38,276 nt of DNA from an uncultured Candidatus Saccharibacteria bacterium. Its GTDB lineage: Bacteria > Patescibacteriota > Minisyncoccia > Phycocordibacterales > UBA918. The first letter of the stretch is position 1; the number at the start of each line of letters is the position of its first letter. Location of the stretch: positions 1 through 38,276 of the forward strand of contig CAYGOP010000002.1 in the NCBI GenBank assembly GCA_964351645.1, written 5' to 3'. The translations under genes and the position numbers were made by a program. Under the pieces are notes generated by a model. The model searched no databases. It was not told the origin of the DNA and was given only the letters and a program-made list of their open reading frames with translations. This document shows positions 1 to 38,276 of this stretch, in pieces.

Positions 1-52
1 CTGTTACAACTAAGCCTTTTTTGAGTAGATTAAAGAAAGTATCCATAAGCGA

Positions 53-946
53 TTAAATTTGAAAATCAGGGCTAAATATAACAAATAATGTGGCTGGATC
101 GGTAACCTCAAAGAGGTGTGCGTAATCATCCAGCGCAAAAAACATGTTTTGCATGGCGTATCCAAGGCCCGATGCGTCATCCTCGTAACGTTTTAAACGT
201 AAAAGGGCAAACGCTGGGTCGTCTACGGCAACGGCCATAGCTTCAATATCTTTATGAATCGCGTGAAAAGTATTAATTAAATCAAGGTGTTCTTTCACCA
301 AAAAAGCTGGCACTGGAGTGTTTAGGGCGTCATCTCGGTTGCGTGCATAGGCTTCGGCAAGCGAGTTGAGCTCTGTAATACGACCAGTATCCCCTTCGGT
401 AAGGATACTTTGAAGAATCAAGAGTTCGCCTTCCGAGTCTGCTAAATCATTCCGCGTGATTGCCCCCGCTATAGCATTTGCATAGTTAACTATGTCTTGG
501 TCTGTCCATTGTTCCAAAATAAAAATATCAGGAGTGTCGTAAATATCATGGGCAGTAGCTTGACTGAGGACATTTACCGTATCATCGATGACTTCTTCGT
601 CACTTCTTCCAAATGGTCCATACCCACGGGCTCGGATAATATTCTCCATAAAATTAATACCCAGTTCCTCAGTGAGGGTGTCTGGGGGTGTGTATGACGT
701 GCTGGCTGTTTGATTGAGGATGATTGGCTCAGTAGTAACGAACTCGTCCCGCCAGTCTTCAATACCATTTTGGTCTTCATCTACAACAGCAATTGCTACA
801 CGAGCTTCTGGCTCGCTGGCTTTTACGCTCGCTGGTTGAGGGATTTCCTTCTCTGCCCCGATACTACTAATGGTGTACGCCGCACCAACCAGTGCAAAAC
901 CAACGACAGCAGCTCCGATGATTTTTGGATTTAGATTGCCTTGCAT
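53..946 (-). CDS. Hypothetical membrane-anchored protein with one N-terminal TM helix and a DxDxNG acidic Ca-binding-like motif
   Basis: Long ORF. Start re-called to MQGNLNPK (946) because an extended -10 (TGCTATACT) lies 9 nt upstream. Hydrophobic IIGAAVVGFALVGAAYTI and motif DEDQNGIEDW. Confidence 0.75.
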   Translation of the reverse strand: MQGNLNPKIIGAAVVGFALVGAAYTISSIGAEKEIPQPASVKASEPEARVAIAVVDEDQNGIEDWRDEFVTTEPIILNQTASTSYTPPDTLTEELGINFMENIIRARGYGPFGRSDEEVIDDTVNVLSQATAHDIYDTPDIFILEQWTDQDIVNYANAIAGAITRNDLADSEGELLILQSILTEGDTGRITELNSLAEAYARNRDDALNTPVPAFLVKEHLDLINTFHAIHKDIEAMAVAVDDPAFALLRLKRYEDDASGLGYAMQNMFFALDDYAHLFEVTDPATLFVIFSPDFQI

Positions 947-1001
947 ATTACTCAAAGTATAGCAGTAATGTTGCAAGCAAAACTTACTCTTTACACACAA
1001 G

Positions 1002-1032
1002 TGTGAATTAAGTGTGAATAGTGAGTGGAAAA
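1002..1032 (-). promoter_or_regulatory. Three degenerate DnaA-box-like 9-mers at 11-bp spacing
   Basis: Minus strand TTTTCCACT, CTATTCACA, TAATTCACA (plus-strand starts 1024, 1013, 1002), each one mismatch from TTWTNCACA. Confidence 0.45.
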
Positions 1033-1034
1033 AA

Positions 1035-1838
1035 TTAGGATAACTGAAGAAGTTTTTCAGCTAAGCCGACCCACCTCTTTGGTTGAATATCCTCTGCGCG
1101 GATATCGAGTGGTAATTCTAGTGTGGTAAAGATTTTTTCGAGTGACTCCCTTTGGTACTCCTTAGATAAGTTTCCAAGCAGTTGTTTGCGTTTTTGACCA
1201 AATCCTAAATGCAAAATAGCAAAGAAGGTCTCTCGGTCTATGGTGTCAAAGTGGTCTCGGTTGATTGTATGAATAGCCACAATAGCTGAGTCGACTTTCG
1301 GTGGTGGAGTAAAATGTCCTCGTTTGACTGTACATATATATGTAGGATGGCCGAATACTTTTATAGACAGAGAGAGTAATGATTCTTTTGGGTCACGGGC
1401 AATCCGCTCTGCTACTTCCTTTTGTACCAAAAAAACCAAATCAGATGGTTGACAGTCAGTGTCTAAGAAGCTTCGAAACAGTGAGCCGGAAATATAGTAG
1501 GGAATATTTGCAACCACCTTGTAGGCGTGATCAGCTACTCCAAAATCGGCTGGGTGTAAGGTGCGTGCATCGTGATGGTGAATCGTAAGCAGTCCAGAAG
1601 CTATTTCGTCCGGAAATGTTTCTTGAAGTGAGGAGATTGCCCGTTGGTCTGCTTCAATCGCAATCACTTTTGCACCCCGGGCGAGGATTTCCTTCGTTAA
1701 AATACCAGTCCCTGGCCCAACTTCTACTACAATATCCCCTGCTTGCAGATTGGCGGCGTCACACATTTTCTTTGGTGCGTAGTCGCTATTTAAAAAATGT
1801 TGTCCGAGCGACTTTTTGTGTGCAAATTTTTCATTCAT
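1035..1838 (-). CDS. rsmA: 16S rRNA m6,2A dimethyltransferase RsmA/KsgA
   Basis: KKSLGQHFL, VEVGPGTG (SAM motif I), VANIPY, VQKEVAERI, FTPPPKVDS. Start taken at ATG 1838. Confidence 0.97.
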   Translation of the reverse strand: MNEKFAHKKSLGQHFLNSDYAPKKMCDAANLQAGDIVVEVGPGTGILTKEILARGAKVIAIEADQRAISSLQETFPDEIASGLLTIHHHDARTLHPADFGVADHAYKVVANIPYYISGSLFRSFLDTDCQPSDLVFLVQKEVAERIARDPKESLLSLSIKVFGHPTYICTVKRGHFTPPPKVDSAIVAIHTINRDHFDTIDRETFFAILHLGFGQKRKQLLGNLSKEYQRESLEKIFTTLELPLDIRAEDIQPKRWVGLAEKLLQLS

Positions 1839-1867
1839 GTGTGTCAATCAAATATATAGGAAAAGAA

Positions 1868-1891
1868 CAAACCTGCAATTATGCAGGCTTG
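1868..1891 (-). terminator. Intrinsic terminator after pcrA
   Basis: Minus strand CAAGCCTGCA-taat-TGCAGGTTTG followed by TTCTTTT. Confidence 0.65.
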
Positions 1892-1895
1892 TGTT

Positions 1896-3863
1896 TTAGT
1901 CCAAATAAATAGTTGTTTCGTAGCCTGAACTGTTCCCTCCGCCTCCTTGTTCTGGTTCAGCCATCTCCACGTGTTCTTTGCTAATGTCATTTAAGAATGA
2001 TGAAGGCATGTTGACTCGCTGCTGTCCGAAGATGGTGCGCATGTGAGCGTAGGTGAGAAAGAGCTTCTTCTCTGCGCGAGTCAGTGCTACATAGAATAGT
2101 CTACGTTCTTCTTCTTGGTCGGTGCGACCATCATCTAGCCGTTCGTGCGGAAAGAGCCCTTCTTCAAGGCCAGTAATAAATACATATGCAAACTCCAAAC
2201 CTTTGGCAGCGTGGATGGTCATCAAACGTACAGCATTTTCTTCTTCTTTTTCTTTCAGTTCGTCTTGGTCACTTTGCAGAGCGGCAGTTTCAAGCAAGAG
2301 CTCAACCGCTTCGCTTGGCTCGGTATCATTAAAGCGACTAGCGAGCGATACGAGTTCGCGGAGGTTTTCAATACGCTCTAGTGCCTCTTCAGTCCCTTCT
2401 TCTTTGAGTGAGTCTTCTAACCCACTACGCTTCATAATAAATTTAATCGTTTCAGAGAGTGGTTTTTCGACGGCTACTTTTGCCATTTCTTCCATCATGG
2501 CGTCAAACGCTTGAACCTTAGCCAGAGTGCCTTTGTTTAGGTCTGCTTTGTTACCTTCAATGACTTTGAGCATGGTTACCTTCCCAATCCCTCGTGCCGG
2601 AGTATTAATGACGCGCACGAGGTCCGCATTACTGCCAGGGTTGAGAGCGAGGCGCAGGTATGACAGAACGTCCTTCACTTCTTTCCGTTCGAAGAACTTC
2701 AATCCTAGGAGTTGGTATGGAACTTCAAAATTCAAAAAGGCTTCTTCCAGCGAGCGCGATTGGAAGTTTGTTCGGTACAGCACGGCAATTGAGGAAGGGT
2801 CGGCACCGTCTGCGATAAGCGATTGAGCTTTCAGTGCAATGTATTCCGCTTCATCATAACCAGACATACCCGCGTAAAGGGTAATTTTTTCGCCGACGTG
2901 ATTGTTGGTGAAGACATTTTTATCCACTCGGTTCTGGTTTTTTTTGATGATGTCGTTGCTGGCCGCGATGATGGTCTGGGTGGAGCGATAGTTCTCTTCT
3001 AAGAGAATGGTCTTCGCTCGCGGAAAGTGCCGTTCGAATTGCAGAACATTTTTAATGTCTGCTCCGCGCCACGAATAGATATTTTGGTCGATATCCCCTA
3101 CTACACATATATTGTGTGCGTCACCAGCGAGCAATTCAGCAATGCGGAACTGCACTTTGTTTGTGTCTTGGTACTCATCAACGTGAATATATTTGTAGCG
3201 CTTAGTTAAGGTTTCGCGCACGTGCGGATGGTCCTCGAGGAGTCGCAGTGTCTTCGCCAGCAAGTCATCAAAATCAAGCGCTTGTTCGTTGGTTAAAATC
3301 GCTTCGTATTTTTCCCACACTTCGGCGGCGACTTGCTCGGGATAAGAATTGGCGGCGTCTTTAAAATCAAGGAGGGTCATTGCGTCGCCCTTGGCGCGCG
3401 AAATAATCGACAACATCTTGCGGGGTTCAAACTCTTTGGGGTTGTAGTTGGCTTTTTCAATTGCTTGTTTTACTGCCTTTTGACTGTCGCTTCGGTCGTA
3501 AATAACAAAGTGTCGACGTAAACCCATCGTTTCATGAAACTCTCGCAGTAAACGCACGCCAAGGGAGTGAAACGTGGTAACCACTGGCTGGCTATCAATA
3601 ACCGCCCGGTCAGAGGGGAGGTATTTTTGGGTGAGCGCAACAGCTCGCTCACGCATTTCCTTGGCAGACTTGTTGGTAAACGTTACCGCGAGAATATTGT
3701 GCGGAGCAGTGCCTTGATGAATGAGGTGAACAATGCGGTGGGTAATGACTCGGGTTTTTCCTGAACCAGCTCCGGCGAGAACCATCAGTGGTCCATCAGT
3801 ATGTAAAACGGCTTCTTTTTGGGGGTCGTTCAGACCTTCAAGGTATGGGATGTTTTCTGACAT
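1896..3863 (-). CDS. pcrA: SF1A DNA helicase PcrA/UvrD/Rep family
   Basis: LAGAGSGKT, TFTNKSA, VDEYQD, VVGDIDQNIYSWRGA, LEENYRST, MTIHAAKGLEF, EERRLFYVALTRA. Start MSENIPY lies 9 nt after TATGAT. Confidence 0.95.
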   Translation of the reverse strand: MSENIPYLEGLNDPQKEAVLHTDGPLMVLAGAGSGKTRVITHRIVHLIHQGTAPHNILAVTFTNKSAKEMRERAVALTQKYLPSDRAVIDSQPVVTTFHSLGVRLLREFHETMGLRRHFVIYDRSDSQKAVKQAIEKANYNPKEFEPRKMLSIISRAKGDAMTLLDFKDAANSYPEQVAAEVWEKYEAILTNEQALDFDDLLAKTLRLLEDHPHVRETLTKRYKYIHVDEYQDTNKVQFRIAELLAGDAHNICVVGDIDQNIYSWRGADIKNVLQFERHFPRAKTILLEENYRSTQTIIAASNDIIKKNQNRVDKNVFTNNHVGEKITLYAGMSGYDEAEYIALKAQSLIADGADPSSIAVLYRTNFQSRSLEEAFLNFEVPYQLLGLKFFERKEVKDVLSYLRLALNPGSNADLVRVINTPARGIGKVTMLKVIEGNKADLNKGTLAKVQAFDAMMEEMAKVAVEKPLSETIKFIMKRSGLEDSLKEEGTEEALERIENLRELVSLASRFNDTEPSEAVELLLETAALQSDQDELKEKEEENAVRLMTIHAAKGLEFAYVFITGLEEGLFPHERLDDGRTDQEEERRLFYVALTRAEKKLFLTYAHMRTIFGQQRVNMPSSFLNDISKEHVEMAEPEQGGGGNSSGYETTIYLD

Positions 3864-3899
3864 GTGAGTGCCATCATAACATGGTGACAATTTTCTATA

Positions 3900-4097
3900 A
3901 AAGAAGAGGCCTGCAAGCGAATATGCTTGCAGGCCTCGGCATCAATGTGAAGGAAAACGATGGTTGACCGGCATACGATTCCGGCATTCGCCGATGGCTA
4001 CTCGGGCAACATCATCGACCAACGCATGGAACCAGTCCCCTACTTCAGGTGGTTGTATTCATCCAACTTCCTTTCAAGGGACAAGGGACCAAATTTA
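3900..4097 (-). ncRNA. Candidate structured small RNA (or degenerate small ORF) between a promoter and a terminator
   Basis: Promoter at 4104-4132, terminator at 3906-3937, several stems by eye, and no ATG-initiated ORF longer than about 10 codons. Confidence 0.4.
3906..3937 (-). terminator. Intrinsic terminator with a 13-bp perfect stem
   Basis: GAGGCCTGCAAGC-N6-GCTTGCAGGCCTC followed by TTCTTTT on the minus strand. Confidence 0.85.
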
Positions 4098-4103
4098 ATT
4101 AAT

Positions 4104-4132
4104 ACTATGACACAAATTAACTAAAAAATCAA
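4104..4132 (-). promoter_or_regulatory. sigma70-type promoter
   Basis: TTGATT-17-CATAGT with an upstream TG. Confidence 0.55.
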
Positions 4133-4136
4133 TATG

Positions 4137-4168
4137 AAAGGGCCCGGTGCGTAAGCGCCGGGCCCTTT
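4137..4168. terminator. Terminator of the ABC/GNAT operon
   Basis: AAAGGGCCCGGTGC-GTAA-GCGCCGGGCCCTTT just past the GNAT stop. Confidence 0.85.
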
Positions 4169-4172
4169 GGTT

Positions 4173-4757
4173 TTAAAGAACATGTTGGTATTTTTCCCAC
4201 AGAGTTTGCCACTCTTCGCGCCAGCAAGTATAGATAACCTCACTGCGCCATTTGCCAAACCGATAGTGTTCGCCGGGAATACGAGCGGTGTAGCGGTAGC
4301 CGCACTTCTTCGCGTATTTGCGACTGCGGATGTTATACCCGATGATGGGAGAGACTACCTTGCGCATGTCGCGCCAATTGAAGGCATAGTCGAGCAGTTG
4401 CATTTTTGCATCTGTTCCGTAGCCTTTTCCTCGATAGCTTCCCAGCCCAATCAGAGAGCCAGTTTTTGCGATGCGTTTCTTCTCATCGAAGGTGATGGCC
4501 ATGTTGCCAATGAGTTCACCCGTATGAGTTCGCACCGCTACGGTTATGTTGTTTGGGTCAGGTTTACTGACCCGCTCAAACCATGAACGTTGCCCCGCTT
4601 CCGAGAGTGGCCAATCAACGATGATGAATTTTTGCACTTCAACGTCGTTCACCATTCTTTGAAAATGTGGCAAGTCCGATTCTTGAACGGGACACAAGAG
4701 AGTTTGCTTTCCTCTCCTCCAAACCACTCCCTCATATGATGAGTTCGATGTAGTCAT
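4173..4757 (-). CDS. GNAT N-acetyltransferase, RimJ/RimL family
   Basis: YRGKGYGTDA acetyl-CoA motif, LLDYAF, NIRSRKYAKKCGY. SD AAGGAG. Confidence 0.88.
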   Translation of the reverse strand: MTTSNSSYEGVVWRRGKQTLLCPVQESDLPHFQRMVNDVEVQKFIIVDWPLSEAGQRSWFERVSKPDPNNITVAVRTHTGELIGNMAITFDEKKRIAKTGSLIGLGSYRGKGYGTDAKMQLLDYAFNWRDMRKVVSPIIGYNIRSRKYAKKCGYRYTARIPGEHYRFGKWRSEVIYTCWREEWQTLWEKYQHVL

Positions 4758-4784
4758 CTTCTTCTCCTTTTTTGTAGGGTGTTG

Positions 4785-5555
4785 TTACGGACGAAATCCT
4801 TGTAGTTCTGCTAGTCGTCGATACGTTGGCGATAGCTCGTAGGCTTCTTGAGGTGAATTACAAATCATTTCAATTTGTGGTTCACCTGGTTCGCACTCAG
4901 TGGCTTTCTTCAGCACAATGATGCGGTCGCAATTTCGCTGAGTCGACAGTCGGTGAGCAATCACCATAGCTGACTTCCCTTGCGAGAGTGCCGTGTCGAT
5001 ACCTTGTTGCACCATCATCTCGGTTTCTGCATCGAGCGAAGCAGTTGCTTCATCGACAATCAGAAATTCAGGATTTTTGATAAGGGCCCGGGCGATACAG
5101 ATGAGTTGTTGCTGTCCACCGGACAACTGCAACCCTTGCTTCCCGACCAATGTATCAAGACCGTGACCATTGAAGCGTTGACGTAAGGCTGGGGTAAGCG
5201 CATCTAGAATATTCCAGATGGACTCATCTCCAACCTTAGTCATATCCTCAGCGTGAGTAGCAAAGAGAATATTTTCCCTTGCGTCGCCACTAATCATGTC
5301 TGAGCGTTGTAGGATTGCGCCAATGTGACGCAAGACAGTGTTTTTCTGATAAGCAGAAAAAGGAATACCGTCGATACACACTTCCCCAGAGTCTGGGTCC
5401 ATGGCTCGAAACAAAAGTCGAGCCAGGGTGCTTTTTCCTGAACCACTGCGACCGACTAGGCCAACCGAGGTTCCTTCTTCAATCGTAAACGAAACATCGC
5501 GCAGGATGTCACTGTCGCCATAGCGAACACTGACATTTTTGTATTCAACCAACAT
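4785..5555 (-). CDS. ABC exporter ATP-binding domain (MsbA/ABCB type), stand-alone
   Basis: GRSGSGKST, LSGGQQQ, LIVDEATASLD, IAHRLST. TAATG overlap with the upstream gene and SD AAGGA. Confidence 0.92.
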   Translation of the reverse strand: MLVEYKNVSVRYGDSDILRDVSFTIEEGTSVGLVGRSGSGKSTLARLLFRAMDPDSGEVCIDGIPFSAYQKNTVLRHIGAILQRSDMISGDARENILFATHAEDMTKVGDESIWNILDALTPALRQRFNGHGLDTLVGKQGLQLSGGQQQLICIARALIKNPEFLIVDEATASLDAETEMMVQQGIDTALSQGKSAMVIAHRLSTQRNCDRIIVLKKATECEPGEPQIEMICNSPQEAYELSPTYRRLAELQGFRP

Positions 5556-6601
5556 TAGGTTTTCCTTTCGTAGATGATGCCTGTTTCAAAGTTGAACGCA
5601 GGCGGTTTACTGAGCGCTTCACGCGCTGCTTTGATGCGAGACACTTGGCTAGTGAGGTGACGCATGAGATGACCGATAAAGCCATATTCACGCGAGACCA
5701 TAAATACCCAACTGGTAACCGCGGTCAGTTCGCCGATAGTCATGGAGGCATACGCGATGCCATACATAACTACGAGAATCGGTGCAATAGCATTTATGAG
5801 CCGGCGGAACACATCAAATTGTTGGAACCAGTAGGCCCAAATTTTGAGGTCTTCTTCCAGTGGCACTTTCAGCTCCTCACCAATTTCGTCTTCGACACGC
5901 TTCTCTACCCCAGCTGCTTTTACTGAAGCAACGAGATTGAGTTTTTCTACCAGTCGCCGGTTTGTCCGGCGAAAGGCTTTATCAATAGGCTCCATCTTTT
6001 CATCAATTTTGGTGTTGAAGAAATAGAACCAGGTGAGGTTGAAGAGGGTAAGCAACACTAACCCAACACCAGCTTGGGTGTTAATCAAGAAGATGAAGAG
6101 TGTCGCGCTAATGATAGATGCGACAACCACTGGGGTTTCAAACAAAAGCAGGTACAGAATATTTTGCGCCCGGTCTTTGGTTGATTCAATTTGCTCAGCC
6201 CCAATTTCACTGTTCTCCCCCAGCACTTCGTCGTAGGTTCTTTCAAACAGTTTTCGGACGAGGGTGAGATTGATAGTGAAGTAGTTTCGGTTCCAGGTGC
6301 GCTCACGATAATGATCGTGTAACGTGCCAAATACAGCGGCACCGATAGATACTCCAGCGGTATACCATACATAGTGTAGAGCCAGTACTGAATTTCCTTC
6401 AGCATAAGCGTCGAACACAAATTGCAAGGTAAACGGAATTGCTGTCAGACAGCCAACTGAGAGCATGAGAAACGATAGTGCTATAGCAGCGTGTGTTCGG
6501 GCGTGAGATGAAACAAGTTCCATCAGTACCCAGCGCACCCCGCGATAGGTGTCGATTGCACTGGCATTCGCTTCATGAAAGAGGCGTTTTGAGTTTTGCA
6601 T
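5555..6601 (-). CDS. ABC exporter transmembrane domain (about 6 TM), stand-alone
   Basis: Hydrophobic helices, EKLNLVASVKAAGVE coupling-helix-like segment, MTIGELTA. Start MQNSKR (6601) with SD GGAG. Confidence 0.85.
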   Translation of the reverse strand: MQNSKRLFHEANASAIDTYRGVRWVLMELVSSHARTHAAIALSFLMLSVGCLTAIPFTLQFVFDAYAEGNSVLALHYVWYTAGVSIGAAVFGTLHDHYRERTWNRNYFTINLTLVRKLFERTYDEVLGENSEIGAEQIESTKDRAQNILYLLLFETPVVVASIISATLFIFLINTQAGVGLVLLTLFNLTWFYFFNTKIDEKMEPIDKAFRRTNRRLVEKLNLVASVKAAGVEKRVEDEIGEELKVPLEEDLKIWAYWFQQFDVFRRLINAIAPILVVMYGIAYASMTIGELTAVTSWVFMVSREYGFIGHLMRHLTSQVSRIKAAREALSKPPAFNFETGIIYERKT

Positions 6602-6656
6602 GGATTTTCTCCGTAGTTGTAAAAGAGCAGACACGTCCACGATAGTGTGGCTGTCA

Positions 6657-6690
6657 AAAGAACAAAACATCTTGTCAGAGAGACAAGATG
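6657..6690 (-). terminator. Terminator/attenuator between the leader and the ABC operon
   Basis: CATCTTGTC-TCTCT-GACAAGATG followed by TTTTGTTCTTTT on the minus strand. Confidence 0.75.
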
Positions 6691-6725
6691 CTAAGACGAC
6701 ACAACGTAAGATTTCTTACTAGGAG

Positions 6726-6869
6726 TTATGTATTCATACCATATTGCCTTTCACTTGAAGACGCGACATAAGAACCAACCATAGCTGGGTTCAAAGCGAT
6801 AGTGTGCGTAGCAAATAGTTGCTCGCAAATAGTCGCACGTGACTTCAAAATGTATGCAATAGGTCGCAT
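6726..6869 (-). CDS. Putative 47-aa leaderless leader peptide (uORF) within a structured leader
   Basis: ATG 6 nt after the -10 TACAGT. Translates to MRPIAYILKSRATICEQLFATHTIALNPAMVGSYVASSSERQYGMNT*. Too short for the ORF track. Confidence 0.45.
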   Translation of the reverse strand: MRPIAYILKSRATICEQLFATHTIALNPAMVGSYVASSSERQYGMNT

Positions 6870-6875
6870 AAAATA

Positions 6876-6903
6876 ACTGTACCAGTTTAAATTAAAGTGT
6901 CAA
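6876..6903 (-). promoter_or_regulatory. sigma70 promoter of the leader-ABC-GNAT operon
   Basis: TTGACA-16-TACAGT with an extended -10 TG. Confidence 0.7.
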
Positions 6904-7187
6904 TAGCATTTCTGGGCTTATTTGTAAGCCTAAAATCGTGACTTTTATAGTCTGCGAAAAAAGTGTATTTCGTCAATTGTGTTGTGGGGGTGCTCTAGTA
7001 GAATACTCTGCGTACCCAAGTTGGGACGTTTGGAGAGGTACACTTTCCTATTTATACTGAAATTTCCTGTAAACGATTGAAAGGCGGCGCGACTTAAAAA
7101 CAACTTATAAAACCTTACATTCAAGATACTGATGAATCGACTGGGATAGCTAGTCATCAGTTACATACAAAGCAACACTCATCTAAG

Positions 7188-8195
7188 ATGAAATGGCTCT
7201 TCAGCGAAGTAGCCTTCATTACGTGTGTGGTTGTTATACCGTTATCGGCACATGCTGGTTTCTTTTCAATATTATTCCCTTCAGCAGAAGCGGTAGTGCA
7301 ACCTGAAGTGATTATCCAGCAAACATCAGCTGTTGATACTCCCCTTTTGTCTGCGATGCAAAATCCAAATCCAAAAGCTGCTCGTGGTGGTGCAGATATT
7401 GTCGTGGAAGATGACGCACTTGTTTCTTCAGGTCCGGTTGGAGAGGATGTGATTGCAGAACAAAAGACATTTACTGGAGAGATTCGTGTCTATACCGTTC
7501 GAGAAGGAGACTCACTATCTCAAGTCGCAGAAATGTTCGATGTAACCACAAATACAATAATGTGGGCAAATGACTTGAACCGAGCAACAGAAATCCAACC
7601 AGGTGACTCATTAGTTATTTTGCCGGTTGCTGGAGTACGGCATATTGTGAAAAAGGGTGATACTTTGAGCACTATTGCGAAAAAATACGATGGTGATGAA
7701 GATGAGATTTTGGAATACAATCAATTTGCAACAGCTGACGCATTGGTAGTCGGTGACACTATTATTGTCCCGGGTGGCGCCATACAAGCTCCGGTACGCT
7801 CTGGTGCTGGCGCACAACCAGTGAGTGTGTCAGGTGCGGTGGCTGCTTCTTCAGCTGGTTTCTCTCACCCTGCTCCTGGTTCTGTAAAGTCGCAAGGTAT
7901 CCATGGATACAACGCGGTCGACTTAGCAGGAGGTTATGGTTCATCAATCCGAGCTGCCGCAGCCGGAGAAGTGATTGTCTCTAAAGCCTCTGGCTGGAAT
8001 GGTGGATATGGTCAGTACATCGTGATTCGACATCCAAATGGAACTCAGACTCTCTATGCTCACCTCTCATCAAATGCTGTCGGAGTTGGTGCGTACGTCT
8101 CACAAGGTGCCGTGATTGGAGGTATGGGAAGCACTGGAAAATCTACCGGTACTCACCTGCACTTCGAGGTCCGTGGCGCTCGGAACCCATTTTAA
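7188..8195 (+). CDS. Secreted LysM(x2)-M23 peptidoglycan endopeptidase
   Basis: Signal peptide ending SAHA, two LysM repeats (YTVREGDSLSQVA, HIVKKGDTLSTIA), M23 motifs HGYNAVD, LYAHL, STGTHLHFEV. Confidence 0.93.
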   Translation: MKWLFSEVAFITCVVVIPLSAHAGFFSILFPSAEAVVQPEVIIQQTSAVDTPLLSAMQNPNPKAARGGADIVVEDDALVSSGPVGEDVIAEQKTFTGEIRVYTVREGDSLSQVAEMFDVTTNTIMWANDLNRATEIQPGDSLVILPVAGVRHIVKKGDTLSTIAKKYDGDEDEILEYNQFATADALVVGDTIIVPGGAIQAPVRSGAGAQPVSVSGAVAASSAGFSHPAPGSVKSQGIHGYNAVDLAGGYGSSIRAAAAGEVIVSKASGWNGGYGQYIVIRHPNGTQTLYAHLSSNAVGVGAYVSQGAVIGGMGSTGKSTGTHLHFEVRGARNPF

Positions 8196-8207
8196 TAGGT
8201 TGGTATA

Positions 8208-8241
8208 AAAACTGCCGGAGAGCTAGCTCTCCGGCAGTTTT
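8208..8241. terminator. Bidirectional terminator
   Basis: AAAACTGCCGGAG-N8-CTCCGGCAGTTTT between convergent genes. Confidence 0.9.
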
Positions 8242-8242
8242 G

Positions 8243-9754
8243 CTATATATTGACTCGGTATTGGAGAGCCTCCAGAACGTGACTGGTCTCAATATCAGGA
8301 GTGTTGTCTAGGTCAGCTATTGTACGAGCGACCTTAATGAGGCGATGGTAACTGCGTGGAGAGAGATTCAGTTTTTGGCTAGATATTTTGAGTAAATCTT
8401 TTACTTCAGGTTTGAGATGAATATGCTCCTCAATCCCCTTAGCTGACAGCCCGCTATTGCTGATACTTCCCTGTCTGCGTGTTTGAATCTCACGTGCTTT
8501 CAGAATAGTATTTCGTGCTGGACCGGTTTCATCCACCTTGCTGGGAAGTGAGGTGAGGGTGTCGTAGGGTACGTGTGGAACCTCAATCCATAAATCGATA
8601 CGGTCGAGAATTGGTCCGGATACTTTATTTTTGTAGGTTTCCCGCATTGCCCTGGCTAAATCTGTCGTACCGTCTTCGCTTCCTCGATACGGATTGAGCG
8701 CTGCGACTAAGATAAAGTCAGCCGGAAATTCAGCGGTTCCTTGGACACGAGAAATACTCACTACTTTATCTTCAAGTGGTTGACGTAGAGCGTCTAGCGA
8801 ACGGCGTTCAAATTCAGGAAACTCATCCATAAACAACACTCCGTGGTGTGCCAGTGTTATTTCCCCAGGTTTTGGATTTGTACCTCCTCCAACTAAGGCA
8901 GTGTGAGAGGCAGTGTGATGAGGAGAGCGAAATGGTGGACGAGTGCTGATGGTGTACTCAGCATTGGAAAGAGAGTGGATTCTTGTGACAGCCAATGCTT
9001 CTTCTCGAGTAAGTGGTGGAAGCAGTGAACGTAAGGCTCGTGCTAACATCGTCTTTCCTGTACCGGGTGGCCCAACCAACATCACATTGTGTCTGCCTGC
9101 AGCTGCAATTAACAGTCCACGCTTTGCACTCTCCTGTCCTTTGATGTCCTCGAGATTAATAGTACTTTCAAACCAGTCCTCCTGTATTTGGGTGGGAGCT
9201 TGGCAAGCTAAAGCGGGAGTTTCTTCCGTGTTTTTTGGTGCGATGTGGTGAATTACTTCTTGCAAAGACGTGGCGGGAATTACTAAAATACCATCAATGA
9301 GAGCAGCCTCCTGAGCATTTTCTTTTGGTACGACAATTTCTACATACCCTGATTCTTTGGCGGTTTGGACACAGCTTAAAACTCCTTTAATTGGTCGGAG
9401 TGTTCCATCCAGACCAAGTTCACCGACGTAAATACGTCTCACTTCATCAGTTTGAATATCTCCGGCAGCGATTAAGTAAGCGATGGCAATTGGGAGGTCG
9501 AACAAAGGTCCCTCCTTCTTTAGGTCGGCTGGAGAAAGAGAAATAATTATTTTCTGATTTTTTGTTTTAGGGCTTTGCCAGCCAGAGTGTTTAATCGCGC
9601 TACTGACTCGGTCTTTTGATTCGTCGACTGCTTTCCCGGCTAAGCCGACAATAGAAAACGCGTGGAGACCACGCGAAATATCTACTTCAATAGTCACGAC
9701 AGTGCCGTGAAGAATGTGTGGCTGAACAGTTGAGATATTCGCTACATCATTCAT
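8243..9754 (-). CDS. comM: ComM/YifB Mg-chelatase-like AAA+ ATPase
   Basis: ADLKKEGPLFDLPIA, GELGLDG, GPPGTGKTMLA, PFRSPHH, GEITLAHHGVLFMDEFPEF, SPRSYHRLIKVARTIADL. Confidence 0.93.
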   Translation of the reverse strand: MNDVANISTVQPHILHGTVVTIEVDISRGLHAFSIVGLAGKAVDESKDRVSSAIKHSGWQSPKTKNQKIIISLSPADLKKEGPLFDLPIAIAYLIAAGDIQTDEVRRIYVGELGLDGTLRPIKGVLSCVQTAKESGYVEIVVPKENAQEAALIDGILVIPATSLQEVIHHIAPKNTEETPALACQAPTQIQEDWFESTINLEDIKGQESAKRGLLIAAAGRHNVMLVGPPGTGKTMLARALRSLLPPLTREEALAVTRIHSLSNAEYTISTRPPFRSPHHTASHTALVGGGTNPKPGEITLAHHGVLFMDEFPEFERRSLDALRQPLEDKVVSISRVQGTAEFPADFILVAALNPYRGSEDGTTDLARAMRETYKNKVSGPILDRIDLWIEVPHVPYDTLTSLPSKVDETGPARNTILKAREIQTRRQGSISNSGLSAKGIEEHIHLKPEVKDLLKISSQKLNLSPRSYHRLIKVARTIADLDNTPDIETSHVLEALQYRVNI

Positions 9755-9758
9755 GAGG

Positions 9759-10133
9759 CTAGGATGGGAGCTGATTCTCTTCTTCGCGGTGTGCAATGTT
9801 TGTGCGAGCGGATGGATTTGCTTCGAGTCGGTCTAGTTCTATTGGTTCTCCGCATATTTCACATACACCGAATGTGCCGGTTTCAAATTTAGCTAAAGCG
9901 CGCTTGATGTTCTTGTATTGAGTTTCAAGTTGTACCATTAAAGCCCTTCGCACTTCCCATTCTTCGACCGCATCAGCTTCTTCATTTTCATCTGCTGTTT
10001 GCAAATCTTTTGCGACTGGTACAGCTACCCAGTCATCGGTCGCCTCATTGTGTGACGCAATACCTGATAGTTCAGCTGTTATTTTTTGTAGTTCGGTTTC
10101 TAGTAGTGATTTAAAATGTACGTTTGATTCCAT
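9759..10133 (-). CDS. DksA/TraR family protein, two-Cys variant
   Basis: Coiled coil followed by IKRALAKFETGTFGVCEICGEPIELDRLEANPSART. Confidence 0.85.
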   Translation of the reverse strand: MESNVHFKSLLETELQKITAELSGIASHNEATDDWVAVPVAKDLQTADENEEADAVEEWEVRRALMVQLETQYKNIKRALAKFETGTFGVCEICGEPIELDRLEANPSARTNIAHREEENQLPS

Positions 10134-10150
10134 AACAGATATATTAAGAA

Positions 10151-11863
10151 TTATTGAGTAAAGCTCGTTTCTACTACTTGTGAGAAGTCTTCCAAGCTAC
10201 TTGATATTAGAGCGGTATTTTCATTCACGATTCCGTATACGATGAGAGTTTGTCCGGTTTCAGATAAGAGTACACGGACGTCGATACCGCCAACCGTTTG
10301 ATCAGTAAATGAATAATCGTTCTGCAATGGGATTGAATAAAAAGACTGTAAGTCTTCTGGCATATTTGTTTCCCAGGCTAAGAATCCTCCCCGCACGGTT
10401 GGTTCATCCACAAACTCAAATACAAAGAGAGGTTTTGATTGATTGAGGTGCACAAAACTTACGTCGGTAAGAGATTGTCGGAAGTTTGCTTGTATATCAA
10501 ACTGTAGGAGTTCAATAACTAATGCTGGTGATACTAGGTTACCGTTTTGCGAGTAAATATGAGAATCACTCAAGCCGTACTCCTCCCCGCTGACTGATTG
10601 GTTGATAAGGTTCGTAAGTGATTGATTTTCTTGCAGGGTAAGATTTTTTGTCTGTGCCCCTGAAATTGTTTTGTTTGACTCGAAAGGAGCTGGAGTGCTC
10701 TGTGTTGGAGTAAAGAGGCCGAGGGTAAATTGAATAAAGACTACTAGTAGCGCAATTGCTCCAATCAGCACAACAAACATGATAGCTAGTGTGTTTGTAT
10801 CGAAGCGATTAATTCCTGTTCGTTCCACAACAGGTGCGTCTGTTTCAAAATCCTCTTTTTCCTCTGTTTCAAAAATCTGCACCGGAACGTCCTGAGGAGC
10901 ATCCTCGGAGTTGACTGGTACTGTTTCAGGGGTAACGTTCTCTTCTTCTACGATAGCTTCGGGAATCGTTTCAATTTCTGGAGTGACTTCCTGAGCCACT
11001 CTTTCTTCTCGTGGTGGAGCCACTTCAATTGTTCGTTGCTTTTTATATTCGATAGTTACATTCTTTGGAGTGGTGTGTGCGACTGCTGTCATTTCAGCCA
11101 CTTCAGCAACATCAGGCTCTTCTAGTAGTTCGTATCCTGTTTCAGTAAATGGGCTCCAGGTTGTTTCTGGTTCGTGTGCTGCTGCTAAACGAGCTTTCTC
11201 TTCTTCTTCTTCAGCTCGTATCTTTCGCTGTCGAATTTTTTCTTTTAGTTCAGTGTTTTCAGCAGTAAACATGCTTCCAGTTTTTGAGGTAGCCTTTTGA
11301 ATGACGCCTTTGCGACGGCTGGCATCTGGTACTGAATACGTTGGAGTAGCTTTCTTTCGGGGTTTTACCAACCCCGCAAACCATCCTCGTAAGGATTTTG
11401 CGATAGCTGGGAACAAGTGGAATTGTTTTTTCTTTGTGTCAGTAATGACTTTTGCGTCGTATCCAATGTTTACTCGGGGCGCGTTTTGTATGGCAGAGGA
11501 CTTTTTTCCAATCACCTTCGTTGGGATTGGTTTCGCTATTTGTTGAGTTTCAGTATTTTTTTGGATAGCAGCTACTGCATCCTGCAGTTCGTGAAAGGCT
11601 GGGATTTTGGTAGGTTCAGGTGTTGGAGCAACTGGAATAACCTCAACAACTGGTTTCACTTCTGGAGTTGGGGGAACTTCTTTTTTAGGTTCAGGTTTTC
11701 GGGTGACAGTTTCACTTGGTCCTTTTGCCATTTGAATAACCTCGGGCTCAGATTTTTGACTAGAAGTGACAACTGGTTTTTCACCACGTTTTTCACGCTG
11801 GGCGTTGAGGTCTTGCGCAAAAGTGCGGATTTTTGATTGGGTTTTTTTCGGAGCGTCTGGCAT
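10151..11863 (-). CDS. Hypothetical bitopic membrane protein with a long low-complexity P/E/K/T-rich N-terminal region
   Basis: 570-aa ORF with a single TM (LAIMFVVLIGAIALLVVFIQFTLGLF) and a folded-looking C-terminal domain. Confidence 0.75.
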   Translation of the reverse strand: MPDAPKKTQSKIRTFAQDLNAQREKRGEKPVVTSSQKSEPEVIQMAKGPSETVTRKPEPKKEVPPTPEVKPVVEVIPVAPTPEPTKIPAFHELQDAVAAIQKNTETQQIAKPIPTKVIGKKSSAIQNAPRVNIGYDAKVITDTKKKQFHLFPAIAKSLRGWFAGLVKPRKKATPTYSVPDASRRKGVIQKATSKTGSMFTAENTELKEKIRQRKIRAEEEEEKARLAAAHEPETTWSPFTETGYELLEEPDVAEVAEMTAVAHTTPKNVTIEYKKQRTIEVAPPREERVAQEVTPEIETIPEAIVEEENVTPETVPVNSEDAPQDVPVQIFETEEKEDFETDAPVVERTGINRFDTNTLAIMFVVLIGAIALLVVFIQFTLGLFTPTQSTPAPFESNKTISGAQTKNLTLQENQSLTNLINQSVSGEEYGLSDSHIYSQNGNLVSPALVIELLQFDIQANFRQSLTDVSFVHLNQSKPLFVFEFVDEPTVRGGFLAWETNMPEDLQSFYSIPLQNDYSFTDQTVGGIDVRVLLSETGQTLIVYGIVNENTALISSSLEDFSQVVETSFTQ

Positions 11864-11916
11864 TGCTATTAGTATCGCATGAATTCTTAATAAATGCGGC
11901 TAGTTTTTCACCGAAT

Positions 11917-14043
11917 TTACTCTTTTGGTTGGGGCCCAAACCCTCGGTTTTTTGCAAAATCTGGGTCGATTTGTTTAATTGAAAGGCCGATTTTACCATC
12001 TTCCACCTTAGAAACAACTACCGGAACCACCTCCCCTTCTTTTAAAAGCCCCTCCACTGTTTCAATTCTAAATGGTGCTACTTCGGAAATATGGATAAGT
12101 CCTTCGTTGTGAGCATCTAGTTTAGCAAATGCGCCAAAGGTCGTTAGTTTCACAATTGTTACATCAAGCTTTTCTCCCACCTCGTATACTTTGGTGAGGA
12201 GTCGGATACGTTCTGCTGCAACTTCAGCTGTACCGTTTTTACCGGTAATAAAGACAGTGCCGTCTTCTTCAATATTTATTTCTTCCACACCAGTGTCGTC
12301 TTTGATGCCGTTGATGGTCTTTCCGCCACCACCAATCACTAAACCAATTTGTTCAGGGCGGATTTGTAACACAATAATTTGTGGCGCGCGCGGGGAAATA
12401 GTTGCTCTGGGCTGTGCGATTTCGGCAGTCATTGTTTCTAGTATGTGGAGTCGAGCAACTCGTGCTTTTTCTAAAGCCTCAGTCAGAATGTGTAGCGGTA
12501 CTCCGTCCACTTTTACATCCATTTGAATTGCCGTCACACCTTCAGTTGTTCCAGCGACTTTAAAGTCCATGTCGCCAAATTCATCTTCGGGTCCTTGGAT
12601 GTCAGTGAGTACTGCGTACTTGTCTCCCGCAATCATCACACCTGAGGCAATGCCTGCTACCGGTCGAGTAATAGGCACTCCCCCGTCCATCAACGCGAGA
12701 ATTGAACCACAGACTGAGCCCATTGAGCTGGAGCCATTACTTGAGAGTGTTTCTGAAACCAGTCGAATGGTGTACGGGAATTCTGACTGTGGCGGAATGA
12801 CTGGTAGCAATGCTTTTTCTGCCAGTGCCCCATGACCAATCATCCGCCGGTTGAAGCCACCAACTCGGCCTGTTTCACCGACTGAAAACGGTGGGAAGTT
12901 GTAATGATGAATGAATCGCTTTTTGTAATCTTGTGATTCGATTGAATCAATTAGCTGAGCTGAGTCTGGTCCGCCAAGCGTGAGGGCTGAAAAGATGTGT
13001 GTGCCGCCACGATAAAAAATACCTGAACCGTGCAGTACCGGAGAAACTCCACCGGCTTGAGCAAACAGTTCTCGCACATCGTCCATGCCTCGTCCGTCAG
13101 CTCGTTTGTTTTCCTCGATAGCTCCACGATGTAATTCCTCATCAATTTTTTCTTCGAAGTACTCACTGGCAATACTTTCATCGAGCTCAGCTTCCGTAAC
13201 TGCAATCAAAAAATCTTTTTTCACTTCATATATATGTTCTTTTCCAGCAGTGTTTGAAAAAAGCGTTTGAGAAAGTTTTTCTTGAAAACTATTTTCAAAT
13301 AAAGCACTCAGCTCGGTAGGAATTTCGACAGTTGGTTCTGGTTGTTTTTCTCTTCCGAGTTGTGCAACAATTTCCTTTTGCCAATTCTCTAGTTGTTGGT
13401 GAATTGCTACTGATGCTTCAAGGGTGGAGGTGATGGCAGTTTCACTAATTTCACATGCTGCTGTTTCTACCATGTTAATGGTTTGGTCTTTCCCACACGC
13501 CAGCACTTCAAAATCAAGTAGGCCTTCGGCTCGGTCTATGTACGATGGATTGATGATAATTTCTTGCGTCTCTTTATTGCGACCAATGCGAACCGCTCCC
13601 ACTGGTCCGCGCCACGGGATGTCTGAGACAGCGAGTGCTAGTGATGCTCCGATGACTCCTAATACATCCGGGTCTTCATCACCCATCGCCAGAACATTTA
13701 CAACCACCTGTACATCACGACGGATGTGTTGATTGAAGAGTGGCCGAATGGTTCGGTCGATAATTCGTGCCGAGAGAATTGCCTCATCACTCGGCCGCCC
13801 TTCCCGTCGCATAAATCGGCTCCCAAGAATTTTTCCGGCTGCGTAAAACTTTTCTTCAAATTCTACTGACAGTGGAAAATAATTCATGCCAGTGTTTTCA
13901 CGATTGCTCATGACGGCAGTCACTAAAATAGTTGTCTCTCCGTATTTTAAAAGTACAGAACCATTCGCCTGTTCGGTGAGGTTAGAAAATTCTGCAGTCA
14001 GTGTTTTGCCGGCAAGTTCAGTGGTAAAGGTTTGGGTTTTCAT
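11917..14043 (-). CDS. pnp: Polyribonucleotide nucleotidyltransferase (PNPase)
   Basis: FMRREGRPS, IDRTIRPLF, HHYNFPPFSVGE, SNGSSSMGS, GDMDFKVAGT, KH domain (IGGGGKTI), S1 domain (GLIHISE). Confidence 0.98.
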   Translation of the reverse strand: MKTQTFTTELAGKTLTAEFSNLTEQANGSVLLKYGETTILVTAVMSNRENTGMNYFPLSVEFEEKFYAAGKILGSRFMRREGRPSDEAILSARIIDRTIRPLFNQHIRRDVQVVVNVLAMGDEDPDVLGVIGASLALAVSDIPWRGPVGAVRIGRNKETQEIIINPSYIDRAEGLLDFEVLACGKDQTINMVETAACEISETAITSTLEASVAIHQQLENWQKEIVAQLGREKQPEPTVEIPTELSALFENSFQEKLSQTLFSNTAGKEHIYEVKKDFLIAVTEAELDESIASEYFEEKIDEELHRGAIEENKRADGRGMDDVRELFAQAGGVSPVLHGSGIFYRGGTHIFSALTLGGPDSAQLIDSIESQDYKKRFIHHYNFPPFSVGETGRVGGFNRRMIGHGALAEKALLPVIPPQSEFPYTIRLVSETLSSNGSSSMGSVCGSILALMDGGVPITRPVAGIASGVMIAGDKYAVLTDIQGPEDEFGDMDFKVAGTTEGVTAIQMDVKVDGVPLHILTEALEKARVARLHILETMTAEIAQPRATISPRAPQIIVLQIRPEQIGLVIGGGGKTINGIKDDTGVEEINIEEDGTVFITGKNGTAEVAAERIRLLTKVYEVGEKLDVTIVKLTTFGAFAKLDAHNEGLIHISEVAPFRIETVEGLLKEGEVVPVVVSKVEDGKIGLSIKQIDPDFAKNRGFGPQPKE

Positions 14044-14061
14044 TTTGGTTTATTTACTGAT

Positions 14062-14121
14062 GAGTCGAGTGTGATGAGACATTTCATTTCAGACATGAAA
14101 TATCCTGGTCACACTAAACTC
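14062..14121 (-). promoter_or_regulatory. Long hairpin in the pnp 5' leader (candidate RNase III site)
   Basis: GAGT-AGTGTGA-GGATATTTCAT / ATGAAATGTCT-TCACACT-ACTC, about 22 bp with small internal loops, ending 18 nt before the ATG. Confidence 0.7.
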
Positions 14122-14143
14122 CGAATAACAGATTGAGAATAGC

Positions 14144-14184
14144 AAAAACCCGCGGTAATCACAAAGTGATTACCGCGGGTTTTT
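14144..14184. terminator. Terminator after the NYN gene
   Basis: AAAAACCCGCGGTAATC-N7-GATTACCGCGGGTTTTT. Confidence 0.9.
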
Positions 14185-14192
14185 ATCTTGTT

Positions 14193-14822
14193 TTACAAAT
14201 CGTCGGTATCCGTACCAACAACCTTACTGATTGATTCTTTCAAGTCGGACTTCCCTTTTGAGGGTGGAGAATTCTTTCGTCCATTCTTCTTGTTGTTGTT
14301 GGCTTTTCGAGTTGGACGATAGCCAATGAGGAATTTCTTTGGGTCGTCGTCCATGTCGATAAAGTCATCGAGGACTGCTCGTAAGCCAGAAGAAGATGAA
14401 CGACCAAAGGTGATTGCTTCTACTTGGCAACCGAGACTTTTGACATACTCAACACAAGGAATGAAGTCGCCATCGCCGGTAGCAAGGACAACCGCATCTA
14501 CTTTGTGAGCAGCTTTAATAGCATCAACTGCCATTCCCACGTCCCAGTCGGCTTTCTTTGCTCCTCCGTAAAAGATTTGTAAATCTTTGGTTTTGATTTC
14601 AATTCCCAGCTTCTCCATTGCTTCAAAGAAAGCGGACTCTTCTCCACCTTCGGTGTTTACCACGTATGAAACAGCGCGGATGAGCTTTCGACCTTGTACT
14701 GCTGCTTCGACTACAGCGCCGAAGTTTACTTTTGATTTGTATAAATTTTTTGCACTGTGATACAGATTTTGTGTATCAATGATGACCGCGACTCGTTGGT
14801 CGGGGTGTCGGATTACTCCCAT
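14193..14822 (-). CDS. NYN-domain (LabA/DUF88, PIN-like) putative RNase
   Basis: VIIDTQNLY, KADWDVGMAVD, LATGDGDFIP, plus a basic low-complexity tail. Confidence 0.9.
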   Translation of the reverse strand: MGVIRHPDQRVAVIIDTQNLYHSAKNLYKSKVNFGAVVEAAVQGRKLIRAVSYVVNTEGGEESAFFEAMEKLGIEIKTKDLQIFYGGAKKADWDVGMAVDAIKAAHKVDAVVLATGDGDFIPCVEYVKSLGCQVEAITFGRSSSSGLRAVLDDFIDMDDDPKKFLIGYRPTRKANNNKKNGRKNSPPSKGKSDLKESISKVVGTDTDDL

Positions 14823-14922
14823 ATATTTTGAATTATTTAAAAATTAGTTTTTGAGAAACGTGTTTCTCTTTTATGTAAAACCTCCGTATACCAACTATAG
14901 CAAAGCTATGACGGGAAACAAA

Positions 14923-14949
14923 CAATCGCTTCCAGACTGGAAGCGATTG
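14923..14949 (-). terminator. Terminator after rpsO
   Basis: CAATCGCTTCC-N5-GGAAGCGATTG followed by TTTGTTT on the minus strand. Confidence 0.75.
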
Positions 14950-14967
14950 AATGTGAAACCGGTAAAC

Positions 14968-15234
14968 TTATCGTTTAAGGCCAAGTTTCTTGATGAGCGC
15001 CTCGTAGGCCTTTTCATCTTTCCGAGCCAAGTACTTCAGGTGCTTGCGGCGATCTGCCACCATCTGAAGGAGACCTCGCCGTGAGTGAAAATCTTTCTTG
15101 TGCTTCCGAAGATGCTGAGAGAGTTCTTCAATTGAACGAGTCAACAGTGCAACTTGAGCTTCTGGTGAACCAGTGTCAGAGTCGTGTCGTTGAGTCTTTT
15201 TGACTTCGTTTTCTTTAATTCGCTTAGATAGCAT
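14968..15234 (-). CDS. rpsO: 30S ribosomal protein S15
   Basis: [36 protein letters not shown]. Confidence 0.98.
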
Positions 15235-15330
15235 AGGTTTAAAATTAGTTACGCAAGAAGTAGTGTAGATATCCGCTGTTCAACATGAGTGCGGCACCAC
15301 CATAGTGCGGTCGATAACCTGCGAAGGTTC
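15235..15330 (-). promoter_or_regulatory. Structured rpsO 5' leader (candidate S15 autoregulatory RNA) behind a TTGATT-16-TATGAT promoter
   Basis: Stems CGCAGG/CTTGCG enclosing GCACTA/TGGTGC and CCGC/GCGG. Confidence 0.5.
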
Positions 15331-15416
15331 CTGCTATCATAGCATAATTATCTAAAAAATCAAGGTTCTCAAGAAGCTGTGTAACAACGTTTCGAAATTG
15401 GTATACTTGTTTCCAT

Positions 15417-16328
15417 ATGCAGCTTGTGGAACTCAAAACCCAATTTTTGGAGTACTTAGAAATCGAACGGGGTAGGAGTGTGAAGACCGTTGAAAACTAT
15501 GATCGGTACCTCACCCGCTTCCTTGAATTCTCTAAAGCTAAGAAACCGAGCGACTTAACTGAGGAACAAGTGAGAACGTTTCGACTTCATCTTAATCGTC
15601 AGCCAGGAACCAAAGTCGGTGGTCGGGTTGAACCCATGAAACGTCGTACACAAAATTACTACCTCATCGCTGTGCGAGCGTTTCTCAAGTATTTACGAAA
15701 GCGGGGTGTCGAGTCTTTGAACCCTGAACGGATTGAGTTAGCAAAAGTTCCCGAGCGGTCACTTGATTTGATTTCAGCAAACGAACTAAAGCGACTCATG
15801 AGTGCTCCTGATGTGAAGACACTGGAGGGAAAAAGAGATAAAGCAATCTTAGAATTATTTTTCTCAACTGGGTTGCGTATCTCCGAACTGACTGGCCTGT
15901 CGATTGATGATGTGGATTTAACTCGTGATGAATTTTCAGTGCGCGGAAAAGGTGACAAGGTGCGAGTGGTCTTTCTCTCGGATACAGCCAAAGACTGCAT
16001 TCAAGAGTATCTAAAAAATCGAAAGGATTTGGATGATGCATTGTTTGTGCGTTACGGACGGAAAGCAAATGATGGAGGTGAGCTCAGGCTCTCCCCTCGA
16101 GCTGTGCAACGTCTCTTAAAAAAATATGCAGCGATGGCGGGTATCACCCGCAAAGTTACTCCGCACGTTCTGCGTCACAGCTTCGCGACTGACTTACTCC
16201 AAAATGGAGCAGACCTTCGTTCAGTGCAGGCACTCCTTGGTCACGCCAACATCGCGACTACTCAGGTGTATACTCATGTGACCGACAAACATTTACGAGA
16301 AGTACATAAAAAATTCCATGGAAAATAA
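15417..16328 (+). CDS. XerC/XerD-family tyrosine recombinase
   Basis: TGLRISEL, VRGKGDK, TPHVLRHSFAT, LLGHANIATTQVYTH (R-K-H-R-H-Y). Full length with an N-terminal SAM-like domain. Confidence 0.93.
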   Translation: MQLVELKTQFLEYLEIERGRSVKTVENYDRYLTRFLEFSKAKKPSDLTEEQVRTFRLHLNRQPGTKVGGRVEPMKRRTQNYYLIAVRAFLKYLRKRGVESLNPERIELAKVPERSLDLISANELKRLMSAPDVKTLEGKRDKAILELFFSTGLRISELTGLSIDDVDLTRDEFSVRGKGDKVRVVFLSDTAKDCIQEYLKNRKDLDDALFVRYGRKANDGGELRLSPRAVQRLLKKYAAMAGITRKVTPHVLRHSFATDLLQNGADLRSVQALLGHANIATTQVYTHVTDKHLREVHKKFHGK

Positions 16329-17283
16329 CTCAACCTCACTTACAGTCATTCCAAAAAAGTTTTTGCTCTTGGTCTATCTTGTACTCCCGGTTTTATTTTG
16401 TGTGTTTTTGGCTGACGTGTATTTTTTTGATTCAGCTCTTTTGCCGTACATGGGTCTCACCTCAATGGTGTTGCCTCTGTACTTATTATTCTTTGAGCTC
16501 CCCCATATTATTGCCAGCTTCTTTGGATTTGCTGATAAAGAATATTTTACCCATTATAAAAAACATCTCCTTTTCTTTTTACCACTGATACTTATCGCTA
16601 CTTCCATTTTGCTCTATGTGAACTTCTCTCTGGGGGTGACTTTGTATTTAGTGGGAACTGTTTGGCATGGTCTCAAACAACAGACTGGTATTGCACTTAT
16701 TCTGGGTGCTCGACCAGGTTGGGTGCATACTGCGTGGACACTGATTCCGGTTGTGATTACTAGCTTGGCGTATGTGTATTATATTGTGCCTGAAGTATTC
16801 CCGGCTCAGCTGGTTCCGCTTATCTCCCCGATTATTTTGTTAGGAATTGTTTCTTTGTTGATAATAACCAGTATCAAAATGTGGCAATCAGTTCCGAAGG
16901 TGAGACTGTATGTTTTGTGTGTGTCTTCCCTCTTTTTCTTTAGCTACATTTTTATTCTTTCCGGCTACATCTTCTTGGCATTTTTTGCCGTCCGGTTTAT
17001 TCATGACTTAAGTGCGTTTGCGTTTTATGCGACTCATGATCAAAACCGAAATGTGTCTGAAAGAAAAAATTATCTCTATAAACTCTTTTCCTTGGTGCCG
17101 TTGCCGGTACTTGTTCTCACGCCTGTCTTAGCGGTTGGATTCGCCTACCTTACTCGAATCAGTACAGATGGTTTAGCGATTGGTTACGTCGCCTTGGTAT
17201 TGATGGGTATGTCTCATTACTATCTCGAGAGTATTATGTGGAAGCGCGACACACCCCATCGAAAATATATTTCAGTTCAGTAG
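16318..17283 (+). CDS. Polytopic membrane protein with four spaced His motifs (possible membrane metalloenzyme)
   Basis: About 9 TM segments with LPHIIAS, WHGLKQQ, RFIHD and SHYYLE motifs. Overlaps the xer stop by 11 nt. Confidence 0.7.
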   Translation: MENNSTSLTVIPKKFLLLVYLVLPVLFCVFLADVYFFDSALLPYMGLTSMVLPLYLLFFELPHIIASFFGFADKEYFTHYKKHLLFFLPLILIATSILLYVNFSLGVTLYLVGTVWHGLKQQTGIALILGARPGWVHTAWTLIPVVITSLAYVYYIVPEVFPAQLVPLISPIILLGIVSLLIITSIKMWQSVPKVRLYVLCVSSLFFFSYIFILSGYIFLAFFAVRFIHDLSAFAFYATHDQNRNVSERKNYLYKLFSLVPLPVLVLTPVLAVGFAYLTRISTDGLAIGYVALVLMGMSHYYLESIMWKRDTPHRKYISVQ

Positions 17284-17301
17284 TGGTCTCTATAAAAAAT
17301 G

Positions 17302-17325
17302 CACCCCAGCGCGAACGCTGGGGTG
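17302..17325. terminator. Terminator between convergent genes
   Basis: CACCCCAGCG-CGAA-CGCTGGGGTG with an A-tract on the left side. Confidence 0.8.
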
Positions 17326-17333
17326 AAGTATTT

Positions 17334-17666
17334 TCAGGTGAGCGCGTCGGCACACCCTTGGTCGATGGCCCGAGTCAGGCTCGAGTTTGCACCTGCAGGA
17401 TACACGGCCCAACCAGCTTCTTTGACGCCATCACGGCGCCTGAAGGAAGTCAAAGCCAAGACTTCAGCCAGTCCGGCCTCGTCGGCCTGAGCGTTTGCCA
17501 CGCATAGTGGTACCAGGGCCGCAACGGTGGCATCGGTGGCTGCTTTTTGAGCTTGCTCTGCTGCACTTCCTCCGGAGACGAATCCGAATCCAAATGACAG
17601 TAGTGCCATGCCGACGACGACACCGCCGATAAACGGCCAAGCCCACAGTTTCAGTTTGTCTATCAT
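17334..17666 (-). CDS. Small membrane-anchored hypothetical protein with two Cys, GC-rich
   Basis: N-terminal TM, VAALVPLCVA, GWA and GCADAL motifs. SD-like GGAAGGGAAG. Start MIDKLK. Confidence 0.75.
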   Translation of the reverse strand: MIDKLKLWAWPFIGGVVVGMALLSFGFGFVSGGSAAEQAQKAATDATVAALVPLCVANAQADEAGLAEVLALTSFRRRDGVKEAGWAVYPAGANSSLTRAIDQGCADALT

Positions 17667-17790
17667 CGTACTCTTCCCTTCCAAAGTGAAGCTGCCAGGA
17701 TAGGAGCTTCTAATATTTGAGTATACCTAAATGAGAAATAAAATCTCTTGCTCTTTTGAGTTAGTCTGGCGTATGTATATTTTGCTAAAT

Positions 17791-17825
17791 AAAAACCGCG
17801 CAACCATCTAGGCTGCGCGGTTTTT
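17791..17825. terminator. Terminator after the M14 pair
   Basis: AAAAACCGCGCA-N11-TGCGCGGTTTTT. Confidence 0.8.
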
Positions 17826-17834
17826 ATTTTCCCT

Positions 17835-18737
17835 TTATTCCCGATAGAGTTCCAAAGTCGCTTTTGTGCCAGCGATGTTTCGCGTCCATTCGATACTGTC
17901 TCGCGTTTCAAGTTCGACTGTTACGGCTGGGATACCAATAGAAGCTAACCAACCTTCCGCATCTCCCGTAATTGGGTAAGCGGTAAAAGCTGGAACAGCA
18001 CCGTAGTTTCCAGCTAGTGCATAAGTATTCATGAGCGTGAGTGTGTCGGGAAGTACCCCATTTTCGCATTCCGAAGCATATACATTGTTTGCTTGACTAT
18101 GCCAAAATATAACCGCCTTGGGAGTAATCTCATTTACGTAATCGCGCAACGCAGCTGCTTCAGGCTCTGAAAAAGGAGCCGTTCCAGCACTAACAGTTTT
18201 CCCGCGCCAGCTACTTTCCGGTGCCCATTTACAATCAAAGTTTCGATTGAGGTCGACATTGTTTGCGTTGAAGCGGCCAATTCCTGCAGTATGAATATCA
18301 GTATCTGGAATGTCAGCTGCTGAGAATTCCCCTTCAAGTTTGATGGCGGTGTACAGACCATCTGGATTGAGGTTTGGAATAATATGCACCGTAATATTTT
18401 CTGGAATGAGTTCTGGTTGATTCTTAAATTCATCAATCATCGCGTACGCTAACAAGATACTATTCCACTCGTACCCGCCATGGATTCCGCCGACAAAGAG
18501 CAGGTTCGTATCCCCTGTTCCAAAAGTAAATGATTCGATGGCACGACCCTCAACTGAGGAGCCAATGGTGGTGAGAGTGTTTGTTTCTATTGCCGCTGGT
18601 TCAGTTATAACCTCGGGCTCAATGACTTCTACTTGTTCGGGAGTCGTATTGTTGGTCAGTAGCCATACAGCACCGACAGCAAAAAGCACTACTACCAAGA
18701 GTAGTAGTGCTTTTTGGTTGTGAGTCAGGTTCGACAT
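17835..18737 (-). CDS. Membrane-anchored M14 zinc carboxypeptidase (MpaA-like), catalytic residues intact
   Basis: GGIHGGYE, PNLNPDG, RFNANNVDLNRNF, FSEPE, IFWHS, VELE. N-terminal TM. Confidence 0.88.
   Translation of the reverse strand: MSNLTHNQKALLLLVVVLFAVGAVWLLTNNTTPEQVEVIEPEVITEPAAIETNTLTTIGSSVEGRAIESFTFGTGDTNLLFVGGIHGGYEWNSILLAYAMIDEFKNQPELIPENITVHIIPNLNPDGLYTAIKLEGEFSAADIPDTDIHTAGIGRFNANNVDLNRNFDCKWAPESSWRGKTVSAGTAPFSEPEAAALRDYVNEITPKAVIFWHSQANNVYASECENGVLPDTLTLMNTYALAGNYGAVPAFTAYPITGDAEGWLASIGIPAVTVELETRDSIEWTRNIAGTKATLELYRE
18231..18278. repeat. 48-bp perfect direct repeat, copy 1
   Basis: acaatcaaagtttcgattgaggtcgacattgtttgcgttgaagcggcc, identical to 19136-19183. Confidence 0.92.
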
Positions 18738-19618
18738 TATTTATTTGAGTATTGCTTTAGAACCGCATTCAAACCAGCTTGGTTCTTCACCCGTTCAGTG
18801 TCTTGTCGGTCTGTCAGAAGAACACTAATAGCAGGAATGCCTTGCTTTGCCATCCAGTTCACCATATCCCCCGTGATTGCGTACGCATCAAATTCTGCTT
18901 CAGCTGGATATCCAGCTGCACTGGCGAAGGTAGCCGCGAGTTCGACTGAAGCATTGCTTGGAGTAGTTGCACATGCAGACGGATATACTTTTCCTTCTGA
19001 GGCAAACCAAACAATAGCTGCCTTTACATTATTTCCTTCAACGTAGTCACGTAGTGCCGCTGCTTCAGGTTCTGAGAATGGCTTACTTCCACCACTGACT
19101 GTTTGTTGTCTCCAGACTGCTTCTTCAGACCATTCACAATCAAAGTTTCGATTGAGGTCGACATTGTTTGCGTTGAAGCGGCCGGCTGCTCCTGATTTAG
19201 CACCTCCGTCTGGATTTAAGTTTGGAATGATGGTAAGTGTAATGTCTTCAGGAATGTCTGATTCGTTTGCTTTGTAGTACTGCACGAATTCATTTGCCAA
19301 AGCAGCGGTACTTGGTGCGTCACTTCCGTGCGTTCCTCCGACTAGGAGAATTTCTGTCTCACCATTTCCAAAGTGGTACGCGACTATATCTGTCCCACCC
19401 ACTGACTGCCCAATAGTTACTTCACTCTCTCGTTCGACAACCATCTCATCCAACGGTACAGCTCCGTCGCCAATTCCTCCGTCTGGTTCTACTGGCATTA
19501 TGTCAGTTTCTTCGGTTACCACCACCACAGTGTCTTTTGATTGTTGGGTAATAAAGTAGATTCCTCCTGCGATTAATAAAAGCGCTACGATTGTTAAAAT
19601 AATGTTTTTTGTATTCAT
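18737..19618 (-). CDS. M14 carboxypeptidase paralog with Zn/catalytic residues substituted (likely inactive)
   Basis: GGTHGSDA, PNLNPDG, RFNANNVDLNRNF, IVWFAS, SVLLT. TAATG coupling to the downstream paralog. Confidence 0.82.
   Translation of the reverse strand: MNTKNIILTIVALLLIAGGIYFITQQSKDTVVVVTEETDIMPVEPDGGIGDGAVPLDEMVVERESEVTIGQSVGGTDIVAYHFGNGETEILLVGGTHGSDAPSTAALANEFVQYYKANESDIPEDITLTIIPNLNPDGGAKSGAAGRFNANNVDLNRNFDCEWSEEAVWRQQTVSGGSKPFSEPEAAALRDYVEGNNVKAAIVWFASEGKVYPSACATTPSNASVELAATFASAAGYPAEAEFDAYAITGDMVNWMAKQGIPAISVLLTDRQDTERVKNQAGLNAVLKQYSNK
19136..19183. repeat. 48-bp perfect direct repeat, copy 2
   Basis: Identical to 18231-18278. Confidence 0.92.
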
Positions 19619-19686
19619 ATATGTCTATTATAGGAGAAATCAATCACTCTGGCTAATAAGACTATTTTGAGCGCCCAATTAGTATC

Positions 19687-19695
19687 TGTGGATAA
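19687..19695 (-). promoter_or_regulatory. Perfect DnaA box
   Basis: TGTGGATAA on the plus strand, i.e. TTATCCACA on the minus strand. Confidence 0.65.
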
Positions 19696-19734
19696 CTCAC
19701 TTTTGTATTTTCTGAAAGGGTATATACTCGTAAG

Positions 19735-19851
19735 TGAAGTTAGTTCTTCATCTTTTGTTCTTTCGCAGGAAGTCCTGCACCACCACCCCATATTTCGACC
19801 CATTGGTCACCCTTTATTTTTTTGCACATAAACGGCCCGATGGGTCTTTTT
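19735..19851 (+). ncRNA. Candidate ~115-nt sRNA with a C-rich single-stranded motif
   Basis: TATACT at 19723-19728. Hairpins TGAAG/CTTCA and GCAGG/CCTGC, linker CACCACCACCCC, closing stem GACCCATTGG/CCGATGGGTC followed by TTTTT. Confidence 0.4.
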
Positions 19852-19877
19852 ACGTCTGGACGAATCAAAGGTATGAT
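19849..19877 (+). promoter_or_regulatory. sigma70 promoter for the acidic secreted protein
   Basis: TTTACG-17-TATGAT. Confidence 0.6.
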
Positions 19878-19915
19878 AGAGGAGTTAACTTATTCAGTAG
19901 ACAGTAATTTAAATT

Positions 19916-20806
19916 ATGAAAAAAAGTTTTTTACAAAAAACAATTCTTGCTGGTTCGGCCGTTGCACTAGCAATGACTGCACAGTTTGCGTATGCAGCGT
20001 ACGATGAAGATGATGCACTGGATGCAATCCAGGATGCTGAAGTAGAGATCGAAAAAGCTTTGGACTATCGTGACACTTTGGGTGCAAATGATTTTCGAAA
20101 CGCAATCGATGAGCTCATCGATGACGCAGAGAAATTGCTCGAAGATGCTGAGAATGCTTTCGAGGATGAAGAGTATGTGGACGCGGTTGAGTTAGCAGAA
20201 GAGGCGGAAGATAAGGCAGAAGAGGCTCAAGACTATGAAGATGCTCAGTACGATGACCTGCTTGATGATGCAAAAGATGCTATTGAAGATGCAGAAGATG
20301 AGTACGAAGATGCCAAGGAATTAGTTGATGAATATCGAGGTAGTGATAAGGGTCGACTAGAAGGTTGGCTTATTCGAGCAGAGCGCTATCTTGATGATGC
20401 AAATGATGCCTTTGATGATGCAAAGGAAGCATTCGATGATGAAGAATTTGACGATGCTGAAGACTATGCAAAAGAAGCTGAAGACTACGCTGAACTCGCT
20501 AGTGATACGTTGAGTGAAATCGAAAGCTATATCGAAGATGAAGACGAGTATGAAGATGACGACACATATAAAGATAAGGACAAAGGGCACGGCAATGACG
20601 ATGATGGATGTGATGAGGATAATCCAGGAAAGAGTAAGGAGTGCGATGATGATTCATATGAATACTCAAAGTCTGATGACAAGAAAGAGAATGAGTTTAA
20701 AGACTTTGGAAAGTCTACTGACAGAGAAGAATTGCAAAAACAAATTCAACAATTGCTTGAATTGTTGGTAAAGCTTCTTACACAGCAGATGATGTTGCAA
20801 CGATAA
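19916..20806 (+). CDS. Secreted, highly acidic helical-repeat protein
   Basis: Signal peptide ending AYA, D/E/A-rich repeated helices, GHGNDDDGCDEDNPGKS motif, C-terminal Q/L coiled coil. Confidence 0.8.
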   Translation: MKKSFLQKTILAGSAVALAMTAQFAYAAYDEDDALDAIQDAEVEIEKALDYRDTLGANDFRNAIDELIDDAEKLLEDAENAFEDEEYVDAVELAEEAEDKAEEAQDYEDAQYDDLLDDAKDAIEDAEDEYEDAKELVDEYRGSDKGRLEGWLIRAERYLDDANDAFDDAKEAFDDEEFDDAEDYAKEAEDYAELASDTLSEIESYIEDEDEYEDDDTYKDKDKGHGNDDDGCDEDNPGKSKECDDDSYEYSKSDDKKENEFKDFGKSTDREELQKQIQQLLELLVKLLTQQMMLQR

Positions 20807-20816
20807 GTAGCAATAT

Positions 20817-20848
20817 AAAAAACCGCAGCCTTGGCTGCGGTTTTTTTT
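20817..20848. terminator. Bidirectional terminator
   Basis: AAAAAACCGCAGCC-TT-GGCTGCGGTTTTTTTT. Confidence 0.9.
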
Positions 20849-20852
20849 ATAT

Positions 20853-23294
20853 TTACGTTCCCTGTACATCGAGCTCTTCTGGTGAGAAGTCTGCAGCGGT
20901 TAGTTTTATACTGTCACCCTTCTTTACTTCTCCCGAGATAATTTTCTGAGCAATCTTTTCTTCAATCACATCCTGCAGTACTCTTTGCATCGGCCGGGCA
21001 CCATATTCTGGATTGTATCCCTTCTCCACCAAGATATTGAGCAAGTCAGCTCCGACACTAATTTCATAACCCTTCTCCTTGACTCGTGCATGGAGTCCTC
21101 CCAACATCAGTTCTGCTACTTCCGTCTGCTGTCCAACTGAGAGTGGTTCAAAAATAATAGTGCTATCAAATCGGTTAATAAGCTCTGGTCGATAGATTCC
21201 ATCGCGCACAATGCTATCGATGATTTCTTGTGCGAGGGCTGACAATTCTTTTCGTTGCTGGACTGTGCGCAAGATTAATTTACTGCCAGCGTTTGAGGTA
21301 GCAATGATTATAGTGTTGCGGGCGTTTACTCTGGTGCCTCGACTGTCAGTAAACATTCCTTCATCAAGTACTTGCAAGAAAATGTCATGTACTGGCTGCC
21401 GGGCTTTTTCAAACTCATCGAGCAGAATCACAGAGTAGGGATGTTCGCGAAGCATAGTTGGCAGTATGCCAGCCGTTTCCCCGTCACCAATCAATTTCTC
21501 AAGAGCGTCATCACCACTAAACTCAGACATGTCGATTCGTTGCATCTTCCCCTCCCCGCCAAAGAAAATATTGGCTAAGGCTTTCGCTGTTTCTGTTTTA
21601 CCAACTCCAGTTGGACCGAGGAATAAGAATGAACCGATTGGTTTTTCAGCTGACTGAATACCAGCTCGTGCTCGACGCATGGTTCTTGCGATTGCGCTCA
21701 AAGCCGCTTCCTGTCCGATGACTTGTTGATGAAGTTTGTCTTCAAGGTGTAAGAGCATATCTCGTTCACTGTCTTGAATTGGACCTGCTGGCACCCCAGT
21801 CTTCTCGCTCACAATTTGGTAGACAAAGTCTTCAGTGATAACAGCAGTTTTTCGTTGACTCGCAGCAGATGCTACGTCGACTAATAATTCGATAGCTTTG
21901 TCTGGCATGACTCCCTCTACTATGTATCTGTCAGCGGCAACTGAAATCGCATTCAGTCCTGAATACGTAAACAGTGTTTTGTACTTTGCTTCGTTATTCA
22001 AAGCAATACTCTGTAGTAGCCGAGTGGTTGATTCTAAGCTCGGCTTGTCAATGAGGATTTCTTCAAACCGTCGCGCAAAGGCACCAAGGGTTTCTAGGTG
22101 CGTATGATAGGCTCCCGGAGTATCGGTAGCGATGACATGAATTTGCGGAATCGACAGGTATTGGTCAATGAGTTCAGGAATAAAGACCCCCATACTTTCA
22201 GCTTCTCGAATAAAGGTGCTGAGGTTTTCAATAACAATAATAATGTTCCCCGCTCGGGTTGCTTCATCAAACATTCCTAAAATCGTGAGTTCAAGTTCTT
22301 GCTTATCTTTGTGGGTTGCGAAGAGACGATTTGTATCGAGAACAATCATTTGTTGGCCAGCGATGGCATCGATTGACTTCCCTGTTTGCATCCGCTTCTG
22401 CACTTCCATGACAAGGTCAATTTTTCCTACTCCAGCTTCGCCAATAATGAGTACGTTTGAAGACTGTGCTCGTGCGAGGGATGCTTCAATTTGAATAATC
22501 TTTTCCTGCGCAAATGGAGTGTCTGCACTTAAGGTAGAAAAGACGGCACTGGTTCTAATGTCACGCGAGAATTTGTCGAGTAAATACGCTGTTCCGTATG
22601 CCCATTCACGACCAATACCTTTTGTTTGAGATAAGTTATCTTTACTCCACCATCGAGCTTTGCGCTTTTGTTGATGATTTGTTCCAATCACCCACCGGAG
22701 TGAACCGATAAAGGTCTCTTCTTGAATCCCAGCGTGTTCAAACATTAATTTAAACCCTAAGTCATGTTTCAGCAGGTATTTACCAAGGCCAATCAAACTA
22801 AAGATTTCTTCTTCGGGAAGGATTACCATTTCAGCGGTGATTTGTTGTCGTGCACTGCGGAGGTATTCATCAATAGCAGTTTGAGAAAGACCAGCGCGAA
22901 AGAGCGAGATTGAGCCTAGTAGTGAGGTGCAAAAAGCTTCGGCCACATCATGATGATTTTTTAGGACTACCTCAGCAACATCGTACGTAGCACCTGAAGC
23001 CGGCCGACTATCAATCCCAAGAATTGAATTGAGGCCCCGGAAATAAAAACTATTATGATAAGAAAAAACCAACATTTGCTCTAACCAAAGAGCAAGGGCA
23101 ATACACATTACTCCAAGTAGCGATTGAGTGTAGATACCAGCCAGGAAAAAACTGCTCACCGCGTATCCCGCTCCGGCAAGGGTAAATACAATAAATAAAA
23201 ATGTGCGCACTCCAGATAGGGTATTACGCCCCATTACACTGGTGAGTTTAATAGCTGATTTGTATTGTTTGATGTTGTCTCCAAGAGTGTCCAT
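20853..23294 (-). CDS. Membrane-anchored ClpA/B-like AAA+ ATPase with degenerate NBD1
   Basis: Two N-terminal TM helices. NBD1 GEAGVGKID/IVIEN. NBD2 FLGPTGVGKTE, LLDEFEKA, RPELINRFD, YGARPM. Start MDTLGDN. Confidence 0.88.
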   Translation of the reverse strand: MDTLGDNIKQYKSAIKLTSVMGRNTLSGVRTFLFIVFTLAGAGYAVSSFFLAGIYTQSLLGVMCIALALWLEQMLVFSYHNSFYFRGLNSILGIDSRPASGATYDVAEVVLKNHHDVAEAFCTSLLGSISLFRAGLSQTAIDEYLRSARQQITAEMVILPEEEIFSLIGLGKYLLKHDLGFKLMFEHAGIQEETFIGSLRWVIGTNHQQKRKARWWSKDNLSQTKGIGREWAYGTAYLLDKFSRDIRTSAVFSTLSADTPFAQEKIIQIEASLARAQSSNVLIIGEAGVGKIDLVMEVQKRMQTGKSIDAIAGQQMIVLDTNRLFATHKDKQELELTILGMFDEATRAGNIIIVIENLSTFIREAESMGVFIPELIDQYLSIPQIHVIATDTPGAYHTHLETLGAFARRFEEILIDKPSLESTTRLLQSIALNNEAKYKTLFTYSGLNAISVAADRYIVEGVMPDKAIELLVDVASAASQRKTAVITEDFVYQIVSEKTGVPAGPIQDSERDMLLHLEDKLHQQVIGQEAALSAIARTMRRARAGIQSAEKPIGSFLFLGPTGVGKTETAKALANIFFGGEGKMQRIDMSEFSGDDALEKLIGDGETAGILPTMLREHPYSVILLDEFEKARQPVHDIFLQVLDEGMFTDSRGTRVNARNTIIIATSNAGSKLILRTVQQRKELSALAQEIIDSIVRDGIYRPELINRFDSTIIFEPLSVGQQTEVAELMLGGLHARVKEKGYEISVGADLLNILVEKGYNPEYGARPMQRVLQDVIEEKIAQKIISGEVKKGDSIKLTAADFSPEELDVQGT

Positions 23295-23307
23295 ATAATA
23301 TGTATGA

Positions 23308-23697
23308 TTATGCAACCAAGAGAGTAATACCAAACCCAAGCAAGCTGATAATAACCAGAGGTGCAACTGCCCAAAATACAAAGGTGGCGATACCGCCAAT
23401 CAATACAACGCTCAGGCTCACGAGACCGATAAAGATAACAACCGTCCGCATAATCGCACCTACAATTCGTGACAAGATACCGATAATGATGTAACCAGCC
23501 AGGTCCTCTAAATTCCACTTGTCTCCCCTTCCTTCCGTCATCCGTTTCCAGGGAGAGAACCAAGAAAGCATGAGTTGTGGAAGGGAGAAGAATTTGACGA
23601 CAAACCAAATCAGATTACTCCAGACATGAAACATCTCAACCCAGGCGCGAGTGTAGTGCCAAAGTAAGTAGTGATGCAGCATCGAGAGAAAGAGCAT
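23308..23697 (-). CDS. Small hydrophobic membrane protein, co-oriented partner of the Clp ATPase
   Basis: WHY, FSPWKR and SRIVGAIMR motifs. Ends 13 bp upstream of the Clp start. -10 TATACT lies 9 nt before the ATG. Confidence 0.8.
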   Translation of the reverse strand: MLFLSMLHHYLLWHYTRAWVEMFHVWSNLIWFVVKFFSLPQLMLSWFSPWKRMTEGRGDKWNLEDLAGYIIIGILSRIVGAIMRTVVIFIGLVSLSVVLIGGIATFVFWAVAPLVIISLLGFGITLLVA

Positions 23698-23742
23698 AGT
23701 GACTTTAGTATATCAAGAAAATAAAAAACAATTGTCATGTCC

Positions 23743-23778
23743 GTTGAGTATTGACAGTTGTCCATACTCAACTAGAGT
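23743..23778 (+). promoter_or_regulatory. coaE operon promoter (TTGACA-16-TAGAGT) overlapped by a 30-bp near-perfect palindrome
   Basis: GTTGAGTATTGACAGTTGTCCATACTCAAC (23743-23772) matches its reverse complement at 26 of 30 positions. Confidence 0.7.
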
Positions 23779-23817
23779 GGTGAAAGAGTTGAACTTTCAC
23801 AATAATAGGAGGAGCAA

Positions 23818-24420
23818 ATGCTCACCATTGGTTTAACTGGCGGTATTGCCTGTGGTAAATCTACAGTGCTACAAGCTTTGCGTGCTTACCCATCCATTGA
23901 AATCATTTCAACTGATGATTTGGCAAAAGAAATTCTGTCACGTACCTCAAGCAAAACAACGCTCGTCTCCCTTTTTGGGGAAGAGGTTCTAATGCCATCT
24001 GGAGTAGATTTTGCTCATATAGCAAAGCATATTTTTTCAGAGCCACACGTTCGATTTGCTTTGGAATCTTTTGTTCACCCGCTGGTGTGGCAAGAGGTCG
24101 AAGAGAGAAAGAAAACCTCAACAAAATCTATGCTCATAGTGGAGTCTGCGATTTTGTATGAAGTATCTGCGCAAGACAAGTTTGATTGCGTGGTGGTGGT
24201 TTCGTGCGGTGAGTCAGAACAACGTCGTCGAATGCAGGTAGATAGAAACATGAGTCAACAACAGATTGACGCCCGGCTTTCGACCCAATTTCCTTTGTCA
24301 GACAAGGTGGCTCGCGCTGACTATGTCTTGGACACAGAGTGTGACTTCACTGGGTTACAAAAGCGAACTACGGTTCTTTATGAGCACTTACAACAAGAAT
24401 CAAACAGGAGACAACAATGA
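23818..24420 (+). CDS. coaE: Dephospho-CoA kinase
   Basis: IGLTGGIACGKST, LESFVHPLV, VESAILYE, RLSTQFP, K..RADYV. SD AGGAGG. Confidence 0.92.
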   Translation: MLTIGLTGGIACGKSTVLQALRAYPSIEIISTDDLAKEILSRTSSKTTLVSLFGEEVLMPSGVDFAHIAKHIFSEPHVRFALESFVHPLVWQEVEERKKTSTKSMLIVESAILYEVSAQDKFDCVVVVSCGESEQRRRMQVDRNMSQQQIDARLSTQFPLSDKVARADYVLDTECDFTGLQKRTTVLYEHLQQESNRRQQ

Positions 24421-24902
24421 AACGTGCAGTCTATGCAGGAACGTTTGACCCAGTGACCAATGGTCATCTGTGGGTGATAAAAGAAGCGGCTGGTTTGTTT
24501 GATGAGTTGTTTGTTTCTATCGGAATCAATCCCGACAAGCGAACGATGTTTACCATTGAACAACGGCTTGAGATGTTGCAGGAGTCCTTGCTCGGATGTC
24601 TAAACGTACAGTTCACCTCATTTGAAAACCAGTATTTGGTTGACTACGCCAATGACATTGGTGCGCAATACATGATTCGTGGCATTCGAAATATTCAAGA
24701 TTTCGGCTATGAGCAGGTGTTGCGAAACATCAATGCTGACAAGGCTCCAGAAGTGACTACCTTGTACATGATGCCACCCAGAGAGTTGGGTGAAGTAAGT
24801 TCGAGTATGGTAAAAGGTTTGATTGGGCCAGTTGGTTGGAGAGACCTCGTGGGCAGGTATGTTCCTGCTCCCGTCATGAAAGCATTCTTGGAAAGGAACT
24901 AA
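24417..24902 (+). CDS. coaD: Phosphopantetheine adenylyltransferase
   Basis: AVYAGTFDPVTNGHL, NPDK, IRGIR, DFGYE, VSSSMVK. ATGA overlap with coaE. Confidence 0.95.
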   Translation: MKRAVYAGTFDPVTNGHLWVIKEAAGLFDELFVSIGINPDKRTMFTIEQRLEMLQESLLGCLNVQFTSFENQYLVDYANDIGAQYMIRGIRNIQDFGYEQVLRNINADKAPEVTTLYMMPPRELGEVSSSMVKGLIGPVGWRDLVGRYVPAPVMKAFLERN

Positions 24903-24903
24903 G

Positions 24904-25554
24904 ATGACTACTGCGACTATGATTTCTGCTGAGATGACAATCCGCTGGAAGCGTATCTTTGACGGTACCGTTCCAGATGAGCAAATCATCAAAGCTACAG
25001 GAGAGTTGTTGTGGAAATATCAGCAACCAAATCGACACTATCACACATTGGTTCATGTGAATTCTGTTCATGAGGAACTGCGAAGAGTAGCTGGTGACTT
25101 AGATGATATCGACGGAGTTGCCTTGGCGACGGATGTTCATGATGCTATCCAAGAACCCAAGGTGGGTGGTGATGAAAAAAACAGTCTAAAGTGGATGCAA
25201 ACCACTCTAGAAATGTTTGGCCATGATGATGAACTATTTCCGTCGCTCGCTCCGTGTGTGATGGCTACTGTTCATGCACATGACGGTCCTCCAGATTGCC
25301 GTGATGCTCAGTACTTCGCGGATGCAGATCTGGCTATTCTGGGAAAAGACGGAAATGAGTACAATCGCTATGCCTTGCAAGTGCGTAAAGAATACAGCTG
25401 GGTTCCTGTTTCCTTGTACACCGCTGGGCGAAGTAAACTTCTGCAAGGGTTCTTAGGGAGGAAGCGTTTGTATTGGACAGAGTTCTTTCAAGACAGCTAC
25501 GAAACCACAGCACGTGAAAATATTGCCCACGAAATTGAGTGGTTGAGTAGATGA
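24904..25554 (+). CDS. HD-superfamily metal-dependent phosphohydrolase (RHYH...HD...DADL type)
   Basis: YQQPNRHYHTLVH, VHDAI, EKNS, DADLAILG, VRKEYSWVP, ARENIAHE. Confidence 0.85.
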   Translation: MTTATMISAEMTIRWKRIFDGTVPDEQIIKATGELLWKYQQPNRHYHTLVHVNSVHEELRRVAGDLDDIDGVALATDVHDAIQEPKVGGDEKNSLKWMQTTLEMFGHDDELFPSLAPCVMATVHAHDGPPDCRDAQYFADADLAILGKDGNEYNRYALQVRKEYSWVPVSLYTAGRSKLLQGFLGRKRLYWTEFFQDSYETTARENIAHEIEWLSR

Positions 25555-25562
25555 CACAAAAT

Positions 25563-25596
25563 GCGCGGACCAGTCTCTGGTCCGCGCTTTTCTTTT
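25563..25596. terminator. Bidirectional terminator
   Basis: GCGCGGACCAG-TCT-CTGGTCCGCGC followed by TTTTCTTTT. Confidence 0.85.
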
Positions 25597-25609
25597 ATAG
25601 AGTGTGGGT

Positions 25610-26176
25610 TCACCCTTTTTTATACAGGGAAAGCTTCATGCGGTTTTCGGCAACGCGCATAAGGAGTCGAGCATTGAGCCCTTCAGAAGCTTCGCCCAAA
25701 CTGGAGGCAATCAGTGCCGAGTCATCAAGATACTTCCCAATGCGGGCCCGATTCCACATGGCTGGAAACGCCTTGAGGTTGGAAACCCGGTCGGCCAGTT
25801 TGACCGCTCGAATCATTCTCGGGGCCTTCTCCAGTCGAACGAGGTTTTCGGCTAGTTGCTCAGACTGAGGAACGTCATCGTTCTTAGTCAAGAACTGCAC
25901 CCCGATAGCAATCTCTGGCCCGAATGCTTTGAGAATATCCTTTTCAGAAACCGGACAATCCTCGACCACATCGTGCAAAATCGCAATGACGCTGGCTACC
26001 CTGATTTCGTCTTCAGACAAACCAGAGTAGTAGATGACCTCGTTGGCGACATCAATCGGGTGAAAGATGTACGGTATGAACTCATTTCCCTTCCTGACTT
26101 GGTCAGCGTGTGCATCAGTTGCAAACTTGATTGCTCGGTTGATAAGCGTATTGCGCCCTTTGATATATTGAGCCAT
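25610..26176 (-). CDS. Mesh1-like small alarmone hydrolase (RelA/SpoT HD domain only)
   Basis: AH..QVRKG..PYIFHP, AILHDVVED, FG..A..V..LT, VKLADRVSNL. Confidence 0.88.
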   Translation of the reverse strand: MAQYIKGRNTLINRAIKFATDAHADQVRKGNEFIPYIFHPIDVANEVIYYSGLSEDEIRVASVIAILHDVVEDCPVSEKDILKAFGPEIAIGVQFLTKNDDVPQSEQLAENLVRLEKAPRMIRAVKLADRVSNLKAFPAMWNRARIGKYLDDSALIASSLGEASEGLNARLLMRVAENRMKLSLYKKG

Positions 26177-26191
26177 GAGATTTCCTTTCTG

Positions 26192-26497
26192 TTATTCGCT
26201 AAGCACTGCTTTGATGTTTCCGCTGTGCCAGATGCCTTTTCCTTTAAACTCATTTCCTGAAAGGTTTTGAGCTTGTTGGAGAAGTGTTTGGTAGAGTTCT
26301 TCACTGACCTCCACTTCACTTTGATTTCGGTCTGGTGCAATGTACCAGTCTTGGACTGCGTCCGGCATTGATGCCCAGTACGCAGAGTTGAACTGTTCCA
26401 TATCTTCTCTGCTGAGATGCAGAGTATGTGACCAAGGTTTTTGACCCCAGCCTCTCTCGAATTCGGTCCAGCTTTGACGAATCACACGGCGTGTCAT
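26192..26497 (-). CDS. Hypothetical Trp-rich protein (W.E.ERGWG motif)
   Basis: 101-aa ORF with SD AAGGAG, ending 15 bp upstream of the Mesh1-like gene. Confidence 0.75.
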   Translation of the reverse strand: MTRRVIRQSWTEFERGWGQKPWSHTLHLSREDMEQFNSAYWASMPDAVQDWYIAPDRNQSEVEVSEELYQTLLQQAQNLSGNEFKGKGIWHSGNIKAVLSE

Positions 26498-26637
26498 TGC
26501 TCGCTCCTTTCTATAATGTGATGAACTTCTGCATTGAGTATGCTGTAGTATTAATATTTAGTCATTAATATATACATATTTTGTAATAAAAGTATAAATA
26601 TTAGTAATATAGTGATATAAATAAAGAACATTTAAAA

Positions 26638-26654
26638 TGTAATATTTACTTACA
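26638..26654. promoter_or_regulatory. Candidate TrmB autoregulatory operator
   Basis: TGTAA-N7-TTACA inverted repeat immediately before the ATG, in a very AT-rich region. Confidence 0.4.
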
Positions 26655-26655
26655 A

Positions 26656-27384
26656 ATGGACACATTCGAACTCATTCATCAAACAGGGCTGACAAAAAAA
26701 GAATCAGCGGTGTATGCATCGCTGATTGATAATGGTCAGCAGTCACTGTCTGATTTGCATCGCACCACTCAAATTAACCGCCCTGCCCTGTATGAAATAA
26801 TTCCTCGACTTGAGCGAAAAAAACTAGTAAGTAAAGTGAAAGTAAAAAACCGGTATCAGTACATTGCTGAATCTCCCCAACGGTTGCTAGAGGAATATAC
26901 TGAAAAAGTTACCAAACAAAAGAAAGGTTTGAGTGAATTAGCAGAACAGTTTGAAACGAGCGGAAACGAGCGACCAAGGGTGAAGTATTTTGAGGGTGAG
27001 CAGGGAATGGATTTTGTATTTGATGACGTAATTTATACATTGCCAGTTGGTGCCGAATTTTATCGATACTCAGCGCGACATGATGTAAGAACAAAACGGT
27101 TTGAAAATACCTACTATGCAAAAAACCGTGATAAAAGAAAAATTGAACGATTGGTTATTACCAGCGCCAGTAAAGCAAAAGGAAAAGCACCCAAGTTAGA
27201 ACGCTCAGTGCGAGCCATTCCAGAAGAATTTGATTTATTTGAGGATAATATTTCCTTGCTCATTTATGGTCCTAAGACTGCTTATATAGACTACAGTTCA
27301 AAAACTTCTTTTATTATTGAGTCAGACAAAATAGCCCGATTTCAGCATAAGTTATTTCGGTTGTTATGGAAGAAGCTGTCTTAA
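26656..27384 (+). CDS. TrmB-family transcriptional regulator
   Basis: GLTKKESAVY wHTH, INRPALYEII..L..K.LV, AESP, VKYFEG, IYGPK..IIES. Confidence 0.88.
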   Translation: MDTFELIHQTGLTKKESAVYASLIDNGQQSLSDLHRTTQINRPALYEIIPRLERKKLVSKVKVKNRYQYIAESPQRLLEEYTEKVTKQKKGLSELAEQFETSGNERPRVKYFEGEQGMDFVFDDVIYTLPVGAEFYRYSARHDVRTKRFENTYYAKNRDKRKIERLVITSASKAKGKAPKLERSVRAIPEEFDLFEDNISLLIYGPKTAYIDYSSKTSFIIESDKIARFQHKLFRLLWKKLS

Positions 27385-27402
27385 AGAAGTGAATTACAAA
27401 AA

Positions 27403-27440
27403 CAAAAGGTCCGCGAGACTTTCGTCTCGCGGACCTTTTG
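27403..27440. terminator. Bidirectional terminator
   Basis: CAAAAGGTCCGCGAGAC-TTTC-GTCTCGCGGACCTTTTG. Confidence 0.9.
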
Positions 27441-27456
27441 TTTTTTGTTGCGTAGA

Positions 27457-27708
27457 TTACGCAGCAGCTTCGTCTTCTGAAGCGTCGTCAGCTGCAGGTG
27501 TTGCAGCTCCGTCAGCCTTTTGTACATTTGCGGCAGCAGGACCTTTTGGACCTTCTTCCATTTCAAATGTCACCATGTCTCCCTCGTTTAGACTATCGAA
27601 ATCGATGTCTACGAGTGCTGAAGCGTGGAAGAATACATCCTTGTCTCCATCAACTGGCTTGATAAATCCGTAACCTTCGTCACGCTTTCGTACGATTGAA
27701 CCTTTCAT
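27457..27708 (-). CDS. Cold-shock domain protein
   Basis: GYGFI (RNP1), DVFFHAS (RNP2), GPKGPAAANV, acidic Ala-rich tail. Confidence 0.93.
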   Translation of the reverse strand: MKGSIVRKRDEGYGFIKPVDGDKDVFFHASALVDIDFDSLNEGDMVTFEMEEGPKGPAAANVQKADGAATPAADDASEDEAAA

Positions 27709-27843
27709 GATTTTTTTCTTTGCTACTTATAACTACAAAACTTCACTTCACTTGACCTTCACGGTGATTGAGGAGCTCGTTTCGTTGCATGCATTAAAGC
27801 ACACTCATATATAAATACAAGTTTGTTTTCTCAACAAAAAGAA

Positions 27844-27870
27844 AGGCACGCATGAAGTGTATGCGTGCCT
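27844..27870 (-). terminator. Terminator after the small cationic peptide gene
   Basis: AGGCACGCAT-N7-ATGCGTGCCT followed by TTCTTTTT on the minus strand. Confidence 0.85.
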
Positions 27871-27874
27871 ACGG

Positions 27875-28066
27875 CTATTTGAATTGGTCGGCTGCCACCT
27901 TGAAAAAGTTAGCAATGATTTTAAGAAATGGTCTGAGAACTTTCTTTATCATTTTTTTCCAGATTTTGTTCACCTGGGAAAAGCCTTTTCCTTGGGCGAA
28001 TACCAGCGCGATACCAAGAGAAAGAAGGTACGCGGCAGCGGCCAACTGAACGAGCTGAATGAGCAT
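27875..28066 (-). CDS. 63-aa membrane peptide: TM helix plus cationic amphipathic helix
   Basis: SD AGGAGG, own promoter and terminator. MLIQLVQLAAAAYLLSLGIALVFAQGKGFSQVNKIWKKMIKKVLRPFLKIIANFFKVAADQFK. Confidence 0.75.
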   Translation of the reverse strand: MLIQLVQLAAAAYLLSLGIALVFAQGKGFSQVNKIWKKMIKKVLRPFLKIIANFFKVAADQFK

Positions 28067-28087
28067 GAGTCCTCCTGTGCTATTAAT

Positions 28088-28116
28088 ATTATAGCACAAT
28101 AATTTAAATAAATCAA
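28088..28116 (-). promoter_or_regulatory. Near-consensus sigma70 promoter
   Basis: TTGATT-17-TATAAT with an extended -10 TG. Confidence 0.75.
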
Positions 28117-28189
28117 TATTAGAAACAATTTCTACTCAGAATATGTGTGATATATTCACGAAAGAAATTGTAACTAAAAAGGAACCACT

Positions 28190-28705
28190 ATGTTGCACAC
28201 ACAGTACTTCACTGTTTCGCAGTTGATGCGCTTACAGCGCGCAACTACGTACGAACAGTTAGCTGAGATTGCCCTTTCTCAGCTTCGCATAATGAACGAA
28301 CATTCTCTTACCCGACCAGGCATTGTTTGTGGTCCTATTTCAAACGGTGGTTTGGGTAGCAAAGAGCTCAACATCGCTCACTTTGAGATGGTGGTCAATG
28401 AGTTTGTGGCTCGAAAGCATGGCAATTTCTTCAGCCAGATTCCATTTGAGGAAGCTCTCTGGAGAGTCCAAGCTCTGCTGGCTGAGAGCGACAAAACAGT
28501 CTATCCCAAAGGTGCAGGTAACCCACTTCTGGAAGGATTCTATCGTCCTATTTTTGAGTCGGGCCTGATTGGTTCTATGTACTTTATCAAAGGGTGGGAA
28601 TCCTCTGATGGCGCTCGGTGGGAGCATGCGCTAGCGATACTGCTTGGTATTTCCATTTTCTACCTTGATGAAAAACTGGCTATTACCCCTCGTTCTCGCT
28701 TGTAA
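28190..28705 (+). CDS. Nucleoside deoxyribosyltransferase-like fold protein (DUF4406/DUF1937-like)
   Basis: VCGPIS N-terminal strand and MYFIKGWESSDGARWEHALA..LG C-terminal motif. SD AAGGA. Confidence 0.65.
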   Translation: MLHTQYFTVSQLMRLQRATTYEQLAEIALSQLRIMNEHSLTRPGIVCGPISNGGLGSKELNIAHFEMVVNEFVARKHGNFFSQIPFEEALWRVQALLAESDKTVYPKGAGNPLLEGFYRPIFESGLIGSMYFIKGWESSDGARWEHALAILLGISIFYLDEKLAITPRSRL

Positions 28706-28712
28706 ATTGAAA

Positions 28713-28741
28713 ACGGGCGCATATTTTTAATATGCGCCCGT
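28713..28741. terminator. Bidirectional terminator
   Basis: ACGGGCGCATATT-TTT-AATATGCGCCCGT. Confidence 0.85.
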
Positions 28742-28751
28742 ATTTGTTTGA

Positions 28752-29057
28752 CTAGTTGTCTACCGGTCTCAGATAATCTGGTCTTTTTGGTTTATTTACC
28801 GGTAGTGGGTCAATGTACGGCGTCCAGTCAGCAATCACTTCTGCATCAATATGTAGGACGGCAGGAGGACCCGTCATTCTCCATCCAGCCTCATATTCTT
28901 CAGTAGTTTCAAATGCGTCACAGATGACACTCGCTGCCTCATGTTTACTGATAGCATTCTTCACTATTTGCAACATGGGTTGAAAGTCCCACGTTTCATC
29001 CTCCTCGTCTTCGTTAATCAGTCTGGTCAGCGACCAGCTAACGGCAAATACTCCCAT
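28752..29057 (-). CDS. Hypothetical acidic protein (101 aa)
   Basis: Start MGVFAVSW with SD AAGGAG. Promoter TTGACG-17-TACATT at 29082-29110. Confidence 0.65.
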   Translation of the reverse strand: MGVFAVSWSLTRLINEDEEDETWDFQPMLQIVKNAISKHEAASVICDAFETTEEYEAGWRMTGPPAVLHIDAEVIADWTPYIDPLPVNKPKRPDYLRPVDN

Positions 29058-29110
29058 AACGTGCTCCTTCTGCTGTTTCGTAATGTACCCATCGCCGGAG
29101 ATGTCGTCAA

Positions 29111-29141
29111 GCAAAAGCCCTGCGACTCGCAGGGCTTTTGC
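29111..29141. terminator. Terminator of the iaaA-ASCH-M3-MBL operon
   Basis: GCAAAAGCCCTGCGA-C-TCGCAGGGCTTTTGC. Confidence 0.85.
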
Positions 29142-29783
29142 TTAAAAGTCTTTTGTTTCGTTGTCGACAAGTGGAATAAATTCAATTCCTTTCTCTTTCA
29201 GTTGCCCGGCGAATAACCCGTGCGTTAAAGCAATGCCAGGTTCACTCAGCACCGCATCATGAACAGGGAAAGCTCGCTTGGGGTTTACTGCGTATGCGTA
29301 TTTGATTGCGTCAGCGGCTTTGCACCACGGACCAGCTACTGGTAAGGCAAGTATATCAACCTCTTTTTTTGGTTCCGTGTACGCATCTCCGGGATAGAAG
29401 AGGGTTCCAGCAATAAAATAACCAGTATTTTGTACTTGCCCATACTCACCAATGATTTCAGCATGTGTACCATCGAAAGCTTCCAAGGCAATACCATCTT
29501 TTTCAGTCTGACTTTTTCCTTCGAGGATTTCAAATGCTACACCTAGCTCGGCCAAGATTTCCCCGACACTGGTGTTGGTCACCACCTCTGCTTCTGGATT
29601 ATTCTTCAAAATAGCCTGCAGTGACTCACTATGTAGGTGGTCTGCGTGTTCGTGAGTAATGAGAATAATATCGATATCAGTTACTGTATTTTGAGAAGTA
29701 CTAAACCGACCAGGGTCCGTGAGGATTCTTTTTCCGTCTACTTCAATAAGTAAACAACATTGTCCAAATTTTGTGATTTTCAT
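29142..29783 (-). CDS. Metallo-beta-lactamase-fold hydrolase (UlaG-like)
   Basis: ILTDPG, ITHEHADH, YPGD, FPVHD. Confidence 0.88.
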   Translation of the reverse strand: MKITKFGQCCLLIEVDGKRILTDPGRFSTSQNTVTDIDIILITHEHADHLHSESLQAILKNNPEAEVVTNTSVGEILAELGVAFEILEGKSQTEKDGIALEAFDGTHAEIIGEYGQVQNTGYFIAGTLFYPGDAYTEPKKEVDILALPVAGPWCKAADAIKYAYAVNPKRAFPVHDAVLSEPGIALTHGLFAGQLKEKGIEFIPLVDNETKDF

Positions 29784-29784
29784 A

Positions 29785-31596
29785 TTAACTTGTTTGTTTT
29801 ACTACCCATTTACTATACGTGTCTGCCATCTGCTCAAAACTGTGTTGGTTGGTGGTAATTTTTTTGGTGCCGTGCACCATGGTTATGTGAGCTTGAAGAT
29901 TAATTGGTTTGTTCGAAATACGTTTTTTTTCTAAAAAGGCAATTCGTTTTTTGGCTCGATTGATAACTTTTTCAGGCGGAAGGTTAATCTCTTGAATAAT
30001 TGCCTTACTCGATAGTTTTTTCCCAGTCGCTTCTTTTACCGATTCTTTAAAGTTCTTACTACTTCCCCATTTCCAAGTTACTGCCATTTCTTTTCCGATA
30101 TTCTTATTGTCTACAATCGAACCGTATTTCTGGTAGAAGTACTCTCTCCATTGTGCGAGCGCAACTTCAGCCAGTCCGTATCCGTGATATGCACATGAAC
30201 TTTCCCAGGAATAAATATGTGGAATTTGTAATGCCCAAAGTGAATCTCCATCTTGGTCAAAAAAACGACGATAGTTTTTCTTGGCAAGTTTTATAATGTT
30301 CTCTGCAGTGGGCTTTTTAAGTTCGTATACTTCACGTTCAAATTGACACACAAAGACAATGCCGAGGATTCTGGTTGGCTTTAGTAGATTTAGAGCTTTT
30401 TCTTTGCGCGCAAATAGTTCAAAAGGATAGGCTTCTCCTTGGGTATTTTTTGCATAACGTACTTTCCACTCCGGGCTGGCAAATAGCGTGTCGATGAACA
30501 TACTATGTGTTTCTGCCCACGCTGCAGTCATGGGAGCATATTCGTGATTCAGACAGACTTCTTTTTGCGTAGTATTGAGCAGGTGTGCCGCATGCCCGCC
30601 TTCATGAAAGAGCGTATTGTAGCCAGTAAATCCTGAGCCAACTTGGTCTGGCACAACAGTACACGTAAAGTTTGCTGATGCTGGCAGTCTCTTCCCTTTC
30701 TCATACCGCACTAACTCTGGCCAGTGGCAGAATCCATTATTGTACTTTCCTGCCCGGTCGAGTAAATCGAGTTTCAGGCTTCCGCCTTGGAATTGAATGC
30801 CAAGCTCAGAAAATGACCTACCCCACCGCTGGACTGCTTGGTCAAACTGAAAATACGGATCCTCTTCCTTAGTGAAGTCACCGGTCATTTTATAGGCAAA
30901 ATTCCAGGGTTTTCGCAGGCCAGGGATTTGTTTCGCAAGCGTGCGGATTTTGGCGAAATGTCCAGTTGTTTTTTGAGCTATGTCATCAAATAACGAAAAG
31001 AGCTCGTCTTTGGTCATTTTGTCTTCGTGTTGGAGCTTGTAATCGTAAAAATCCGTATAGCCAAGCAGTTGAGCAAATTGATTTCGAAGCGTAACCAGCT
31101 CGACATACTCTTTAATATTGGAAAGAGCGAGTTTTTCAGTTGCGTCAAAACAGGCTTTGCGAATCTTTTTGTCTTCATGGGTGCGCATAAGAGTGCGCAT
31201 CTTCAATACGGAAGCTGGGACGAACTGCTTACTCTTCGGGTCAATATATCCTTCTTTTTGGACAGCTCGCTTCTGTTGGATAGTTGATTCAAGGGAGTCG
31301 ATAGTGCTTTTAAGCTTCTTTGCTTCAGCTGGCATTTGGTACTGTTCAAAAAAACGAACCCACACCAGTAAGCGATTTCTTAGATTTTGGTTTTTTGCAG
31401 TGCTGAATAATTCTTTTGTCTGCGCCAATAACGTTTCACTGCTTCGAAATGCGTCGAGTTTTGCTTGGGCTGAATCTTTTTCTTTGGAGACGGATTTGTT
31501 TCCCATGTAAGAATCCCAGAATAAAGATTCATAACGGGTGTGAAGTGTTGCATAGTCGTGGTTGAGTTTTTCAAGAAAAGCAGTAGCAGTGGGCAT
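29785..31596 (-). CDS. M3-family (gluzincin) metallopeptidase
   Basis: RNQFAQLLGY, R.GKY.NGF, TLFHEGGHAAH, AETHSMF, H.Y..Y. Confidence 0.85.
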   Translation of the reverse strand: MPTATAFLEKLNHDYATLHTRYESLFWDSYMGNKSVSKEKDSAQAKLDAFRSSETLLAQTKELFSTAKNQNLRNRLLVWVRFFEQYQMPAEAKKLKSTIDSLESTIQQKRAVQKEGYIDPKSKQFVPASVLKMRTLMRTHEDKKIRKACFDATEKLALSNIKEYVELVTLRNQFAQLLGYTDFYDYKLQHEDKMTKDELFSLFDDIAQKTTGHFAKIRTLAKQIPGLRKPWNFAYKMTGDFTKEEDPYFQFDQAVQRWGRSFSELGIQFQGGSLKLDLLDRAGKYNNGFCHWPELVRYEKGKRLPASANFTCTVVPDQVGSGFTGYNTLFHEGGHAAHLLNTTQKEVCLNHEYAPMTAAWAETHSMFIDTLFASPEWKVRYAKNTQGEAYPFELFARKEKALNLLKPTRILGIVFVCQFEREVYELKKPTAENIIKLAKKNYRRFFDQDGDSLWALQIPHIYSWESSCAYHGYGLAEVALAQWREYFYQKYGSIVDNKNIGKEMAVTWKWGSSKNFKESVKEATGKKLSSKAIIQEINLPPEKVINRAKKRIAFLEKKRISNKPINLQAHITMVHGTKKITTNQHSFEQMADTYSKWVVKQTS

Positions 31597-31597
31597 T

Positions 31598-31921
31598 TTA
31601 TCTAAAAGTAAAATGAATAATCTTCACTTCTGTGTTGGAGCCAACCGTTTGCCCGTAATACGATTGATAGGTGTTATACATTTCTTCTTCTGAGTCGAAT
31701 CGTTCGTGTCCCTCCCAGTCCGATTCTTCCAGTGTACCAAGAGTTTTGATTTTCAGGTTAGTGATTTTTCCAGTTCCGAATACTTCTTTTGTTTGCTTGT
31801 TCACAAATTCAATACTGTCACCCACAGTAAGGTTTTTGTCGTCAAATAGTCGCCAAGTGGCTGTTTTTTCACCAGCCAAGATTTGCTCGCATAAGTGAGG
31901 TTTAAATTTTATGGTTTTCAT
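31598..31921 (-). CDS. ASCH-domain protein
   Basis: ILAGEKTATWR, L.VGD, EGH, Y.SYYG..V.I.F. Confidence 0.85.
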   Translation of the reverse strand: MKTIKFKPHLCEQILAGEKTATWRLFDDKNLTVGDSIEFVNKQTKEVFGTGKITNLKIKTLGTLEESDWEGHERFDSEEEMYNTYQSYYGQTVGSNTEVKIIHFTFR

Positions 31922-31925
31922 ACGG

Positions 31926-32828
31926 CTAAAAAACTAAGGTTGGTTCAGTAGACTCTGTCACAAACCCACCTAGAATTACCGGCGTGCTGTGTGCGAAGCC
32001 AACTTTTCCGTTTGCATCAACTACAATTAATCCACCCAGACCTTTCACTTTTTTTACTAAGAAGTCGATGCCAACATCAGCAGCTTTTTGTGCATCAATC
32101 TCGTTGTATCGCATCCATTCAGCAGCGTGCTTTGAAATAGTGGTGCGGATAAACTGTTCGCCATACCCAGTAGCTGAAATAGCACATAGTCCATTTTCGG
32201 CAAATACACCTGCTCCAACAATTGGTGAGTCACCAACTCGGCCAAATTTTTTGTTAACAATTCCCCCCGTAGAAGTAGCGGCCGCCAAGTTCCCTTCGTT
32301 ATCTAAAACTACTGCCCCAACGGTTCCAAGCTTTTCTTCTTTAGTATCGCTGTGATCAAGCACAATCTTCCCTTCTTTCTTGGCCTCTTCTAGTTGTTTT
32401 GCTCGAGTCTCAGTCACAAAGTATTCGTTTGGTTCAAAACTCACCCCTACTTCATTCGCGAATTCACGCACACCTTCTCCAATTAACATCACATGCGGAC
32501 TATTTGTAATTACTTTCCGAGCCAAAGAAATTGGATTTTTAATCCCTTGGGCAGCTGCAATCGCTCCTGCTTCCAAGTCTCGACCATCCATTATAGCCGC
32601 GTCACATTCAACGATTCCTTTCGCATTAAGCACTCCACCTTTTCCAGCATTAAAAATAGGGTCGTCTTCGAGTTTGTTTACTGCCGTTTCGGCCAGATCC
32701 ATAGCGCTAAGGCCAGTTTCAGCTAAAACTTTTAATTCACTTAAGATACGAGTAATACTGGCTTGGTATGCAGACACGTCGTCGAGCGCTCCCGCTCCTC
32801 CGTGAATAGCAATGGAATATGTGTTCAT
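31926..32828 (-). CDS. iaaA: Isoaspartyl peptidase/L-asparaginase (Ntn hydrolase)
   Basis: IAIHGGAG, LEDDPIFNAG, DAAIMDG, GTVGAV (nucleophile Thr), AATSTGG, GRVGDSP, SATGYGE. Confidence 0.93.
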   Translation of the reverse strand: MNTYSIAIHGGAGALDDVSAYQASITRILSELKVLAETGLSAMDLAETAVNKLEDDPIFNAGKGGVLNAKGIVECDAAIMDGRDLEAGAIAAAQGIKNPISLARKVITNSPHVMLIGEGVREFANEVGVSFEPNEYFVTETRAKQLEEAKKEGKIVLDHSDTKEEKLGTVGAVVLDNEGNLAAATSTGGIVNKKFGRVGDSPIVGAGVFAENGLCAISATGYGEQFIRTTISKHAAEWMRYNEIDAQKAADVGIDFLVKKVKGLGGLIVVDANGKVGFAHSTPVILGGFVTESTEPTLVF

Positions 32829-32861
32829 CTCCCTATAGTACACAAATATATGTATATATGA

Positions 32862-32890
32862 AAAGAGCGGCCACTAGTGTGGCCGCTCTT
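32862..32890. terminator. Terminator after the ATP-grasp gene
   Basis: AAAGAGCGGCCA-N6-TGGCCGCTCTTT. Confidence 0.85.
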
Positions 32891-32905
32891 TGGGTTGGTG
32901 CTGTT

Positions 32906-34063
32906 TCAGCAGTACCGTTTTCTGAAAGTGCTCAGGAGAGACTCTCGTTGTTCGGGTGTTCCGATAACGAGCAAGCCGAGCTTGTGGGCAACAACGGTTC
33001 CCCAGTTGATGATGACGATACCAGTGCCATGACTCGGATTGTATTCCCAGTCACCAGCATTTCGGAACAAAAAGTCAAAGTTGGCGTGGCGTGGTTTTAC
33101 GTACTGCCCTTCCCACGCTTTGGCTTTCAGACGCTCAGCCGGATGGCTGTAGTAGCTGGCACCATTCCACCGAGGGTTGGTTTCAATAAACAGTGCCCCG
33201 CGAGTTGGGGCTACCGCCACATCGTAAGCCCAGGTGCGTTTCATTCCTCGTTCAAACATGGCAACAGCCAGCTTATCAGCCAGTGGTTGGACGACATCAA
33301 CATCAATTCCAGCGGGAAAGATGTTTCCGTTGTGTACATTTCCGTCCAGTTTTTGCAAGGTGAGCGGTCCATGATGGCGGTCTCCCCCAACTTCCGTGTA
33401 TTGGATGTTGTAGAAGCCAGTTTCCGGAGGCAAGCCTTCTTGAATTTGGAAAGCGTCAGGCATTTTGCTGATTGCTGCCTTGAGTTCTTCGTCATTTTCA
33501 CAACGAATTACGTGCATGCCAGAAGCCGAAACTGCTGCTTTGACATACACTGGGAATCCTTTGCCTGGCAGTGCCCCATCGTATTCAGCATATGCTCCTG
33601 CTGAATTAAAAAGAACGGTGCCGGGTGTCGGGACCCCCATCAGGTGACAAAACTCGATGAATTTGTTTTTGTTGTTCAAATCATCGGCCAGCCGAGCGAA
33701 TGGCTCGTCAGGTGCTACTGCATGAGCAGCCGCACCAAAGTGAAAAGCATCCATTTCATGTTCAGGATACTTAAGCGCAACTTCCCAGTCTTCGTCAAAC
33801 ACGAACTGATCAGCCACTTTAAGACCAATACGTTCGTAGTGAGCAATGATTTTGTCGAGCAAGCGCCTGTCAGCAAGAGCTGGCGGCATCATGATGATGT
33901 CACCAGGATAGCTTGACGCAAGCACCCGGGCGCCATACATATCGACTCCAGGTACGCCGTTCAGCAAGTCGCCTGGATATGCGTCCAAAACATTGTGACG
34001 CATCAATTTTTGTGGGCGACCACGATACGCTTCGTTCCCACCAGGGATTGGATAGGCTGCCAT
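32906..34063 (-). CDS. ATP-grasp carboxylate-amine ligase
   Basis: LNNK..F, PVYVKAAVSASG..V, FQIQE, AYDV, FIETNPRWNGAS. Start MAAYPIP with SD AGGAG. Promoter TTGACG-16-TATATT upstream. Confidence 0.85.
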   Translation of the reverse strand: MAAYPIPGGNEAYRGRPQKLMRHNVLDAYPGDLLNGVPGVDMYGARVLASSYPGDIIMMPPALADRRLLDKIIAHYERIGLKVADQFVFDEDWEVALKYPEHEMDAFHFGAAAHAVAPDEPFARLADDLNNKNKFIEFCHLMGVPTPGTVLFNSAGAYAEYDGALPGKGFPVYVKAAVSASGMHVIRCENDEELKAAISKMPDAFQIQEGLPPETGFYNIQYTEVGGDRHHGPLTLQKLDGNVHNGNIFPAGIDVDVVQPLADKLAVAMFERGMKRTWAYDVAVAPTRGALFIETNPRWNGASYYSHPAERLKAKAWEGQYVKPRHANFDFLFRNAGDWEYNPSHGTGIVIINWGTVVAHKLGLLVIGTPEQRESLLSTFRKRYC

Positions 34064-34201
34064 AGGATAATTCTCCTGTTTGTGTGAAAGATCTACAGGT
34101 CGTCTTCGTGTGAAGTCCTGCTGCTCGCGAATTATAGGTTTGTGACCAGTAGCTCGCTTATGGCTAAATATAGAGATATTTCTCCAAACGTCAATATAAA
34201 A

Positions 34202-34226
34202 AGGTCGCGTATAACTGCGCGACCCT
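34202..34226 (-). terminator. Terminator after the HAD nucleotidase
   Basis: GGTCGCG stem with a T-tract on the minus strand. Confidence 0.7.
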
Positions 34227-34232
34227 GTGATG

Positions 34233-34829
34233 TTACGCGGCAATTTGCCGCAGGTGGTTGTACCCAGCTTTCCAGCCAGATGTTCGATGTACCAACTGGT
34301 GCACATTTCCGCCCTCATTCCATGGCCGGCTCGGCATAATCACGGGGATGCCAGCAGAAGCGACGTCGTTGGCGTTATGCAGAGCGTCTTCAAACAGTGC
34401 GACCACTCCCAGTTGTTTACATACCTCAGACTTCAGACGCCGCTTTTCCGGATGGAGCAAGCTGGCGCTGTTGGTGAAGTGGTAATCAGTGAACACATTT
34501 ACCCCGTGAGCACTCAACCAATCACAAGTGATATCTGCGAGTGATTCACACCGACTGGTAATCAGGTGTAATTCATAGCGTTTCTCCAGCAATTTGAGTC
34601 CGGCAAATGCCCCAGGAATCAAGCGAATACTGTTGTGTCCTCCTTTGTGACAAAAATCTGTTAAATACACGTGCATTTCTGTCATGGGTACTCCGTACAC
34701 ATCTGGAAAGAAAAATGACCGATGCGTTTCATAGGTTACGTTTGTGCCAAGAATTCTGTTCATGTACGGAATGAACGCTTGGTTAAAGTTTGCGACGATA
34801 TCGTCAAGGTCTACGCCGACTCGTTTCAT
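34233..34829 (-). CDS. HAD-superfamily 5'(3')-deoxyribonucleotidase-like (NT5C) protein
   Basis: VGVDLDDIV, LITSR, T..WL, KSEVCK, LFEDA, PWN. Start MKRVG with SD GGGAG. Confidence 0.85.
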   Translation of the reverse strand: MKRVGVDLDDIVANFNQAFIPYMNRILGTNVTYETHRSFFFPDVYGVPMTEMHVYLTDFCHKGGHNSIRLIPGAFAGLKLLEKRYELHLITSRCESLADITCDWLSAHGVNVFTDYHFTNSASLLHPEKRRLKSEVCKQLGVVALFEDALHNANDVASAGIPVIMPSRPWNEGGNVHQLVHRTSGWKAGYNHLRQIAA

Positions 34830-34923
34830 GGATAGATACTCCCAAAATGACCTATTTACTGTGGCTGAGAGTATCATTGAGCTAATAAATGCACAATATA
34901 GAGATATTGGTATACTCAAGAAC

Positions 34924-35724
34924 ATGAAAATATACTCATGGAATATGAATGGTATCCGAGCGGTACAAAGAAAGGGTTTGTTAGAGCCATTTATTGAAAA
35001 ACACCAACCAGATGTACTCTGTATTCAAGAAACCAAGGCTCAGCAAGACCAAGTCGAGGTGGATTTGCCAGAATATGAGGAATACTGGTGTTCAGCAGAG
35101 AAAAAAGGCTACTCAGGCACGGCTATATTTACCAAGATTGCGCCAGTTGAGGTAATAAATGGTCTACCTGAAGATATCATTCAAAAATACCAACTCGAAG
35201 ACTCCTATGGTGACACGACAAAAGAAGGTCGAGTGATGGTGATGGAATTTGAAGGTTTCTATATTAGTACGGTCTACACGCCAAACGCCAAAGATGACTT
35301 GTCTCGGATTCCGATGCGTCAGCAGTGGGACCCAGCGTACTTGGAATACATGGACCGACTACAGCAAGACAAACCGGTGATTTTTTGTGGCGATTTTAAT
35401 GTGGCCCATACTGAACTTGATTTGGCTCGACCAAAACCAAATGTTGGGAAGAAAGGATTCACTGCTGAGGAACGAAGTGGTTTTGATGCCATGATTGAAA
35501 AAGGGTTTGTCGATACCTTGCGAATTTTTCATCCTGACACCCCCGAACTATACACTTGGTGGTCGCACTTTGGTGGAGCGCGAGAAAGAAATGTGGGGTG
35601 GCGGATTGACTATGTAATGGCATCGCACACCCTTGCTCCGATAATTAAAAACGCCCGCATTCACCCAGATGTTTTAGGTTCCGACCACTGCCCTGTTTCA
35701 ATTGAGCTAAGTATACAAGCGTAG
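34924..35724 (+). CDS. xth: Exodeoxyribonuclease III / AP endonuclease
   Basis: SWNMNGIRA, CIQETK, KKGYSGT, EGR, YTPN, CGDFNVAH, YTWWS, GWRIDY, GSDHCP. Start MKIYSW. Confidence 0.96.
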   Translation: MKIYSWNMNGIRAVQRKGLLEPFIEKHQPDVLCIQETKAQQDQVEVDLPEYEEYWCSAEKKGYSGTAIFTKIAPVEVINGLPEDIIQKYQLEDSYGDTTKEGRVMVMEFEGFYISTVYTPNAKDDLSRIPMRQQWDPAYLEYMDRLQQDKPVIFCGDFNVAHTELDLARPKPNVGKKGFTAEERSGFDAMIEKGFVDTLRIFHPDTPELYTWWSHFGGARERNVGWRIDYVMASHTLAPIIKNARIHPDVLGSDHCPVSIELSIQA

Positions 35725-35795
35725 ATTAGGGTTATTTCACAATAGTAGAAACAACACGAAACACAATAAAGTCAAACGTATTTTATAAAAGACAG

Positions 35796-35814
35796 TTATC
35801 CACACTTATACACA
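35796..35814 (+). promoter_or_regulatory. Two tandem DnaA boxes
   Basis: TTATCCACA-C-TTATACACA, both matching TTWTNCACA, ending 9 bp upstream of a -35. Confidence 0.7.
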
Positions 35815-35823
35815 GGTCTGTCC

Positions 35824-35852
35824 TTTACTCTGTCCTTTATAGGACGTATATT
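35824..35852 (+). promoter_or_regulatory. sigma70 promoter of the candidate large ncRNA
   Basis: TTTACT-17-TATATT, overlapped by a CTGTCCTTTA direct repeat (35818 and 35830). Confidence 0.6.
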
Positions 35853-35858
35853 ATTGGT

Positions 35859-36207
35859 AGGCCCAGAAAGGGCGAGCAGGAACTTCCAGAGTTTTGTACA
35901 GAAGAAATCTTCTGACCAAAACCCTGGAAGTACCCCTTAAAGAGATCTTCCAAAAATCAATTGAGTATTACCTCCCTAGAAGAAATTCTAGAACACTCAA
36001 AAACGTTCATAACATCCCACCCCAGAAGTCAGATGAAACTAAAAAACAGATTCATCACAATAAGACTTCAACACAACGAAGAGCTTCGGAAACAGGTTAG
36101 TCCATAGAGACGCCATCCAGGGTATTAAGCCCTTGTAAGCTCGCAAAGGCCTGGGAAGTCGGTAGACAAATTAATGATTTGCCTTACGACTCCCCAGGCC
36201 TTTTCTT
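35859..36207 (+). ncRNA. Candidate ~345-nt structured non-coding RNA, family not recognised
   Basis: Closing helix GCGAGC/GCTCGC (35872/36139). Hairpins at 35882-35931, 35961-36000 (GAAA loop), 36025-36069, 36077-36088 and 36119-36133. Terminal hairpin 36145-36203 followed by a U-tract. Confidence 0.65.
36145..36207 (+). terminator. Long terminal hairpin/terminator
   Basis: AAAGGCCTGGG-AGTCG...CGACT-CCCAGGCCTTT followed by TCTT. Confidence 0.75.
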
Positions 36208-36282
36208 ATGCCTGGCTAAATAAAGCTTTGCATGAGCTTTATTTTACAACATGATTTAATGAGTGGTATACTGTGATGACCG

Positions 36283-36702
36283 ATGTTTAACTTTGATTTA
36301 ATCAAAGAGGATAATTTCCCGGTCGTATCTGGGTTGTTTGGTGAATCAAAAGATGACTGGGTAGGAAACCTAGATGAAGCGTGGCTCCAGGATATTCTTA
36401 ATACAGAAACCAAAACCGCTTTTATTGTATACACAGAAGCTAAACCGATTGGATATATTCAACTAGAAGAAGAAGTCAAAGATTCCTATGCTTTGGCTAT
36501 TTTTATTACAAAAGAGTTTCGTGGACAAGGGCTTGGTTCGGAGATACTCAAAAGCTTTATAGAAAGCCGACCGAAAAGTGAAGTATTTAAAGCCTACATT
36601 GAAGATACCGATTTTCTCACCAATAGTGCTTTTAGTAGAGCCGGTTTTGAGAAAAGTGGCCCAGCTCCCACCTCGGGATTTTCTGAGTACCTGTACCGTT
36701 AA
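36283..36702 (+). CDS. GNAT N-acetyltransferase
   Basis: PIGYIQL, FRGQGLGSEIL, F.RAGFE. Own promoter TTTACA-18-TATACT. Confidence 0.82.
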   Translation: MFNFDLIKEDNFPVVSGLFGESKDDWVGNLDEAWLQDILNTETKTAFIVYTEAKPIGYIQLEEEVKDSYALAIFITKEFRGQGLGSEILKSFIESRPKSEVFKAYIEDTDFLTNSAFSRAGFEKSGPAPTSGFSEYLYR

Positions 36703-36705
36703 TTA

Positions 36706-38178
36706 TTAAAGGACACCGTGTTCTCGGGCTATGTCCTTTAGTGCTTCAGCCTCCTCTAAGGCTTGTTTTTCTTTACCTGCATCGGCTAGAGCTTTTAGCT
36801 CATTCTCTGGCAGTTGAAGTAATTCAAGAGCGCGTTTCTCCATGTAGTCTTCAGTGTTTCGTGACGCATCATCTAGCGCTTCTTCAAGGAGTGCATGCAG
36901 AACAAAGCCAAGTTTTTTGCCGGGCTTTTCTCCTGATAGTTTCATGATGGTGTCCCCGTTCACTTTTAACATCTTTACGGAGATTGGGTCGCGAAGCGCT
37001 TCGTCAACCATGGCTTTGTATTTTCGGAATCGAAATGGTTGTTCTTTCGGCCGTCCGGTTCCGATGCGGTCGCAGACGCGAAGGTTCAGTAAGTTCTCTA
37101 TGTTCCCTTCTCCAATGCGAGTAATGGTACGGCGGACAGCTGATAGAGTAATTTCTTCAGGGTCTGAGAAAAACATGTGCCACCGAACGAGTGAAACGAC
37201 ATTTTCAATCAGCTCTCGTGAGAGCTTTAGTCGTTCCAGGATTTCTTTGGTCATTCTGGCACCTACTACCTCGTGGCCAAAAAACGTATATTTTTTATTT
37301 TTACCACCAGTTCTACGGGTTTTTGGCTTTCCGATGTCATGAAATAGGGCAGCTAGGCGCATTTCAAGGCTAAAATTCTTATCGGCTGCAGCTTGCAGGG
37401 TACGCAAAAGGTGCTCGTATACATCAAATGCGTGTATTCCCCCTTGTTCGCAGCCAATTGCTGGTAGGAATTCTGGTAGAAATTCTTCCAGTAAGCCAAG
37501 CTTTTCTAGGAAGACAATTCCCTGCATTGGGGCTGCAGATGCCACAATGCGCAAGAATTCTCCAGCTACCCGCTCGGTCGATATACGCTTAATTTGCTTG
37601 CTATGTCGGGCAATTGAAGCCATTGTTTCACCCTCAATTACAAAGTCTAGCTCAGCTGCTAACCGCACCGCTCGCATCATCCGTAGTGCGTCTTCAGCAA
37701 AGCGCTCGTCCGCATCCCCCACTGTCTTCAAGCGCTTGGCAGTAAGGTCATCAATGCCACCAAATTCGTCGACTAAGTCTTCTGTCGTTACTCGATACGC
37801 CAGAGCGTTGACTGTGAAATCACGACGCTTTAGGTCCTCAGTAAGAGATACTCCAAACACCACTGAGTCGGGACGACGGGCGTCACTGTAGGTGCTTTCT
37901 GTTCGGTAGGGAGTCACTTCAATTACTTTCAGTGTATCCTCCTCACTTTCGGTTTTTATACCGACTGTTCCAAAGTCGTTATTAAAATAATGTTCAGGAA
38001 AGAGCCGTTGGATGTCGTCTGGGTGAGCGTTGGTGGTAAAGTCCCAGTCTTTAGGAGTTTTTCCAAGGAATAAATCACGCGTACACCCACCCACTAAATA
38101 AGCTTCAAAACCTGCATTTTCAAGTGTTTCTGCGACTGTGAGCACTTCGTATGGAATGTCGGAGGGTGAGATTTTCAT
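36706..38178 (-). CDS. cca: CCA-adding tRNA nucleotidyltransferase with HD domain
   Basis: YLVGGCTRD, DWDFTT, EDLKRRDFTVNA, RFAEDALRMMRA, STER, DVYEH, LFHDIGKP, FFGHE. A full CCA enzyme cannot be distinguished from CC- or A-adding variants by eye. Confidence 0.88.
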   Translation of the reverse strand: MKISPSDIPYEVLTVAETLENAGFEAYLVGGCTRDLFLGKTPKDWDFTTNAHPDDIQRLFPEHYFNNDFGTVGIKTESEEDTLKVIEVTPYRTESTYSDARRPDSVVFGVSLTEDLKRRDFTVNALAYRVTTEDLVDEFGGIDDLTAKRLKTVGDADERFAEDALRMMRAVRLAAELDFVIEGETMASIARHSKQIKRISTERVAGEFLRIVASAAPMQGIVFLEKLGLLEEFLPEFLPAIGCEQGGIHAFDVYEHLLRTLQAAADKNFSLEMRLAALFHDIGKPKTRRTGGKNKKYTFFGHEVVGARMTKEILERLKLSRELIENVVSLVRWHMFFSDPEEITLSAVRRTITRIGEGNIENLLNLRVCDRIGTGRPKEQPFRFRKYKAMVDEALRDPISVKMLKVNGDTIMKLSGEKPGKKLGFVLHALLEEALDDASRNTEDYMEKRALELLQLPENELKALADAGKEKQALEEAEALKDIAREHGVL

Positions 38179-38276
38179 GTGTGTGTATTGTGAAGGTATT
38201 TTAACAGAAAACTATTGCTTTTTCTCACTTTTCGACGTATTATGTGCAGCACCGAAGAGATGCACCTATAGTGAAA

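What the first reader, a model, noticed from the sequence alone, without database searches (positions are those of the whole stretch)
35796..36207. Unrecognised ~345-nt structured RNA gene behind tandem DnaA boxes, with exposed C-rich/anti-SD motifs
Seen: the 560-bp gap between xth and the GNAT holds two consensus DnaA boxes and a TTTACT-17-TATATT promoter. These are followed by a multibranch fold closed by GCGAGC/GCTCGC. It contains a 50-nt hairpin (ACTTCCAG/CTGGAAGT, GTTTTG/CAAAAC, CAGAAG/CTTCTG), a GAAA-capped hairpin whose bulge is ACCUCC, a GAAGTC/GACTTC + GATGAA/TTCATC hairpin, two small hairpins, A-rich linkers with C-tracts (ACCCC, UCCCACCCC), and a terminal hairpin with a U-tract. The downstream GNAT has its own promoter, so this looks like a stand-alone transcript. 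Knowledge: it lacks the signatures of tmRNA, RNase P RNA (GAGGAAAGUCC) and SRP helix 8, and is not the 6S rod shape. ACCUCC is the anti-Shine-Dalgarno core, and unpaired C-rich motifs are how RNAIII-type sRNAs bind RBSs. Inference: a novel, possibly DnaA-regulated RNA that could act on SD-led mRNAs. Caveat: four A-C mismatches in the stems would be G-U/G-T pairs on the minus strand, so the strand, or a role as ssDNA/cDNA structure, is not settled.
Basis: partly seen in the sequence, partly recalled or inferred. Interest (0 to 1): 0.8.

Follow-up and report, generated by a model that had tools for sequence, protein, structure and literature searches.

The report
New structured RNA gene in Parcubacteria
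A roughly 350-base gene for a folded, non-coding RNA of no known family sits between two housekeeping genes in one group of ultra-small bacteria, always displays a ribosome-like "ACCUCC" loop, and has a promoter carrying binding-site-like sequences for the replication starter DnaA; what it does is still unknown.

Summary
Window 35859 to about 36207 (+) is a stand-alone structured ncRNA gene. It has a sigma-70-type promoter (TTTACT-17-TATATT) and a long hairpin plus U-tract terminator.

It is single-copy. A covariance model of its 5' domain finds exactly one copy in 113 of 127 other genomes of the same genus. It finds none in 149 genomes of other families of the order. Record titles place the genus in Patescibacteria/Parcubacteria.

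The RNA always lies after xth and convergent with cca. Compensatory changes support helices P1/P2, P3, P5, P5a and the terminator. G-U versus A-C counts, the promoter and the U-tract put it on the plus strand.

No Rfam family matches. RNase P RNA and tmRNA lie elsewhere in the genome. The 68-aa ORF is not conserved.

GCUC pairs instead with an internal GAGC and closes a 3' three-way junction.

Two DnaA-box-like 9-mers sit at fixed -63 and -53 positions in most homologs. UACCUCC is invariant (63 of 63) in a loop whose stem covaries.

Function is untested. My best guess is a trans-acting regulator that uses this anti-SD-like loop, or a protein decoy.

The parts
35750..35776 (+). Conserved upstream element (AACAACACGAAACACAATAAAGTCAAA), about -109 to -83 from the inferred start. 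It stays with the RNA promoter when insertions separate it from xth.
   Evidence: Conserved columns in the 33-locus alignment. The distance from the xth stop to the RNA start varies from 74 to 349 nt, while this element keeps its place next to the promoter. Function unknown.
35785..35794 (.). Half-site ATAAAAGACA, a degenerate copy of TAAAGGACA. It is the inverted partner of TGTCCTTTA at 35819. In many homologs a perfect palindrome, TGTCCTTTATAAAGGACA, lies further upstream.
   Evidence: Positions of AAGGAC/GTCCTT half-sites in 63 homologs: -72 or -82, -92, -39 (38 or 39 nt upstream in all 63), and -27 or -19.
35796..35814 (+). Two tandem DnaA-box-like 9-mers, TTATCCACA and TTATACACA, 10 bp apart, at -63 and -53.
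   Evidence: Box 1 has at most 1 mismatch to TTATCCACA in 43 of 63 homologs and box 2 in 41 of 63. Control offsets show at least 3-4 mismatches in nearly all homologs.
35819..35845 (.). Operator-like repeats: TGTCCTTTA at 35819-35827 (overlaps the -35) and at 35831-35839, plus the palindrome GTCCTTTATAGGAC at 35832-35845 in the promoter spacer.
   Evidence: TGTCCTTTAC is above 90% conserved in the ungapped -80..+3 comparison. The genome holds only 8 copies of TGTCCTTTA, and 4 of them are in this locus.
35824..35852 (+). Sigma-70-type promoter: -35 TTTACT (35824-35829), 17-bp spacer, -10 TATATT (35847-35852).
   Evidence: 9 of 12 matches. In all 63 homologs a TAnnAT-like hexamer ends 6 nt (8 nt in 5 of them) before the first conserved RNA base, and a TTTACn-type -35 lies 16-17 bp upstream.
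35859..36207 (+). The ncRNA itself, about 349 nt. The 5' end is inferred from promoter geometry and from where invariant sequence begins. The 3' end is inferred from the terminator.
   Evidence: Homologs are 301-519 nt long.
35861..35873 (+). P1: 4-bp hairpin GCCC/GGGC with loop AGAAA, almost invariant.
   Evidence: 3 of the 4 pairs never vary and 100% of cells pair. Invariance means it is neither supported nor contradicted by covariation.
35874..35938 (+). P2: long hairpin. Its base is G16-U80, A17-U79, G18-C78, with a conserved internal GAG/CCC region. The distal part varies in length.
   Evidence: 17 of 23 pairs in the 5' domain show changes on both sides. 95.0% of cells pair, against 78.3% in shuffles and 30-59% when partners are slid.
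35939..35960 (+). J2/3: conserved single-stranded linker (AAAGAGAUCUUCCAAAAAUCAA).
   Evidence: Conserved columns (UUAAAGAG nearly invariant). No supported partner was found.
35961..36000 (+). P3: stem UUGAGU/ACUCAA (35961-35966 with 35995-36000) that displays UUACCUCC (35968-35975). In this genome an inserted GAAA-capped hairpin, P3a, lies at 35976-35991.
   Evidence: UACCUCC is present in 63 of 63 homologs. The stem has many different sequences, e.g. AGAUAU/AUAUCU, GUUAGA/UCUAAC, AGGUUGU/ACAACCU.
36001..36024 (+). J3/4: A/C-rich linker AAAACGUUCAUAACAUCCCACCCC.
   Evidence: Conserved in the close homologs and replaced in divergent ones. CC[ACU]CC motifs occur 3.19 times per RNA, against 1.18 in shuffles.
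36025..36069 (+). P4: variable hairpin (GAAGUC/GACUUC plus GAUGAA/UUCAUC).
   Evidence: Present in the single-sequence folds of 9 of 9 homologs folded. The alignment here was too poor for formal pair counts.
36081..36142 (+). 3' three-way junction: P5 GAGCUU/AAGCUC (36081-36086 with 36137-36142), P5a 36095-36114 (GGU-UA-GUC ... GAC-GCC), P5b 36119-36133.
   Evidence: P5 covaries: GAGUCAU/AUGACUC, GAACUU/AAGUUC, GAGCAC/GUGCUC, GAGCC/GGCUC. 57 of the 61 sequences with a P5 fold into two enclosed hairpins. P5a has 3 of 6 pairs compensatory.
36146..36208 (+). Intrinsic terminator: long interrupted hairpin followed by UUUUCUUA.
   Evidence: 17 of 21 pairs show changes on both sides. A U-tract on the plus strand is kept in all 33 loci.

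Best explanation
Shown by comparison: window 35859 to about 36207 (+) is a stand-alone gene for a modular, structured non-coding RNA of about 350 nt that belongs to no described family. It is transcribed from its own sigma-70-type promoter and ends at an intrinsic terminator. It is single-copy and nearly universal in one Parcubacteria genus.

Its architecture, in order:
- a 5' hairpin pair (P1 and P2);
- a conserved single-stranded linker;
- hairpin P3, whose loop always shows UACCUCC;
- an A/C-rich linker;
- a variable hairpin (P4);
- a three-way junction (P5, P5a, P5b);
- the terminator.

Inferred, not shown: it acts in trans. The invariant loop has the same sense as the anti-Shine-Dalgarno core of 16S rRNA (CCUCC, a recalled motif). 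Together with the extra CC[ACU]CC motifs, it would pair with G-rich ribosome-binding sites of the minority of SD-led mRNAs and block their translation. This is the way C-rich-loop sRNAs work.

Also inferred: its synthesis is tied to replication status through the two DnaA-box-like sites just upstream of the -35. It would also answer to an unknown regulator that binds the TGTCCTTTA/TAAAGGACA palindromes overlapping the -35 and the spacer.

My odds: about 0.9 that it is a real plus-strand ncRNA gene, about 0.35 for the anti-SD pairing mechanism, and about 0.4 for DnaA binding.
For: **Gene status**
- One copy in the own genome.
- blastn matches in 105 of 127 genus genomes.
- Covariance model R1 finds one hit each in 113 of 127 genus genomes, and none in 149 genomes of other families of the order.
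- Constant position after xth and convergent with cca: 31 of 33 loci show both genes, and the other 2 are cut by contig ends.
- The downstream neighbour varies. GNAT is present only here, 1 of 33 loci, so the element is not a leader.

**Structure**
- 5' domain: 95.0% of cells paired against 78.3% in shuffles; 17 of 23 pairs compensatory; 0 of 500 shuffles reach the observed values; slid controls 30-59%.
- 3' part: 97.1% against 83.9%; 20 of 31 pairs compensatory.
- P3 and P5 stems occur in many different sequences.

**Strand**
- G-U to A-C cells are 110:30 in the 5' domain and 62:16 in the 3' part.
- The promoter and the U-tract are on the plus strand.

**Not coding**
- Only 8 of 63 homologs keep the frame open around the motif. 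The longest ORFs have a median of 30 aa and start at varying places.

**No known family**
-. RNase P RNA and tmRNA lie on other contigs.

**Loop and C-rich motifs**
- UACCUCC in 63 of 63.
- CC[ACU]CC at 3.19 per RNA against 1.18 in shuffles; base composition A 34.5%, C 24.9%, G 18.4%.

**DnaA**
- Boxes at fixed -63 and -53.
- In this genome, tandem boxes no more than 30 bp apart occur at only 5 places. One is directly upstream of dnaA and two are in a box cluster on C82.
Against: - No transcript has been shown. The only RNA run holding related sequence gives contigs of a relative that also cover the promoter, and the library may contain DNA.
- No target site is complementary to the conserved single-stranded segments beyond chance; the best E-value is 0.076.
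- SD-led genes are few. An SD core lies at -20..-3 in 14.4% of 599 well-defined starts, against 9.5% in a control window. Promoter -10-like 4-mers are what is enriched upstream of starts, which suggests many leaderless mRNAs. A global anti-SD role is therefore unlikely.
- An invariant 7-mer loop fits a protein-binding site just as well.
- Perfect TTATCCACA is not enriched genome-wide: 14 copies, against my own rough composition estimate of about 11, which no call computed. The DnaA argument rests on conserved position only.
- 19 of 63 homologs have no strict TTWTNCACA match.
Confidence: 0.4

Rival explanations
1. Same RNA gene, but it works by binding protein. It would be a decoy or scaffold whose invariant UACCUCC loop imitates the 3' end of 16S rRNA and sequesters or delivers a factor that recognises that sequence. 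Alternatively it is the RNA part of a genus-specific ribonucleoprotein.
For: - Loops and linkers are invariant while the stems vary freely.
- P1 is invariant.
- There is a conserved three-way junction with a fixed bulge.
- No mRNA target stands out, and SD use in the genome is low.
- The RNA is large and has several domains, which is unusual for a pure antisense sRNA.
Against: - No partner protein is indicated. The neighbours xth, cca and GNAT are explained by general synteny within the genus.
- Nothing was tested. The likeness to the 16S 3' end rests on a recalled short motif, and the 16S gene is not in this assembly.
Confidence: 0.3
2. A cis-acting part of a neighbouring mRNA: a long structured 3' UTR or terminator region of xth, or an insulator between the convergent xth and cca genes.
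For: - It always follows xth, and xth has no obvious terminator of its own before it.
- The RNA-library contig of a relative runs from upstream of the promoter into the RNA.
Against: - A strong, position-fixed promoter lies directly in front of the first conserved base in 63 of 63 homologs.
- Sequence between the xth stop and the promoter region is variable in length (74-349 nt) and content.
- 350 nt with invariant loops is far more than termination needs.
Confidence: 0.05
3. The conserved thing is DNA, not RNA: a DnaA-titrating or origin-like site, or a transcription-factor landing pad. On this reading the hairpins are incidental.
For: - Conserved DnaA-box-like pair and palindromic half-sites.
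- The gene lies 37-93 kb from dnaA in three one-contig genomes of 1.0-1.1 Mb.
Against: - The compensatory changes keep base pairs, not sequence, and G-U is favoured over A-C. DNA-level selection explains neither.
- There are only two boxes.
- A larger box cluster lies directly upstream of dnaA on another contig.
- The protein-site-like motifs are confined to the approximately 110 bp upstream of the RNA.
Confidence: 0.04
4. The RNA is made from the minus strand. The reader raised this because A-C mismatches would become G-U pairs on that strand.
For: The minus strand folds to a lower energy (-137.1 kcal/mol, z = -8.4).
Against: - Across homologs, plus-strand G-U cells outnumber A-C cells 110:30 and 62:16.
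- G16-U80 is a G-U pair in 56 of 62 sequences. It would be an A-C mismatch on the minus strand.
- The promoter and U-tract are on the plus strand.
Confidence: 0.03
5. It encodes the 68-aa protein of ORF 35894-36100.
For: The ORF exists in this genome.
Against: - Only 8 of 63 homologs have no stop in that frame from 20 codons before to 30 codons after the ACCUCC motif.
- The longest ORFs have a median of 30 aa and start at many different places.
- Indels in the alignment are not multiples of three.
Confidence: 0.01

Closest known systems
C-rich-loop regulatory RNAs of Firmicutes (Staphylococcus RNAIII, RsaE/RoxS); named from my own knowledge, no paper read here
   Same: - Stand-alone transcript with its own promoter and intrinsic terminator.
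- Several hairpins separated by unpaired A-rich linkers.
- Conserved C-rich motifs displayed in loops and linkers, complementary to G-rich ribosome-binding sites.
- RNAIII is also several hundred nucleotides long.
   Different: - No sequence or covariance-model similarity.
- The motif here is the full anti-SD core ACCUCC, not UCCC or CCCC.
- No targets are known.
- The host uses few SD sequences.
- The promoter carries DnaA-box-like sites.
- Restricted to one Parcubacteria genus.
CcnA of Caulobacter crescentus (PMC8959179; I read matching passages only)
   Same: It is a non-coding RNA whose transcription is tied to a master regulator of the cell cycle. It acts through a CCCC loop that protects GGGG in the 5' UTRs of target mRNAs. 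Here too a C-rich loop is combined with replication-regulator sites at the promoter.
   Different: - CcnA lies inside the replication origin and is thought to be activated by CtrA, not DnaA.
- This RNA lies 37-93 kb from dnaA.
- No homology was seen.
- This RNA is larger and has a three-way junction.
Large bacterial ncRNAs of unknown function found by comparative genomics (OLE, GOLLD, HEARO, ROOL, raiA; named from my own knowledge)
   Same: More than 300 nt, several covarying helices, conserved unpaired nucleotides, and no known function.
   Different: - None of their Rfam models matches, in the window or in 14 divergent homolog loci.
- This RNA has a narrower range (one genus).
- A larger share of it is unstructured linker.
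Housekeeping RNAs of similar size (tmRNA, RNase P RNA, SRP RNA, 6S RNA)
   Same: Single copy, nearly universal within the clade, of comparable length, with its own promoter and terminator.
   Different: - tmRNA and RNase P RNA are found elsewhere in the genome at or above the Rfam cut-offs.
- There is no SRP or 6S model match here.
- No Ffh or FtsY gene is detectable.
- The fold is not a 6S-like rod.

Membership tests
Any Rfam 15 family | Match to the family covariance model at or above its gathering score | tested here: not met
   0 matches in the whole window. In E-value mode, only sub-threshold miRNA and snoRNA hairpin matches. In 14 divergent homolog loci, no family recurs on the RNA.
tmRNA | tRNA-like domain plus tag reading frame (ARAGORN or RF00023) | tested here: not met
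   ARAGORN finds none in the window. The genome's tmRNA is at C84:2148-2541, 107 bits.
Bacterial RNase P RNA | Match to RF00010 | tested here: not met
   The genome's RNase P RNA is at C28:9486-9836, 103.8 bits. There is no match in the window.
SRP RNA (4.5S or large type) | Match to RF00169 or RF01854, and presence of the partner protein Ffh | tested here: not met
   No match in the own genome or in this region at E up to 10. No SRP_SPB or SRP54 domain in the genome. No SRP-type GTPase motif in any frame.
6S RNA | Match to RF00013; rod-like fold with a large central bubble, 5' and 3' ends paired | tested here: not met
   No RF00013 match. The comparative structure is a string of separate hairpins plus a three-way junction, and the ends are not paired.
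Riboswitch or cis-regulatory leader | Constant downstream gene on the same strand, controlled by the element | tested here: not met
   The downstream neighbour is the convergent cca. GNAT is present in 1 of 33 loci. The space to cca varies, with the whole intergenic region measuring 567-1644 nt.
C-rich-loop trans-acting sRNA (RNAIII / RsaE type; a functional class) | Independent transcript with promoter and terminator | tested here: met
   By sequence and conservation only. No RNA 5' or 3' ends were mapped.
C-rich-loop trans-acting sRNA (RNAIII / RsaE type; a functional class) | Conserved unpaired C-rich motifs | tested here: met
   UACCUCC in 63 of 63 homologs, in a loop closed by a covarying stem. 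CC[ACU]CC enriched 2.7-fold over shuffles.
C-rich-loop trans-acting sRNA (RNAIII / RsaE type; a functional class) | Base-pairing with ribosome-binding sites of defined target mRNAs | tested here: inconclusive
   No site beyond chance. There are 245 GGAGGU[AG] sites in the genome, and 36 of them lie before a possible start. The SD core is only weakly enriched upstream of starts. Binding itself is not testable with these tools.
DnaA-regulated promoter | Sequences matching the DnaA-box consensus (TTWTNCACA, recalled) next to the promoter and conserved among relatives | tested here: met
   Boxes at -63 and -53. At least one strict match in 44 of 63 homologs and two in 11 of 63. At most 1 mismatch to TTATCCACA in 43 and 41 of 63.
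DnaA-regulated promoter | DnaA binds and changes transcription | not testable with these tools
   Needs EMSA, footprinting or a reporter assay.
Chromosomal replication origin (oriC) | Cluster of several DnaA boxes with an unwinding element, usually next to dnaA | tested here: not met
   Only two boxes here. dnaA is on another contig with its own cluster of 4 boxes within 440 bp upstream. In three one-contig genomes the RNA lies 37-93 kb from dnaA.

The most novel reading that the evidence does not exclude
This is the first riboregulator described for the Candidate Phyla Radiation. It would be a DnaA-gated RNA, tied to the replication cycle, whose invariant hairpin loop copies the anti-Shine-Dalgarno end of 16S rRNA. 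In an organism that translates mostly leaderless mRNAs, it would specifically capture the small set of SD-led mRNAs, or a factor that reads the 16S 3' end. That would link replication initiation to a switch in what gets translated.
Probability: 0.15. Interest if true: 0.8.

Novelty: new variant of a known kind. Interest (0 to 1): 0.6.

Why it matters
- I know of almost nothing on RNA-based regulation in Patescibacteria (CPR), which make up a large share of bacterial diversity, have tiny genomes and have few recognisable regulators. My two literature searches on the topic found nothing.
- A 350-nt single-copy RNA kept in about 90% of the genomes of a genus, with invariant loops and well-supported helices, is a concrete and testable entry point.
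- If the DnaA boxes are real, this would be a rare case of an sRNA wired to the replication initiator.
- If the loop works as an anti-SD mimic, it bears on how translation is controlled in a largely leaderless organism.
- The covariance model can be used now to annotate this gene in MAGs, where it currently reads as an empty 560-bp gap.

Tried and rejected
**Known RNA families.** Rfam at gathering and E-value thresholds, on the window and on 14 homolog loci, gave only chance hairpin matches.

**SRP RNA idea.** I pursued this because no SRP RNA was found. I dropped it because Ffh and FtsY are also undetectable and the 5' hairpin lacks a 5' partner strand.

**Closing helix GCGAGC/GCUCGC.** Rejected.

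**RNAalifold pairing of GAG (J2/3) with CUC of the ACCUCC motif.** Both sides are invariant, so it is untestable. The covarying P3 stem that encloses the motif makes a displayed loop more likely.

**Formal pair counts for P3, P4 and P5b.** The MAFFT alignment is out of register in these variable parts. I used per-sequence helix searches and constrained folds instead.
- In one search the automatic P5 pick was wrong or missing for 12 of 63 sequences: L013, L034, L084, L087, L096, L116, L080, L109, L078, L091, L064, L074.
- The looser rule found a P5 for 61 of 63 (none for L091 and L074). Some of those picks (L013, L078, L064, L080, L109) look doubtful.

**Wider distribution.** CM search of 150 other genomes of the class gave one 27-bit hit (E = 0.0046). 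On inspection it shares only a UUACCUCCA-like stretch, so I treat it as chance. These searches score only about 23-28 candidates per genome, so "not found" is not "absent".

**Expression.** One RNA run held 4% of the sampled words. Laid at 85% likeness, it gave 5 contig pieces of relatives, all under 95% alike (4 of the 5 under 90%). One 394-nt contig covers 35818-35977 and 36024-36086 and extends about 97 nt upstream of 35818. These are contigs in a library that may hold DNA. They show no start, end, strand or level, so there is no verdict on transcription.

**Target search.**
- blastn-short of four conserved single-stranded segments against the genome gave nothing above chance.
- The list of GGAGGU[AG] sites before possible starts shows no pattern.
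- The first crude SD estimate was replaced by the stricter one.

**16S 3' end.** It is not in this assembly, so the loop could not be compared with the organism's own anti-SD.

**Operator motif regulon.** TGTCCTTT half-sites are not enriched (21 found, 38 expected). Pairs occur only at this promoter, inside the 3' end of cca, and inside an ORF on C18. No regulator was identified.

**Literature.**
- Searches for Patescibacteria or Parcubacteria with structured or noncoding RNA terms found no description of this RNA in the listings.
- A search for DnaA box with small RNA terms gave CcnA as the nearest analogue; I read passages only.
- A search on SRP in CPR was inconclusive. The SRP genes in PMC10768705 carry the locus-tag prefix used for host (XH001) genes in the passages I read, so I read them as host genes.
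- Supplements were not consulted.

Full report
**Setting.** The finding lies in the 558-bp gap between xth and a GNAT acetyltransferase gene. xth (exodeoxyribonuclease III, +) ends at 35724, and GNAT (+) runs from 36283 to 36702. A CCA-adding enzyme gene follows on the minus strand at 36706-38178. The window is the whole of contig C2 of a 1.06-Mb assembly in 86 contigs, 98.8% complete. Titles of related public records name Patescibacteria/Parcubacteria, with labels such as Paceibacteria, Kaiserbacteria and Nomurabacteria.

- The region 35859-36210 folds much better than shuffles on both strands: plus strand -113.2 kcal/mol, z = -8.3; minus strand -137.1 kcal/mol, z = -8.4; 0 of 100 shuffles as good in each case.
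- Rfam has nothing at gathering thresholds anywhere in the window.
- At E up to 10 there are only sub-threshold miRNA and snoRNA hairpin matches.
- ARAGORN finds no tRNA or tmRNA.

**Conservation and context.**
- The element is single-copy in the own genome.
- blastn finds it in 105 of 127 other genomes of the same genus, never more than one locus per genome.
- Among 16 genomes from other families of the order, blastn finds only a 25-nt piece covering the DnaA-box area in one of them.
- In 33 loci examined, xth precedes the element in all 33, and cca follows on the opposite strand in 31. The other two are cut by contig ends.
- GNAT occurs only in the own genome. The xth-cca gap measures 567-1644 nt.
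- The element therefore sits between convergent genes, so it cannot be a leader of a conserved downstream gene.
- All 33 loci have the same first bases (AGGCCCA) and a hairpin plus T-tract 342-437 nt further on.
- Eighty further named loci, fetched through xth, gave nhmmer matches in 70 of 80.
- Pooling both sets and removing duplicates left 63 distinct full-length homologs of 301-519 nt.

**Promoter.**
- The scan tool reports TTTACT-17-TATATT at 35824-35852.
- In all 63 homologs a TAnnAT-like hexamer ends 6 nt before the first invariant base (8 nt in five homologs). The commonest forms are TACTAT 21, TATATT 17 and TAGTAT 11.
- A TTTACn-type -35 lies 16-17 bp upstream.
- I therefore place +1 at A35859. 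This is an inference from geometry and from where invariance begins, not a mapped end.

**DnaA-box-like sites.**
- They lie at -63 and -53, both on the plus strand and 10 bp apart.
- At least one strict match to TTWTNCACA (consensus recalled) occurs in 44 of 63 homologs, and two in 11 of 63.
- Box 1 has at most one mismatch to TTATCCACA in 43 of 63 and box 2 in 41 of 63. At four control offsets nearly all homologs have at least 3-4 mismatches.
- A single perfect box is not remarkable in this genome: there are 14, and my rough composition estimate, computed in no call, is about 11.
- Tandem boxes no more than 30 bp apart, however, occur at only five places. These are here, directly upstream of dnaA (C16), once on C20, and twice in a box cluster on C82.

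**Operator-like repeats.** The promoter is also framed by a second repeated motif, TGTCCTTTA and its complement TAAAGGACA.
- The copy overlapping the -35 is invariant.
- Others lie at about -72 or -82, often forming a perfect 18-bp palindrome with a copy at -92.
- A further copy lies in the spacer at -27 or -19, in either orientation.
- Use in either orientation argues for a protein site rather than RNA structure. No regulator was identified.

**Structure.** RNAalifold on 33 full-length sequences gave 57 pairs, 36 of them with compensatory changes. I refined this with the 63-sequence set.
- **5' domain, 62 sequences** (one near-duplicate dropped). 95.0% of 1383 cells form standard pairs, against 78.3% in shuffles and 30-59% when partners are slid. 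17 of 23 pairs show changes on both sides, and 0 of 500 shuffles reach any of the five observed measures.
- **P1 and P2.** P1 (35861-35873) is invariant, so covariation says nothing about it. P2 (35874-35938) is strongly supported, including its base. Position 17 pairs with the nucleotide two after the C-run: A-U in 51, C-G in 7, G-C in 3, G-U in 1.
5' variants GCGC, GGGC and AGGC leave the 3' GCUC unchanged.
- **P5.** The GCUC pairs instead with an internal GAGC to form P5 (36081-36086 with 36137-36142). P5 covaries: GAGUCAU/AUGACUC, GAACUU/AAGUUC, GAGCAC/GUGCUC, GAGCC/GGCUC.
- **Three-way junction.** P5 encloses two hairpins in 57 of the 61 sequences for which a P5 was found. This makes a three-way junction.
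- **3' part, 33 sequences.** 97.1% paired against 83.9% in shuffles, and 20 of 31 pairs compensatory. One of the five measures (further pair types) was reached by 108 of 500 shuffles.
- **P3.** It closes a loop holding UACCUCC. The 7-mer is present in 63 of 63 homologs. The stem takes many sequences, e.g. UUGAGU/ACUCAA, AGAAU/AUUCU, AGAUAU/AUAUCU, GUUAGA/UCUAAC, AGGUUGU/ACAACCU. In this genome and many others a small hairpin is inserted 3' of the motif (35976-35991).
- **P4** (36025-36069). It varies in length and sequence but appears in 9 of 9 single-sequence folds. The alignment there was too poor for pair counts.

**Strand.** Three lines of evidence settle on the plus strand.
- Across homologs, plus-strand G-U cells outnumber A-C cells 110:30 in the 5' domain and 62:16 in the 3' part.
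- The base pair G16-U80 is a G-U pair in 56 of 62 sequences.
- The promoter and the U-tract are also on the plus strand.

**Not coding.** The 68-aa ORF is open in only 8 of 63 homologs around the motif. The longest ORFs have a median of 30 aa and begin at many different positions.

**Distribution.** Covariance model R1 covers the 5' domain (121 positions, 23 pairs).
- It finds exactly one hit in each of 113 of 127 other genus genomes, and in 88 of 97 high-quality genomes when the own genome is counted.
- It finds none in 149 genomes of other families of the order.
- Among 150 other genomes of the class it finds one 27-bit hit, which on inspection is chance.
- These searches score a limited number of candidates per genome, so outside the genus the RNA is "not found in those searched", not "absent".

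**Membership in known families.**
- RNase P RNA (C28, 103.8 bits) and tmRNA (C84, 107 bits) are elsewhere in the genome.
- 6S and SRP RNA models find nothing.
- I considered a divergent SRP RNA. The genome shows no Ffh M domain, no SRP54-type GTPase domain and no SRP-GTPase motif in any frame, so there is no partner for such an RNA.
- Fourteen divergent homolog loci scanned against Rfam at E up to 1 give no recurring family.
- An origin of replication is excluded. dnaA with its own 4-box cluster is on another contig. In three one-contig genomes the RNA lies 38.6, 37.3 and 92.6 kb from dnaA.

**What it may do.**
- The conserved parts are mainly unpaired: the UACCUCC loop, J2/3 (UUAAAGAG...) and the A/C-rich J3/4.
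- CC[ACU]CC motifs are 2.7-fold more frequent than in shuffles (3.19 against 1.18 per RNA). The RNA is A/C-rich and G-poor.
- This is the design of sRNAs that pair with G-rich ribosome-binding sites, and the loop has the sense of the anti-SD core (recalled).

Three results count against a broad role of that kind.
- No complementary site stands out.
- Strong SD sequences are rare. GGAGG lies upstream of 2.7% of 599 well-defined starts. Any SD core lies upstream of 14.4%, against 9.5% in a control window.
- The 4-mers most enriched just upstream of starts look like promoter -10 boxes, so many mRNAs may be leaderless.

The RNA could therefore act on a small SD-led regulon. Equally, it could be a protein decoy or scaffold that presents a 16S-3'-end-like loop. 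The data do not decide between these, and I give the pairing model a slight edge. DnaA control is a reasonable inference from the conserved box pair but is unproven.

**Expression.** The single RNA run that held any of the sequence contains contigs from relatives that overlap both the RNA and its promoter. This shows nothing about a transcript.

**Literature.** Two full-text searches combining Patescibacteria or Parcubacteria with structured or noncoding RNA terms listed nothing on this RNA. A search on DnaA boxes and small RNAs pointed to CcnA of Caulobacter. From passages only, CcnA is a cell-cycle-regulated ncRNA with a CCCC loop that binds GGGG in 5' UTRs. It is an analogue in logic, not a relative.

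**Verdict.** This is a real, previously undescribed, genus-restricted structured ncRNA gene on the plus strand. It has a well-supported secondary structure, a regulated-looking promoter and an invariant anti-SD-like loop. Function and transcript ends remain to be shown.

Noticed in passing
whole genome G000; genus, order and phylum samples: No signal-recognition-particle machinery was detected.
- Own genome: no SRP RNA (RF00169, RF01854), no Ffh M domain (PF02978), no SRP54-type GTPase domain (PF00448, which would also cover FtsY). No DTAGR-type GTPase motif in any frame, except in one short C-terminal stretch on C44 that I take to be an unrelated small protein.
- RF00169: 0 of 41 genus genomes and 0 of 40 order genomes.
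- ffh model (TIGR00959): 0 of 41 over its cut-off.
- PF02978: 0 of 121 genomes across the phylum.
- The controls ring in 12-14 of 14 named genomes.
- I could not establish whether this is already in print (listing only, passages).
   Followed up: partly
whole genome G000: Translation starts look mostly SD-less. An SD core lies at -20..-3 in 14.4% of 599 well-defined starts, against 9.5% in a control window. The 4-mers most enriched just upstream of starts (GATA, ATAC, ATAA, TATA, TAAT) look like promoter -10 boxes, which suggests many leaderless mRNAs. The GNAT gene here fits: its -10 TATACT ends 10 nt before the ATG.
   Followed up: partly
window 36707-36740: An inverted pair of the same operator-like 9-mer (TAAAGGACA, 16 nt, TGTCCTTTA) lies inside the last codons of cca on the opposite strand. 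With the two copies in the RNA promoter, that makes 4 of the genome's 8 copies of TGTCCTTTA within 1 kb.
   Followed up: no
G000 contig C22, about 2540-2700 (L159): A second intergenic region combines a GTCAAA element, two adjacent DnaA-box-like sequences in the opposite orientation, AAAGACA and TGTCCTTTAC. It lies upstream of a 137-aa ORF whose family I did not test. It may be a second promoter of the same regulatory type.
   Followed up: partly
G000 contig C16 7870-8307 and contig C82 2108-2281: These are clusters of DnaA-box-like sites. Four lie within 440 bp directly upstream of dnaA (the gene's Bac_DnaA domain is at C16:6963-7442, minus strand). Four more lie within 175 bp on a 2.9-kb contig. 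They are probably parts of the replication origin.
   Followed up: no
window 36218-36245 and 36243-36272: A second small hairpin with a T-run (AAAUAAAGCU ... AGCUUUAUUU) follows the RNA terminator and overlaps the -35 of the GNAT promoter. The GNAT gene is present in only this one of 33 related loci, so it looks like a recent insertion between the RNA gene and cca.
   Followed up: no
window 34744-34925: The longest xth ORF, as listed, starts at GTG 34744 and overlaps the upstream minus-strand gene (34233-34925). Homolog matches begin at about 34924 (MKIYSWNM), so the true start is probably there.
   Followed up: partly
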